DNA of 63,620 nucleotides, the filler included, from Chrysochromulina tobinii (lineage: Eukaryota): NCBI GenBank assembly GCA_001275005.1. It is 5 parts of 5 records of this genome, joined end to end, with 100 filler letters (N's around TTAATTAATTAA, not from the genome) between each part and the next. Parts side by side here need not be neighbours in the genome. Positions count along the whole stretch, not along the records: positions 10,644 to 21,812 come from JWZX01001122.1; 4 more parts are not named here. One strand, given 5' to 3'. A model generated the notes under the pieces. That model did not search any database and was not told where the DNA came from. It was given only the letters and a program-made list of their open reading frames with translations. The position numbers were made by a program, and so were the translations under genes. Positions 1 to 63,620 of the stretch are shown one piece after another. Each line of letters starts with the position of its first letter. The stretch's first letter is position 1.

Positions 1-2729
1 AGCTGGATGGCGTGCGGCTCGGCGGCGGCCTGCCGAACACGACAGCGCCGCTCATCTCGATGATGCGCACGTGGTGCGGGGCAGCGCCGCCCTCGCCCTC
101 GCCGCCACTGCCGCCTTCGCCGCCCTCGCCGCCTCCGCCCTCGTTATTACCATATCCAACTGGGAGAGCACCGTTGCCGTCTCCGCCCTCGCTGCCGCCC
201 TCGCCTCCACCGCCTCCACCTTCACCGCCGCCGCCCTCGCCCTTGCCAGGTGGGTGCCCGGCTAGTTGGTACTTGGTGCCCGGCGACTGCCCCTATGTCG
301 GCACAATCAACGGTTATGGCGGTGGCCAGGTTGTAAGCCAAATGGCATGCGCTCAGTATTGCACTACACAGAGAGCAAATGGCTGCACGAGCTTTGAATG
401 GTCGGCATCAACGTCGCGATGCAATTTGAACAAGTGCAGCGCGGCGGAGACACAACAACAACCGACTTATTTAGACTTTGTGGTTTGTTTTCCGTCTTTG
501 CCGCCCTCGCCGCCCACGCCGCCCTCGCCGCCCTCGCCGCCGTGCGCCGTCAACGGCGCATACACCTTCACCGGGGCGGCGACCTCCTACTTGAGGGCCA
601 CGTCGCGCACCGGAATCGTGGGCGGGGGGCTCGGCTTCACGCTCTGCGCGTGGGTCTACCGCACGCGGACAGGCTCTTCGGGGGATCGCTTCATCGATTT
701 CGGCGACGGTGCAATGGCAGACAATGTCCTTGTGCAGTTTTGGAGCCCAATGAGGTACTTGGTGTTCCATGGGAATGCCGATTCCGGACTCTCTGCAAGC
801 CCAGCGCCGTTCCCTGCAAACGTGTGGACTCACGTCGCGGTCGTCCATTCGCGTGCGAGCCTCGCCGACACCTACGGGCCCGCCCAGATCTACTGGAATG
901 GTTTGAGCGTCGCGACGAGCGCGTCGATGCGCTTCCCGCTGCCGGTGAGCCGCTCCAACCTCTACGTGGGCAAGAGCGCTTGGTCTGCCGATCCGATGTT
1001 CACGGGCCAGATGAAGGACCTGCTGGTGTGGGACGTCGCCCTCAGCCCGGCGCAGCTGGATGGCGTGCGGCTCGGCGGCGGCCTGCCGAACACGACAGCG
1101 CCGCTCATCTCGATGATGCGCACGTGGTGCGGGGCAGCGCCACCACCACCGCCACCGTCGCCGCCACCACCCTCATGGCCCCCGTCGCCGCCGCCGTCGC
1201 CGTCGCCGCCGCCATATCCTCATACGGCGGTGACCGCGTCGGTGAGCAACACTGTCGATCTGACCAGTGCTCTCGCCAACACAGCCACCAGCCACATTGT
1301 CCTTGCCCCCGGCACTTATTACCTCAGCGCTGAGCTCAGCATCACAAGGAGCGTCTACATCGAGGCGGCAGTGGCAGGTTCGGCCGTGCTGCACGCACAA
1401 GCCAGCTACTCGAGTCAGCGTCGGGTGCTACTTATCAATCCGGGGTCGTCGGACGTGGTGCAACTAATCGGACTCAACATCACGGGGGGTTACTTCGCGA
1501 CATGGAATGCGTCAAGTTACCCGTCCAATATCCGGAATGGGGACCCTTCAGGGGGAGGGGGAGGGGGAGGGGGAGTCCTTATTCAAGGTGGCACTGCCAC
1601 ATTCACCAACGTGAATATTTATAGCAATCAAGCTGGCTATCAAGGGGGAGGTGGAGTCCTTATCCAAGGTGGGACGACCCGATTCACCAACGTGAACATC
1701 GACAGCAATCGAGCTGATGAGGGAACCGGGGGAGGTGGAGTCCGCATCACTAGCGGTGACGTGCAGATCATGCACACCAGCATCTACTTCAATGGCCCCA
1801 AAAATTATTATTGTTGCGGTGAATGGCATCAAGGCGGTGGCATCTTGATTCATGGCGGCAATGTACAGTTCACGCAGACCGACATCTACTCCAACTCAGC
1901 CGGTTATAATTATGATGGAGGTGGAGTCAGCATTCGAGGTGGCAACACCACATTCACGAACGTAATCATTCGCAATAATGGAGCTGGCAATGGCAGGGGA
2001 GGTGGCGTCTCCATCTCTAGTGGCACCGTGACGTTCACGGAGACCAATATTTACTCCAACTCATGCGAATCTAATGGCGGCGGTGTCTCGGTCAGTGGTG
2101 GTCACGTCACTTGCTCCTCGTGCACCATTTTCTCCAACACAGCTGGCAACGTTGGAGGTGGAGTCAGCCTTGAAGGTGGCACTACGACATTCATCAACGT
2201 CACCATTTCCAACAATCAAGCTGGAAATGGTGACGTGCGCTTCCCCCGTCAAGGAGGTGGCGTCTTTATCTCAGGCTCAAGCACAGTCGCCGCGCTATTG
2301 TCCAGCGGCATCCACTCAAACACAGCTTCGGGTGGGGGTGGGCCTAATGTCTATGTCTCAGGAGCTAGCGTCTGCTCATACGCAATGAACCTCACCGGCC
2401 TCTCTGGAACAGTCTCAACTTGCTTGGCACCCCCTCCTTCGCCGCCTCCGCCCTCGCCTCCTCGAATGTTGTACACCGAAAATGGCTGCCTGTGCGCAAA
2501 TACGTGCCAGTTCGCCAATGACACCCTCTGCGACGATGGAGGTCCGCAGTCCGAATACGACGCGTGCGGATTTGGGTATGACTGTACCGACTGCGGTGTG
2601 AGATGTTTGCCACCACCGAGGCCGCCTCGACCGCCCCGTCCCTCGCCGCCGCCACCTAGCCCGCCACCACCTAGCCCGCCACCTTCACCACCACCGTCAC
2701 CTCCGCCGCCGTCGCCGCCGCCGTTGCCA

Positions 2730-2760
<31 letters not shown>

Positions 2761-5700
2761 GTTTGCCAACACCGCACTCTCCTCCCCCGCCCTCGCCGCC
2801 GCCGCCCTCGCCCACGCTCATGCCGTCCCCACCACCACCGTCGCCGCCTACGCCCTCGCTATGCACAGAAACGTGCGACTACGCCTCTGATGGTGACTGC
2901 GACGACGGCGGATCCGGGTCCGAGTATACTTCCTGCAGCCTTGGCACCGACTGCACCGACTGCGGCCCTCGAATGCCGACGCTCATGCCGCCCCCACCAC
3001 CACCACCGACCTCACCACCTCCACCGTCACCTCCTCCATCGCCACCTCCTCCATTGCCCCCACCTTCGCCCCCGCCGCCCTCACCGCCGCCCACCCCACC
3101 CGGCGGGTCGAGTGTGCTCGTCGTCTCGGCCACCTTCACCATCGCAGGCGATCCCTCCGACTTCACCGGCGCCCTCCAAGTGCAGTTCCGCACCGCCCTT
3201 GCCAGTCTGCTGGGCGTGAACATTGCCGGCATCACCATCCGCGTCACCGCGGGCAGTACCATCATTCAGACCACCATTGTGGTGCCGTCGCTCGACTCCT
3301 CTCAGACGGCTGTCTCGGTGCTCCAAGGTAACACAACCCAGCTCTCCGCCAACCTCGGCGTGACCATCACCTCCGTCAGCAGCGTGAGTACGAAGTCGCA
3401 GGTCATCGTGGCGCCCTCGCCTCCACCTCCTTCGCCTCCGCCTCCGTCACCGCCACCATCGGCTCCGCCCTCGCCTCCGCCCTCGCCTCCGCCCTCGCCT
3501 CCGCCCTCGCCTCCGCCCTCGCCGCCGCCCTCGCCGCCTCCCTCACCCCCACCTCCATCACCCCCACCTCCATCACCTCCACCATCTCCTCCGCCCTCGC
3601 CTCCGCCCTCGCCGCCGCCTTCGCCCCCACCTCCATCACCGCCTCCATCGCCGCCGCCCTCGCCGCCACCATCCCCACCACCTTCGCCTCCGCCCTCACC
3701 GCCACCATCTCCACCGCCCTCGCCACCACCCTCGCCGCCGCCGCCCTCGCCGCCGCCGCCGTCTCCGCCACCATCTCCGCCCCCACCATCTCCGCCGCCG
3801 CCCTCACCGCCACCATCTCCTCCTCCTCCTTCGCCACCGCCACCGTCACCACCGCCTTCACCGCCACCGCCATCTCCACCACCTCCGTCACCACCTCCGC
3901 CCTCGCCGCCACCCTCGCCGCCCCCTTCTCCGCCTCCATCACCACCGCCGTCACCGCCACCACCATCGCCACCGCCTCCATCGCCACCGCCACCCTCACC
4001 ACCACCCTCTCCGCCACCTCCATCGCCACCGCCGCCCTCGCCCCCACCCCCTTCGCCTCCTCCACCATCACCTCCTCCGCCATCACCTCCGCCAAGAGCA
4101 CCGCCGCCCCCTTCGCGGCCAGTGTTCCAGGAATCCGCCATTGCTGCCAACTTGCAAGCCATCGCTGGCGACGTCGACCTCGGGTCCTTGACGGGCGTTC
4201 AGTTCGAGCAGGTCGGGGACAAGGTCACCCTGGGCATCTTTGCGACGGTGACAGGTACGCTGCTCAACTTTCAGGTCGAAGTTGACATTGATCCGAGCTT
4301 CTTGCTCGCTGATACGGGCAGTGAATCTATTGGCTTCCCTAGCACAGTCGTGACCCTCAACTCACCTCCACGGCTCGTTCGAATCCTTGCTAACGAGCCT
4401 CGCTCGACGTATTCTGGTGCGAATATTCATCTTGCAACTGTGACGCTCAGTGTGGTCGGTGGCGGCGTCACGCTGATCACGGGTACTATAGTTGAGCTCA
4501 TCTCGATGTCTGTTGGCTCGCAAATTCGTGTGTCTGACAGAGCGATCGACGCTGGCACTGGGTATGCGGTGCTCGCCTTGGCTAGCTCGAGACGCCGTCT
4601 GTTCTTGCCATCCCAGACGCGCAGTCCCGAGATTGCGTTAGCCGCCCGCAACCGCCGCAGCCTTTCTCACGCCAACCACCGTCAGTCGTGCACTCCGTGC
4701 GCCGTAAATGGTACGGGCGTGCGTGGTGACGTGAACGGCGACTGCAAACTGACGTCTTTTGATGTCTTCGAGGCCTCTCAACTGTTCCTTCAGCGCGAAG
4801 CTCGAGGCCTTGCCGGAGAGGTGCCATCCGCACAGAGCAGCTTGTGCTATTGGCGACAGAAGCAGCTCGATCTTACTCTCGATGGCATCTTCTCGCTGGC
4901 GGATGTGCAATATCTCATGTACTCGATTGCCGGCAAGTACCGTTTCGCGGATGGTTTCGGGGCTCTCTGCTCCAGGCTTGCCCCAGAGCCGGGCGCCGTT
5001 CAGGACATTGTCATCAGCGTCAATATCTTTGACGACGACGGCAGCCCCAGCACCAACTTCACCACTGTCCGCATGGAAATTGCACGACCGCCAGGTGCCA
5101 TTGCAAACGTGTCCCAAGGCGTCAATCTGGGCTTCACGCCGGCAGGTAACTGGCTCACGTCGGCCACAGGTGACCCGAATGGCAACTTTGCGGTCACGAT
5201 TCGCCCATCAAACATGAATTGGTCACCCGAAACCCAGGTCTCCGTGGCCTTCATGGTGGAAACGACTGACTACTTTGGCGGCTCAGACTTGCAGCGAAAT
5301 GTGCCCTTCAAGGGCTCGAGCGAGCCGCTGTATGCACAATTCGGGTTCTCATTCGACCCGATTGCTAAATTTCCAGGTTGCCTGCCACCGCCGTCGCCAC
5401 CACCACCGAGCCCGCCACCGAGCCCCCCACCGTCGCCGCCCCCACCGTCGCCACCACCGTCACCGCCGCCCTCGCCGCCGCCCTCGCCGCCGCCCTCACC
5501 GCCGCCCTCGCCACCACCCACGCCACCACCCTCGCCGCCGCCGTCGCCGCCGCCGTCGCCGCCGCCGTCGCCGCCACCGTCGCCTCATCCCTTGCCGCCT
5601 CCACCATCTCCGCCGCTTCCTTCTCCTCCGCCGTCACCACCTCCGTCTCCACCTCCCTCACCTCCACCGTCGCCGCCACCCTCGCCCCCACCCTCGCCGC

Positions 5701-6704
5701 CCCCACCGTCTCCACCGTCTCCATCGCCTCCACCACCCTCTCCGCCGCCTCCATCGCCACCGCCATCGCCGCCACCACCACCGCCCTCTCCACCGCCGCC
5801 CTTGCCGCCGGCGATGAGCGTCGTCAGATTCACCCTCGAGCTCGCCGGCGACGTCTCCTCGTTCACCCCGAGCGTGCAGGCCCAGATACAGGTTGTGATC
5901 GCGGCTCTGGCGGGCGTCGACCCATCGGCGGTGGACGTGACGATATCGCCGGGCAGCGTCATCATCGACGTGCGCATCCAGACGTACGCGGGGACGGCGG
6001 CCTTGGTGCAGTCGACGATTGCCAGCGCGACGAGCAGCCCGAGCAGCGCAACGCTCATGCTCGCAAACGTCACCGGCGTCTCAATCACCGTGCTCGCGGT
6101 CGTGACGCCACCCTTCGTCGCAAACATCTCGCCGCCACCACCGCGTTCACCATCGCCGCCCACAACCATGCCACCCAGTTCGACTGATGCGCTGGCTGCA
6201 TCGGCAGTCGAGACGAGCGGCTCGATGGGAATCATCATCGGCGCCGTGGTTGGTGTGATTGCTGTCGTTGGCGCCTGCATCGGTGTCGCCATCGTGCTGC
6301 GCTGCAAACGTAGTCGGCGGCCCAAGCAAAGGGGGAGTGTGCAGGACCCTTCTCCGGGGATCGTCATCGAGCTCATGGCTTCACCGACAGCTTCGCCCCT
6401 CGATAGTGGCCAAAGGAATCATTTGCAACACGGCCGCCCATTCGAGTCCCCGACACCCATGAAGTCGCCTCCGCCTCCTTCCGACGACGTGCCTCCTCCT
6501 CCTCCTGAAGCGTCTCCGTACCTGACAACGGCCGACAACTCGAAAGTCGAAGCGAAGCTCGAGCGTGCCCGCGTGGCCAATCTCAAGCGTGTACACGCCG
6601 CCGTGCGAGAACGCCAGTCGTCCCGCTTTACCACCGCCGTCGAGGGAGACCAACGCTCACTTGCTTCGGACCCGCAAGGAAATCCTCCGGCCGATCGGAT
6701 TTGA
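1..6704 (+). CDS. Giant proline-rich (SPPP extensin-like) type I membrane protein, 5'-truncated. Order: PAN/apple-like, LamG/ConA-like, pectin-lyase-like beta-helix, two Cys-rich CDDGG modules, two SEA-like modules (flanking cohesin-like and dockerin-like modules), TM helix
   Basis: Frame is open from the window edge, >2230 aa. Motifs: CAQYC...CTSFEW...CNL (PAN-like); FTLCAWV...WTHVAVV...LYVGKS...FTGQMKDLLVWDVALS (LamG-3); GGGV..GG...F.N..I..N repeats; GSTII/GSVII (SEA-type); hydrophobic GIIIGAVVGVIAVVGACIGVAIVL near 6228-6299 followed by basic residues. Confidence 0.85.
3411..4115 (+). repeat. Coding low-complexity array of Ser-Pro3-4 units (further blocks at about 2610-3100 and 5385-5810)
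   Basis: Degenerate 12-15 nt units such as ccctcgcctccg translate as SPPP(P). Confidence 0.95.
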
Positions 6705-7144
6705 GTACATCGGTGTGTCTGGTGTAGCGACGGCCCTTGTTTGTGGAGTCTCTGTTTGAGTTTCGGTAGGGAGGGGTCTCTCTCGCTTGGTGTGAGCAGC
6801 GATTACAGCGACGGATGGGGGGGCGCTTGACGCTTGACGCTCCCTGCACCCTCCTCCACGCCATCCCCATCGGCCATCGACCAGCGACAGGAGCGCCCAT
6901 GCGACGCGATAGCGACGCGATCGTAGTGCCATGCGGTGCCCATGAGACGAACAAGTTACCCATGGATCGGATGGATGTGGAGATTTGTGTCCGTGACTTG
7001 TGTGCACCACGTCCACGTCTAGGCGCGTTCCGTTACCTTTGCTTCGAAACGCCTTCGTTTACCCGCCCGCGTCCGTGCCGTGACCGTGTGTATTCGCGAT
7101 TCCGCCGCAGGGGACGAACCCTCGTCCGACGTCCCCCTTGATTA

Positions 7145-10100
7145 ATGTCTTTTCCGGATAACATGGCCGCGTCGCACCCTGCTCCTGACGCTCAAATCAT
7201 CGACATGACGATCGCAACCCCTGGGAAGGACGCCTCCGACCCCAACAACAAGCCTGCACCAAAGCGCGCGCTCTTCGCGTCGCCGCCGGCGGCTGCACCC
7301 AAGACCAAAGAATCTACTCCTTCAACAACCGAGAATCCCAACACGAGAGAGTCGCACATCGTGATCATTCGTGACGGCTACCACACCAACACACCCGAAC
7401 AGCTGGTCGCGAACACCATCAAGGCGATCGATTCGGATGCGATGCTCGAGTCGCTCCTCAAGTCGAGGCCGCTAGAGATGATGCCGATGGCATTTGTCAA
7501 GATGACGACGGGGTCTCTCGACGGTACCTCAACACGTCGTCGCCAAGCTCGGTGAGAACTGCTTCAAGCCCGTCACCACCCTCGCGAAAGCCTCGTTTGA
7601 TGTTGAAGATGCCAGACTGAGGAGCAACGTAGACGTCGACCGCAGACTGCAGCTCCTCGGTGGAGACAAGCCACTTCATCTCCATTTTGATCCCGACGGG
7701 AAGACGTAGCAGGTCCGTCCCCTTCACCGTCACTTCCACCGTCTTGTTCACAGGGTACACGACCCAGCCGTCATCGCGTTCAGGTCCTTGGACTCCGAGC
7801 ACCTGGAGGGCCTCCTTGAGATCCTTCTGGAACTCAGCGAACTGCTTGTCCTGAGCGTCCTTGATGATGAGATCCGCTTCCTGCGAAACGAACTCGATGC
7901 GAAGCGCCGAGATGAGCGCGTTGATAGCGTACGGCAGTGCCCACGAAGCAAAGCCCAGGGCCATGGCGTCAGCGTAGTACTTAAACTTCTCCTTGTGGCG
8001 GTCGAGGCTTCGTTCAAAGCTCATGTCGAACTCGCCGTCCGAGCCGGTGCCGAAAAGCCCCGCGACGTACGTCATCCACGGCGCCCAGCCGGACTTATCG
8101 CCTTGCGCCAGATTGTGAATGCGCTGGTAGACGTCGAGGTAGCCGATGACCACCGTGGCGAGCGCGCCGATGCAGGCGGACTTGGGAATCACGAACATTG
8201 CTTGCGTGCCCTGCAGCCCTTCCTTCATGAAGGCGAGGTGCTTGTGCTTACGTAGTGGTGATGATCATCCCGCGTGTCGAGATGGACACGGAAGCCACCG
8301 GTCTGCTCAAGCTCATGCTGCGCATCAAGCTCCCGGCCGAGAAGGCCATCGAGAAAAAGCTGCAGATCCTCTGCAAGGACCCACGCAATGACGCTGCCGA
8401 ATTCAAGGGTATCCCGACGAAACTGGCGTCCGGAGCCGAGGTTCGCATGATCTGGTCTGGTGACCTCAGCACGGCTCGTGCTCGCAACGGTCTCAATCGC
8501 GTCGCAGCGGTCTCGGCGGAGCTCAACAACAAGTCCTCGGAGGAGATGAAGAAGCTCAAGAGCGAGCTGGAGAAGCAGATCAAGGTGAATGCCGACACGC
8601 TTCTGGAGCACGACACCAAGATCACGGCGTACACTGCTCGCATGCAGGAGCTCATGGATAAGCAGGTCACGGTGATCGCGGACATGCAGAAACAGATGGG
8701 AGACAGTGAGGCTGCTCATGTCAAATCGCTGACGGACACTGAGGCGGCGCACGCTAAGGCGCTGGCGGACACCGAGGCGTCGTTCCAGAAGCAGATGGAT
8801 GATATGCGATCGGTGATGCGGGAGCAGCAACAGATGCAGCTTGGCTTTGCGGCGGATGCGGCTCAGCTCACGCAGGCGCTCTCGTCGTTCATGGTTGGCG
8901 TCAAACAGGAGATGCTCGAGCAGAGAGCTGCGGTACAGGCCTCCGCGCTGGCGATCAAGGAGCTCAAGGATGGCTCGGCGGGGTATGTGGACGTGACCTC
9001 GGCCCTGGCACGGCGGCAGTGCGCAGTGCTGCGCGACGCTCTCACCATGCATGCACGAGTCACCGCCCTTGCCACGCTCGCACGCACAGGTCTGCTGACG
9101 ACGGCTTCTGATCCGCTCGATGGCGAGGTGCAGCTTCGCTCGGTGGAGTACCAGCGAGGTGACGGCGACCATGGGACTGGGGAAGAGGACAACTCGAGCG
9201 GCTCTAGCGGCGCCGGCACAGCGGGCAACGGGGTCATCGCTCTGGATGCGCCGACTTCAAGACCGTGCGAGGGCCGGGTGACGGGCGGCGAGATAGGCGA
9301 ACGAGGAGCTGCACACGATCGTGAGCGTGAAGCACAACCCTTCGCGGGTGAGACGGGAGGCACTTCTGGTGCCGATACTGACCGCATGAACGCATCTAGC
9401 GTGAACACGAGGGGGCCGGTAACCCTCCAGGCCGCCGGCAAGGGCAAGGACGGGAGCATGCCACGTCGACTAGAGCACGGGCCCAGCGAGCGGTATGAGG
9501 TCAACGCGCTGTGTGGGGCATTAGGCGGCATACTTTGTGTCGAGTCTATGTCTACACCTTTATCGATGGTCAAATTTCGGGAGACTATGGGGGTGCTCAG
9601 TTCAACGCGCCGAAACGGGCGCGCCAAGTTTGCGGCGAGCAGTCGGCGTTCATTCACGAGTGTAATCCATGCTGCGTGGACGGTGTTTGCCCTTCTTCTG
9701 CCTGCCTCACGATGCGACGCGAGCGGAGCGATCGCGAGATGCTGTACGACGCTGGACATACGCTATGAGGACACGCTTGGGATGCAATGCTATGATACAG
9801 CCGAGCTGCGGTGTTATGGAACGCGGCAGGGTCCCTGGCTTAGGCATGAAGGCATAAAGGCGCAGCTATCGCCGCGCTGTGCGGACGTTGAGCCCAGTTT
9901 CTGGAGCTGCACACAGTCGCTTGGTGCGGTGTTGGATCCGCGCCACCTGTGCGCTGTTTCTAATGGTCGCTCCTCAAAGCGCCTCCGTGCTTCTGCGGCA
10001 GCCTGCTCCGCCACCCTTCGTAGCGATTGCACCGCCACAGCTGTAGCATGTACCATGCCCCGCGCCGAGAGCAGCTCCTCAAACGCACCGCCCTCCCGTA

Positions 10101-10543
10101 CGCGCCTGCAGTAACCGTCCTTGACTCGAGCGTCGCCTCTGGGTAACGCTGATACGGGTCTCGTCTCACCGCGGGTTGCAAGTTTTGGAACCGCTCTGGA
10201 AAAGGTGACCCACGCGTGGTCCGAGAGCGGTTTGGACGTTCCATCCGTTGGACCGTCATGGCGAAGGGCGAAGTCCACCACCGTCCTATTCCAGAGGCTG
10301 CACTCTGCCCCAATAGTCACGGCTCCATCGAGCATGGATCCAAAGCCATCTGCATCTCCCGCCTCGGCCGCGTCTCCGCCCTTCCGAGTCCAAACGATCA
10401 GTGGCTGTGGAGAGATAGGAAGAACATATTCCGCACCTGGCTGCGAGATGTAGTTCCGAAACACCCGATCGTTGGTGCTCAACGCCGTGCGAGAAGATCG
10501 CCACGTCTCCTCCGCCACGTAATTGAAGTCGCCCACCACGATG
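7145..10543. mobile_element. Degenerate, internally rearranged non-LTR retrotransposon (LINE-like): ORF1-like coiled-coil pieces plus an APE endonuclease fragment; runs off the contig end
   Basis: Minus ORF 9814-10539 has APE motifs VGDFN, W-T, LD and LSDH. Protein-like segments 7145-7510 (+), 7510-8253 (-) and 8255-~9100 (+, coiled coil) abut each other. Confidence 0.6.
9935..10543 (-). pseudogene. AP-type endonuclease (EEP superfamily) fragment of LINE ORF2
   Basis: VGDFNYV...WTRKGG...LDGAVT...KPLSDHAWVTF. The 5' part is cut off by the contig end and no reverse transcriptase follows. Confidence 0.7.
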
Positions 10544-10643
10544 NNNNNNNNNNNNNNNNNNNNNNNNNNNNNNNNNNNNNNNNNNNNTTAATTAATTAAN
10601 NNNNNNNNNNNNNNNNNNNNNNNNNNNNNNNNNNNNNNNNNNN
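10544..10643. other. Artificial contig-joining spacer
   Basis: 44 N + TTAATTAATTAA + 44 N, identical at four places. Confidence 0.99.
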
Positions 10644-11975
10644 GCGTGTTGAGCTGTTGGCCGGAGAGGGCGTCGGGGATGTACGCGTGCTGCGCGCGCA
10701 GACAGTCAAGGTGCCACACGCGCATCGACGCAAATCCGTCGTCAGCGGGCATCGGCGGAAGCGCCACCTGCGTACCCTCAGCCGAGTCCAACTGTAGCGA
10801 CCCAAGTGTCTTCTCCAGCGCGCCGACGGTGTTTTGCACGTACTTCGTGTACAAGCCAACGACCACGGGGTGATCGCCCTTGCTCGTGAACTTGGACTTG
10901 TTGATCCGCTCAATGTCGGCAGCAACATCCAGCTCGCTCGCATGAACCTCAATGGGGGTTGCATCCGCGCCGCTGCTCAGCGCGAAGACCTTGGGCTGCA
11001 GCTTATCGAGGTGCACCCGTAGCGCGGGGTAAGCCGTCAACCTCTTGATCAGCTCCCGGCTCAGCGAATCCTCACAGCAGCACCTACGTGTGGGAGAGAG
11101 AGTGGCAGCCGCGTGAGAGGCGATCCCATCACATCTGTGCAGAAGAGGATGGGCAGCGCTCACCATCCACGTGAAAAGTACGGCGTCTCGTTGTAAAGCG
11201 TGTCGAGCCCCTCGCACAGGCCGGGCGGTGCACCCGCGTCCTTGGCCGCGACAGCAGACTCATGCGAGGTAAAGCGCACGATGGCGGGGCTGCGGCTGAG
11301 GTCGCAGCTCTCGATAGTTCCGAACCCGATGAGCGCCGCGCGTACCACGTTCTCGTCTACGTTTGAGCTCAACTTGAACAAGCAGACAACACCATCGAAC
11401 TCGGCTGGCCGGGGTGGGATCTCCTCGATCTGGAGCACGGTCGTTGCAAGGATCGACGCATACAGCTGATTCATCGCCCCCCCCTTGAGTGCAATCTCAA
11501 AGAAATCTTTCTGCTCCGGAGTCCTTGGTGCCTGATACAATGATCCAAAGTCCCAGAACAAGGCTTCGATGGCCAGCCTTGCCAGAGCGCGTCTAAGCAC
11601 GCGGATGCGCGACCCGGCCGGATCCGGATCGCCTGACATGAGCCAGCCATAGGTGAGCGCGCCGATGCTCCGATCTCCACGCTCGACGAGCGCTGCGGCC
11701 TCTTCACGGCTCAGCAGCGGCGAAGGCGAGGCCCCGCTCTTTTCCAAAGCCTCGAGCTCCTGCCGATTCGGCATCTTGAAGTTTTCCGGCTGCATCAGCA
11801 GCCACTTGACACAAAGCAACCGAATCGCACCACACATAAGGACTTGTATGACGATTTTGTCGAGCGCTGTGAGCGCTTGATGCAGCTTTGGTGGCAGCGG
11901 TGTACCGACTTGTGGAGAAATCAGCTCATCGATGTCGTCGAGGTTGGTGTCGTCCCCGTCGGCATTGGGCCGCAT
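10644..11975 (-). CDS. HET-like (heterokaryon incompatibility) domain protein with an RRM-like insertion; two exons seen, 3'-truncated
   Basis: ALTYGW..GDPDP, LFWDFGSLYQ, MNQLY, Y.SRGW|CCCE. GT-AG intron 11163-11084 (TG/gtgagc...cacgtag/G) restores RGWCCCE in frame. Start uncertain (the ORF extends to 12143). Confidence 0.7.
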
Positions 11976-12199
11976 GGGATCTCGGGATCCCGTAAGGTCA
12001 TCCTGGTCCTGCACGAAGGGCACGATTTGTGCGCCACGCTTGCTCGCGGCGCAGCCGCCCCCTCGGACGCGCACCATCCCGGTCACTCCTCCCCGTTTTC
12101 CCCACAGGGGAGTCGGCCCGGCGCCCGGCGGGGGAGCCCCCATTCACAATGAGAAAAGAGGGGCTGCATCCCGGTCGACTTCCCACATTGAGTAAACTT

Positions 12200-12240
12200 G
12201 ATTACACTGGATTACACTGGATTACACTGGATTACACTTG
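12200..12240 (+). repeat. 10-bp tandem repeat (GATTACACTG) x4 in a divergent intergenic region
   Basis: attacactgg attacactgg attacactgg attacacttg. Confidence 0.9.
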
Positions 12241-12366
12241 AGACATCTGTCGTTTACAGGGTATCAAGGACCCTGGCTGTCGTTCACGCCCCTGGACTGT
12301 GCACGGAGCAGGGGAAGCACGCGAGGAGAGGGCGGCTCCTTCTCTCGTCTCCTTGAGCGCCGCCGC

Positions 12367-13437
12367 ATGGAGTTCCCGCCGAGCCAAGAATACTGCACGC
12401 CTGACGGCCGCCGCTGGCGAAAGTGCGCAGGTGCCGCCATCATCAACTCCGCCGGCCATCTTCTCGTGGGAGAGCGGATCAAGATTGCTGGCGCGTGGAA
12501 CTGCCCGCAGGGCGGGATGGATGCAAGCTCCCGTGAGCACAGCAGGCCGGAGACGGTACTAATGGCGGCGGCGCGAGAGGCCTTCGAGGAGGTGGGGCTA
12601 AAGGTGGGCGAGCACATAGTCCCCATCGCCGCCATGGACGACGAGCAGGCCGTGCGCTACGCCGCAGGTGGGTGGCTCGCGCAAGAGGGATTTGCTGGGC
12701 AGCAGCTTCACTGGGCCTTGTTCCAAATGTGTGATGTGGTGGGCGATTCAGAGCCGTCCCACGTGTGCACGCTAGGTGGTCTAGGAGGTGAGGAACCGGA
12801 ATTCGCGCGCGTAGAGTGGCGACCCTTCGAGGCGGTCGTTGCGGCGATGTGGGCAAACAAGCGCGAGCCCTATGAGGCTCTCATGCGCTGGGCTTTGCCA
12901 CTGCTCGAGCAGCGCGCACAGTTGGCGCGTGGCATCGATTTCACCGGCACCTGGCAGCGCCAAGCGACCCTCAACGACAACGTGGTCGAAGCCCTCGTCG
13001 CTCGGGGCCTCGATGTGCTGGCGGCTCAACGCGAGGCGAGCAAGCCGTACATTCAGGAATGGGCGCGTCATGACAGCCTGCCACTGGGTGACTGGATGGT
13101 GACGACGCTGGACGTCGACGGGCAAGGCGCGTACCGGGCTGTAGTGTACGCCTTGGGTGACTGGGAGGAGACCCTCGAGCGCCCCTCGGTCCTCTATGGC
13201 AACGCATCTGCCATGCAGCCCGACGAGTTGCTCCGCCGGACGGGTTGGGTTGCGCTCCATCCTGAGGGTTTTGCACACACGACGTGGTCCTCGCGGGTCA
13301 ATGGCGTGGCGGAGATCACAGCGCGGCGGCTGCGCCACGACGGCGCTATGGTGGTCGCCCGCACCTTTCTCGTTGATGGGAGGCGACCCGTCGTCTGCGA
13401 GGAGATCTTTCAGCGGCAGCCGGCCGATCCGAAGTGA
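12367..13437 (+). CDS. Nudix hydrolase (RppH/Ap4A-hydrolase-like) with a C-terminal lipocalin/FABP-like extension
   Basis: WNCPQGGMD...AAAREAFEEVGL Nudix box with RppH-type GQQ..W, EF..VEW and KREPY. First ATG at 12367. Confidence 0.8.
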   Translation: MEFPPSQEYCTPDGRRWRKCAGAAIINSAGHLLVGERIKIAGAWNCPQGGMDASSREHSRPETVLMAAAREAFEEVGLKVGEHIVPIAAMDDEQAVRYAAGGWLAQEGFAGQQLHWALFQMCDVVGDSEPSHVCTLGGLGGEEPEFARVEWRPFEAVVAAMWANKREPYEALMRWALPLLEQRAQLARGIDFTGTWQRQATLNDNVVEALVARGLDVLAAQREASKPYIQEWARHDSLPLGDWMVTTLDVDGQGAYRAVVYALGDWEETLERPSVLYGNASAMQPDELLRRTGWVALHPEGFAHTTWSSRVNGVAEITARRLRHDGAMVVARTFLVDGRRPVVCEEIFQRQPADPK

Positions 13438-13957
13438 TGAAGATCATCCCGCATGCCGAAGCCTATACGGAGACGCCGCAGCAGCCTTGATGATTGAAGG
13501 TCTTTGAAGGCGAAGCGCGTTGCTATGGCGTATCCGTATGGACGGTTGAAATGAGACAGGAGAGAGAGGATGGGGCTGTGGACGTGTGGGTCCAGAGGGC
13601 GTCGTGATTCGTTTGAACCACATCATGGAACCACATCCACGTCGCATTCCGGGCGAAACGGAATGGTCGGAACGAGTGAAGGTTCATCAATCGTTTATTG
13701 ATGATTAATTTGCGAACGTTCTCGACGTTGGTTAATTGGGGCGAGTGGCGTGCGCGGCGCGTGGGCGCTCAACGACCTGCCACGCACAACCGCGGTAACT
13801 AAATCTATCGAGATTCGATTCGACTCGACTAACGTAAATTCGATTCACTTGATTGGCGTCACCGTCGGGACTCGGGACCGATCAATAATTTGACCTATGC
13901 CCCGCTATGCAGGCGCACAGCCTCCCATATGCAAAAGCATAAATCCCGTGCAGGGGG

Positions 13958-15850
13958 TCACGACGACTTGAGACTGTACAAAGTAAAGCTCGAGGTGGCG
14001 CCGGGCTGCAGCGTGAACGTAACGCGAAAGAGCCCGGGGCGGGGCCCACTAAAAGACCCCTCCTCCTCGATGAGTCGTAATGCCGTGCTCGCATAGATCG
14101 AGGCGTTGATCTCCCAACGGCGGCGCAGTGTGAACGTCCGGCTGAACAGGTGGACCTCGTTCCCGTCGCTAATGTTGCTCTCCATGCACACGCTCACGTC
14201 GGCATCGCCATCATAGCTGCGTAGATAACCCACACGCAGAGCACGCGAGGCGTTGAGATGCGCTACAAAGGCCGCTCCTGACGTACGCGCCATAAACCCC
14301 CACTTGTCAGCCGCCTGGGCAGGCTTGGGAGCCTCGCGCCACGCCGTCTCTATGTAGTGCCCGTCAGCCGACCGGCGCAGCATCGTCCACTCCCAACGAG
14401 GCTCTGCAGCCGGCGCCACTTCTGCATCGCCCAGCAGGTTTGGTACGGCGAGCCGCATCGTGCGGCTGCAATTCAAGTTCATCCAGCAGGCGTTGTTCGT
14501 AAAGTCCACAAGGGTGAGTGCCGGCTCGACGAGCTCGATGAGCCTCTCGTGACTGCGCGAGCCGCCCAACGTCTGTGCGTGTGTGGGTGGCAACGTACCT
14601 GCATGCTCCATGAGCCGCGTGCGCTCGGCCGCTGTGAGGTTCTCGATCCGCTTGCGCTCTGCCTGCATGAGGGACACCAGAAAATATGCGCACATCTCGT
14701 GGCCGCGGCGTGACAGGTGCAAGTTATCCACGATGACCTCACGCCGACTCTCATCGGCTCGATGGTGCGGTTTGAGCATAAGCGCGGACGTCAAATTGAG
14801 CGCGGACGTCCAAAAGGACGTTGGAATGCCGTAATGTTGCAACACGTCCTTGTGATATGGCCATCCTCCCCACACTCGCGAGGGTGGAATCCGTTTCGGA
14901 TCGAACCACGCCGACTCAGTGTACAGGAGGGCGGGCGACGTGGGCGAGAGCAACAGCAGCTGGCGCACCAACGCCTCCGTGACAAGGCTGGCGCCGCCCA
15001 AGGAGCTGATGTACCGTTGATAAACTCGTGGATTCGCAACGGCGTTCAGGTCGTTGGTTGCAGTATCCACGATCACCAGGTCGGCGGGGTGTTCGCGGAA
15101 GGCAGGCAGCACGCGCGACTGAAAGTTATCCACGAAGAAGGCGCTGCCTCTGCCTGCGGCACACAGATTACTGAGTCGGTGGCCCGTTGGGCAGCACACG
15201 CTGCTGCGCGAGTTGAGGTATTCGACCAAGGCGTTGGCCCACGTATGATTGATGCCGGAGACGAGCTTGGATCGTATGCGCCTAAAGAAGGAGTATAGTC
15301 CATGCAGGGTCGAATTTGCCAGGGTTCGGCCGGAGGCATACGACGCCCAAAGTTCGTGTTCGCGGGAGGTTTTGGACACGTTCAACGATTCAGCTGGAAC
15401 CCATCCCGCTCTGATGGCCGCAATCATGTGGTCCCTGGTTGGGTCTCCCTCGCCGCACGTGACGCTGCCGCCAATCGTCATTATGTGCAGACAGCAGTCT
15501 GCACTATCCAGCTTTGCGAGCACCGGCGCCAGCCGTGAGAGCGCCCAGCCACCTTTCACCACGTGCGCAGCATCCATCACCTCGTCAGGGAGCATGGTGT
15601 GGGCATCGATCGCTGAATCGGGTCTACCGAAATACTCCAAGGCCTGCTGATGCGTGCCGAGCGGGCTGCTGCTCATCGCAGACACCGCGGGGGGAGCCGT
15701 GCCGGTAACCATTCTCGCGAAGAGCACAGGAACGGTGAGGGGTGTGAAGCTGCTATTAGATGAAGCACACAATTTCGCGTTGCGTACATACCGTACGCGC
15801 GCTAGGCGCTGCCACATCGTGACCTCGAGCGGCACATCGCCGGTCATTTT
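13958..15850 (-). CDS. SGNH/GDSL hydrolase-like protein (putative polysaccharide esterase/acetyltransferase); start uncertain
   Basis: Block I TIGGSVTCG, GRGS, DLVIVDTATND and D.LHLSRRGH. Confidence 0.7.
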   Translation of the reverse strand, partial: KMTGDVPLEVTMWQRLARVRYVRNAKLCASSNSSFTPLTVPVLFARMVTGTAPPAVSAMSSSPLGTHQQALEYFGRPDSAIDAHTMLPDEVMDAAHVVKGGWALSRLAPVLAKLDSADCCLHIMTIGGSVTCGEGDPTRDHMIAAIRAGWVPAESLNVSKTSREHELWASYASGRTLANSTLHGLYSFFRRIRSKLVSGINHTWANALVEYLNSRSSVCCPTGHRLSNLCAAGRGSAFFVDNFQSRVLPAFREHPADLVIVDTATNDLNAVANPRVYQRYISSLGGASLVTEALVRQLLLLSPTSPALLYTESAWFDPKRIPPSRVWGGWPYHKDVLQHYGIPTSFWTSALNLTSALMLKPHHRADESRREVIVDNLHLSRRGHEMCAYFLVSLMQAERKRIENLTAAERTRLMEHAGTLPPTHAQTLGGSRSHERLIELVEPALTLVDFTNNACWMNLNCSRTMRLAVPNLLGDAEVAPAAEPRWEWTMLRRSADGHYIETAWREAPKPAQAADKWGFMARTSGAAFVAHLNASRALRVGYLRSYDGDADVSVCMESNISDGNEVHLFSRTFTLRRRWEINASIYASTALRLIEEEGSFSGPRPGLFRVTFTLQPGATSSFTLYSLKSS

Positions 15851-15961
15851 GCTGAGGACTTTTCTGATTCTGCACATTTTCCATGTTCCGGGTCGAGTGC
15901 GTGTGTTTGATCCTAACGCGGAGGAGAAACACAAGGTCGTGTTTCCCGACCACCCAGACCG

Positions 15962-17797
15962 ATGAGTTCGGCAGATGTGGAGTGGTACCGCAGCCTCGAA
16001 GCGTCGTTCGTAGCTCCAAGCAACGCCTCCTTCAGCACTTGGCCAGACACCCGTCACGAGAGCAGCGCGCATCGCCAAACATCACGTCTGCTGCGGCTTG
16101 CGCAGGCCGGTAAGAACGTGACAATCACTTTGACGGGCGGCTCATCGAGCGCCGCTCGTGAGAGTTTTGCGTATCACTTTGGTCGCCAGCTGGCAGACGC
16201 GCTCAGCCCAAGAGAGAGGGGTGGCAACTGCACGATTGACGCCAGCTCGAGCACGTGGCGCTGTCCAGTTGCTGGGCGCTTCCCCGGACAATTGGTCGAG
16301 ATCGTACCCGCCGCAAATGGGCACACGGGGACTGACTTTGCGGCGCTGTTGATGGACGCTCTTGTCCCGCAGCGCACCGACATCCTAGTTTGGGAGTATG
16401 TCATCAACGACTGGTCGACGCAGCTACTCAACCCTCGCTTTACGGACAACGCGCTTGATCTTTACTTGCGGAGAGCACTGGCAATCAATCCACGCATGGT
16501 CTTCGTCTTCGTGCACTTATGGGTCCCACTCGCTGCCGGGTGCTGGCCCCAATGCGTCATGGGCGGCGGGCCCAAGTTTATGTACGAAGCTGTCACCTCC
16601 ACACTGGAGCGGAACTACCAAGACAGGGGTCTCGACTGGACGTCGATCGACTTCAACGACATCGCGACGCAGCACTACGTGGCTCATCGAGGGAAGCTCA
16701 AGCTGGTCAACGAGACGCACGCCATGTTTTCCGACAAGCAGCATCCGAACCAGAGGACGCACCGCATCATAGGAAGCGTGGTCTGGCAGCACTTTCGTCC
16801 TTTCGTGCTCAACACAAAAAGAGAGGTCACTGCCAATGCCGGCACTGTCATGGACCATGCGCCGGTGGAGAATGTACCTCTGCCGATGCCCCCGACGGGG
16901 CTGCCCGGGGTCTCGAATATGTCAAACGCGTCGGTGGCGGCACGGATGATGTGGCGCTTCCTCTCAAAGCCGGGGCAAGTGCATTCGTGGACGCACTCGC
17001 TCCCCCACAATGGCGACTCTGCCGAGTATGTCTCGTACGGGCTTGCAGGATCACGCTACGCGCAGCCGGGTGACCGGGGCGTGCAGAGCAGCGCTGGGTC
17101 GACATTGATCAAGGTGGCCATCGAGGCCGCCGCGTCACGCTCTGACTCTATGCGATATGCACGGCTGCCCCTGTGTAACGGAGCGACCGGCTTCCTTCGC
17201 CACTCGCTGCAATTCCAAGTGGCCTCGAAACGGCACGGGCACCAAGTGGCCTCGGACCCTCAAACGCCGCGTTTCGTCGGCATCAACTTTGTTGCCAGCC
17301 AGGGCCGCTCACTAGCACCAAAGGCGGCCGCGGAAGACATGGACAGAGGGCTGCTAAACCTGACCCTCGAGTATGTCTGCCAGGCGAGTCCAACGGCGGG
17401 TGGAAACGAAGCTGGCTCAACGACGGCCGGCGACTACCAGCGCAATCAGGGGCGAACTTGCTTCGCGCCGATGGCATCAAGTATGCTTGTCCCGGGCAGC
17501 ATCGAGCTGGCCGACCTGGCGGAAGAACGCAACGTAACTACGGTTGCCGTCGACTTGAGCAGTATAGGGGCTTCCGCTCCCCACCGCAAACTGAGACCCA
17601 CGAGTCCCGATGACCGCCGAACAGGCTTTGCTGTGCTACTACGAGGGATTCACGCTCCTCAAAATTACTTTGAGCTGCCTGACCCGCGCGTAGCATGCGG
17701 ACCTGAGTGCACGGATCCCATTGAGGTCTCTATTCGCGTGTGCCAGCGGACGCTTGAGGGAGCCGCCCAAGGGCTCGGTGCAGTCTTGTTCATATGA
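15962..17797 (+). CDS. SGNH hydrolase-like protein
   Basis: TLTGGSSSA, ANGHTG, DILVWEYVIND, SDKQHPNQRTH; 611-aa ORF. Confidence 0.7.
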   Translation: MSSADVEWYRSLEASFVAPSNASFSTWPDTRHESSAHRQTSRLLRLAQAGKNVTITLTGGSSSAARESFAYHFGRQLADALSPRERGGNCTIDASSSTWRCPVAGRFPGQLVEIVPAANGHTGTDFAALLMDALVPQRTDILVWEYVINDWSTQLLNPRFTDNALDLYLRRALAINPRMVFVFVHLWVPLAAGCWPQCVMGGGPKFMYEAVTSTLERNYQDRGLDWTSIDFNDIATQHYVAHRGKLKLVNETHAMFSDKQHPNQRTHRIIGSVVWQHFRPFVLNTKREVTANAGTVMDHAPVENVPLPMPPTGLPGVSNMSNASVAARMMWRFLSKPGQVHSWTHSLPHNGDSAEYVSYGLAGSRYAQPGDRGVQSSAGSTLIKVAIEAAASRSDSMRYARLPLCNGATGFLRHSLQFQVASKRHGHQVASDPQTPRFVGINFVASQGRSLAPKAAAEDMDRGLLNLTLEYVCQASPTAGGNEAGSTTAGDYQRNQGRTCFAPMASSMLVPGSIELADLAEERNVTTVAVDLSSIGASAPHRKLRPTSPDDRRTGFAVLLRGIHAPQNYFELPDPRVACGPECTDPIEVSIRVCQRTLEGAAQGLGAVLFI

Positions 17798-18002
17798 GGA
17801 GTTTCACAGTACCTATATCGTTCGGCTATATACCTATATCGTACGGGGGTACGGAGATACATCGCATTATATACCTACCATAGCTGTTTTCCTGTTAAAA
17901 TGTGGGGGCTGCTTCTCGCTTCTGCATACTGCAAGGTATGTGGGGGTTCTGCACAGATGTTATGTTTACACGCTGAGCCTGACAGCTGACAGCTGTGCGC
18001 GC

Positions 18003-21000
18003 TCAGGCGTCCTCGACTTTGTAGGCCTGGTCGGGGCCGAACAACTGCTCCCAAGAGCTCATGTCGTCGTTGAGGAATCCGTTGCGGTATCCTCGCGGTG
18101 CCAGCTGGAATTTGATTAAGTCGACCCTGGGCGAGACCTCGATCCACCCCTTGGCACCCTGCTCCGCCATCGGGCCCACCTCCTCGAGGAGCTTGTCCTT
18201 GGTGGCGAAGTGGGCGGACATTTTGGGGTCGGTCGCGAACAGAGCACCGCGCTTGTTGCCGAGTGAGATGGCCATGGTGCCCAGGCCTGGGTTCTTGTTG
18301 ATCTGTGGCTGCTGGAACGCGCCCGGCCGCACGCCAGCGGCGACCTGGATGTTCTTGAGGATTGCGAAGGCATGCGCGCCCGCGTCTTGCATCGTGCGCT
18401 CACCCGCGGTGAAACGATCCTTGGCACAGATGTCGCCGCCCGCGTAGATGTGGCCGAGGTTGGGGTGATTGAGCTGTTGCGTATTCTTGGTCCTGATGAA
18501 TCCCTGATCGTCCATCACGCTCGCGAACGCACTGTCGCTGCGCGGGTCCGTGAGGAGCCGGCTATTGGGTTTGTAGCCCGTCGCCCAAAAGACGCGCGCG
18601 TTTGGCGTGCCGACGGTGACGCCGTCCTTCGTGACGGGTCGACCGGACTCGTCGGCGTGAGTAACTTCCTTGGAGTAGTTGACCGCGATGCCGTCCTCCT
18701 CGGCGCACGCCTTGACAAGGGTACTCGCGCCGGGCACGCGTGGCAGGCACTGGGGGCCTCGCGTGATGATCTCGACGGCCTTGTCCGGGAAGAAGGCTTT
18801 GATGTCGAACGCTAGCTCACATCCGACGACACCGCCGCCCACGACGGTGATGGCGGGGGCATCCTTGATGCGCTGGCGCTCGAGGGCGAAGCTCTGCTTG
18901 CGCGCGGCGATCGAGGTGCCCTCCGTCTTGATGTCCGACGTGTACCTCGTCCCCGTGCAGATCACGAGGTAGTCGTACGGCACAACGCGCGAGGCGACGC
19001 CGGAGGAGGTGCCAACGAGGACGTGGTCTCTGCGGACCGCGCTCGCCCAGCCGACGATGAGCTCGCCCTTGCCGCCCATCACATCGACATGGTTGTAGCA
19101 CGACACGTCCCACAGGCCAGCCTGCTCCGCATGCTCGTCAGCGATCAGCCGCAGCACGTTGGGTGTGTACTCGAAGAACTCCTTGGTGTCGACGAGCGTC
19201 ACGTGGAAGGCCTCTGTCTGGATGCCCTTGCCGCGCGTCATCTGGTGCGCGACTATCACGCCGCACGGGCCGCCGCCGAGTATGACTACACGCTTCTTGG
19301 TGGTTACGTCGGCGGACTGTTTCTCTCTCTTGATCGCCGTCCCCGCCGCCGCCTTGTACATCTCCGTGCGCATCGCTTCGACGGCCGAAAGGAGGAGCGC
19401 CTCCACGTGCGGCCGATCGGCCTTGAAGGCCGCCGCCACCTCCATCGCGCCGGCGCTCGCGCTGATGCCCGACGCATTGGGCAGGAGGCCGTAAGCGGAA
19501 TCCATCGAAGCGTAGGCCTTGAGGTCGTTCGACGCCGCGAGGGCCGCGCCGCCATTCAGGCCGGCGAGAGCATCCTCGAGCGTGTGCAGGGCCTTGGAGA
19601 TGAGGAAGGCGCGCTCGGCCTTGTCGGCCGCTGCGAGGCCGCCCGATTGCTTGCCGAGGAGGGACGCGTGGCGGCGGAGTGACTTGGACTGGTCGTGGTC
19701 GCGAAGGATGGACTCGAGGGTAAGGGCGTCCGCATCGCGCCGCTGGCTCTGCGAGAGGATCGACGCCGCCGCCGTCGCCGCCGCCGCCGCCGCCGCCGCC
19801 GCCGAGTCGACCGAGCTCGCCTCCGGTGTGGCCGGTGTGGCCGGCGCGCTCTCGGCGGCCTTGTCGCCCGATTTGGTCATGTCGCCCGATTTGGTAACCA
19901 CCTGGATGGGGTCGCCGACCTCGCGCCCTTTGATGAGCGTCTCCTGCTTGCGCTTCACCGCGCGGCCCTTGACCTGGAACGTGAACTGGCCCGTCGCGAG
20001 CGCCTTCCGCACCGCCGACTCGTCCTCCTCGCCCTCGTCCTCGTCCTCCTCGTTGGCTTCGATGATCTGCTTGCGCACGTCGGCGAAGGTGGTCGCGCCG
20101 CCGACGAGGGCGAGCCCGCCATCGCCGGCCTCATCGACGACGACGGGGACGCACTTCTCAGCGTCAGCTCCGCCCGACAGCGCGATCATCGCTTCGACCG
20201 TCGCCTTGACCGACGTCTGTGCGAACAGCGTCGCGAACGTCGTCGCCGTGACCATCGCGCCCGCGTCCCCGAGCGCATCGCGCACGCCGAGGGCCTTGGC
20301 GATCGTGGACTCGACGCTGCCGAAGCTGGAGCCGCAGGCTTGGGCGAGCGAGGCCTTGAGCATCGCCCACGACACCGTCGCCCCACCGCCCGCCGCCGAC
20401 CACACCCCCCTGGTCTCGCCCTCGATCGACGAGATAGCCGGCGGCGGGCCGAGCTTCTTGCATAGGGCGTCGACAAAGGGATTGAAGTACGAGCGTGTGT
20501 GCTCGACGAGCTGGGCGGGTGGGAAGACCTTGGCGGCGGCCTCGCGGACGTGGATGGTCACGTCCTCTACCTTGATCGTCACCGGCACGTCCGACAGCGA
20601 CGGGAACTGCGCGCCACTCGCCCCCCACGTCGAGCCGTCGACGTGGATGAAGAGGATGGACACGCCGTGGCGGACTGCCTCGACAAACTCGAGGCAGCAC
20701 CAGGCCGAGGCAAAGTAGGCGGGCGTGAGGAAGACGACGAGCGTCTGCGTGTCGCGCACAGCCAGCTTCAGCGAGGGCAGCTCGATCAGGTCGTTCCGGT
20801 CGATGAAGGCGCGGTAGCCGAAATCCGAGAGCCGGTCGTGCACGCGCGCCACAATGTCCTGCGCCTCCGAGCGCTTATGGGAGAGGAAGGCGTCGTAGCG
20901 GATGGCGCGCTCTCCCAGGAGGAAGTCTGTCGACGTCTCCCGAGGCCGCCTCCCGGCGGACGATGCCTCACCGGGCCCGCCCAGACGCTTCCCAAGGTTC

Positions 21001-21659
21001 TCAAGGAACGCGTCCAGGTACGCGTCCATGTGGTCGAGCGCGATCGTGTGACCGAAGACGGCCGCTGCGGCGTCGCGCGGCTTGACGAGGCGGCCCTCGT
21101 CGGTCTGCGCGGTCTCGGGCACGTCGGTGAGCGCGGGGAACGGCATCCCTCGCCACGACGACCCCTCGACAGACACAGGAAGCACCTCCACGCCGTTGAT
21201 CACGGCCTCGCAGAATTCGGCGCAGCAGGCCGGCGAGTCAAAGTACGTCTGCGAGATGAAGCTGACCACGCGGCGGGAGTCGCGGATGCCCTGCTTCTGC
21301 GCGTCGGGCTCCTTGCGCGGATTCGGAATCTTGTATCCCGCCGCTCTCAGATGATCGCGCACCCTCTTCGCCAGCGCGGTCTCCGCCGGCGCCGCGCTCA
21401 CAAACGTGTCCCATTGCGCCTTCCGCAGATCGCTCTCCCTGATGCGCTCGGTGTACGACTTTATCAGATCGTCCCCTTTGATAGGCGGCGACTCCGCATA
21501 CTTGGCACCGGGAGGGCTTGAGGACCCGCAGCCCATGATGACGGCCGCCAAGATGCAGATGAGCGCGACCACAACGGTGATGGCCAGCCCCTCTTCGTTT
21601 GTCAATGTGGGAGGAGGGGGCGGTGGTTGGCCCCAGACGAAGTCTTCCACGCGCGACAT
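18003..21659 (-). CDS. Tandem TIR-domain protein fused to an AIFM2/AMID/FSP1-like FAD/NAD(P)H oxidoreductase, with an N-terminal TM helix
   Basis: TIR2: YDAFLSHKRSEAQ...AFIDRNDL...LVVFLTPAYFASAWCCLEF. TIR1: VVSFISQTYFDSPACCAEF. C-terminus: VVILGGGPCG, YDYLVICTG, VVGGGVVGCELA, FWATGYKPN, IYAGGD. One 1218-aa ORF. Confidence 0.85.
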   Translation of the reverse strand: MSRVEDFVWGQPPPPPPTLTNEEGLAITVVVALICILAAVIMGCGSSSPPGAKYAESPPIKGDDLIKSYTERIRESDLRKAQWDTFVSAAPAETALAKRVRDHLRAAGYKIPNPRKEPDAQKQGIRDSRRVVSFISQTYFDSPACCAEFCEAVINGVEVLPVSVEGSSWRGMPFPALTDVPETAQTDEGRLVKPRDAAAAVFGHTIALDHMDAYLDAFLENLGKRLGGPGEASSAGRRPRETSTDFLLGERAIRYDAFLSHKRSEAQDIVARVHDRLSDFGYRAFIDRNDLIELPSLKLAVRDTQTLVVFLTPAYFASAWCCLEFVEAVRHGVSILFIHVDGSTWGASGAQFPSLSDVPVTIKVEDVTIHVREAAAKVFPPAQLVEHTRSYFNPFVDALCKKLGPPPAISSIEGETRGVWSAAGGGATVSWAMLKASLAQACGSSFGSVESTIAKALGVRDALGDAGAMVTATTFATLFAQTSVKATVEAMIALSGGADAEKCVPVVVDEAGDGGLALVGGATTFADVRKQIIEANEEDEDEGEEDESAVRKALATGQFTFQVKGRAVKRKQETLIKGREVGDPIQVVTKSGDMTKSGDKAAESAPATPATPEASSVDSAAAAAAAAATAAASILSQSQRRDADALTLESILRDHDQSKSLRRHASLLGKQSGGLAAADKAERAFLISKALHTLEDALAGLNGGAALAASNDLKAYASMDSAYGLLPNASGISASAGAMEVAAAFKADRPHVEALLLSAVEAMRTEMYKAAAGTAIKREKQSADVTTKKRVVILGGGPCGVIVAHQMTRGKGIQTEAFHVTLVDTKEFFEYTPNVLRLIADEHAEQAGLWDVSCYNHVDVMGGKGELIVGWASAVRRDHVLVGTSSGVASRVVPYDYLVICTGTRYTSDIKTEGTSIAARKQSFALERQRIKDAPAITVVGGGVVGCELAFDIKAFFPDKAVEIITRGPQCLPRVPGASTLVKACAEEDGIAVNYSKEVTHADESGRPVTKDGVTVGTPNARVFWATGYKPNSRLLTDPRSDSAFASVMDDQGFIRTKNTQQLNHPNLGHIYAGGDICAKDRFTAGERTMQDAGAHAFAILKNIQVAAGVRPGAFQQPQINKNPGLGTMAISLGNKRGALFATDPKMSAHFATKDKLLEEVGPMAEQGAKGWIEVSPRVDLIKFQLAPRGYRNGFLNDDMSSWEQLFGPDQAYKVEDA

Positions 21660-21812
21660 CAGCGACGCGGGAGGAGGAGTGGGCGGAGCCCATTGAACCC
21701 AGTAGGAAGGTGTGACACACAGAGTGAGTCGCGGCGGGTAAGTGAGTCGCGCGGGGATCCCCCGCGAGTCGCGACGCGGGATCGGTCCGTTTCCGCGCGC
21801 GATCTCGCGCGC

Positions 21813-21912
21813 NNNNNNNNNNNNNNNNNNNNNNNNNNNNNNNNNNNNNNNNNNNNTTAATTAATTAANNNNNNNNNNNNNNNNNNNNNNNNNNNNNNNN
21901 NNNNNNNNNNNN
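21813..21912. other. Artificial contig-joining spacer
   Basis: N44-TTAATTAATTAA-N44. Confidence 0.99.
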
Positions 21913-21970
21913 ACCTAGAATTGTGTGACCCGATTTAGGTTGAATCGAACTGAGACCAAGGCAGATCGTC

Positions 21971-22030
21971 CTCACCGACTCGTCCCAACTCGGCGCTATT
22001 CTCACCGACTCGTCCCAACTCGGCGCTATT
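21971..22030 (+). repeat. Perfect 30-bp tandem duplication
   Basis: ctcaccgactcgtcccaactcggcgctatt x2. Confidence 0.95.
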
Positions 22031-22197
22031 GAACGAGAGCCTACTCCGAGAGACAACCCTACCCGACCTCCATACCATCAATCACACCACTCTCCCGCGC
22101 CCGCCGAAACTCGCGGTACCCCACCGCCATGCCGTCATCTGACGCCGACCGATAGGGAAAGGTCGGCGGCCGCGCCATCTCTACGTGCAGCCCCAGA

Positions 22198-22257
22198 CTC
22201 AGTTCTCTGCACAGCGGGCTCGGTTCTCTGCACAGCGGGCTCGGTTCTCTGCACAGC
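22198..22257 (+). repeat. 21-bp tandem repeat, about 3 copies
   Basis: ctc(a/g)gttctctgcacagcggg units. Confidence 0.9.
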
Positions 22258-22392
22258 TCAGAGCCGTACCGTCCATGGTGCACCGCCCATGGTGCACCGC
22301 CCGGAGGAGCGTATGTGCGAGCCCGCAGAGCTCGCGCCCAGCGGTTGCAAGCGAGCTGAACTCTCCTCGCGGACGCGCGCCCGCGTGCATCC

Positions 22393-24279
22393 TCACAGCT
22401 TGGCAACTTTGGCGCCAGCCTCTGCGCTAGCCACGCGCGTGCAGAGGGCCCGCATCTCTATGAGCACCTTGGAGAGCATCTCGCGGAAGGCCGCGGCAGA
22501 CGTCTCCGGGCATGAGCGCCAGGTGGTGATGATGATGTTCATACGGGTCTCGAGCATCGTGTAGCACGCGCCATACCCGTCGGCTGTCATCGGCGCGAAG
22601 CCGCCGAAGAGCGGCGTGTAGCCGACGTTACTGGTCGAGAGGCGGTAGTTGCCGCCGCCGCCCGCCCGTTTGTAGGCCGGGTCGTTGAACAGGCTCGGGA
22701 GTGGGTCCATCCCCTTGAGGTTCGCGGCGATGTACAGGCCAAGCAGGTGCCGGTCGATGCCCTGTCCGGTGAGCACGCGCTGCAACTGCTCGCCGTGCAC
22801 CTTGCACGCTTCCCTGAGGGCAGCGACCTTGGCGGAGTCCGTGGCGGTGCCGTCGAGCATCGCGTCGCAGAAGGCGACTGACTCGCACGAGAGCGTGCGC
22901 ACCACGTCGGTGCGCCCGTGGAAAAAGGCGCGCGTGTGGCCCGTCTCGTATGTCGCGCAGCTGAGGTTATGCAGCTTCCGCATGGTGAGCTGCAGTGCCA
23001 TCTGCATGAAGAAGTCGGGGTGCATGTTGACACGCTTGATGAAGCCCTTGCCGAAATGAGGGAACTCGAGGTGGCACAGCTCGCAGTCGTCCGCGAGCGC
23101 GCGCACCTCCACCGACGCATGCTCGATGGCGGCGAGCGAACGGGGCCCGAGCCGCCACTCGAGCAGGCGCGGCGGCGCCGCAGACAGTGGCGGCGGCGGT
23201 GCGAGGCATGCGGCACGATCCTTGGCGAGGCGCGCGCGCATGTCGTCGAGTGAGTTGACGAAGAGCGAGACCATTGCCATCGCGTCCACGGGCGAGTGCT
23301 CCGCGTTGATGCCGCACCGGCCATTCTCGAAGATGATCGAGGTGAACGACTTGTCGAACCACTTGTTGCGGCAGCTGCCACCCAAGCACAGCCGCGCGAC
23401 CTCTTCCTTGGTCGCCGGTGCTTCGCGCTCGAAGGCGACGCAGCAGATGGCACTCTCGACGAGTTTGAGCGCCTCGCCCGAGAGCGGATCGGCAAGCAGT
23501 GCCTCGCGCTCCTTGGCCCACACGTCGCGGTTGAGCGCCGTGAGCAGCGACACGTCGGTTCGGCTGCCGACGACGGTGCCATCTTTTGCGATCTTGCCTT
23601 GCTCGATGCTCTGGTCCTCGAGCTGCGAGCGGTCCGCCAGCTCGAGGGTCGCATGCAGCAACGCCTTGAGCTGCGGCAGCGGCAGCGGCTGGCCAGCGCC
23701 GTCGTAAATGCGCACGATGAGCACCGCACCGTTGCGGAGCACCGCGATGTGCTTCGAGTCCGGCACCTGCACAAGCTCGTCGGCGCCCTCGGCAGGCACG
23801 CGCGTCATGCCGAAAATGCGCGTCATCTGGTGCATGTCCAGCGGCTGCCCACGCAGCTTCTCGACTTCGAACTTGCCGGCCTCAATCTTGGAGCGCATGC
23901 GCATCATGCCCTCGAGCATGAGCGCACCGGCAGTCACATTGTCCATTGGCATGCCCCATTCGGGCATGACTCCCGTCCAGTTGATGAAGATAGCCATCGT
24001 GGTGCGAGTGCGCAGATATGCTAGTTGCTCCCACCACTCCTCCATCCAGTTGCGCTCGCTGTCCGCCTTCTCCTCGAGGAAGGTCTGCAGCGCCATGCCA
24101 TCGCCGCTCTCACGGCCAAAATCGGCGACGACGGCCCGTGTGTGGGTGTACTCCGTCTCAGTGAGCAAAGGCTTGACCGCTTTCAGGTAGCGAGCCAGCG
24201 TGTCCGAGAGTGCGGGCAGCGGCAGAGGCGGCAGCTCCGCCTGGGTCGGGAAGAGGGCTTCCGACGTCAATGCCGACAT
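22393..24279 (-). CDS. CROT: Peroxisomal carnitine O-acyltransferase (octanoyltransferase-like)
   Basis: LPPLPLPAL..TLARYL, NWMEEWW, NKWFDK, catalytic EHSPVDA, TYETGHTRAFFHGRT, GQGIDRHL, LSTS, and C-terminal PTS1 -AKL. Confidence 0.9.
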   Translation of the reverse strand: MSALTSEALFPTQAELPPLPLPALSDTLARYLKAVKPLLTETEYTHTRAVVADFGRESGDGMALQTFLEEKADSERNWMEEWWEQLAYLRTRTTMAIFINWTGVMPEWGMPMDNVTAGALMLEGMMRMRSKIEAGKFEVEKLRGQPLDMHQMTRIFGMTRVPAEGADELVQVPDSKHIAVLRNGAVLIVRIYDGAGQPLPLPQLKALLHATLELADRSQLEDQSIEQGKIAKDGTVVGSRTDVSLLTALNRDVWAKEREALLADPLSGEALKLVESAICCVAFEREAPATKEEVARLCLGGSCRNKWFDKSFTSIIFENGRCGINAEHSPVDAMAMVSLFVNSLDDMRARLAKDRAACLAPPPPLSAAPPRLLEWRLGPRSLAAIEHASVEVRALADDCELCHLEFPHFGKGFIKRVNMHPDFFMQMALQLTMRKLHNLSCATYETGHTRAFFHGRTDVVRTLSCESVAFCDAMLDGTATDSAKVAALREACKVHGEQLQRVLTGQGIDRHLLGLYIAANLKGMDPLPSLFNDPAYKRAGGGGNYRLSTSNVGYTPLFGGFAPMTADGYGACYTMLETRMNIIITTWRSCPETSAAAFREMLSKVLIEMRALCTRVASAEAGAKVAKL

Positions 24280-24462
24280 GTGGTCTCGCAGCCCTCTCTC
24301 TCACGTTGATGACAGCGCGCTCGCCTTTCCAGAAGTGGGTCAAGTTTCAATCCCCGGCGGCCGCGCGCGCGCACAAAACCACTTCCGAGAGCTTCCCCCA
24401 ACAGCAGAGATAATTAATAAGTGATCCTCGATCTTAATTAAATTAGACTTCATGGATTAACG

Positions 24463-25377
24463 ATGCCGCAGCACACATCCCGGAGCGTCCTCGCTGTGCT
24501 GCTCGCGTGCTCGACAGGCACCGACGCTGCACGGTCGGTCGCCCGCCCGGCGCTCAAGCTCGGTGGCGAGTGGGCAGGACGTTGCGCCGCCTTTTCAACT
24601 TCCGGAAACGCGGATTCACTTTGTGCGCAGCTGATTACGGAATCGTGGTCGTCCAAGGTGCTTCACCGCCGCACAATACAGCCGGCGCCCAATGGCGCAC
24701 ACATCTCCACCTCCGTGCTGCCCAGTGCTTGCAGTGGTTCAACGGTGTTGGCGTACGGTTCAGCCATGTTTGAGCCCGATGTGCTGAACGCTCGCGCTTG
24801 GACAATAGATGCAGTCGCAGGCGGCGACGGCGAATGTTGGACTTGCGAGACTGTTTTTGATGGCTGGGGCGAGCGGCCAAGTTTTGTGCCAGGGGCGTTT
24901 GACTGCCCCAAGGAGCGCACGCGTGTGCGATGCACCTTCGATCCAGCATCCGGCACGCTCGCGTCGTCCAGCCAGGTGCTCGTATGGCAGGAGCGTTGCT
25001 GGAGCGCTTCGCCGCGCCCTAATGAGCTTGATGAAGTTGCTGCACAGCAGCCTGGCGGTCTCGATGGTCAGTGGCTTACAGATTGTGTTGGATTCGACGA
25101 TTTTGGTGCCACCAGCGGAGCTATCATGCCTGCAAGCAGCAGGCAGGCCCCCAGCTGCGAATCGACGTCGCCGCTTACGATGACCCTCTCTCTCGGCGGA
25201 GGCGTTGACCTGCGCGGTCGTCCCGGGTTCTTGGAGATCTCACTCACATCGGGTGGCACGGGCTCGCGCAACTCTTACCAGGCGGTGATTGTCAAGAGAA
25301 GCTGGGCTGGCGATGCGACGGGCCGCTCCGTCTTCGCTGAGGTCGAGACGGTCAAAGACATGACGGGCGACAAATGA
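24463..25377 (+). CDS. Hypothetical protein with N-terminal signal peptide (secreted or plastid-targeted)
   Basis: 304-aa ORF beginning with hydrophobic VLAVLLACSTGTDA; Trp/Cys-rich globular-looking sequence; divergent from CROT. Confidence 0.6.
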   Translation: MPQHTSRSVLAVLLACSTGTDAARSVARPALKLGGEWAGRCAAFSTSGNADSLCAQLITESWSSKVLHRRTIQPAPNGAHISTSVLPSACSGSTVLAYGSAMFEPDVLNARAWTIDAVAGGDGECWTCETVFDGWGERPSFVPGAFDCPKERTRVRCTFDPASGTLASSSQVLVWQERCWSASPRPNELDEVAAQQPGGLDGQWLTDCVGFDDFGATSGAIMPASSRQAPSCESTSPLTMTLSLGGGVDLRGRPGFLEISLTSGGTGSRNSYQAVIVKRSWAGDATGRSVFAEVETVKDMTGDK

Positions 25378-25890
25378 CCCGACGACGTGGCACCGGAGCT
25401 CGATGAGCGCTAACGGTGCGTCAACGATGCCGTGCTCCCTTGATCCTGTGGAGAAATGATGCGACCCGCGGCAAAGCTTCTCTTGAACCGAGGAGACTCG
25501 CGAGGCTCGTGGAGGCCCTAGGATCAAGGCACGGCCGTAACGGCCGAGAGTTTGCGGCGATTCCAAAATGAGGTGCACACATCGCTGGGTCGCCGTGCCT
25601 CATCGCCTCATCGGCCCCGCACCCTTTACAAAATATGGGGGTCCAGGGGTCCCCGAGCTAGTGGCAACCGCATCTGTATGTACGCCGGTCCGGTGTCTTG
25701 GGTGTTCGAAATAACTTATTCCACGCACAGATCGCGGCCCTACGGTGCCGGTTTTATGGCGACTGGGTGCCGTCGAAGGCAAACCCTTCCGACGTGCCCA
25801 CAAGGGCGGAGCGCGCGCTACCGCGAGATACAAGTACCACCATGGCGATGGTGCTCTGTTCACACTAGGGAAGAGTTCCCAGAGGGTGCA

Positions 25891-28090
25891 CATGCAGGGC
25901 AGCAAGGCCAGCAAGCTGCCTCCCCAGCATGCGGCTAAGCTGCCGGCCCAACCGAAAATAGAGAAGCCCGGCAGTGACTTTTCAACAGCGCCGGGCCAGA
26001 CGGCCAAGCTACCGCGGACGCACACGGCCAAGCCGCCGAAGAAAGAGCCATCAACCAAGAATCTGGCTGTGTCGATCGCTATGCAGGCGACGCCGAGGGC
26101 GAAGCAAACGAGACCGAGAGCGAAGCAGGCTACACCGAGAGTGAATACAGCTGCGCCGAAAGTGCAGCACGCGGTGCCGAGAGCAAAGCAGGTTGTGCCA
26201 AGAGCGCAGCAGGCGATAGCGAAGCAGCCGATGCCTTTAGCGAGGCAGGCGAGGCCGATAGGGAAGCAGGCAGTGCCGATAGCGACGGGCTGTCCTGCAC
26301 CGCGGACGTGCTTGTTGCTCGACGAGGCGAGTCCATCTCCGGTAGCGACGGGCTGTGTCGGATCGAGCTCTGCGCTCGTCCACAATAGCCCATCTCCCAT
26401 CGCGATGCTGCTCGATTGTCAAGATGCGCTCGAGACGTGCCTTGCTTTTCTCGACATCGAGGAGCTGTGCGCCGCAAAGGCGGTCTGCTCGACGTTTGCC
26501 TACACGGCGCGCGTGCTCTTACGAAGTGTGACCTATCGCGGCACGCACATGCGCTTGCACGAGATCCTCGAGGCGCCCTGGAGTGCGCGATCGTCGCGCG
26601 CTGCCATCGTGTCCAGGCTCGCCGTGCTTCCCGAGGGCGAGCTGCTGCGCGCCGATGGGCCGAGCCGACTGCCGCCCCTGCATGCGGCTGTGCAGCGGCA
26701 CGCACCGGCGCCTGTGATCGAGGTGCTCGCCACGGCGCTGGGTGGCGCGGCGGCGCGACGACGCGTGCATGGCCAACTGCCCGTGCACCTCGCGGCGGAG
26801 ATCGGGTCCGCCACGGCCTTGTCGGTGCTGCTCGGCGCCTCTCCCGAGGATGCCCGCCAGCGTGATGCCGACGGGAAGCTGCCTCTCCATCACGCGGCCG
26901 CCCGGGCACAGGGGGACGGCAGCGCTGACAGCACTGCGGTGGTGGCGCTGCTGCTGAGCGCGCACAGGGCCAGTGCCGCCGAGTGGGATCTGAATGGCAT
27001 GCTGCCGCTTCACGTGGCATGCCTGCACCGGGCGCCGGTTGCGCTCGTCGAGGCGCTCCTGCGCGCCTACCCCGAGGGCGCCGAGCATGAGAGCGCTCAT
27101 CACGGCGCTGGGCACGAGAGCCTCGACGGCTGGATCCCGCTGCACCTCGCGCTGATCTCGCAGAGCTCGCGCGCCGTGGTGAGCGCCCTCCTCGCGGCGC
27201 ACCCGGAGAGCGCCTCGAAGCGCTCGGACTCTTTTGGGTGCGTCGCGCTCCACTTTGCATGCAAGCACTGTGCCGGCGCACCGCGCATCATCGACGACCT
27301 TCTCGCCGCCTACCCTGACGCATGCCGGCTGGCTGACGCGGACGGACGGCTGCCGCTGCATTTGGCGGCGGCGCACCAACCAGAAGAATGCACGATCGCC
27401 GCGCTGCTCGACGCGCAGCCCGAAGCGACGGCCATCGCGGACGTGGATGACAACCTTCCACTGCACTGCGCTGCGGCCAGCCACGCCTCCGCTGCTGTCG
27501 TGCGCCGGCTGGCGAGCGCCTTCCCGAGCGCTCTGCACATCGCAGGTCCAGGCGGCTGTCTACCGGTACACCTCGCGGTCCGGAACGGTGCACCTCTGGA
27601 CACACTGCTCTCGCTGCTGCAGGCGGCACCCTCCGCTGTCACTCGTCGCGCCGACAACGGTGCACTCCCCCTCCACGAGGCCATCGAGCGTGGCGCCTCT
27701 GCCGCCATCATCGACGCCCTCCTTCACTACGACGCCCAGGCAGCCCGCAGCCGCGCGCGATGCGGGCGCCTCCCTCTCGAACTGCTCGCACGCCGCGGCC
27801 TCCTTGTCTGCGATGCAGTGGACGTCAGCACCCGCCGCAGCACGCGCGGCTGCTGCGGCGGCTCCGGTGGCCATGCCGCTGGAGACGCTGGCGCGTGCAC
27901 CCACCGGGCTGAAGAGGTGATCAACCGTGCACTGGAGCGCTGGAGCGTCGTGCGCGCCACCCTCGGGCGCTCGTACCAATACGCTTCCCCATCATCCCCA
28001 TCCGCCTCGCACCAGCACAGCCTCAGCAGCATGGAGCTCCAGTCCGGGCCAGACGGCCGTGGCCGTGGCCGACGGAGGACCAACTGGTGA
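25891..28090 (+). CDS. F-box-like plus ankyrin-repeat protein with a basic N-terminal 7-aa repeat region
   Basis: LLDCQDALETCLAFLDIEELCAAKAVCSTF (F-box-like); about 10 G.LPLH.A repeats; PRAKQxx repeats at about 26090-26285. Start uncertain. Confidence 0.75.
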
Positions 28091-28663
28091 CTGAGGCGTG
28101 TGGCAGGATTCGATTCCTTTCGTTCGCTCGCCGTTCTCGGTGCGCGGCCGATCGGAGTACTAGGTTTTAAGCGCCGCCCGAATTCGGGCGGCGAACACGG
28201 GCGGCGAACACCCCACGGGCGGCGGAACCGCGGGGCTCCGTCGCTCGCGCGGTTCGGTCCCCGTGCCGCCGCGTGCGCCGTGGTGTTGCGTGTAGGTGAT
28301 CCCGCTAATCTCTCTCGGGCTCTGAGTAGGCGCGTGTAGTCGATTTGACAATTAGTTGCTGACAGGTGTCTCCGGGGCGGGAGTCTATACATTGTGTTCG
28401 AGCCGCGCGCGAAGGTGCGGTGGAGAAGGACCGAAGTCCGGACCGGGACGAGACGCATGCACAACGCCCCCACGGGCACTCGGCAGCCGGCCTAAGCCTA
28501 AAAAGGATGCTGCACGTAGCTGACATGCAGAGTCAAATACGGCGCTCCGGAAGCTGCTGTGGATGCGTAGATGTGGAGCGCCGCACATCGAGCGCCTCTC
28601 CCTAACGCATTGAGCGCGCAGCCGTGCCATCAATGCAATAGGCCAGGATGGCACACCGTTCAC

Positions 28664-29230
28664 TCAATCAGCCGCTCTCCCTCGCGGCGGCGCATCGTCG
28701 TCCCTCCCCTGATACCTCGTCTTTCCGAGCGAAAAGGGCACGTATCGGTACTTGACCATGTGCTTGATCTGCCTCTTCATCGTCAGGGCGAAGAGCGCAA
28801 TGAAGTACAGCAGCAAGATTGGCCAGAAGACCGGGATGTTGAAGACGCTGAAAAAGGTCATCACGAAGGCCACGCAAAAGGCCTTGGTCAGCGAGTACCA
28901 GAACTTGAACTCGGGCAGCCTGCGGATGAAGGGCCTGAACTCATCGTCCCTGGTCGTTGGCAGCGTCGGACCCTCGGCTTCAGGGTCAACCTGTGGCGAC
29001 AGGAAGCCGATGAGCAGGTTGAGCACGTAGATGCCGAGACCATAGGTGATGATGTACCAGCCGTGGAGGAAGTACACGCGCAAGCAATAGATAATCACGA
29101 TCAGCAGCGTGAGGATCCACCGCGGCACCGTGTGCGGTGCCGACTGATCCATCAAGTGCTGCCATTTGCGTGCCACCATCGACTGAAATTTCCCCACCTG
29201 GCCTTCCTCCATCTCTACTTCCTCGTACAT
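28664..29230 (-). CDS. RER1: Rer1, retrieval receptor for ER membrane proteins
   Basis: [75 protein letters not shown]. Confidence 0.95.
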
Positions 29231-29672
29231 GGCTGCAGACGACGCCTGCCAGACGTTTGGAGCCGCAGGTGGTGTCAGAAACGTCGCAGTCGCAAGCACA
29301 GGCAGGCAGTAGAGCAATGCGCTTTCGCGCAGTCAGCAGCTCGAGAGCGCCTGTTAGGCGTTGGTGCAGCGTGCAGCGTGTGTAGCGTTTGTCGAGTCAG
29401 GCGTGCCACGGCGGCACACGGCGACGCAACGCGGTGGTGGTTGGCGGTGAGAGTGCACTGACCTCTGAACGTCGCGCAGTTGGTGCGCGCACGCTCCTCT
29501 CGCCAGCGGCTTCGCTGCGGCCAGAACTGCGCAGCACAGAAAGGTTCGCAAACTCGGGCGCCGAAATGAGCGCTCCGCAAGGTTACAACTGCACTTGGTT
29601 CACAGTAAACAGAAGCAAACGACATAGACTTGGCAATGTCAAGACTTGACTTGACTGCTTGCTATTGGTCTG

Positions 29673-32138
29673 ATGCGGACAGCTGCGCGGCTCGTAGTCG
29701 TCGCCATAGCGCTCCTGCTGTTGCTCGTGTACAACGAGCAGCGCGGCGGTCGAGCCAAGATTACGATCATCGAATCCTCCTCGTTCTCAGCCGTCCTCGC
29801 AGCATACAGCTCGCCTGAACTGCTTGGCTCCGCTACACCGCCACCGCCACCAGCATCTCTGTCCTTATCGGAAAGCGGTTCCAACGCGCGTGCCCGGAGT
29901 CGAGTAGGCAACCATCACGATGGTGCTGGTGGCGCGACAAAGCACCGCCACGCCGTGACCGACCACGTCGGCAATTGCTCTGGCCACGGCCAAGCCCTTG
30001 TCTTGCGCAGTGGGAGTGACAGCTGGGCTCATCGCTGCCTTTGCGCACCTGGTTGGAAGGGGGAGGCGTGCGAGCTCCGCGAAGATTCGCCGTGCAATAC
30101 CCCGGAGGGTGGCCGCGTGCTGACGCGTTGCGCTGGCACGTGCGACAAGGACGTCAACCGTTGCCTCTGCGGGCCTGGATCACGCTTCCCGCACCGCCCG
30201 ATGGTGCACTGCAGATACGAAGGCGTCGAGAAAGACATGCCGTGGCAGACACCCGGCTGGGCTGGGTTTGCCTGGGGGCCCAAGCACTTTTTCTGGACCA
30301 GCCCCGACGCCACGGCGAATCTCGACGTGCACGGCGCGGCGGTTGCGTGGTGCGATGCTGACCCGGCCCTGTCGCAACGACCCTTGGTCTATTGTGAGTG
30401 CTACGAGGGCCAACGCAAGGAGCAGTTGTGTGCGCCCGTCGCCCCACGCAGTGTTGACGCGACCTTCTGCCTCAGTCAGTGCCATGGCCGCGGCGAGTGC
30501 CGCTCGGGCTACTGCCACTGCAACGAGGGCTATGGCGGCGCCGACTGCTCGCTATCTCGAAACGGCGAGATTGCGCTGCCGACGCTCACGGCAGAGCGCG
30601 CGGCTCTCTCGAGCACGGTGAGCGTGACCGGAGCCGTCGGCGTGTCAGCGGTGCCTCGCCCACGAGTCTACGTGTACGAGCTTCCTGGAGAGTTCAACAC
30701 CTTCCTTGCGGCGAGGCGGCAAGCTGCTGAGTCTTGTGTGCTACGCGATTACGTGTCCGCAAGTGGTGGCGCCAAGTGGAGCAGCAACCTGTACGGCGCC
30801 GAGGTGGCGTTGCACGAGGCGCTGCTCGTGTCGCCGCATCGTGTGAGTGATCCAGAGGAGGCCGACTACTTCTTTGTGCCCTCGTACGGCGGCTGCTTCA
30901 TCTCGGAATTTAATCGGCCATCGCCATCGCACTGGCTCTGTGATCGATGCCACAAGGGCAAGGCGGCGGACCTGGCGTCCCTTCGGCAGATGCGTTGGAA
31001 TGAGGCGCTGCTGCAGCATCTCGCGCATGCGTATCCGTACTGGAACCGCTCCAACGGTGCCGACCACCTGTGGCCATTCACCCACGACGAGGGCGCGTGT
31101 TACGCGCCGGCGTCACTTCGCCAAGCGATCCTTCTTGTACACTGGGGACGCACCCACTCTCGGCCCAATGGCTCGTCCGAATACCATCTATGGCGCGTGC
31201 AGCCGGACGCGAGGCGTATGTACGGCTGGCGGCGCTGCTACGACCCGTGCAAGGATGTGGTCGTGCCCTCATGGCGCAAACCTGAGGCGTTCGCGGCGTC
31301 ACCCTACCTACGGAAATCCGCCAGCACGCCCGCCGCCGCCGCCACCGATGCGTCCGCGGGTCGCACGCGCCTCTTCTACTTCAACGGCAACCTCGGACTC
31401 GAGCCGATCGGCGGCGGACCGCTGAGTAATTACTCCTTTGGGCTGCGGCAGCAGTTGCATGCCCTCTTCGGGCGTATGGATCCGACCGAGGTGGTGGTCA
31501 CGGATCAGAAGGCTCCCGACTACAGCGCGGCCCTCGCCTCTTCGGTCTTCTGTGGAGTGCTGCCTGGCTGGGGCTGGAGTGGACGCATGGAGGACGCGGT
31601 GCTGCACGGCTGCATCCCGGTGATCATGCAGGACGGCATCCACACTCCATGGGAGTCGGTGCTCGACGCGCCCTCGTACTCGGTTCGGGTGCGACGCGAG
31701 GACATGCCGAACATGGTACGCACGCTCCGCGCGATGGCCCCCGAGCGAGTGAGGGCGCTCCAGCTCGCGCTCGCCGCCGCGTGGCCACGCTTCAGCTACC
31801 TGGCCAACATCAATGCCGAGCAGGCGCGCCGCGGGCGTTCCGTGTCTGCGAGCGCCGCTGCGGCAGCAGGTAACGATGCGACAGCCACACTGCTGCAAAT
31901 GCTACTTACGCGGCTGCGGCTGCGCGACGCGCGACGGACGGCGGCCGCCAAGCACACGCAAGAGACCTGGCAGGAGATACGATGGCATCTTCTGCCAAGA
32001 GATGCGATAGCAGGAGACCTGGCGCCCGCGCCGGGGTGCCAAGTGAGCGTCACGGGAGACGACATCAGCCCTGCAGAGGACGGGAGCGCGCCGGAGGCCA
32101 CTTTCGAGGGCAGGACGGTGAATGGTTGGGTCATCTGA
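29673..32138 (+). CDS. Exostosin family (GT47) glycosyltransferase with EGF-like domains, type II membrane protein
   Basis: N-terminal TM; CSGHG...CLCAPGWKGEAC and CHGRGEC..GYCHC..GYGGADC; RPRVYVYELP, DPEEADYFFVP, YWNRSNGADH, SSVFC...GWSGRMEDAVLHGCIPVI. Confidence 0.9.
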   Translation: MRTAARLVVVAIALLLLLVYNEQRGGRAKITIIESSSFSAVLAAYSSPELLGSATPPPPPASLSLSESGSNARARSRVGNHHDGAGGATKHRHAVTDHVGNCSGHGQALVLRSGSDSWAHRCLCAPGWKGEACELREDSPCNTPEGGRVLTRCAGTCDKDVNRCLCGPGSRFPHRPMVHCRYEGVEKDMPWQTPGWAGFAWGPKHFFWTSPDATANLDVHGAAVAWCDADPALSQRPLVYCECYEGQRKEQLCAPVAPRSVDATFCLSQCHGRGECRSGYCHCNEGYGGADCSLSRNGEIALPTLTAERAALSSTVSVTGAVGVSAVPRPRVYVYELPGEFNTFLAARRQAAESCVLRDYVSASGGAKWSSNLYGAEVALHEALLVSPHRVSDPEEADYFFVPSYGGCFISEFNRPSPSHWLCDRCHKGKAADLASLRQMRWNEALLQHLAHAYPYWNRSNGADHLWPFTHDEGACYAPASLRQAILLVHWGRTHSRPNGSSEYHLWRVQPDARRMYGWRRCYDPCKDVVVPSWRKPEAFAASPYLRKSASTPAAAATDASAGRTRLFYFNGNLGLEPIGGGPLSNYSFGLRQQLHALFGRMDPTEVVVTDQKAPDYSAALASSVFCGVLPGWGWSGRMEDAVLHGCIPVIMQDGIHTPWESVLDAPSYSVRVRREDMPNMVRTLRAMAPERVRALQLALAAAWPRFSYLANINAEQARRGRSVSASAAAAAGNDATATLLQMLLTRLRLRDARRTAAAKHTQETWQEIRWHLLPRDAIAGDLAPAPGCQVSVTGDDISPAEDGSAPEATFEGRTVNGWVI

Positions 32139-32290
32139 CTGACCGTTCTTGTTGTGCTATCATAGTGACACACTCTGGAAACGCTCTTACTCTCACGATG
32201 CATGGCCATATGGCCCAGTATCACATTTCCTGAGAATAGTGTTCGAGTACTATTCATGATCTTTCTCGGTCCACCGTGTCTCTCGCCGAT

Positions 32291-32945
32291 CTATCGGAAC
32301 GCCTTCCCATGCAGTGTCTTCTTCTTTTCCCTCGCCTCTTCTGTGATGTCTTCGGGGCGCACGCACTGAAAATTGGGATCGATATCGAGGTCACTCGGAA
32401 CCCAGCTCGCGACCCAGTAGCTCGTCGGGTCAGGCTGGCCTTCATGGCGTTGGATTTTCCTCCCAGGCCACGGGCGAACCCGCGGGTCCCATCCACGCGT
32501 CGGGTGCGACGACTCGAGCGGGTTGAACGTTGACGACGAGAAAAACTCGTGCTTCACTGGCACGCGCACCCGCTCGTTGATCAATCGCGAGCCCACGTTG
32601 GGCGGCACCAGTCTGTTGTTCACGATTGCCATGCCCTCCTCCTTGAGCGAGGCCACACGGTCGCGAACCCGGCGCATGGCAGCCTTGGCGGCCGGGTCGG
32701 CGAGCGCCGCTTTCCAATCGCGCGCATTGAAGGCCTCCGCGAATCCGAGCATCTCGTTGCGGCCCGGCGCGTGCTCTGTGCCTTTCTTCATCGCATAGAC
32801 GACTGCAGGATTGGCTGCAAGATCCAGGTTGGCCGCATACGAGGCCGCACGCAGCCGGTCCTCGTTCGTGACGGCTTGCTGGTAGTTGAGCATCATGTCG
32901 TTTGGCGAGGGTATCCACCGGCCTTCATCCGCGCCGTCGCCCATG
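32291..32945 (-). CDS. Hypothetical protein
   Basis: About 218-aa ORF with coding-like composition, divergent from the next gene; no recognised motif. Confidence 0.5.
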
Positions 32946-33186
32946 ATGACACTGAGCACGGCGAGCGCGCGCGCGCCGCCGCTCTGTGCACGGCCAGGGC
33001 AAAACAGACGACGCGCGTGAATGTGAACATGAGATCAAAAAAAAGCGGTAAACGTGGTCGCGTTAAAATGGGTGACGAGGTCAGATGTTCGTGGGTCATC
33101 GGGTTTAGACGAACCCCAAGTAGGAACTGTCTTCGAGCGCCTTTGGCGACGTGGAGGCGCGGCCCGTCCAGCGCTCCGTCCAGCGC

Positions 33187-33894
33187 ATGGGACGGAAGAA
33201 AGGAAAACGGCATGCTCGCTCCTTATCATCACGGAAGCGTTTAAAGGACGTCTCCACCGCGATACCCGATGACTATGGACGATTTGCAAGCGACAAGTTT
33301 CTCGCCGATCCGCCAAAGAAGGATATGGACGCGAAGCTGCCGCGCAAGCTCATGATGATGCAGCACGCCATCGCACGCATGCACCAAATCGAGGCTGGCG
33401 AGAAGCCGAGGCCGCCCCGCTGGTCTCAGCCAGATGGCCCAAGACCGGAGCAACCGCATACGAAGGTCAAGAAGCAGCAGCGTGGTGCGCTGTCAGCAGC
33501 AAAGTCTGAAGGTGCTGGGCCAGCTCGAGAGCCGAGCGTCGAGGATGAGATTTCCGCGTTACCGCGTCTCACGGGCAAGAGTGCGCGCTCAACGCCATCC
33601 GCGGTAGCGCAGAATGCGGCTGCCGCCGCGGCCGCTTCCGCGGGCAAGAAGCGCCAGCGCGAGGAGCAGCATGAGTTTGGCGAGAAGCGCCAGCGCGTGC
33701 CCAAATTTGGAGAGACGAACGACGCGCCGCCAACGTTGAAGGTGAGCGGGCAGCTGTCCAAGAAGGTGGCGGCGGCGCATGGCGTGGACGCGGCCGCACA
33801 GGTGAAGACGGACGCGCTCGCGCGACAGCGCCAGAGTGCCATGGAAGCGTACGCGAAGGCCAAGGCCGCCCGCCGAGCGGAGGCTCAATTGTGA
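33187..33894 (+). CDS. Basic nucleolar-type protein, CCDC137-like
   Basis: MGRKKGKRH start, PRKL, C-terminal FGETNDAPPTL...RQSAMEAYAKAK. Confidence 0.6.
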   Translation: MGRKKGKRHARSLSSRKRLKDVSTAIPDDYGRFASDKFLADPPKKDMDAKLPRKLMMMQHAIARMHQIEAGEKPRPPRWSQPDGPRPEQPHTKVKKQQRGALSAAKSEGAGPAREPSVEDEISALPRLTGKSARSTPSAVAQNAAAAAAASAGKKRQREEQHEFGEKRQRVPKFGETNDAPPTLKVSGQLSKKVAAAHGVDAAAQVKTDALARQRQSAMEAYAKAKAARRAEAQL

Positions 33895-34058
33895 CCTACG
33901 ACGATGTCCTCTCAGCACTGTACAATTATTGTTCAAAGACACCAGAAACTCGTTTATACACGTATTAACAGCCAGTTCATACTTGACTTGACTTGACTTC
34001 ATACCGTTCATAGTCTTCATATCGAAGGCGGCGAGAGCGCGAGCCGCCATCGCGAAGA

Positions 34059-35728
34059 ATGTCGAGTGATCAGCTCAGCGCGGCCGAGCGTTCGATCCCG
34101 CCGTTCCTAATCACCCAAAACCCAGACGCGTTGGCCGACAAGTTGCTGCCGACACTGCAAGAGCCGTGGCCTGCCGGAACGGAGGAGGCGCTCGCGCGCC
34201 GCGCCAAGAACACGGCCCAGACCATCATGAACGGCACGCAGCTGCCGCTCCTTCAGTCGCCGCAGGTCGTTCAGTGCCCTACTTGCCATCGCGTGTTGCT
34301 ACGAGACGTTTTCGAAGCCCACCAACGCACGTGCGCAACTCTTCCCGTCGCGGAGCTGCTCGAGGCGGAGATTAACTTCGAGCTGCACGGCGGCCGCTCT
34401 CAGACCAAGTCTCCGCTGCGTGACCAGATGGGCGGAAGATCATCGACAGGCGTCCCCAGGCGCTCTCCCGTCGAGAATGGCGTAGGCAACATCCCCGGCC
34501 TTGACCCGGTCGCCTTGACGAATTTCCCACCGGTGGGCGGCGCGTTGCCTGCTGCGAAGCGCAGCCGCTCAGGGCCGTCGTCGGGCTCACGCTCGGGGCA
34601 GCGCAAGCCGAACCCGCCGTCCGCTGAGGCGGAGCAGCGCCGCCGGCAGTTCGATAGCGGGCAGCTCACGATGGACAGCGTGTGTGGCGTCAAGGCAGGC
34701 GAGAAGATCTGCCTGCGGCCGCTCAATTGCAAGTACCATTCCGTCGCGCTGAAGCGACTCGTCGACGGGCGCACGCGTCAGTTCGACGAGTTGCTCCAAG
34801 AGTACAACGCCACCGCACCGGTGGTGCGCAAGGGCACCGGCGCGGCGCGCTCGGGACAGCGCAAAGTCGCGGGTCCCCACCTCGCGGCCGCGGCCGCTAC
34901 GGCCTACGGCGGCGATTATGGCGGTGACAACGGCGGCGATGGCGGCTACGGCGCCGGAGACATGGAGCTCGGGGACATGGAGATCGAGGGAGGTACGGGC
35001 ACGGGCGGCGTGGGAGGCGGCATGGTGGTCGGTGGCATCGTTGGCGGCATGGGCGGTGGCATGGGGGACACGGGGGTTGGGATGGGTAGTGGCGGCATGC
35101 GAGGCTTAGGCGGTTTGGCTGGCGGCATGGGCGGAGGCATGGGTGGCGGCACGGGCGGCGGCATGGGCATGGGCGGCGGCGGGCTGCCCGGCTATGGCTC
35201 GGTGGCGGCCTTACGCCCGGCTGCCATAGTGGACGAGCAGTGGCGCAATGAGTGGCACGCGCTCTACCAGACTGCCAAAGCATCCGCCGCCCGGGCCAAC
35301 AGCCTGGATCCTCACTCTCACTGGCCCATCCCCTTGGCGCTAGGCCGGCCGATGCGACGCAAGCGCCGGTTGCAGGCGGTGCCGCTGTCCGCGCTGCATC
35401 CGACGGCGCAACCACAGGTGCTCGCCGCTGGAGACCCGAACCCCGAGGTAACGCCCGAGATCGAGCCGGAGCCCCGCCCGCTGATGAGCAGTGCCCAAGG
35501 CGGCGCTCCTGGCAACCATCCGAGTAGCACAGCGAGCCAGCCACATGGAGGCACGAGCAATGGCGGCGGCCGCGGCGGCGGGCGGGGCGGTGGCCGCGGC
35601 AGCCGCGGCGGCCGCGGCGCGGCGGCCGCTATCAAGGACGACGACGCCGCGGAAACGCTCGACTTCGCGCCGCTAACCGCCGGCCATGGCGCCGGCGGTC
35701 CCGCTGGGGCGCCGCACGGCGTGTACGC

Positions 35729-35785
<57 letters not shown>

Positions 35786-35822
35786 GCTTCAGCAGCAGCA
35801 GCGGCAGCAGCAGATGTACGCT

Positions 35823-35908
<86 letters not shown>

Positions 35909-35912
35909 ATAG
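34059..35912 (+). CDS. ATXN7: Ataxin-7/Sgf73-like SAGA deubiquitinase-module subunit (zinc finger + SCA7 domain), Gly-rich linker, C-terminal polyQ
   Basis: CPTCHRVLLRDVFEAHQRTC and SCA7 signature CGV....CLRPLNCKYHSVALKRLVDGRTRQFDELL. Confidence 0.8.
35730..35909 (+). repeat. Coding CAG microsatellites (17 and 27 uninterrupted CAG)
   Basis: CAG runs at 35733-35783 and 35823-35903. Confidence 0.95.
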
Positions 35913-35980
35913 GAGGAGGAGGAGGAGGAGCAGCAGCAATAGCAGCAGCAGCCGGAGGTCGGAGCCCTCCGAAGAGCGCC

Positions 35981-37594
35981 ATGAGCTCCATCAAGGCCGC
36001 ATCTGCCTTCAAGGCCGCATCGCCTCCGCAGCCGCAAAGGACAGCAATAGAAGCGACCAGTTCGATCGGTAGCCGAGTGGGCGAGGTCACGCAACTGACG
36101 GCCACCCCGGCGGCGGCCACCATCGAGCCCTATTCCATGGTCACGTATGATCCGACTGCAGCGACCGTCCCCGCTGCTTCAGCCGTGCCGGCGGCCGCTG
36201 CCGAGCCATGGGCCGCGACGTTTTCGCCGCCGCCCCGAGCGGACCCGAGTGCTCCAAAAGCGACACTACCGTACCACGCGCAACTTGCCAACTGGAAGGC
36301 GGCACAGGCCGGCGCTTCGATCGGCAGCCGGGCAGGTGAGGTCACGCAAGGCGAGGTCCGCGCTGCAAAGGCCAAAGCGGCGGATGTCTCCAAGGTGAAG
36401 CAGACGGCACAGGCGGCGGGCGACAAGGCGGCGGTCGACAAGGCGGCGGCCGAAAAGGCAGCGGCGGAGAAGGCCGCGGCAGCGGGGGCGGCGGCAGCGG
36501 CGGCGGCGGCGGCAACGGAAGCGGCGGCAGCAGCAGCGGCCGCCGCTGCAGCGGCTGAGATGGTGGCGGCTGAGGAGGCGGCGGCTGAGCGGGCGGCGGC
36601 GGAAAAGGCTGCGATGATAGCCAAGGCGCGCGCAGAGCGCCAGCCCATCAAGGAGGAGATCAACCTCGTCGTCGTGAAGGGCTTTACCGAGGAGCAAGCG
36701 CGTAGAGCGCTCGCGGCATCGGGGAATGACGTGGATCTCGCGATCAGGCGGCTCATAGCGGCCAAAGAGATGGCCGAGAAAGAGGCAGCCGAGCGGGAAG
36801 CGAGGCAGAGGGACCTCCTGAAGGCGCAAAAGGAGGCGGAGGCGCGGCGGCAGGCCAAGAAGGCGGCGGCGGAGGCGGAGAGGGCTGCCGAGGAGAGGGC
36901 GAAGGCGGAGGCGGAGGCGGAGCGTCGTCGGGACGCCGACCGCGCTCTCGCGCTCAAGAAGATCGAGGACGAGAAGGAGGAGAAGGAGCGGCGCGCGGCC
37001 GTCGCGCAGGCCCTCGCGGAGCGCCGCGCAGCGGAGGAGGCGGCGGCAGCGAAGACGAAGCGGCTTAAGTCCGCTCGAAAGTCGGTGCTTGCTGCGGCGG
37101 CTGTGGAGCGCAAGAAGCAGCAGGCCGAAGCCTTCGCCGCCAAGCTGGCCCAGGAGGCGAAGGAAGCCGAAGAGAAGGCACTCCTGGCCAAGGCTTACGT
37201 CGATAAGACCATCGGTGAGAACGACGTGGTCGTGGCGAAGCGCATTGAGCGCGTGATCAGCTCACCGCCGTCGCGCTCGCCACCGATGGCACCGGGGGAA
37301 TCGCTTGCCCAACGGCAAGCGAAGCGGCGGCAGGAGCGAGCGCAGCAGCGCTCGCAGCGCTCGCACCGCGTGGCGGCCGCCATCGATGCGGCAGCGACGT
37401 CCCCGCTGGCAGCGACGCCGGTAGCGAGCAGCTCGGCGGACGCGGACGCGAGCACGGCGGATGAAGAGCTTCATGTGAGCAGTCGGATCCCGTGGGGCGC
37501 TCTTGGAGAGAGCTCTGCAGAGGCGGCCAACGAAGCAGCTCCGGCCTCGGCGACGGAGCCAGATCCGGACAAGGAGGACGATGACGATGAATAG
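35981..37594 (+). CDS. Ala/Glu/Lys-rich coiled-coil protein with a UBA domain
   Basis: LVVVKGFTEEQARRALAASGNDVDLAIRRLI (UBA consensus) flanked by EKAAA-type repeats. Confidence 0.7.
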   Translation: MSSIKAASAFKAASPPQPQRTAIEATSSIGSRVGEVTQLTATPAAATIEPYSMVTYDPTAATVPAASAVPAAAAEPWAATFSPPPRADPSAPKATLPYHAQLANWKAAQAGASIGSRAGEVTQGEVRAAKAKAADVSKVKQTAQAAGDKAAVDKAAAEKAAAEKAAAAGAAAAAAAAATEAAAAAAAAAAAAEMVAAEEAAAERAAAEKAAMIAKARAERQPIKEEINLVVVKGFTEEQARRALAASGNDVDLAIRRLIAAKEMAEKEAAEREARQRDLLKAQKEAEARRQAKKAAAEAERAAEERAKAEAEAERRRDADRALALKKIEDEKEEKERRAAVAQALAERRAAEEAAAAKTKRLKSARKSVLAAAAVERKKQQAEAFAAKLAQEAKEAEEKALLAKAYVDKTIGENDVVVAKRIERVISSPPSRSPPMAPGESLAQRQAKRRQERAQQRSQRSHRVAAAIDAAATSPLAATPVASSSADADASTADEELHVSSRIPWGALGESSAEAANEAAPASATEPDPDKEDDDDE

Positions 37595-38211
37595 CCAGTC
37601 ACTGTCGCGCCTACTGCAGGGAACCTATCAGGGTTTAGGGAGCCAAGACGGCATCGTGGATCTTCGGCCCCCAGTTCTCTCCTCTAGAGACGAATTCAAG
37701 TCCGAGCCGCACGAACCGTTCCTCATACCTCGATCGAACGGCCGCCGCGCGCCTGAGTACACCGCCTCAAATTTGGGTGATCGCACTACTTCACTGTGCA
37801 CAATCATGTACTGCGGTTACGACATACGTGGTGTATTTCGTACCCCGGGCAGAGGTGCAGCGATGTTTTGGAATCGGATTGTGTCAGTGCATAAAATATA
37901 CTGGCTAAGCGCTTTGAGCCCCCGAGCACGGCCCGGCGCGGCGGCGGTGGAGTCGACTGTCGAGTCGGCGTAGCCGTCGTTTGACGTTTCGATTCTTTGT
38001 AAGCGCGGCATCGCGTAACAGCGGGGCATGCACCGATAATCCGCATCTCACTCCTCCAGACGCACTCGAGCAAAATGCCGTGTGCTCAAACATGTGCCGA
38101 ACTCGGACGCGATGAGCCGAAAGCCGACCCAGTCCTGCTGCACTGAGGGTGAGGCGGACCCGCACCTTCTCCATGGCTCTATGATGGGCTCTCTGATAAG
38201 AGAGAGAGAGC

Positions 38212-40377
38212 TCACTCATCATCGTCGTCCTCCTCCTCGTCATCGGATTCTCGCAGCCACTTGAGCAGCCCGTCGGCCTGCTGAAGAAGTCGTTCTTCGA
38301 GCGAGCCCTCCTCGGCCTCCTCCTCGACCGCAGCGGCCCACTTGAGGATAGCCTGCTCGTCGAGCAGGTCGTCCTCGCGGTCGTAGAGCAGCTTGAGCGC
38401 GTGGTCGAAGACCTCGAGGAGACCCTCGTTCGCCTGCTCGCACGCGGCAGCGACGCCCTCGACGAGCGCGCGCTGGTCGGCCTTGCTCTGCACAAACTTC
38501 TTGAGCAGCGGCGCCCACTTTTCGAGCGCTCGCTTCAGGTTGGCCACCTTCGCCTTCTTGGTGGGCGCACTCGCTGCCTCGGCGAGCAGGGGCGGCACGA
38601 TGGCGCGAACCGAGTCGGCAAAGGTGCGGTCGGCGCCAAACTTGAGCCCGTTGAGCTCGAGAGCGAGATTCTCGACGGCGTCGTCCTTGTCGGCGGAGCG
38701 CAGAGCATCTCGGATGAGCTCGCGCACTGCGGTGGCGAACTGCTCATTCTCAACGTCTTCGAGGTTCGTCTCCTCAAGCTCTTCATCCTCCTCCTCCGAG
38801 AGCTCGTCGTCGCACTGGCCCTGCGCCACCGGTCGGTCAAAGCCGAGCGACGCGGCGGTGGGCACGACCTTCCACAGCCGGCCGTGCCCTCCCGGCCCGA
38901 GCAACGTGAGGCCCGTGCCGGCAGAGCACTTGGCGAGCAGCTGGGATGTGGCGAGAGCCACGCGCGCACGTGCCGAGCGCTCGCGACCGACCGCTCCCGC
39001 GTCGGCCTCGGCGTCATCGTCATCGGCCACGGCGTCGTCGTCGGCGGCGTCGTCGGCTTCCTCGTTGGCGGCCACCTTGAGCGCCGCGTCTGACGGCGCC
39101 CAGAAGCGCGCGAAGCGCGTGAGGGTCGTGCCCGCGCCCACGACGACGCTCCGCCCGAGCACGCAGCCGGCGGGTACGACGGCGCCGACCCCAATGCGCA
39201 CGCCCTCGCCGCAGATGCAGCCAGTGAGCGTGGCGCCGTCCTCGACGATGACGCCTCCCCAGAGGTAGCAGCCGCTTAGCGTGACACCGACGCCCACGAC
39301 GCAGTCGCGACCGACGACCGAACCCTCAACGACCGTGCGCTCACCGATGGTAGTGCCCTCCCCGATGGCGGAGTCGCGCACAATGGCGGCTGAGCGCGCA
39401 AGCGAGACGCCCGCCTCCTGGTACACGCAGTGCGCGGTGCACCGGTACGAGCATCCGGGCAGCAGGTTGGCGTCCGGTACAAGTGGGAAAGCCCAACGTT
39501 GCAGCAGGTCACGTGAGACTACGTCGTATGTGTGAGGGTCGTGCACACGCGCCGCGTACTCTGTCGAGAGCACGTGCGTGTAGATCGTCTTGCCGAGCAT
39601 CTCGAACTGGCCGAGCACACCCGGCAGAAGGTCGCGGCGCAGGTCCTGCCAGTCGAAGTTGTCCTGGAGCAACACGAGCAGCTCGGGCGTACACACGTCG
39701 ATGTGCGTGTCGTATAGGTCGCGATGCAGCTCGAAGCGGTCCGTCTCCTGCAGCAGCGCCATGGGCAGGCGCACCTTGGTTGCCCAGCCCTCCTTGACGG
39801 CCTCGTCGTACATGAGCAGCCGGCCCGTCTCGCCGGAGAGCGCCACGAGCTTCTCCTCGCCGCCGCGCCTTGCGCGGTGCGAGGCGGGCACGCGCGCCAT
39901 CACCGTCGTGAGCACCGCATCACGGTCGACCTCGCGCCGCGCCTTGTGTGCGGCGATGAGCGGTGCGAGCGAAAGATTCGCGATCACATCGCCGGGCACG
40001 AGCACAAAGTCGGACTTGATCACGCCGCGTGCCTCGACCTCACGCAGCGCATCGCCTGCGGACATGCACTCGCCCTGAGACTTTAGCACGTGGAGCGAGA
40101 CCGTCGCGAGCCGGCGCTCCATGTCGCTCTCGACGATGTAGCGCTCGACCTCGTCGGCGTGCGCGCAGCAGAAGATGTAGATCTCCTGCACGCCGCCCGC
40201 CGCGAGGAACTCGAGCGTGTACTCTATCATCGGCACGCTTCCAAGCGGCATGAGCACCTTGGGCATTTGGAACGTCATCGGCCGGAAATGAGACGCAAAC
40301 GAGTCGGCGAGCACGACCGCTTGCAGCACTTCCTGCTGCGCGAGGTCGTCATCCTTTTTGCCACCCTTCGGCGCCAT
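38212..40377 (-). CDS. EIF2B5: Translation initiation factor eIF2B subunit epsilon
   Basis: LQAVVLADSF...PKVLMPL...IEYTLEFL, hexapeptide left-handed beta-helix, W2 domain LELNGLKF...LYD..D.LDEQAILKW...WLRESDDEE. Confidence 0.95.
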   Translation of the reverse strand: MAPKGGKKDDDLAQQEVLQAVVLADSFASHFRPMTFQMPKVLMPLGSVPMIEYTLEFLAAGGVQEIYIFCCAHADEVERYIVESDMERRLATVSLHVLKSQGECMSAGDALREVEARGVIKSDFVLVPGDVIANLSLAPLIAAHKARREVDRDAVLTTVMARVPASHRARRGGEEKLVALSGETGRLLMYDEAVKEGWATKVRLPMALLQETDRFELHRDLYDTHIDVCTPELLVLLQDNFDWQDLRRDLLPGVLGQFEMLGKTIYTHVLSTEYAARVHDPHTYDVVSRDLLQRWAFPLVPDANLLPGCSYRCTAHCVYQEAGVSLARSAAIVRDSAIGEGTTIGERTVVEGSVVGRDCVVGVGVTLSGCYLWGGVIVEDGATLTGCICGEGVRIGVGAVVPAGCVLGRSVVVGAGTTLTRFARFWAPSDAALKVAANEEADDAADDDAVADDDDAEADAGAVGRERSARARVALATSQLLAKCSAGTGLTLLGPGGHGRLWKVVPTAASLGFDRPVAQGQCDDELSEEEDEELEETNLEDVENEQFATAVRELIRDALRSADKDDAVENLALELNGLKFGADRTFADSVRAIVPPLLAEAASAPTKKAKVANLKRALEKWAPLLKKFVQSKADQRALVEGVAAACEQANEGLLEVFDHALKLLYDREDDLLDEQAILKWAAAVEEEAEEGSLEERLLQQADGLLKWLRESDDEEEDDDDE

Positions 40378-40548
40378 GCTCGTGGTCACGTGCGCCGACG
40401 GAAAGCCCACGACACGCGATACTAGTTGTGAAGAGGTTTCGCTAGATGTGAAAACGAGAGAGGGGGTGGGATATCCTCGCGACATGGAGAACGCCGCACA
40501 GTACGGCCAGGGAAGCTGCCAGGCACGCTGGGTAACGGTCGCGGCGCG

Positions 40549-41389
40549 ATGTTCACGGTCCGGCGCTGGTTGTCGGCCGCGGCGGCGGGCGGCGGCAGCG
40601 CAGCGGCGCGCGGCGGCGCCGCGGTGCGTGGCGGCAGCGGAGCGGTGCGCGGCGGCAGGGTGCCGCGCATCGGTGAGCTGCGTACGGCGCACGAGGTGCT
40701 GCAGGCCCACGAGCGCCACGCACTCCAGATGCGCCCGGTGGACGTCAGCAGCTGCTGGAGCACTCTTGGCAAGCTGGTACGCCAAAGCCGCGAAGAGTGT
40801 GAGTGGATGAAAGCAGAGCTGCGTCGGAGCAAAGCGCTCGCGCCGTTGCTCGACTCCATGCTGCAGAAGCTGCCACTCTTCGAGCCTCGGTCGGTTGCGA
40901 CCGCGGTGTACGGGCTTGCGAGTGTGGTGAGCGCCACCAGATTCGCACCAGACAAGCGCGTCTGGAAGGCGCTGGCGGCAAAGAGCGCGGACGTCGCAAC
41001 AAAATTCAATCCGCAGGAACTATCGATCACGGCGTATGCGTTCGTAAAGGCGAAGCATCCGTCACCGGCGCTGCTCGATGCGATCGCGGCGGAGGCGGCG
41101 CCGCGCGTGCGCGACTTCAATGCGCAGAACCTTGCGAACACGGCGTGGGCGTACGCGGCCGCCGATCACAGCTTGTGCGAGGTGCTGTTTGGCAGCTCAG
41201 CCTTTGTGGCCCACTGCGAAGCAATGCAAGCTGCCTTTTCGCCAGAGGCTTTGCGCCAGCTGCATCAGTGGCAGCTTTGGCTGGAGGAGCGCGGCGCCGC
41301 GTGGCCGCGGCTTCCTGTGCCGCTCGCTGAGCGATGCCATGCGGCTTTCGTGGCCGAGGAAGGTCGACCCTCCCGCCTGCAGCGGCAGG
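40549..41389 (+). CDS. FASTK/OPR-like helical repeat RNA-binding protein (RAP-domain family), organelle-targeted, 3'-truncated
   Basis: FNPQELSITAYAF and FNAQNLANTAWAYA repeats, then LRQLHQWQL...PSRLQRQ typical of the segment before a RAP domain; Arg/Ala-rich transit-like N-terminus. Confidence 0.75.
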
Positions 41390-41489
41390 NNNNNNNNNNN
41401 NNNNNNNNNNNNNNNNNNNNNNNNNNNNNNNNNTTAATTAATTAANNNNNNNNNNNNNNNNNNNNNNNNNNNNNNNNNNNNNNNNNNNN
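41390..41489. other. Artificial contig-joining spacer
   Basis: N44-TTAATTAATTAA-N44. Confidence 0.99.
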
Positions 41490-41979
41490 TGTCGAGGAGC
41501 GTGCGCGTGCACTGCTCGCCGAGCGCGGCTATCATGATTTGCAGCGGGCGCTTCGACTGCGTGCCCCGCCGAAGCCGTTGGCGCCCCCGCTCACGCTTGG
41601 CGTCACTGTCGGGACTGCAGCGCTGCCGGGTCCCTTGGCGCCGATGGCGGAGGCAGTGCGCGATCCGGCGCAGCTCCCAGCCGACGGGAGCAGCGACAGT
41701 GACGACGACATGCAAGCTGCAGGAGCACGAGCACCAGCAGCACCTCGGGCACCTGCAGCCGCCCCCACCACGGCCCCAAACCCGTTAGCTTGCGCCAATT
41801 GTGGACGTGTCACAGGGAATGCGGGGGCTCTTGCGAGGCATGTCGAGCATTGTGGCAAGCCTGGCCCAACGAGGGCAGAGAAGAATCGTCTCGCTGGAAA
41901 AGAGAGGCGAGCGAAGAAGAAGCGTGCTGCCGCTGGCGACGCAGCCGTTGAGCCTGATGGTGATGCTCAGGATGAGTAG
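41490..41979 (+). CDS. C-terminal fragment of a protein with a C2HC zinc finger
   Basis: CANCGRVTGNAGALARHVEHC followed by a basic NLS-like tract; begins near the contig edge. Confidence 0.4.
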
Positions 41980-42321
41980 CTGAGGCACTGGCAGGCACGT
42001 CCATGAATGAATAGATAGAATTTTGGGTGCAATAGAATGATTGAAAAGAGGCTGTTCCACTCTCAGCAGCACACTGTATTAGTGCCAATATCATCTACAG
42101 TCTCCCTCTTCTCTTCCTTCTTCTTCTTCCCTTCTCCTTTTTTTATTTATTTCTCCAACCGTTAGAAAAACGCCGCCTTTTTTTCGTGTCGAAAATTTGC
42201 GCGTCGCGGCGGGCACAGATCGCCAACGAAAAAGTCCAGTACAGTACACAAAGGATGAAACCACCCACCGCGGGTTCGGTCGGTTCCCGGGGTCATGGCG
42301 TGGTCCTGCGTGTGCGTTGGT

Positions 42322-42398
42322 GGGTCGGGTTGGTTGTGAGGTTCGTCTGTGTGATCCGTGTGTGCCGTGTGTGTTCCGGCTCCCCACCCGGGTTTTTT
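42322..42398 (+). repeat. Dispersed repeat, copy 1 (GGTTGTGAGGTTCG..CTGTGTGATCCGTGTG...CCGGCTCCCC...TTTTT)
   Basis: Matches the reverse complement of about 58040-58130 and partly 54091-54150. Confidence 0.75.
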
Positions 42399-42790
42399 GA
42401 CGGACTCGTCATAGGTTGTGTGCTCCTTATCCCAAACACCCAAAGGTCTACGCCACACCAGCGACCCTTCCTGTGCGGGGTTCTTGAGTGTTTTGCGGGG
42501 TACTGGAAATGAGATCGTCACGCGTTGGTCTGCAGCGTGCAGGCGTTGGTTCTTGGTTGCCTTGCTGAGTTGATTTGACGACCGATACAACATATGTACA
42601 TGTAGTTGTAGAGACGATCTTGTTCTCTCGTGTCTCCGTCCGGATCAGCCAAATTTGGGGGTTCTCTCTCCTCAGTTTGTACAGTACTTCGTGTGGAGGT
42701 CGTACCCTCTTCGTGAGGAGAGCTCTTCTGAGCGGACTCGTGAGGCCGGAGCGCTTGGTACGGCGCGTTTGAGATCTCGAAAGTTGTGTG

Positions 42791-43852
42791 ATGACGGCCC
42801 TGAGCATGACGCTCCTTGCGTCCGCAACGGTCTTGTCTCGCGTGTGTCCACGGTCGACCGTGCGGCTGCTGCACTCGCGGCGCACGGTGCCAGCTGCATG
42901 CATAACTCAGCCAGCTGAATCCCGGCCTGCGCTGCCAGATGGTTTTGTTGTTGTCGACAAGCCTACAAACATGACGTCGTTCGACGTCGTTTTCAAAGTC
43001 CGCAGCACGCTGGAAAAGCACTTCAAGGCGCACGGGCACACGTTTGGGCGTCGGTCTAGGCTCAAGGTCGGCCACGGTGGCACGCTCGACCCGCTCGCGA
43101 CCGGCTTCTTGGTTGTCGGTGTGGGTGGTGGCACGAAGCGGCTCCAAAAGTACCTCACAGGTGCCAAGGGCTACACGGCGACGGCACAGCTAGGCGTGGA
43201 GACGGACACGCAAGACTCTGAAGGCACGCAGCTCTCAGCGGCGCCCTTTGCGCACGTGACACGCAAAGCGCTCGAGGAAGCTGCTGCACGGCTGACGGGC
43301 CCAATCATGCAGAGGCCGCCAATCTATTCGGCGCTGCGCAAGGACGGCAAGCGCCTGCACGAGCTCGCGCGCGCCGGCAAGATCCAGCCAGACGAGGTGG
43401 AGGCGCGTCCGGTCACTGTCTACGAACTCACAGTCGGTGCCTTCGATGCCCAAGCGGGTACATTTGATCTCACAGTGCAATGCTCGGGCGGTACCTACAT
43501 ACGAGCTCTCATTGTGGAGATCGGGCGCGCGGTGGAGAGCGCGGCGCATATGACGGCGCTCCGCCGCACGCGCCATGGCCCATTCTGCTCGCTCGAGGAG
43601 GCGCACGTGCTCAGAACGGCGCCTCCACTTCGGGCGCTCGCCTCTGCCGGCGTGGTGCCTGTGACTGGGGAGGAGCTACGCGAGCCGACGAGGCTGCTTG
43701 AGGCAGTGGAAGAGGCGAACCGAGCTCTCGAGGCGAGTGGCGCCCTTGAGGTGGCCGAGGAGATGGCCGGGGCAGACGAGCCCGGCGTCGCTCTCGAGAT
43801 GGCCGATTCAGACGACGAGCCTGGCGGTCAGACCTCCAAACGGGCAACGTGA
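42791..43852 (+). CDS. truB: tRNA pseudouridine(55) synthase TruB, with an organellar targeting extension
   Basis: VVVDKP..MTSFDVV, KVGHGGTLDPLATG, LGVETDTQD.EG, QRPPIYSALRKDGKRLHELAR, CSGGTYIR, LRRTRHGPF. Confidence 0.93.
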   Translation: MTALSMTLLASATVLSRVCPRSTVRLLHSRRTVPAACITQPAESRPALPDGFVVVDKPTNMTSFDVVFKVRSTLEKHFKAHGHTFGRRSRLKVGHGGTLDPLATGFLVVGVGGGTKRLQKYLTGAKGYTATAQLGVETDTQDSEGTQLSAAPFAHVTRKALEEAAARLTGPIMQRPPIYSALRKDGKRLHELARAGKIQPDEVEARPVTVYELTVGAFDAQAGTFDLTVQCSGGTYIRALIVEIGRAVESAAHMTALRRTRHGPFCSLEEAHVLRTAPPLRALASAGVVPVTGEELREPTRLLEAVEEANRALEASGALEVAEEMAGADEPGVALEMADSDDEPGGQTSKRAT

Positions 43853-44596
43853 CACCTTTCTACTATCCGCCCGAATGGACACGAGCGTGGCAGGACACCT
43901 ACTGTGGCACGCGCTGATCCGCGGAGCGGAAGAACTTGGAAAGTTGACGCTGTTCGTAAAAGCAACGACAGCTGTGCAGCTGTAACCTGTACGGTGATCG
44001 GTCGTTACGCTCTCCGTCTGGCCGCGGGCCGGAGTGCCGCGTGTGCCGTGCGGAGACGTGCGATCGGCGTCCCGGCATGTGGTACCGCTACCGGTAATCG
44101 AATAGCCTAAGAGCTTTTTTTCTTCTTTCGCAAAGACGGGAGAAAGTCAACAAAAGATTTCAAGTCTGAGTGGGCCGAATGTCCCGTCCGATGGAGTCGA
44201 TGATTCTCGCTCATCTCCGACTGCGTCTGCGACGTTCTGCGCGACTCCCGGTTCTGCAGCGCTCTGTCCGACCCGCGCCGTGTCGCGTGTCTGGGCCGAT
44301 TCTGGGCTTGACCCAAAGGGGTAGGGGGAGGTATTCTTTCTGGATTCACACATTATCCCCACCACCTGATTTTGAACTCAGTGTGGCTCGGCCCGCCGGT
44401 CTCTCTCCGCTCAAGCCGACGTTAGCACGCGGGGTTTAACGGGGTCCCAAGACCGAGCGACAACGTGGCCACGCGTGGTCGGAATGCTCCTGCGCATAGG
44501 ATGCATCCCCTGAGGAGTCCACGCACGCAGAGGAGGCGTGCCGTGGCGTCACCTCGCCAGCGCCAATCCACGTGGCACACGCCTTCAGCAGCTGGC

Positions 44597-45322
44597 TCAG
44601 AATGGGCGCTCCATCAGGCGTTTGTGCGCCTCGGCACGAGCGTGTGATCGCGGTGAGAGCTCTTGAGCCGGGGTGCGCGCGCGCTGTGGCGTTTGCATAG
44701 CTTGCTGGTGCCGTTGGCTTTGCGCCATCGCCTCGTGCTCTTGCGCGTAGCGGCGGGCCAGCTCCTGCTGCATCCGATGAGCCTGCTCGAACTGGAGACG
44801 TTCTTGCCTCTGTATCTGGTCCATCGCCTGTCGCTGCGCAGCCGCGTCCGGGCCATCCCACTGCAGCTGCCGCTGCGATGAAGCCGGCTCTCGTATCGAC
44901 GACCCGCGCACATCCGGATAGTAGCCGACACCATGAGGGCCATTCTTGAACACAAAACCTGGTCGACCACCTACGAATGACGGGCTCTGGATGAAGTCTG
45001 ACGGCGCCATGACCGAGTCTGGAGAACGATCCCGACGATGCTGCTTGTGCTGCGGGGTCGTGCCATTGGCGAACATGCGTTGAAGGTCCTGCAACTCCTG
45101 CGCCTCTGGCGCTGGAGCGCGCACATTGTGCTGCACCCTCAAGTCGCGGATGGCTGCTTCCACTCGGCGGAGTTTACCCAGCTTCAGTGGCAGAGGCGCC
45201 AGAATTTGCTGCCAATCCTCGTCAGTGAGGTGCGCCAAGTCCAGCCTCGAACTCGCAAACCCGGCCAGCCGCTCGCCAATGGGAAGACCGGCCTGGGTCG
45301 CCCAGGACTTCACCTCTCCCAT
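44597..45322 (-). CDS. Hypothetical protein with a SAM-like N-terminus, an F.G.RPGFVFK.G..G.GYY.D motif and a Gln-rich tail
   Basis: VKSW...LDLAHLTDEDWQQI..PLKLGKLRRVEAAI (SAM-like); FIQSPSFVGGRPGFVFKNGPHGVGYYPD. Confidence 0.6.
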   Translation of the reverse strand: MGEVKSWATQAGLPIGERLAGFASSRLDLAHLTDEDWQQILAPLPLKLGKLRRVEAAIRDLRVQHNVRAPAPEAQELQDLQRMFANGTTPQHKQHRRDRSPDSVMAPSDFIQSPSFVGGRPGFVFKNGPHGVGYYPDVRGSSIREPASSQRQLQWDGPDAAAQRQAMDQIQRQERLQFEQAHRMQQELARRYAQEHEAMAQSQRHQQAMQTPQRARTPAQELSPRSHARAEAHKRLMERPF

Positions 45323-45535
45323 TGACACACGAAAGGACACATTGGAAGGCTGTCTATTGGCCCAAAGTAAAAGTCCGCACAGACTTCGTCAAATTGATCG
45401 ACATGCAGCACACGAACCTGGTGGATCAACCGCAACGGCGCTCATCAAAGGGATCCCAACAATTTCATGTGTATCTCAATGCTAGCACCATTCTCCTCGG
45501 CTTTCTGGACGCCGGTACAGCCCTTACTACCGGGT

Positions 45536-47255
45536 ATGCTCCTAATTCTCCTGAGCATGCTTGACACTGTACAGCCAGCCAGCCTCGTGAGACCACGCTA
45601 CGCAGTTTTTGGCGGTAGTGGCTTCATCGGTAGCCGTGTGTGCAAGGCACTTGTCGAGGCGGGCTGCTCCGTGGCCTCAATCTCTCGAACGGGCAAGTGT
45701 CCTGAATGGGCTGCCGAGGAGCCATGGAGCGCGCAGGTGAACTGGCTAGCAGCAGATATGCTCTCGCCGCCAGCGCAGCTAGCAGCCGAGCTTGGAGCCA
45801 TCGATGGAGCCGTTAGCTGCGTCGGCAACATGCGGCCCTCGCCAACGTGGCGGGACTTCTTCGGCCTCCACTGGGACTATGAATCGCTCACACGCGAGAA
45901 CGGCCTCGTCACGTGGCGCATCTGCGAGAGCGCGCGTGCCGCAGGGGCCTCGCGAATGGTAGTGCTCTCCGTCTCCTCGAGCAAGAAGTGGGCGTTCGGC
46001 GGCGCGTTGATGGGTTACATTGACGGCAAGTTGGAGGCGGAGGCTGCAGGCCGGTGCCTCTTCGGCGACGAACACGTCGCAGTGGTCGGCCCCTCCCTCG
46101 TCCTCGGTGGAGGCCGCTTTGCCGGCCTGCTGAGGCCGTACGCGGCCATCTGTGACAGCGCGCCCATCCGCGCGCAAACCAGGTTTTTCAAGGCCCTCAA
46201 GTCTGGCGCCAGCAGCGGTTACGCTCCGCAGGACACTGTGAATGAGGTCGCACTCACACCACCAGCAGCGGTCGATGCAGTCGCCCGTACCGTGTGCGCG
46301 TGCCTTCTCGAGACGATCCCAGCATCCCGCCTAGCCTCATTCAAGGAGCAGCAGCGCGCCGAAGACCAGATCCGCGACCTGCTCAAGGAGAGAGAGGCGG
46401 CGGGTGCTTGTGAGGAGATAGCGACAGAACGCTCAACAGAACGCGCGGACCCCGCCTATGGCCTCGTGCCACCACGGCGCCCCGGGCACATTCCCTCCAC
46501 TCTGACCCTGTGCTGGCTGCGAGTCATCGATCCCCGTCTTGGCAGATGACTTCATGTACGTCGACGGCACCGACCAGATCAACAGCGTTGCGGCCGATTC
46601 GGGAACTCTATCGGTACTCGCCGCGGCCGTCGCCGTTGTGCGCGAGCGCCGCGGGGCGGCTGCGGCCGGTGAGGTGCTCGGCACACTCCTCGGCCAGCCT
46701 GTCGACCTGAGATCCTCCAGCAGCAGCAGCAGCGGCAGCAGCAGAAGCACCACCTGCTCCTCCGCCAGCAGTCCCGGTAGCGTCGGATTGGAAGGCAGCA
46801 TTCTGTGGCAGCGGATGCCGCTTGACGACAAGCCAGCGGACGCGGCCAGCCTCGAGAACGATGCCTTCCGGGAGGCACTCATCCGTGATCCGAGGATGTG
46901 GCGCTCCTTTTCGCGCGCCGAGCTCCATCAGCTGGGCGTGCCAGCCGAGGTGCCCGAACAGACCTTCATCCGTGAACAGACCTTCATCCGTGAACAGACC
47001 CCTCCGGTGCATGCAAGTGCTCACCACGGCGCCACTCTCTCCCCACAGGTGCCCGAACAGACCTTCATCCGGGTCGAGGACGCCTATTACAAACCGAGCA
47101 CCGCGGCGGCGCAGTCGCCGAGCGCGTTTGGATCTCCGTACGAGGGAGCCCTTTTTGGGTACAAGCCGTTACTCTTCCCCTGGACGCCGGCAGCGGCACT
47201 TATTGGCTTCTTTGCCGGCGCCATCTTCTACGGGCCGCCGGTGCCGTCTGGGTAG
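45536..47255 (+). CDS. NAD(P)-dependent epimerase/dehydratase (atypical SDR); exons about 45536-46403, 46546-46949, 47049-47255
   Basis: AVFGGSGFIGSRVC, SISRTG, AVSCVG, GYIDGKLEAE. GT-AG intron 46404-46545 joins the two ORFs in frame; probable second intron 46950-47048. Confidence 0.8.
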
Positions 47256-47453
47256 GCGGCTAGGCGCTGCGGGCCCGCTCGGGAGAACTTCGTTAGAATC
47301 GATCATTCGATTGGTTTCCTGACTCCATGTCGATCCACCAATCAAGATGATCGCAAACGTTTTCGGACACGCTCCTTGGAGTCAGTGTTACCCCAGGTAG
47401 TCTTTCACAGCAATGATTTATTCGTTCACAGTCCGATTAACGGATCAACGAAG

Positions 47454-50400
47454 ATGGCCGACCTCTACTCGCTGGGAGAAGAGCCGCAGCGCTGCCGCGT
47501 CGTAGCGTACCAGGCGGTGCCTCTCGTCGGTACAGCGAAAGGCGAGAAGGACGACCTATATATTACCCCCCAAAAGGTCGTCGTGCTTGGCCTCGGGGCT
47601 GAGGCGGGTGCTGTCGGCGGGGTGGCGACCGCCGACGGAAAGAACAGCGAGTTCCTCGTTGACGAGACGTACGGGCCGAATGTGCAGCCGCTCGACGTTG
47701 CGCAGAGCGTGGTGCCGCAGCTCACGCGCTCGGCCGCGCGCGGTGCCAACGGCTTGCTCTTCGTGCTCGGGGAGAGCGGCTCGGGCAAGACGGAGCTCAT
47801 GCACGGCACCGGCACTGCACCAGACTTCGCATCGGCCAGCGCGGCCGGCCCGTCGTCGGTGAAATGGGAGGGCCTCGTCGAGCGCGCGATCGACGAGATC
47901 TTTGAGGAGATCACGACGTACGAGGCGGCCAACCAGCAGGCAGCGCACGTGGTGCGCATGCAATTCCTCAACATCGTGGAGGAGCGTGTGCAGGACCTAC
48001 TGCAGCCCAACTGCCACGCGCACGACCTGAGCCTCGTCGAGCGCGCCGACGTCGGCACTGAGGTGCCTGGTGCCTATCAGGTCGAGCTGAGCAGTAAGGC
48101 GCAGGGCTTGCGCCTCTACCGCACCGCACGCGACGAGCTGCAGCGGCTCGAGCGCTATCACGGGGTCAACCGAGCAGCCTCGTGCTGCATGCTCACGATC
48201 TCGATCGTGCGCCGTGGCATGCCGCGCGCCGCGGGCGCAGTTCTCGGATCTGGTCTCCTTGCGCAGTTCTCGGATCTGGTCTTCGGCGCGGCCGGCGCGG
48301 CCGGCGTGGCCGGCAGCGAAGGCGCGATGCAGAGCGCGCTCACGATCGTCGAGCTGCCGGGCACCGAGCGGCTCGCGGAACCTCGGGATCAGCTCCACGT
48401 GTCCGAGTCCCCTTTTCTGCACCGATCGCTCCTGCAGTTCTCAGACCTGGTGCATGCACTTGCGAGCCGCTCCACGGCCGAGCACGTACCCTGGCGAGGC
48501 GGTAAGCTCACTTCCCTGCTTCACGGCAAGCTGGGTGTGAACGCGCTCACACTGAGTGTGGCGACGGTGCGCTGTGGGCAGCCAAAGTGCTCGGCAGCGA
48601 CGCTCGCGCTCGCGTCACGGATGCGCGACGTGCTGTGCTACCCGGTGCTCAACACGGCGGCCGCGCAGGGGCTGCTCACGATCTCCCGATCGGAGATCCT
48701 CGCTCTGAAAGAGGATCTCTCCCAGATGGTCGCCAAAGGTATCGAAACGCTCTCCCCCAGTCGGCCCCCGTCCGAGGCTGGGAGGGCGCAGCCTCCGCGC
48801 AAGAAGCTCGACCTGGTAGACACGCTCCAGAACCCGATCAAGATGGCCACGCCACGTGGCACGCAGCCGGCGCAGCCGGCGCAGCCGGCGACGAAGGCGA
48901 CACCGCCGAAGGAGGAGGAGGAGGAGCAGGGCGTGAGCGAGGACGAGGACGAGGACGAGGACTTTGATGGCGACCTTGAGGCGGAGAACGCGTACCTCAA
49001 GAGCAAGCTCGCCAAGTACAAGTCGAGGATGGCGGCGGCGGTGTCCAAGCCGACCCCCCCCCTCGACCCCCTCGTCCAGTCCAACCTCCAAGGCAAGCTG
49101 ATCCAGGCGGAGCTGCAGGCGGAGCAGCTCAGAGCGGCGCGTGCGGCCGCAGTCAAGGAGCGAGTGGAGCTGCAGAAGGAGTACGCGCGCTTGCTCGGCG
49201 AGATGGCCTCCCTGATGGCCTCCCTGATGACGTCTCTGATGAGCTCCCTGATGGCCTCCCTGATGAGCCCTCCTGATGGCCTCCCTGATTGCATGCAGGT
49301 ACACGCGCCTGCTGGGCGAGAAACAAGAGGTCGAGCGCCACCTCCTCGATGCGGAGCACGAGCGTCTTAAGGTGGCCAAGGCTCTCGTCGATCTGCAGGT
49401 GAGTCTCGTTAATGGCCTCTGATGGCCTCGGATGGCCTCTGATGGCCTCGGATGGCCTCTGATGGCCTCTGATGGCCTCTGACGCCCCACGTCTCGTCGA
49501 CCTGCAGGTCGAGGGCTCGGCCCAGTCGACCGTCACCGAGGAGCAGAAGATGGAGCTCGATCGGAAGATTCTGAGCTCCGAGGCGGAGAAGCATGCGCTC
49601 GCGCGCGAGATTGAGGGCTTCGCGCGCCAAGTGGCGCAGCTCGAGGACGACCTGAGGGTGTCCCAGGCGGAGAAGGAAGATTTGGTCCACGAGCTGCTTG
49701 CTGCGCGACAGTCTCTCGAGATGCAGCGGCAGCAGGGGATGGTCAGTGGCTCAAGACGAGTGCCTCTGAGTGCCTCTGAGTGCCCCTCTGAGTGCGCCGC
49801 CTGATGGCCTCTGATGGCATGTGATTGCTTCCCTCATCAGGCGCTCGTCTCGGACGCGCGCGAGCGCGATCTCGAGATTGTTCGCTCCGTCAAGGAGGCG
49901 GAGCATAAGGGCGCCCAGGTCGAGGCACAGGCGCAGGCGCTCGTGACGGCCCGTGCGGCCACCGAGGTGATCCGTCAGCAGCTGCATGCCGCCGAGAGCC
50001 GATCGACAAGTTTGGACGCGCAGGTGGCGGCACTGAAGCGGGACGCGGCGCTCGCGCGTGCCAAGCAGGAGGAGCTGCAGATGGCGGCACGCCGAGCGGC
50101 GGTGCAGCGTGAGCTCTTCGAGGTGAGTGTCGCCAAGGAGCGCGCTGAGCTGCTCTTGCAGCGGCAGCAGCTCAAGGATGAGTTGGCGGAGGGGCAGCGC
50201 CAAGTGCGCGACGAGGGGCTGCGCCAGGCGAGTCTCGTCAATTGCCTCTGATTGCCTCTGATTGCCTCTGATTGCCTCTGATTGCCTCTGATTGCCTCTG
50301 ATTGCCTCTGACGCCCCAAGTGCGCGACGAGGGGCTGCGCCAGGCCAAGGGCGCCGAGGAGCTGGCCAAGCAGCGCTTGGCCGAAGTGGTGAGCTGCCGC

Positions 50401-52186
50401 GCCGAGATCACACAGCTCAAGGATCAGCGTGCGGAACTTGAGATGCGCGTGAGCACGCTCGAGGTCGCGGTCGATGCGGGCGAGCAACAGCTTCAGGTGC
50501 GGCGAGTGCGAGCGACGTGTGCGGGCGACGTGTGCGAGCGACGTGTGCGAGTCTCGTCAATGGCCTCCGATGGCCTCGGGTGGCCTCGGGTGGCCTCTGA
50601 TGGGCTCTTATGGCCTCCTGCGGGCAAGAGTGATGGCCTCTGATTGCGTCGCTGATTGGCGTCTGATAACTTGTCGAGCTGCACAGGCCGCACACGAATT
50701 CTTCCGTCAGAGCCTTCGGGACGCTCTCGCAGTGCACTTTGAGGGAGGGTCGGAGGCCGACCAGCAGGCCGACCAGCAGGGAGCGGAGGGGCGACGGGAC
50801 ATTACCCAGACGCCCGCGATGGCGCTCCTCGCGGCGCTCGGGCGTGCATACGAGGAGCACGAGAACCACTTGCGCCAGCGATTCGACAGGCTTCAGAAAC
50901 GCCACTGGGCCGTCCTCGATCGCGCCAAGCAGGATGCAGCCCACGCGCTCACCATGGCGCGCCGAAGCAGCAAGGGTGGCGGCAAGGGCGGCGGCAAGGG
51001 CGGCGGAGCCGATGCGGGTGCGCCCGCCGATGAGCTCAGTGTACGCAACGGCGACGAGGCTGCCGCCCTTGCGGCGGAGGGGGCGAGCGCGGAGGAGGCT
51101 GAACGGAGTGCGGCGAGTGCGGAGGAGGCTGCGCTCTCGTCTCTCCAGGCAGAGGGCCGTGCTGTGCTCCAGTCGTATATTGAGGAGGCCGCGCAGTTGC
51201 GCACGGAGCGCGGCGCACTGCGAGGTGAGCTACAGACCGCAGCGGTCGCCTTCAAGGTGGCCTCCGTGAGTGCATCTCTGATTGCATGCTGATTGCCTCC
51301 CTCATCAGGTGAGCTACAGGCCGCAGCGATCGCCGCCAAGGTGGCCTCCACTAAGCTGGTAGAGGAGCGACTGGCGCTCAAGCGCGAGATCGAATCTGCG
51401 CGCGCCGAGGCTCGGCTGGCGAAGCAAGCCCTGAGGGAGGCAGGCGGCGAGAACGCGTCGCAGAAGCTGCAGTCCGCGGGCGACCTCCATCAGGAGATGC
51501 AGGAGTCGCTCATCCAGCGGCTCGACATGCTCAATGCCCAACGCGAGAAGGCGAGCGCCCTCAAGGCTCGCGAGCTTGAAGAGACGGGCTCGTCTATCGA
51601 AGAGGTGCGCGCGCTCCGTGCAGAGGCGGCGGCGCTCCGGGCAGAGCTTGACATTCGGCTGCGGGACGACCCGAAGACGCTGCAAATCCTGCGGCTCCAG
51701 CTGCGAGATTATTCGATCTCATGCTCGCAGCTCGAGCAGGAGCGCTCGCGCCTGATGCGACGCGCCACCGGCGCCGAGCAACAGCTCGAGTCGATGCAGG
51801 ATGCGATGTCGGACCATCTGACGCGCTACCAAAAGGAGATTTTACGTCTCAAGGCATTGCCGACGCCTGCATCGCCACGAAGCGGCGCCGGCGCGGGCCT
51901 GTCACTCCCCACCCCGAGTGCTGGCGGCCTACCGCGCAAGCTGCATGACGCAGTCGCTGCTGCTGGCGGCGAGGACACCGACGGCAGCGCGGAGGCGTTG
52001 GCACCATCGGCAGGTGGAGCACTGGCTGCACCAGCTGCACGTGCTCCACTCGGACCATTAGCCGATGGCGATGATGGTGAGTCTGCGAACGTGTATACCG
52101 CCGATCCTGCTCGCGCAGGTCCACAACAACCCGCCAAACCCCCAGGCGCACTGAAGCCCTTGACTCAAGTCCCCTGGAGGACTTAA
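47454..52186 (+). CDS. Degenerate kinesin motor domain plus CCDC78-like coiled coil; exons 47454-49180, 49299-49398, 49508-49741, 49841-50227, 50344-50496, 50687-51224, 51309-52186
   Basis: P-loop GESGSGKT, IVEERVQDLL, ELPGTERL, HVPWRGGKLTSLL; LLDAEHERLKVAKALVDLQVE resembles CCDC78/DUF4472. All six predicted introns (five GT-AG, one GC-AG) keep one open frame. Confidence 0.8.
49181..51308 (+). repeat. Six related introns containing TGATGGCCTC/TGATTGCCTC 10-mer microsatellites (49181-49298, 49399-49507, 49742-49840, 50228-50343, 50497-50686, 51225-51308)
   Basis: Tandem attgcctctg x7 at 50241-50310 and gatggcctc(t/g) at 49412-49480. Shared 5' motif GYGAGTCTCGTYAATKGCCTC and shared 3' motif TGATTGCYTCCCTCATCAG. 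Confidence 0.85.
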
Positions 52187-52583
52187 AGCGATGGGCTTGT
52201 TGTTTAGGGATTTCGTTTGTTGTACCCCGCCCCGGTGTTCGGTTCCCTCCCGCCCGAAGGGTCGGGTAACGGGTAGCGACGCTTAATACCGTAGATGATC
52301 TTACAGTTGAGTTTTGTATCGTATTACAGCTGTATTTTTATTGTAATGCGCCTCGCTCCGTCGTCCGCGCTCCGGCCTCCTGCAGCCCCGCCCTTGAACC
52401 TACAGAATGCCCGAACAGCTAGCCGGGAGACAGAGCAGAGATTCGGGTCCCTAGTCGAGTTTCAGTCTCTACTCATCGAGCGTGAAGTACGTGGCGTGTG
52501 AGTATGGACTCTTCAATCATCAAGGCGCAAAGGGTGGGACTCATGCCCCATGCCCTTCGATCTGAGGGAGGTGGCCTGGTGTA

Positions 52584-53840
52584 CTACGTCGGCCCATAGG
52601 CCCACGTGGGCCCGTAGGAGCACGAGCCGGCATGTGTGCGGCTGTGGCCATCGTCGGTGGTGCGCCTGGAGGTGGCATTCTGCGCAATTTCCTTGGCCAA
52701 CGCGATGGCTGTGCGGCTAGAATCTCTTGCAGGTTCGCTGGCGGTGCTCGTCGCTGCCCAGCGCCACGTTAACTCAGCAGCGCTCCCTCGGGTGCCCACT
52801 ACGGCGCTCCCACGGAGACTCCCACATGCCGTAGAGCCACGTGGCGTAGAGCCAGCTCGCCGGCGGGACGAAGCGGCGGTGCGCCAAGGGCTGTCCTCGC
52901 TGGCTGTCCTCGCGGTGCATGTGGGAATCCAGGTGTCATCAGATGTGGCGGCGGCTGCGCTTGCATTGGCGTCAGCACTCTTGGCGGAAACTTTTGCTTG
53001 CCGGGTGGTGCGCCACGCGGCGGCATCATCGGAGGGATTCCACGCGGGGGAGGAGCGCCGTACGACGGCGGAGGGGGGCGCGGACGCATTTCCGCGCACC
53101 GGCTGACGAAACCTTAAGAGCGGCTCCTCCTCTGTCGTCAGCCGTCCGTTTGTGATGGCCTTCGCGATGACGTTGCAGAGCATCTGTCGGTCGGCAAGGG
53201 CGAGTCCCGCATCCTTCAGATGCGACAGCAGAGCCGGACGCTGCTCCTTTGAGAAGATTGACACGCACGCTGACAGCGTGGTGCCAACACAGCAGGACCG
53301 GTCGTCTAACAAGGGCCTCAGTCGCTCCCTCAGTGGCGAAAGCGCTGCCGTTCCAAGCAGCCCGTCCCATTCGTCTACAGGTAGGAAGGATCTCTCACCC
53401 GGCCTCCATCTGCTTCGCGTGGATGGCTTGGGCGTGGGTCGGCCGCTCGCATGCCATCCACGCAGCCCGCCCGATAACCTCGACATTCGCGCCAGTGGAA
53501 GACCGAGCCTGCGTAGGAAGGCGATAACATACACGTCACGGCCGGCGGACATGCTGCCTCCCGCTCCTCCGGTGTTGGCAAAGAAGACGAGATCGCTGGC
53601 GCCGCCCGCGCCGCTCAGCAAATCATCGATGAGCGTCCGTATCGCGTCACGGTTGAACATGATAGCAGTCTGGGCAAGGGACTCTGCGCCAGGCAGCGTG
53701 CCTGCCGCATACTCGCTCTCGTGCCGCGCATCGAAGAAGCGTAACCGTTCGCCGCGCTGCTGCTTCGCCTCGATTTCTTCGGGTGTGAGCCACCGCTCCT
53801 CGTCCTCTCCGATGCCTTTCCCATAGCCCACGCCGACCAT
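52584..53840 (-). CDS. Rhodanese/Cdc25-like domain protein; 3' structure uncertain
   Basis: LRFFDARHESEYAAGTLPGA...LVFF...GR...LSGGLRGW. Downstream of about 53100 the Pro-rich, natural-looking sequence is in other frames. Confidence 0.6.
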   Translation of the reverse strand: MVGVGYGKGIGEDEERWLTPEEIEAKQQRGERLRFFDARHESEYAAGTLPGAESLAQTAIMFNRDAIRTLIDDLLSGAGGASDLVFFANTGGAGGSMSAGRDVYVIAFLRRLGLPLARMSRLSGGLRGWHASGRPTPKPSTRSRWRPGERSFLPVDEWDGLLGTAALSPLRERLRPLLDDRSCCVGTTLSACVSIFSKEQRPALLSHLKDAGLALADRQMLCNVIAKAITNGRLTTEEEPLLRFRQPVRGNASAPPSAVVRRSSPAWNPSDDAAAWRTTRQAKVSAKSADANASAAAATSDDTWIPTCTARTASEDSPWRTAASSRRRAGSTPRGSTACGSLRGSAVVGTRGSAAELTWRWAATSTASEPARDSSRTAIALAKEIAQNATSRRTTDDGHSRTHAGSCSYGPTWAYGPT

Positions 53841-54317
53841 GATTCTTCGTCGTGGGCAATGAGTTGGAGAATGAGGTCTGCATGTGAAATTTCCTAATAA
53901 TAGCAAGTCAAGTCAAGTCAAGTCCATTCTTGACGATCTCTACCTCACCAAGGTCACGCAGGCAAGCTCCCTGTGGCGTCTCAGAGGCAGCCGAGCGGTT
54001 AAGAGCGGAGCCGTCCCTTGAGACGAGAGCGAGGGCCTGCGAAACTGACTAACTGACTGAATTTAGCTGCTAAAAAGAGTACAATTGTAGCGTGCCCGTG
54101 TGCCCCTTGTGTCCCATGTGTGCGTCCGGCTCACCCCGGTGTTTTTCACTGTTTTTGTGCCATGATTGCGAACTTTCTTTGAGGACTTTGAGCGCACTTC
54201 GGCTGTCGGCACCTCTGCTGTCGCCCCTCCTTTATACCCGCGGACCCCCTTCGCCGCCCTCGTCCGCGTCGCCTTCTCCGACACCTTTGCCGGACACTCT
54301 CTACTTAGCCAGCAACC

Positions 54318-55415
54318 ATGCGATGGCTCGTTCGTGCCTCCGTGCTCATCGCCGTCACGCGATCAGTGCCAACGTGCTCGGCTGGGCCAGCCGAAGAAGG
54401 CCGACAGAAGGCCACTGCTGGGTCACCACCGACTGCTTTCTTCATGCCGACTTTGTTCAACACGCGCAAAGAGTTGGAGGCATCACCATGGGGAGAATAT
54501 GTACGACGCATCTACGGCGACGATGTTCATGCACTCGTCGACTATCCATTCGACACTGGTATGTTCTGGGTCTTCAACCGTACGCTGCTGCTTGAGCTCA
54601 ACATTTCCTTTCCGATTGGAACTATGGACTGCAACAAGTATTGGAAATTTGGGCTGGAGAACCACGTCTTTGACCAAGCGCTTCGCCCCCGCGACCAGCA
54701 AGGTTACTCAACAGGACCAGCGTTTGCCGAATCGGAGGAGTCCATCATGGCGGACCACGTCAACATGGCACGCGCGTTGAGAATCGGATTGTTCAATCCG
54801 GGCTGGATGGTGGGCAATTTACTCTTCACACATCACGGCGCACGCTTGCCAGTTCGCTCTCATCATTGGATAGAAGTGACGCACTGCCAATGGCTCCCAA
54901 TCAATCGGACGGTTCCCAGCAAGTGGGAGGAGAAGGCGTACTGGATGTACGCCATGCCAGGCTCTGGGGTTTACTATAACGTCGGGAACACAGCTGCGTT
55001 CCAATCGCACGAAGAGTTCTTGCTCAAATTCTTGAGGCCAAACCAGGTGCGGTATGCAGACCCCAACGGAAGGATGCAGGATATAGGGTTCAGATTCGCC
55101 AGCGAAAATGCGGCTCTCGCTGGTCTAAAGTCTGTGCAGATCTTGAGACGCTGGGACCAGCCATGTGATGCACGAGGGGCAAACCAGTGGCTTGAGATCC
55201 TTGACTTGCACAATACTGGGCTGCAAACATGTATCAACGGTCTTCGCCAAGGTTTTGGCGGCGTACGTCGTTGCAATTGCGATCCACACCGGCTCTGTGC
55301 TCGATGCCTTGAGCACGCACAGGTACAACACAGAAACCGCAGCACGCACGGAGAGCACACACGGAGAGCGACTTCATCACACAAATTGCCTGATGCACAG
55401 ACGTACAAGCTGTAG
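54318..55415 (+). CDS. Secreted hypothetical protein, Cys-rich C-terminus
   Basis: Signal-peptide-like start; WIEVTH...WMYAMPGSGVYYNVGNT...SVQI...EILDL...C..G....CNC; 365 aa. Confidence 0.65.
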   Translation: MRWLVRASVLIAVTRSVPTCSAGPAEEGRQKATAGSPPTAFFMPTLFNTRKELEASPWGEYVRRIYGDDVHALVDYPFDTGMFWVFNRTLLLELNISFPIGTMDCNKYWKFGLENHVFDQALRPRDQQGYSTGPAFAESEESIMADHVNMARALRIGLFNPGWMVGNLLFTHHGARLPVRSHHWIEVTHCQWLPINRTVPSKWEEKAYWMYAMPGSGVYYNVGNTAAFQSHEEFLLKFLRPNQVRYADPNGRMQDIGFRFASENAALAGLKSVQILRRWDQPCDARGANQWLEILDLHNTGLQTCINGLRQGFGGVRRCNCDPHRLCARCLEHAQVQHRNRSTHGEHTRRATSSHKLPDAQTYKL

Positions 55416-55587
55416 CGTGTGGGGCGCTCGAGCGGTCAGGCGGTGCCTCGCACGGAGGGTGTGACGTTCGCATCAGGTTCGGGCGGCATGCGCATGGAGA
55501 AGGGCCGGGGCACAGCCGCAGCGGGCCAAACTCTACATGTATACATTCGCGCGGGCAGGCTGCGGTTACCCGCCTTGTTTGGCAAAC

Positions 55588-55617
55588 GGAGTGAGTGAGT
55601 GAGCGAGTGAGTGAGTA
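55588..55617 (+). repeat. (GAGT)n microsatellite
   Basis: gagtgagtgagtgagcgagtgagtgagt. Confidence 0.85.
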
Positions 55618-56799
55618 TACCCCGTATTGTTCTACTGTGTGTCTGTGTCTCAAAAACTCACTCACTCGGCAAAGTTAAGGCAAAGTACGGCTAACCTGGG
55701 TGAACTCGCCGCTCCCCGAGCCTGTGTTTGGTCGTGGTGTGTTTGTCTGCACCTTCCACGGAGTGTCTCCACGGGACCGGTGGTCGTGCGTCTTGCCGAA
55801 GGCAAATTAAAGTGATCGTGAACGTGAACATCAGTTGTACGGGTATAACGAAACATTACCGGCACCAAACTTGAGAAGGCCAAGCTTCTAGACCAGTGCG
55901 GCGCAGAAAAAGCCGTCCCAGCGCCGAAGCCACTTTAAGAGCAGCGGTGACAGGACCCAGCCCGTTTGCCTGACGGAGTCCTCGAGAGGAATTACGGCCC
56001 CGCCGCCACCGAGCAGGGTTGCCGCGATTGTGGCCATGGCGCCGAAGATGGCTACTTGTGGCACCGCATCCGTCCTCTCGTGGCCCCTGTCCATGCCCAT
56101 AAATACGACCGCTGACTCATCCAACACTGCCAACGTTGATGTAGGATCTTTGAACTGAATAGGAGCCCACCACCACTCGTCGTCATATTCGTCACCTGAA
56201 GACCGTGGCCACGGCACCGGCGCGGCGGCTGGTCCACCCACGGCCCGCCACCCCTCCCACATCGCCGTCGCCGAAGCCGCCGCCGCCTGCGCCCGTGCCT
56301 GTGGTGTTGGTGTCTGAGGACGCGACCGTCGGCCGACTGCTGGAGATGCGGCTGGTGGTTGGGCTTGCCCCGAAGGTGGTGTCTGTGACCCACTCGAAAT
56401 GGCGAGTCGATCCGCTCCACCCGATAAGTTTTCAGCCATCGAAGCCGCACAGAGGATGCCGAATTAGGGTCTTCTGTGGCTCTGGCAAACCTAATGCCCA
56501 AAAATGGGTACATGTGAAAGTCCTCAAAAGTGGTCGGTGTGGTGGACATCAAGCTTGCTTGCTTGGACGTCAACTTCAGTGCGGCGGGGGTGGGCGCGGC
56601 ACCGCCAAGCAAGCAAGCAAGGTCGCGGTACCTAACCATAGGATACCTCGAGAACCTCGAGACACGTCCAAGCACCCGAGACACGTCGAGTCCGTCTCGT
56701 GTGTATCACGCTGTCAACGTCTACTGGCCGTGGCATGCCCATGGCCTCAACATGGGCCTCAAACCTGCTTCAAACCGCCAGCCGTCGCAGGGTATCATG

Positions 56800-57828
56800 T
56801 CACTGCTGCAGGCTGCGAACACGAGTGAGCTCCTCCAGCATCAACCGGTTCTCCCTGGTCAGCTGCTCGATCTGCTGCCGCTGCTGCTCGACGATGCTCT
56901 GGATAGACTCTCCCTCACTCCTGCCCTCAGCCAGCTGCGCCTGCAAAGTGCCGGGGCGCCCTCCCGCGGCCGCAGTGCCGGGCATCGCGGTTTCCGTGGT
57001 CGCTGACGTCGTGGCGGCTGCGGCGTCAGCGCCGCTCCCCCGTGCCGAGCTCATCGCCTGCCACTGCATGCACGTGGACCCAGCAGGGCTTTCGTCACCG
57101 GTGCCGGCACCGAGACTCGTCGTGGGTCTAAGAGCGTAGTCGGGCAGCGTAGGCGATGGCTCGCTGGCAGAGGGGCGATTGGCAGCGGTCGGCGTGGCTG
57201 GAGGATTCAACTTCGTGACCGCTTTGAGCGGCTCAGTCAGTTGCGAGAGGCTCGGGTAGGTTGCTGCAAGCTGCTCGTCCTCGGGCTCGATCTTGACACG
57301 AAAGCGCTGGTGACCATGGCGTGCAGACAGGGCAGTCTTACCCATCTTGAGACGCAAGTGCGCGCGCCCCTCAGTGATGGTCACGTGCGTGTCGCCAGTC
57401 AGCAGTGGCTCACCATCGATGGCTCGGACAGGGTTGGAGTTCTCGTAGAGCAACCGTGCAACCAAGCGCAGGCGATTGGGCGATGGGCGACTGGCCCGCA
57501 AGTTAACAAGCACGACCACAATCTCGAAAAGGCGCATATTGGAGACGATGTACTCTTTCTCCTCCGTGTTCTCGTGCATCACCTTGTGGACCTGATGTTT
57601 CTCCGTGTGCAGCGCACAGTCCTCCCACGTGTCCGAGTCCGTTGGCACAGGCGGTGGAGCGGCAGGTTGCAGTGCAGCGGCATGTATCTCTGTGTCCTCG
57701 AACTGTTGCAGCAAGGTTGTGGGATCTCCACCAAGTGAGTCCACCAGATGCTGGAGATCCTCGTCGGCCCCGGTGCTGAGTTGCGCGAAAAGATCATCGC
57801 TAAAGGGATCATTTCCCGATGGATTCAT
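56800..57828 (-). CDS. Putative transcription factor with a CudA/CBP60-like beta-sandwich DNA-binding domain and C-terminal coiled coil
   Basis: ARLLYEN...LLTG...EGRAHLRLKM..LSARHGHQRFRVKIEP...TEPLKAVTK; acidic N-terminus; QQRQQIEQLTRENRLMLEEL. Confidence 0.55.
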   Translation of the reverse strand: MNPSGNDPFSDDLFAQLSTGADEDLQHLVDSLGGDPTTLLQQFEDTEIHAAALQPAAPPPVPTDSDTWEDCALHTEKHQVHKVMHENTEEKEYIVSNMRLFEIVVVLVNLRASRPSPNRLRLVARLLYENSNPVRAIDGEPLLTGDTHVTITEGRAHLRLKMGKTALSARHGHQRFRVKIEPEDEQLAATYPSLSQLTEPLKAVTKLNPPATPTAANRPSASEPSPTLPDYALRPTTSLGAGTGDESPAGSTCMQWQAMSSARGSGADAAAATTSATTETAMPGTAAAGGRPGTLQAQLAEGRSEGESIQSIVEQQRQQIEQLTRENRLMLEELTRVRSLQQ

Positions 57829-57989
57829 TTGCGAATGTTGCCGAAGACGAGAAGCTTCGTGGACTTCGCGTGCCGTGGACGTGTGCGTGGTGCGGGTTGT
57901 GCGTCGGCTTTGCGCGGAGCGCGGCGACGAACGCCGGTCCGCCACAACCCCGTCGCGAACGCCGTCGCGGTGCGGTGTTTCGTACCGGT

Positions 57990-58130
57990 AAAAAGACACC
58001 GGGGGGAGCCGGGACACTCGTACCGGTACCGGTACCAGTAAAAAGGCGCGGGGGGAGCCGGGGCACACACGGCTCACGGGACACACGGGCACACGGATCA
58101 CACAGCGCGAACCTCACAACCATCCCGCCC
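57990..58130 (-). repeat. Dispersed repeat copy, inverted relative to 42322-42398, with a duplicated CCGGCTCCCCCC core
   Basis: Reverse complement reads gggcgggatggttgtgaggttcgcgctgtgtgatccgtgtgcccgtgtg...ccggctcccccc...ttttt. Confidence 0.75.
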
Positions 58131-59976
58131 CACACCACCAACGCATACGGTCTTGGGCGCAAACTTGTCGCCGTTACTTTTGCGTCTGGATTCCTGTACA
58201 AACTTCAGTCCTAATTTGTACGTTGCGCGCCTTCAGAGTGCCTTTGAATTACCGAGCGGGTCCTGCTGCACTTTCCCATGAGAAGGCCATACCACATCAT
58301 GGCCATGACCATCGAGCGCCCCTCGGCGGCGCTGCGGTCGCAGCTTGCCGCATGGAACTATACGCACGCGTTTACTAGTGGCGTCGGCCTAGGCGACGAG
58401 CTCTATCTGAGCGCGGCCTTCCCCGGTGGTGTTGAGCGTGCGTTGGAACGGGGCAGGGCCGCCGCTCGAGAGTGGGTGACGTGGTACTGCAGCCACGGCG
58501 GGTATGTATTGGTGTGCCGCAGTCCTCTGTCCTGACTCCATCGCGAGGTACCTGCGGAAGAACTATGGTATCGTGTAACTCCTGTTTATAATCATCAGCT
58601 TACGATCCTCGCTGTTCCCTCGCTTGGGCGCCGTTGCCATCACCGACACCCACACACCGGAACACACCACGGACCACCGCGCCGGCCGGCTAGCGGCTTG
58701 CGGGCTTGCCGCTTGCGCGCTTCCGAATCCGGAATCGTCCGCGTCGCGGGACGGGTATTGTAAGTAACTGTAAGTAAGTAAACATCGCCTACAGGCAGCG
58801 TACACGTGGCGAGGGGTCACCCCCAGGCATACTAAGCGTGTACGGTGTTCAGCAACACGGGTGTTGGAACTGATGAAAGCCATGATAGTAACATGATTGA
58901 TGATAGTCAACCCTCGGTGCAGACAGGAAGTGTCCCGTGTGTAGAGAAGTTTTTCTTTTGTCTCACCGGACCGTACCTAACGAGGCGGGCGACCATCGGG
59001 CGGCATTGAGCCCCCCCTTGGCAGGGGGCGGTTCGTTTGCAACCCCCCTACGAGCCACCCCCACAAGTATAACGGCCTATACGGAATACGGTCCGGGGTT
59101 CATCAGTGTGATGACACCCGGTGACCCCTTACCCCCCCCCTCCCGACACATCGAACCCCCCTTTTCCGTAGGGGAAGTTCGGGAGGTTGTGGAAAAACCA
59201 TCCACCCTGGGGAGGATTTTTCGATGCGTTTCACGGCCCGCCCCCGGATGGGGGGGCGTCGCGCCGTAGGGCGATGGTGTCGTGGTGGTCCTCGTCGTGA
59301 CCGGCCCCTTATGGGGAGCCGGCCGCGCCCACCCCCTGAGGAGGAGGGCGGTGACGAGATTGTGTTCTCTAGGGATTTGTGTGTGTGTATTTGTAAGAAA
59401 GTGGTGTGTGTCAGTATTGACTTGACTTGTTTTTACTGGGAGGCGTTTTGGGGATGGACTTTCTTTTGGGAACTTTCTTCTTTTGGTGATTTTCTTCTCT
59501 TTCTTTCTTTCCCTGGACCACCAACACCACCGTGTAAGGATGTCTTATACGTTACACGGTAGGCGTTGGGCACGGCGTGGGGGATAAACCCCCTTGCCCC
59601 AATGGCTGCTTTGAGTGTGAACGCCGAAACAGCGCAATGAACAAACTCATTTCTCCCCTTCATTCTAAAGCCGCAACCTCGCACACCTCGACGCCCCGTT
59701 CGCGCAGCACGGTGCGCCGCGCACACGCGGAGCGCAGCACCTGGTCAAGTTGGCAACTACGGAGCTGGACGTGGGCGATGTGCACGTCATGCCCCAACAG
59801 AGCATTGGGGCACGTCTATGCCCGTGAGCCTCGCGTTGACTATGCTCTTGGCCGCACACTGCGTGCACGTGCCACACGCATTGGTGCTAGGCTCGTCACG
59901 AACAGACAGTCGGATTGCTGCGCGACGGTCCGCGTGCTGACCGTCGGATCGTGCCCCAATCGTGCTTTAGGACACC

Positions 59977-60971
59977 ATGCCGCCAGCAAAACGCAAGAAC
60001 TTTGAGAAGCGACCGCAGTGGCGATCACATGCAGCTGGGACTGCAGATGATCAGCAAGCGGAAGAGCTTGCGATCGTCCCACTCGCTCATATCACTGCGG
60101 CGGAGCGTCGCGAGATCTTTGCTCGGGTGCTGTGGCTTCATGACTACAAGTTGGTCTTTGACGCCGAGACAGAGGCGAGCGCTGAGTCAGTGCGCGCGCT
60201 GATGGTGCAATACACGTCAGCTCATACGAGTCGGCTCATGCGGCGCGATACGCCGGAGGGTCACTGCGCGGCACGGGCTGTCGAGATGCGCCTTCGGGAC
60301 TGCGTTGGTTTCCTCGAGCGATCGCGCAACCGCCTGCACGTCCCTATCTCGCAGGCGGCAAAGGCGATTGTGTACCTCTGCTCGGGTGTCAAAGCGCCCG
60401 TCTGGAATGCTGAGCGGATGGCCAGGCGCGTTGTCAAGCGCGAGTACGCTGTGGAATTACTACGCCAGATGGCATTGTGCCGGCCACCGCCGCCGTTGCA
60501 GACATTACTCTCTGGTGGTGGTGCATCCTCTGCACGTGCATGCTGGCAATCAACAAGGCACAACGAGACGGAGCTGGCTTCAAGGGTACCGTCTTGCCTG
60601 ACATCCATTCCCTGGAGGGTAACGCAGTGCTGCACACACAGGAGGGGATCCTTGCCGTCACGGTTGCAATCATCGTGTACTTTACTACATGCGTGAAGTC
60701 GCCGACCCCAGAGCTGTTCCTCTCAGATCCAATCGTGTACATGTCCCAGGTGCAGAACGCAACCGGGATCGTGCTTGTTGAGTTTCTCCGCCACGTCGGG
60801 TTCCCAACACTCATGTGGCAGCGTGCTACACGGGGGCGTGAGGGGGTCACGTCCCTCGACGACCTCCACTGCCTCGCTTTACACAAGCACCGATGTGCAC
60901 ACAAGACGTCGTCGTCACAGATCTCGCTGCTCCATCTCATTTCCATCTATGGCACTCACCCTGCACTGTGA
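59977..60971 (+). pseudogene. Frameshifted or internally deleted ORF, possibly a DNA-transposon-associated (DUF6589-like) relic
   Basis: Protein-like 59977-~60500 continues in another frame as VEFLRHVGFPTLMWQRATRG...LDDLHCLALHKHRCAHKTSSSQISLLHL, then ends abruptly before an AT-rich repeat tail. Confidence 0.35.
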
Positions 60972-61051
60972 CGAAACATAGCTATTTTATAGCTATAAAA
61001 GATAGACATGGGCTATCTGAGCTATCTGAGGCACGAAATAGCTGCTACGTA

Positions 61052-61151
61052 NNNNNNNNNNNNNNNNNNNNNNNNNNNNNNNNNNNNNNNNNNNNTTAAT
61101 TAATTAANNNNNNNNNNNNNNNNNNNNNNNNNNNNNNNNNNNNNNNNNNNN
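61052..61151. other. Artificial contig-joining spacer
   Basis: N44-TTAATTAATTAA-N44. Confidence 0.99.
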
Positions 61152-61800
61152 AGAGCAACCTGCTCGTGGCCATTGTGGGCAGCGCACAACAAGGCGGTCC
61201 AGCCGGCGTTGTTCTGAGCGCTCACGACGGCGCCCGCCTTGAGCAGCACGAGAGCAACCTGCTCGTGGCCATTTAGGGCAGCGCACATCAAGGCGGTCCC
61301 GCCGTCGTTGTTCTGAGCGCTCACGACGGTGCCCGCCTCGAGCAGCACGAGAGCAACCTGCTCGTGGCCATTTAGGGCAGCGCACATCAAGGCGGTCCAG
61401 CCGTCGTTGGTCTGAGCGCTCATGACGGCGCCCGCCTTGAGCAGGACTAGAATAACTTGCTCGTGGCCATTTTGGGCGGCAAACATGAGCGCTGTCCAAC
61501 CATTTTTCTCAGTTTCATCAACGCCTGCCCCCGCCTCGAGCAGGACGAGAGCAACCTGCTCGTGGCCATTGTGGGCAGCGTATATCAAGGCGGTCCATCC
61601 GTCGTTGTTCTGAGCGCTCACAACGGCGCCCGCCTCGAGCAGGACGAGAATAACCTGCTCGTGGCCTTTTTCGGCAGCTTTCATCAAGGCGGTCACGCCG
61701 GCGTTGTCATGAGCGCCCACGACGGCGCCCGCCTCGAGCAGGATGAGAGCGCAACGCTCGTGTCCAAAAGTGCTCGCCCGCATGAGCGGAGTGCCACCGT
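61152..61800 (-). repeat. 99-bp tandem repeats encoding near-identical ankyrin units
   Basis: agagcaacctgctcgtggccatt and variants recur every 99 nt (61152, 61251, 61350, 61449, 61548, 61647). Confidence 0.9.
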
Positions 61801-63620
61801 TGCAATCGGCGAGCGCCGCATCCGCCCCTCGAGTGAGGAGCAGCTGCACGATAGGCTCGGCGCCCTCCTCCGCGGCGAGGTAGAGCGCGGAGCAGCCCCC
61901 GGCGCTCTGCGCATTGAGCGTTGAGGCGGTTGAGGATGCCAGCAGCTTGACGACGGCCGCGAGTTGCTTGCGGCGGGACGCGACCATAAGCGCCGTGATC
62001 CTCCCTGCGTCCTGCGTGCGAGTGAGGGTCGCCAGGTCCCCCGTCGCGGCGGCGCGCAGCCGCACTGTGCGCCTGCACGCCTCGTCGGTGAACTCGTGGT
62101 CTGAGAGTGTCGGGAAGAAGAGGCGAACGACGGCGTGCTGCTTGGCGTTCCGTGCTGCATCTGCCGCGGACTGATTTTGCGTGTTCTGCTCCTCCTTGTC
62201 AGCCCCCTTTGCGACGAGCGCACGGCAGATGGCCACGTGCCCGCCCACGGCAGCGCGGTGGAGCGGCGTGTTGGCGCGCTCGTCTGCGACGAGCGGGTTG
62301 ACGCCCGCGTCGAGCAGCGCCTCGACGAGCGTCGCATCTCCCGCCCCTGCGGCGAGACGGAGGAGCGCACCCGCGCCGTCGGAGGCGACGACGAGCGCCT
62401 TGGTGCGCGGCAGGCCCTTCTTCTCCTTCCACCCCCCGATCTTGACGTCCACCGCGTCGCCCTCCACGCCTGCGACGACGGCCTGCTGCCAGATCTTGTC
62501 AAAGGCAAGCACGCGCTTGCCCACGACGAGCGCGTCGGCAGCCGCCAGCTTCCCCGCCTCGCGCGCCACCTCGCGCGCCACGCCCTTGGCTGCCTCGAGC
62601 GCCGTGGGCAGCCACGCGGCAGGCAGCCCCTTGCGCACGAGCGTGGCAAGCACGCGCAGCCGCCACGCCTCCTTGGCTGGCACGGCCGCCGCTTCGGCCG
62701 CCGGCAGCTGCGCCGCCTTGACGAACGCGTCGCCAAACGCCGCGCCACCCGCCTGCACGCCCATGAGAACGGCGTTCGTCCACCACACGCCCCACGCAAA
62801 CGACGGCAGCGGCACGCCGCCCTCGCCGATGGCGCGCATCGCATAGTATTCCTGGAAGGAGAGGTGGAAGGCCTGCATCTGCAGCGGCTTCGCCTCGAGC
62901 AGGCGCACGAGCGGCAGCCCGTCTCGCGCCACCAGGGCGCGCAGCTCGTCGGCCGCGCGCTGGGCGGCGGCCATGCCGATGCGCGCGCCGATGCGCGCGG
63001 TGGCGGCGCCGAGTTGTGCCTCGGTGATGATGCGCTGCTCGGCGGCGTGCGCCTCGAAGAAGGTGGCTTGCAGCAGCGCGCGCGCGTCGTCCGGCACGGC
63101 GGCGCCCGACCGTTGTTTGAGCATCGCGCCGGCCGCCACCTCGTACAGCTCGGCGGTGGTAGTCGGCATGTCGATGCCGACGCGCAGCTGCGCAATGGAG
63201 CACACCATCAAGAGCATGAGGGGGTTGGCGGTGACGCGGCGCCTCGTGCCCGCCTCGCCGCCGGCGTCGAGCGGCACCTTGTCGCGCAGGTAGGACTTGA
63301 GCGCGGACGCCCACTCGTCGCCGAGCCGCGTGGCGAGAAAGGTCTCCTGCTGCGCGTCGGTCAGCGGTGCGAGGGTCAGCCTGTGGAACCCGGCAAAGCC
63401 CGCCTCGTCCAGGCCGGCCGGGCGCGAGGTGCACAGGATCACAAAGCCCTTGGGCGCGAGCACCTCGGCAACGTGCTTCTCGATACGCGCCCGTTGGGCG
63501 CCCGCCTCGTCGAGCCCGTCGAGCAGCAGCAGCACGCGCCGCTCGTGCATCGCCGCGCGCAGCATCGCATAGTGCGGCGGCGCGCACATGAGCTTGAGGT
63601 CGGCGTCGACCCAATCGTTC
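61152..63620 (-). CDS. NACHT NTPase plus ankyrin repeats (NLR-like STAND protein), truncated at both ends
   Basis: Walker B VLLLLDGLDEAG, sensor ILCTSRP, NPLML, winged-helix FHLSFQEYYA; more than 10 ankyrin repeats G.TALM.AA.NGHEQV..LLEAGA. Confidence 0.9.

What the first reader, a model, noticed from the sequence alone, without database searches (positions are those of the whole stretch)
18003..21659. Membrane-anchored tandem-TIR + FSP1/AIFM2-type oxidoreductase fusion: candidate NAD-centred immune or cell-death switch
Seen: one uninterrupted 1218-aa ORF with an N-terminal TM helix, two TIR domains (about 21350-20990, lacking a clear first strand, and about 20900-20450, complete) and a full C-terminal pyridine nucleotide-disulfide oxidoreductase (about 19300-18006) with both GxGxxG motifs. 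Both TIRs keep the Glu at the catalytic position (ACCAE, WCCLE). Established: TIR domains in SARM1, plant TNLs and Thoeris ThsB cleave NAD+ through this Glu, and AIFM2/FSP1 enzymes oxidise NAD(P)H at membranes and regulate cell death. Inference: the protein could generate NAD+ and consume it in cis, or gate TIR signalling by redox state. I do not know this architecture from characterised proteins.
Basis: partly seen in the sequence, partly recalled or inferred. Interest (0 to 1): 0.88.

Follow-up and report, generated by a model that had tools for sequence, protein, structure and literature searches.

The report
Algal TIR–RGS–FSP1 membrane fusion protein
A haptophyte alga has a real, conserved gene that joins two immune-type TIR domains (only one likely active) to a domain with a predicted G-protein-regulator (RGS) fold and to an enzyme resembling the human lipid-antioxidant FSP1, behind a likely membrane anchor, so it may link membrane signalling and redox state to an NAD-derived messenger.

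Summary
The 1218-aa ORF is real and belongs to a family conserved at 43-59% identity across several lineages; cluster-mates are named Chrysochromulina 'apoptosis inducing factor'. Two TIRs and an FSP1-like flavoprotein are confirmed, with three corrections. (1) TIR1 has its first strand but is degenerate (Trp 0 of 20 copies, BB-loop Asp 0 of 20); TIR2 keeps the full WxxxE site, so probably only TIR2 is a cyclising NADase. (2) The ancestral anchor is an MGCxxS lipid-anchor motif at Met42; the TM helix is a local extension. (3) The unread middle holds three predicted folds: Cbl-type EF-hand, ubiquitin-like and RGS. The nearest outside relative of the oxidoreductase is a Fonticula RGS-oxidoreductase, an architecture listed in a 2014 supplement. 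So a TIR module was added to an older RGS-oxidoreductase, then duplicated; TIR-less and oxidoreductase-less paralogues also exist. Best reading: a membrane signalling enzyme in which clustering switches on TIR2 to make a cyclic-ADPR-type messenger. NAD+ supply in cis is weakly supported; an immune or death role is untested. I found no paper describing the fusion in 10 searches.

The parts
18003..21659 (-). Whole ORF, 1218 aa (1177 aa if started at Met42)
   Evidence: RNA-library contigs; full-length relatives
21537..21590 (-). Hydrophobic helix (residues 24-41); extension found only in the two closest clusters
   Evidence: Met42 is Lys in P0003/P0005, so that lineage can only use the longer start
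21519..21536 (-). MGCGSS at Met42: MGxxxS myristoylation-type motif with Cys3; the likely ancestral start
   Evidence: 17 of 22 hand-picked N-termini carry the motif; in-frame stop and no Met upstream in L008, L010 and both L011 genes; AUG context A-3/G+4 versus C-3/T+4 at Met1
20976..21422 (-). TIR1 (residues 80-228): complete fold, Glu148 kept, Trp and BB-loop motif lost
20445..20906 (-). TIR2 (residues 252-405): FLSHKR, FIDRND and W320xxxE324 near-invariant; likely the active NADase
20175..20444 (-). Predicted Cbl-type EF-hand-like domain (residues 406-495)
   Evidence: model; VIA match to 6xar_A 175-263, Z 6.7, 85 aligned, rmsd 3.1; one row only, no profile match
19878..20174 (-). Predicted ubiquitin-like (beta-grasp) domain with an acidic loop (residues 496-594)
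   Evidence: VIA Z 6.3-7.8 to many ubiquitin-like chains; Foldseek prob up to 0.96 but E above 0.1
19758..19877 (-). Low-complexity Ala-rich linker; one public gene model (P0011) omits residues 586-636
   Evidence: not bridged by a listed RNA contig, no joint seen
19341..19757 (-). Predicted RGS-fold domain (residues about 635-773), strongly diverged
   Evidence: VIA: RGS4 Z 8.8 (108 of 116 aligned, rmsd 3.7), RGS3 8.5, SNX25 RGS 8.5, p115RhoGEF 7.8, Axin 7.5; nearest outgroup has Pfam RGS at the same place; no Pfam hit
18006..19298 (-). FSP1/AIFM2-like flavoprotein (residues 788-1218): GxGxxG, D824, GxGxxGxE948, D952, W1025xxG, GD1076
   Evidence: motif definitions from PMC10643123 (passages)

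Best explanation
This is likely a membrane-anchored signalling enzyme: an older RGS-fold plus FSP1-like oxidoreductase that gained a TIR module, in which TIR2 would cleave NAD+ into a cyclic-ADPR-type messenger when the protein clusters at the membrane, while the degenerate TIR1 likely serves as a non-cyclising partner or brake. Shown: domain order, motif conservation, family history, purifying selection. Predicted from models: the EF-hand-like, ubiquitin-like and RGS folds. Inferred: lipid anchoring at Met42; NAD(P)H:quinone reductase activity; TIR2 catalysis and product; clustering supplied by the flavoprotein dimer (FSP1 is a dimer) and tuned by partners of the RGS and ubiquitin-like domains or by the flavin's redox state. 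The trigger and the physiological output are unknown; stress or defence signalling is my guess.
For: TIR2 site: Glu 16 of 16, Trp 14 of 16, BB-loop Phe and Asp 16 of 16; TIR1: Glu 18 of 20, Trp 0 of 20, Asp 0 of 20 (rows include near-copies). The WxxxE Trp is needed for ADPR cyclisation in bacterial TIRs (10.1101/2022.05.07.491051, passages). TIR tree: single-TIR forms branch first, TIR1 is one clade (100/100) on a long stem of 0.65. Oxidoreductase tree: the 14-row family (100/98) nests with P0234 (97/81) and the Fonticula RGS protein P0233 (99/96); P0234's start aligns with P0233's RGS. RGS chains are 3 of the top 4 VIA rows. All tested FSP1 catalytic motifs except the K355 equivalent are present. 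dN/dS 0.13-0.35 in 10 domain pairs among L007-L012. An anchor recurs in different forms: MGC motif, TM helix here, and a separate hydrophobic start in L013. E. huxleyi has diversified G-alpha proteins (PMC3971589, passages).
Against: No activity was measured. The RGS call is structural and phylogenetic: Z under about 13 for helical bundles can reflect a common arrangement, sequence support is weak (HMM 4.1 bits, 1 of 500 shuffles as high; HHalign probability 6%; global score above 150 of 150 shuffles but probability 0.7%), and many RGS domains are not GAPs. The full-length model has pTM 0.36 and shows no domain contacts. TIR-less (P0223, P0226) and oxidoreductase-less (L011 small gene) paralogues show the halves need not be linked. 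Dictyostelium TirB and TirD keep the Glu yet showed no NAD+ processing (10.64898/2026.04.30.722052), so a Glu is not proof.
Confidence: 0.42

Rival explanations
1. SARM1-like immune or death executioner: on infection TIR2 drains NAD+ and the cell dies or stalls; the oxidoreductase is the metabolic sensor or adds peroxide.
For: TIR genes are induced by virus in the haptophyte G. huxleyi (PMC12489294, section 20); protist TIRs can be active NADases (10.64898/2026.04.20.719644, passages and section 9); FSP1 makes H2O2 (PMC10516921, passages); TIR2 has weak PADLOC matches to ThsB and SAVED-TIR models (E 4e-6 to 9e-3).
Against: No LRR, NB-ARC, ARM or SAM match; purifying selection in every domain tested; none of the 12 TIR_2 rows seen in that paper's Table S9 (15 genes) lists an oxidoreductase; the conserved Trp favours a cyclic product over plain depletion.
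Confidence: 0.22
2. Mainly a membrane quinone reductase (FSP1-like antioxidant) whose TIR, EF-hand-like, ubiquitin-like and RGS domains are all non-catalytic adaptors.
For: TIR-less MGC-RGS-oxidoreductase paralogues exist, one nested inside TIR-bearing lineages (P0226); TIR1 and the small paralogues have degraded sites; the RGS domain is strongly diverged.
Against: The most conserved stretch of TIR2 is exactly the NAD-site motifs, also in the early-branching single-TIR forms (Trp 6 of 6).
Confidence: 0.2
3. One reading: the oxidoreductase makes NAD+ from NADH and hands it to the TIRs, so the protein burns the NAD pool.
For: Both activities use the same dinucleotide and sit in one chain.
Against: The position that is Glu in NADH-specific NDH-2 and His174 in FSP1, which uses NADH and NADPH alike, is Thr966 followed by Arg, so no NADH preference is predicted; cytosolic NAD is mostly oxidised already (own knowledge); about 380 residues separate the two enzymes; the halves occur apart.
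Confidence: 0.1
4. Misassembly or two adjacent genes read as one.
For: No listed RNA contig crosses the repeat at 19758-19812; a scaffold gap lies 150 bases upstream.
Against: The same fusion is in frame in independent assemblies from 98% down to 37-44% identity.
Confidence: 0.02

Closest known systems
FSP1/AIFM2 (human, chicken; PDB 8wik, 8jsc, 9ift)
   Same: Best sequence and fold matches of the C-terminal domain (E 2e-8; top five Foldseek rows); same catalytic motifs; MGxxxS motif.
   Different: About 23% identity; FSP1 is the enzyme alone; here 740 extra residues with five domains and a longer C-terminus; K355 equivalent not placed; orthology not tested.
RGS//Pyr_redox_2 proteins (Fonticula alba H696_04656 = P0233; architecture listed in PMC3971589 supplementary file 3)
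   Same: RGS fold directly before the oxidoreductase, similar spacing (21 versus 19 residues); nearest outgroup in the tree.
   Different: No TIR, EF-hand-like or ubiquitin-like part; its RGS is canonical by Pfam (E 1e-10). I saw only the label in a figure's text, not which taxa carry it, and no functional work.
SARM1
   Same: Membrane-associated eukaryotic protein with a TIR NADase-type site that would need clustering.
   Different: No ARM or SAM match; TIR N-terminal and duplicated; extra redox enzyme.
Plant TIR domains (RUN1, RPV1, SNC1) and Thoeris ThsB
   Same: Best PDB sequence matches of TIR2 (E 0.003-0.007); WxxxE motif.
   Different: No NB-ARC/LRR, no ThsA partner; matches are weak and do not fix the product.
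Virus-responsive TIR proteins of Gephyrocapsa huxleyi (PMC12489294) and Dictyostelium TirC
   Same: Protist TIRs with the Glu, many with membrane anchors.
   Different: No oxidoreductase listed in the 12 rows seen; different TIR motifs; TirC is a small TIR-only protein of bacterial CAP12 origin.

Membership tests
Enzymatic TIR NADases (SARM1, plant TNL, ThsB type) | TIR fold | tested here: met
   Pfam TIR_2 above cut-off for both domains; alpha/beta pattern in model
Enzymatic TIR NADases (SARM1, plant TNL, ThsB type) | Catalytic Glu in helix C | tested here: met
   E324 aligns with the RUN1 Glu; 16 of 16 TIR2, 18 of 20 TIR1
Cyclising TIRs (WxxxE) | Aromatic residue four before the Glu, in TIR2 | tested here: met
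   W320; 14 of 16; rule
Cyclising TIRs (WxxxE) | Aromatic residue four before the Glu, in TIR1 | tested here: not met
   Ala144; 0 of 20
Enzymatic TIR NADases (SARM1, plant TNL, ThsB type) | Glu-dependent NAD+ cleavage on oligomerisation | not testable with these tools
   needs assay
SARM1 orthologues | ARM and tandem SAM domains before a C-terminal TIR | tested here: not met
   Pfam scan; middle folds are different
Thoeris | Prokaryotic ThsB with a ThsA effector next to it | tested here: not met
   eukaryotic gene; neighbours are lipase-like and acyltransferase genes; only weak ThsB model hits; no prokaryotic relative of the TIR patterns
FSP1/AIFM2 | GxGxxG, GxGxxGxE, WxxG and GD motifs; D41 and E160 equivalents | tested here: met
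   G795, E948, D952, W1025-G1028, D1076, D824
FSP1/AIFM2 | N-terminal MGxxxS myristoylation motif | tested here: inconclusive
   MGCGSS present, but at Met42; depends on which AUG is used
FSP1/AIFM2 | K355 equivalent in the C-terminal domain | tested here: inconclusive
   alignment ends at residue 1138; model pLDDT under 50 there
FSP1/AIFM2 | Groups with FSP1 in a tree | not tested
   no FSP1 sequence was at hand for the tree
FSP1/AIFM2 | NAD(P)H:quinone reductase activity, dimer | not testable with these tools
   needs assay
RGS domains | RGS helical fold | tested here: met
   five RGS-family chains at Z 7.5-8.8 covering most of the domain; helical-bundle caveat applies
RGS domains | Match to the Pfam RGS profile | tested here: not met
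   no family at E up to 10 for the domain alone
RGS domains | G-alpha binding or GAP activity | not tested
   contact residues not mapped; needs assay
RGS//Pyr_redox_2 proteins | RGS directly before this oxidoreductase clade | tested here: met

The most novel reading that the evidence does not exclude
A TIR NADase whose on-switch is wired, in one chain, to heterotrimeric G-protein signalling (through the RGS fold) and to membrane quinone or NAD(P)H redox state (through the FSP1-like dimer), with a built-in pseudo-TIR brake and small lipid-anchored TIR-ubiquitin-like paralogues as dedicated adaptors: a new activation logic for TIR signalling and a first physical link between TIR nucleotide messengers and ferroptosis-type lipid-peroxide control in algae.
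Probability: 0.18. Interest if true: 0.88.

Novelty: new variant of a known kind. Interest (0 to 1): 0.64.

Why it matters
Known TIR enzymes are switched on by LRR/NB-ARC, ARM/SAM, STING or Argonaute modules (own knowledge). A TIR on an RGS-oxidoreductase suggests a different input, G-protein or redox. Haptophyte blooms end in virus attack and oxidative death, and their TIR pathways are uncharacterised. This family gives a compact test system with natural controls: one active-type and one degenerate TIR in the same chain, single-TIR ancestors, TIR-less paralogues and oxidoreductase-less paralogues. Databases name it only 'apoptosis inducing factor' or 'NADH dehydrogenase'.

Tried and rejected
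No own genome is held, so copy number in this genome was not counted. Viral contigs: no relative with the family alignment (321 pattern matches, none confirmed); with TIR2 alone one 14-residue match, taken as chance. Prokaryotic genomes: no relative with the TIR patterns (139 matches, none confirmed); the oxidoreductase alone finds 21-34% matches, best in Pace-/Woesearchaeota, from 11 of 64 parts scanned. Profile searches of the three middle domains against PDB sequences and Pfam gave nothing meaningful; ESM Atlas gave only sub-0.9 leads for the ubiquitin-like part and none for the RGS part. Idea that the ubiquitin-like domain self-associates like PB1/DIX: the complex job gave no answer (score 0.00, alignment not used); it is evidence neither way. 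The full-length model was too weak for domain contacts. RNA depth was not used to rank genes, and no true silent control stretch was laid (the region is gene-dense). Three look-ups of earlier scan findings returned nothing. The C. tobin genome paper's main text has no hit for TIR, Toll, apoptosis or myristoyl (PMC4580454, find); its supplements were not searched. bioRxiv supplements are closed; the TIR tables of 10.64898/2026.04.20.719644 and 10.64898/2026.04.30.722052 may contain this protein's TIR. File 1 of the PMC3971589 supplements was not searchable.
Full report
Observation. The ORF at 18003-21659 (-) is 1218 codons without a stop. Pfam finds TIR_2 and Pyr_redox_2; cut out singly, both TIRs pass the cut-off (37.1 and 40.9 bits) and align end to end at 37% identity. 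The best solved relatives of the C-terminal part are FSP1 by sequence (E 2e-8) and by fold.

Is it one gene? Eighteen runs hold the stretch, 14 on record as RNA. Seven RNA runs and one run of unknown kind were laid: contigs join TIR1 to TIR2 (20457-21695) and the RGS part to the oxidoreductase (18341-19516), show no splice joint, and in five RNA runs end at 21689-21705, upstream of Met1. None listed crosses the Ala-rich repeat at 19758-19812, contigs cannot show a start, and DNA in the libraries is not excluded. One public model (P0011) starts at Met42 and omits residues 586-636, in frame. The stronger argument is conservation: the same order of domains stands in P0002-P0004, P0078, L007, L010 and L013, from 98% down to 37-44% identity. 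Members of the window protein's 90% cluster are named from Chrysochromulina tobinii and C. parva; most other members are unnamed metagenome proteins, so the range beyond this genus is my inference from their GC content and similarity.

The anchor. Distant relatives begin at a motif that aligns with Met42. Of 22 hand-picked N-termini, 17 carry MG(C/G)xxS, which fits the MGxxxS myristoylation motif given for FSP1 (PMC10643123, passages); Cys3 as a palmitoylation site is my own knowledge. In L008, L010 and both L011 genes an in-frame stop lies upstream with no Met between, and in the window Met42 has the better AUG context. The TM helix is still likely real in this lineage: it is conserved in the two closest clusters, and P0003/P0005 have Lys in place of Met42. 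L013 has a different hydrophobic start. So the family keeps an anchor but changes its kind.

The two TIRs differ. In 16 TIR2 copies Ser-His, the BB-loop Phe and Asp and the Glu are invariant and the Trp is in 14; in 20 TIR1 copies the Glu is in 18 but the Trp and the Asp in none (near-copies included, labels by best BLAST). E324 matches the RUN1 Glu. An aromatic residue at the Trp position marked every cyclising TIR in one survey and was needed for cyclisation (10.1101/2022.05.07.491051, passages). A 54-row TIR tree (7 near-duplicates and pieces under 115 residues dropped) puts single-TIR forms first, TIR1 as one clade on a long stem, and the small paralogues with TIR2 (95/94): one duplication, then decay of TIR1's site. 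TIR1 is still under purifying selection (dN/dS 0.16 in the one pair tested; 0.13-0.35 over all 10 pairs).

The middle. A model of residues 404-790 from 17 rows has pLDDT 84. Foldseek gave ubiquitin-like rows without significant E-values. VIA against 48,161 chains gave RGS chains for 645-768 (RGS4 Z 8.8, RGS3 8.5, SNX25 8.5, p115RhoGEF 7.8, Axin 7.5; the top row, Z 9.3, is an unnamed chain of an axonemal entry), ubiquitin-like chains for 496-594, and one row for 406-495, the Cbl TKB residues 175-263 (Z 6.7); that this range is Cbl's EF-hand is recalled. These Z values are middling, and sequence support for RGS is weak. Independent support comes from the oxidoreductase: its nearest named relative is a Fonticula alba protein with a Pfam RGS domain right before it, and a 39-row tree (prokaryote-like loci thinned to every third; no FSP1 row) joins the family to it at 99/96, with P0234 between, whose cut start aligns with that RGS. 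[quoted passage not shown]

History, as inferred. An RGS-oxidoreductase gained anchor, TIR, EF-hand-like and ubiquitin-like parts (single-TIR forms L013, P0085); the TIR was duplicated; derivatives lost the TIR half (P0223/L006, P0226, the latter nested at 100/100 among tandem-TIR lineages) or the enzyme half (about 320-aa MGC-TIR-ubiquitin-like proteins P0089, P0109, P0118; in L011 one lies head to head with the large gene, starts 325 bases apart).

Mechanism. All FSP1 motifs I could place are present. FSP1 is a dimer, reduces quinones, makes H2O2 and uses NADH and NADPH alike because it lacks the NDH-2 Glu (PMC10516921, passages); that position is Thr966 here. TIR enzymes need oligomerisation. 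I therefore read the protein as a membrane signalling enzyme in which clustering, likely through the flavoprotein dimer and partners of the RGS and ubiquitin-like domains, turns on TIR2 to make a cyclic-ADPR-type messenger (0.42). Rivals: death executioner (0.22), antioxidant with inert adaptors (0.20), NAD+ supply in cis (0.10), artefact (0.02). Nothing here was assayed, and a kept Glu does not guarantee activity (TirB and TirD).

Novelty. Ten literature searches showed no paper on a TIR fused to an FSP1-like or RGS-oxidoreductase; the library lacks most subscription papers and bioRxiv supplements are closed. Papers seen: PMC12489294 (passages, section 20, supplement rows), 10.64898/2026.10.11.758280 (passages), 10.64898/2026.04.20.719644 (passages, section 9), 10.64898/2026.04.30.722052 (passages, section 5), PMC10643123, PMC10516921, 10.1101/2022.05.07.491051 (passages), PMC3971589 (passages, supplement 3 part 2), PMC4580454 (term search, no hits). 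Every part is a known fold and protist TIR architectures are diverse, so I file it as a new variant of a known kind, with an unusual and testable combination. Interest 0.64.

Noticed in passing
window 21704-21912: Upstream of 21703 the window departs from the allele in L003 and run X15: a GC-rich palindromic repeat replaces sequence that in L003 gives an earlier in-frame Met and leads to a head-to-head PIH1 gene. A scaffold gap follows, so the carnitine acyltransferase at 22393-24279 may not be the true neighbour.
   Followed up: partly
window 10544-10643, 21813-21912, 41390-41489, 61052-61151: Four gaps of the same build (two N runs around 12 bases; TTAATTAATTAA at 21857), an assembly spacer rather than biology.
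   Followed up: no
L011:1801-2757 (-) and 3083 onward (+): Small MGC-TIR-ubiquitin-like gene head to head with the large gene; its TIR lacks the Trp and BB-loop motif. Candidate adaptor or decoy.
   Followed up: partly
L006:5707-7740: TIR-less paralogue (MGCGAS, RGS-like, oxidoreductase), 54% identical over residues 634-1217.
   Followed up: partly
L075-L079: The closest prokaryotic relatives of the oxidoreductase in the part scanned are from Pacearchaeota and Woesearchaeota (25-29% identity), odd for reduced DPANN genomes.
   Followed up: no
P0102, P0103 (protein hits): PUB-kinase-TIR proteins whose TIR is the nearest outgroup of this family's TIR; another undescribed-looking architecture.
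   Followed up: no
P0085 residues 15-80: Between an MGGGAS start and the single TIR lies a stretch that looks like a SAM domain from recall; Pfam gave no hit.
   Followed up: partly
window 13958-17797: Two divergent genes of about 610-700 aa; the minus-strand one has weak GDSL lipase matches, the plus-strand one no Pfam match though it shows similar motifs by eye.
   Followed up: no
window 25745-28090: Ankyrin-repeat protein with a weak F-box match.
   Followed up: no
PMC12489294 Table S2, gene cogent4614_i1: A G. huxleyi gene labelled AIFM2 sits in expression cluster 4, the cluster of the resistance TIR gene 373c_47547; its Pfam list looks FMO-like and it was not compared with this protein.
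   Followed up: no

Follow-up and report, generated by a model that had tools for sequence, protein, structure and literature searches.

In this study, we examined a 63,620-nt stretch of DNA from Chrysochromulina tobinii (assembly GCA_001275005.1; the whole stretch is hereafter the window) together with loci from a metagenome scan, and found that duplication-flanked inserts are real, are spliced in a gene of the window, are widespread and are at least partly recent. Their anatomy is a duplication of host sequence plus a filler, two filler families recur (microsatellite-type arrays and a second type, the C module), and at one site an empty allele exists. Our explanation, to which we give even chances, is that many short introns consist of a 15-60 nt host duplication and a 20-200 nt filler common to other introns. 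Such introns would be born at staggered breaks or replication template switches, with part of another intron, often one close by, as the template for the filler, and selection would then act on the products.

Every array cluster in the 63.6-kb window falls within a kinesin-like gene, on the sense strand (Table 1). Removal of six introns yields a single open frame, with its ATG at 47454 and its end at 52186, and in the product a kinesin motor (PF00225) is joined to a coiled coil. An earlier note, made from the sequence alone, had described four of these introns as carrying a 16-41 nt copy of the adjoining exon; all four are present where it placed them, and introns 3 and 5 complete the set of six. 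The stretch is present in 18 of 21 listed runs, 6 of these RNA, and we aligned assembled contigs from four of them, three RNA and one DNA. Three lines of evidence support splicing, namely one RNA junction, contig-length arithmetic and a protein: in an RNA contig (X14 record 13) position 51222 is followed directly by 51307, which amounts to removal of intron 6; a 1109-nt RNA contig (X14 record 12) matches introns 1-4 spliced out, by length and offset arithmetic only; and P0001, from a 2015-nt contig of unstated type, equals the spliced product across introns 1-5. In protein alignment the orthologue P0002 is gap-free at junctions 1, 2, 3, 5 and 6, with residues 992-993 contiguous across the intron 6 junction, and has a 3-residue gap near junction 4. 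The neighbouring TruB gene has its best named match in Prymnesium parvum (53%), which points to a haptophyte host.

Table 1. Host gene and introns of the window, with the two copies of each duplication
Feature	Position	Strand	Anatomy	Duplication	Evidence
Host gene: kinesin-like protein, long coiled coil, six introns	47454..52186	+			spliced ORF, protein comparisons
Intron 1	49181..49298	+	GT donor from copy of next exon; 12-mer array; acceptor at TGCATGCAG	49181-49202 and 49299-49320; 22 nt, 3 mismatches	spliced in P0001
Intron 2	49399..49507	+	donor GTGAGTCTCGT in cassette; 10-mer array; AG from copy of previous exon	49383-49398 and 49492-49507; 16 nt, 1 mismatch	spliced in P0001
Intron 3	49742..49840	+	array ending CCCTCATCAG	none recognisable	spliced in P0001
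Intron 4	50228..50343	+	GC donor in cassette; pure TGATTGCCTC array; AG from copy of previous exon	50200-50227 and 50316-50343; 28 nt, 0 mismatches	spliced in P0001
Intron 5	50497..50686	+	degenerate array; start motif of introns 2 and 4 copied internally	none recognisable	spliced in P0001
Intron 6	51225..51308	+	GT donor from copy of next exon; short array ending CCCTCATCAG	51225-51265 and 51309-51349; 41 nt, 4 mismatches	RNA contig junction
Intron of upstream epimerase-like gene	46950..47048	+	copy of next exon, slipped repeats of the copy, then C module	23 nt, perfect	

The duplications of the window are no assembly artefact, because contigs of DNA run X6, possibly the source sample itself, span the two copies of every repeat with unique flanks and because the intron 1 copy recurs in other assemblies: it is read through in 17 of 17 genomic-type proteins that reach it in the two nearest clusters, one of them 96% identical. 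The length of the intron 1 array varies among those relatives. Half-depth variants in the DNA run at 48977, 48992 and 49265-49272 suggest that the strain, diploid or mixed, has two alleles of that array. The proposal that the 0-4 mismatches between copies form an age series found no support: the four counts are statistically compatible with one shared rate (p = 0.31), no strain variant with a protein extending to the intron 1 junction lacks that intron, and 2 mismatches in 32 are already present in an insert that is still polymorphic. Across 96 duplications, mismatches between copies comprise 36 transitions and 45 transversions, a mix that hints that synthesis during insertion is error-prone.

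To look further afield, we scanned a metagenome collection for two array units; 3 of its 64 parts yielded 134 stretches, equivalent to 127 loci and 668 kb. In these, 459 array clusters reduced to 327 unique ones and to 283 with full flanks, the window's own included; loci were thus fetched by array pattern, and repeats shorter than 13 nt were not scorable. A direct repeat of 13-60 nt, with a broad length distribution, brackets 115 of the 283 arrays (85 of 207 in contigs grouped as culture and 30 of 76 in others) as against 3 of 800 shuffled flank pairs. The earlier description of the duplications as long, variable and of both polarities is supported. Supply of one splice site by each duplication is not the general rule: among the 115 events 30 owe their donor to the duplication and 14 their acceptor, both sites lie within it in 23, and no exact GT/GC-AG register is found in 48. 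Array or splice-end sequence is included in 19 of the 115 repeats; among the 96 events that are not compound in this way, 51 restore an exact GT-AG register, compared with a mean of 8.5 when the same fillers are placed on random targets, and AGGT occurs within the duplication in 19 on the filler strand, against 6 on the opposite strand and 6.7 at random. In a codon model, exact removal outscores frameshifted removal at 21 of 22 scorable coding sites; 78 of the 115 sites were not callable (63 with a non-coding score, 15 ambiguous), probably because their flanks hold other introns. When 678 kb were scanned for repeats without regard to filler type, 192 events emerged, of which 87 have array filler, 33 have module filler and 72 have other filler, often reiterative, in a set that is noisy and includes coding repeats. 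The two filler families thus account for 120 of the 192, though in loci fetched by array pattern. Three full-acceptor inserts (L087:265, L062:615 and, on the - strand, L011 at about 9691 on that strand) have duplications that start with GA or GG rather than GT or GC, and to judge by their sequence these may be candidate non-canonical donors.

The second filler, the C module, is of branch-point/acceptor type and has no microsatellite. Across the 127 loci plus the window we found 82, with a YAG downstream in 76; a flanking repeat accompanies 45 of these 76, compared with 3 of 500 controls, and a site with GT or GC is restored in 31. Arrays and C modules are joined in some introns. The earlier note had the TGATKGCCTC cassette and the exon copy supply one site each in four introns of the kinesin-like gene; the core is not required, because the second module does the same. 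Fillers hold what we read as branch-point-like words (CTGAT, CTAAT, GCTCAC). In a hand-picked set, 9 of 13 acceptor-less C-module inserts are in frame. The intron of the upstream epimerase-like gene, which the earlier note did not list, belongs to this class; it lacks a microsatellite, and its C module runs GCATGCA..GCTCACCACGGCGC, pyrimidine tract, CAG. Two RNA contigs align only as far as 46947, beyond which 121 and 347 nt of their sequence continue unaligned. Another intron of that gene, 46410-46545, is skipped by an RNA contig and has neither duplication nor cassette.

The clearest evidence for gain comes from L029: it has a 78-nt module insert, bounded by GT and AG and bearing an exon copy of 31 nt, that is missing from the orthologous L033 (98.3% identity). 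The exon copy carries a base private to the L029 exon and the empty site of L033 has no intron remnant; because the copy shares the private base, this difference favours gain. It is the sole clean presence/absence case among six aligned pairs, and the insert, for which splicing is predicted only, is in frame without a stop. Together with the collinearity of P0002, this pair supports the earlier suggestion of intron gain rather than ancient position. We regard it as highly improbable that the introns are old, with duplications arising later at existing introns and empty alleles reflecting losses by recombination between repeats. Secondary expansions between repeats do occur (in L007:13157-13575, in L115 and in L065 compared with L017, units of duplication and filler have multiplied into tandem series of up to seven, for which unequal exchange between the repeats is the likely cause), the 19 compound repeats fit such a history, and intron 1 is fixed among the relatives seen; but at one site L033 is empty without remnant and the L029 copy bears an allele-specific base, and antisense and acceptor-less inserts of the same anatomy lie within coding sequence. 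Four array inserts are antisense in coding sequence, with spans of 57, 63, 69 and 78, and translate as a duplicated peptide plus insert (a fifth antisense call, of the 5' class, is outside this count). All four spans are divisible by three, for which chance gives 1 in 81. Because all are in frame, we infer that the mutational process is strand-blind and that selection acts as the filter.

As we envisage it, the process would begin with a staggered break or replication template switch, and the filler would be synthesised on a stretch of some intron already present, in many cases a neighbour. The filler would sometimes bring a donor or an acceptor, and the duplication would give the missing site, or both sites if it held AG|GT. 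Selection would likely retain those inserts that are removed precisely by splicing or that preserve the reading frame, and each new intron could then be a template for the next. The staggered-break or retro-type origin raised at the outset is supported, and we favour cis template copying at a staggered lesion because of the local resemblance of fillers, the end motif of introns 2 and 4, and an intron pair in L064. Introns 2 and 4 have in common their start and a rare end motif that occurs in only 2 of 283 arrays, and the two L064 introns, 350 nt apart, have a common filler and flanking homology (7 nt left, about 6 nt right), so that on sequence they look like donor and recipient. In a rare-11-mer test the best match lay within 4 kb for 21 of 202 arrays, against 3.1 expected (0 of 2000 permutations); this weighted test was designed after an unweighted k-mer locality test had not reached significance (246 and 111 of 2000 permutations). 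Neighbouring C modules have more non-consensus letters in common (0.42 vs 0.13; 3 of 5000 permutations), and microhomology averages about 1.2 nt, compared with 0.4, both at the 39 left and at the 24 right junctions. The two marks of templated repair or template switching, junctional microhomology on either side and filler resembling DNA close by, are thus seen, with modest effect sizes. Cis copying is weakened because a local best match is confined to those 21 of 202 arrays, because the preferred filler starts resemble an element with a defined end more than random template switching, because two families supply 120 of the 192 events (in loci fetched by array pattern), and because the microhomology is short and there is only one filled/empty pair. 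Later gene conversion could be the source of the local similarity; we infer instead that it dates from birth, that the template is DNA, and that cuts are made by host repair or replication and not by an element-encoded enzyme. No enzyme for insertion was identified in the sampled loci. More tentatively, and at somewhat less than even chances, we suggest a transposase-free, self-propagating mass intron gain, in which staggered lesions of 15-60 nt would receive, through host break repair or template switching, splice-signal fragments copied from introns nearby; introns would in this way seed introns in the same gene.

Long variable target-site duplications (TSDs) could also be left by target-primed reverse transcription, with a LINE- or Penelope-like enzyme inserting very short truncated RNA copies of the cassette (a tail repeat or micro-SINE), an origin that we consider rather unlikely. 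It would accommodate strand-blind insertion and the slipped repeats within fillers, and non-LTR elements are described with long variable duplications in the accessible text of PMC9977147. The pattern of non-LTR and Penelope-like insertions, a variable TSD with one fixed end and the other truncated, is seen here with a fixed end that is only approximate: arrays prefer to start at CTGAT (21 of 95), and C inserts start mostly within about 15 nt of GCATG, with the other end variably truncated. On the other hand, there is no common sequence past the acceptor ends (loose-end agreement about 0.4-0.6), there are several distinct ends, all coincident with splice sites, and local resemblance is unexpected for trans-acting retroposition. 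A crude regular-expression search for a reverse-transcriptase motif over about 0.73 Mb (about 1% of a genome, hence weak) gave two spurious matches only.

We judge it very unlikely that the inserts are non-autonomous introners of DNA or HUH (Replitron-like) type, which would hop locally and have a fixed end and a fuzzy one. Replitron-1 yields variable duplications and a fuzzy end according to the part of PMC10288648 available, one Replitron protein is reported in C. tobinii in an account seen in part, and a palindrome lies at the C-module start; but insertion sites have a flat composition with no target consensus and no RG target, the listed fillers display no terminal direct or inverted repeats, and the fillers are heterogeneous and only 20-200 nt long. 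None of the 25 longest of 37 inverted pairs brackets a window intron as terminal inverted repeats (TIRs), and a filler hairpin was not significant (z 0.9 to 1.5 for three of four, -1.1 for the fourth). Between 44000 and 52500 no hammerhead or other RNA family gave an Rfam match near threshold, and two viral-contig scans gave no match. The window also holds a short intergenic repeat at 44309-44383 (summed depth about 72,000 in DNA run X6 vs about 40 for single-copy sequence; one further copy in L036; no obvious target duplication) and, at 12-6704 and 61100-63589, long ORFs that contain low-complexity tracts rich in Pro and Ser as well as a tandem coding repeat of 99 nt.

The origin of most new spliceosomal introns is an old question, and current surveys credit transposons. 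Judging from the accessible portions of these reports, the TSDs that provide published introners with splice sites measure 3-9 nt, and those of marine Chrysochromulina 4 nt (Gozashti 2022, PMC9860276); a 2025 survey lists 0 introner families for C. tobinii and, for Emiliania, one small family whose direct repeats are 10 bp long (Gozashti 2025, PMC12130899); and among the introner-like elements (ILEs) of Polarella and Symbiodinium, the Polarella classes have fixed 3-8 nt TSDs (bioRxiv 10.1101/2020.10.14.339549). The inserts described here resemble these in forming repeated intron families, in drawing one or both sites from a duplication and in restoring the mRNA exactly, and introners are present in marine Chrysochromulina MAGs. 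They are introner-like in function, with many recent introns of common sequence (283 arrays and 82 C modules, with one filled/empty pair), yet they depart from introners in structure: similarity does not extend near both splice sites, one end being a locus-specific exon copy of 13-60 nt, and whereas published introners have a family-fixed 3-9 nt TSD, here, unlike in MITE-type introners, the duplication is variable, there are no TIRs and the filler is low-complexity. Existing introner searches would tend to overlook such introns, with one end a unique exon copy and the core low-complexity; as far as its accessible text goes, the 2022 pipeline removed low-complexity families (PMC9860276).

A literature search, with most subscription papers outside its coverage, gave no account of these motifs or this pattern; the sources consulted did not describe duplications of long, variable length around a low-complexity filler copied locally, whereas splice-site co-option from 3-9 bp TSDs is already known. 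Non-LTR/Penelope-like insertions (PMC9977147) and Replitron-1 of Chlamydomonas (PMC10288648) are alike, in the parts consulted, in their variable-length duplications with one defined and one variable end, but here no autonomous partner was found in the sampled loci, no target motif or terminal repeat was seen, and the products are introns. Tandem duplication (PMC3443670) and break-repair gain (PMC11282704) are, on the available text, established small-scale routes. Tandem AGGT duplication follows the same logic as our class with both sites in the duplication (23 of 115), whereas here a common filler lies between short copies and recurs at many loci. Staggered-break repair likewise leaves direct repeats flanking new introns, but with short repeats and unrelated fillers, in contrast to the long repeats, two intron-borne filler families and local resemblance seen here. 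Three textbook routes (AG|GT duplication, staggered-break filling and intron copying) appear here as one frequent process, and its mechanism is open to direct test, since some sites are polymorphic, products that failed or stayed in frame can be compared, and RNA data exist for a strain in culture.
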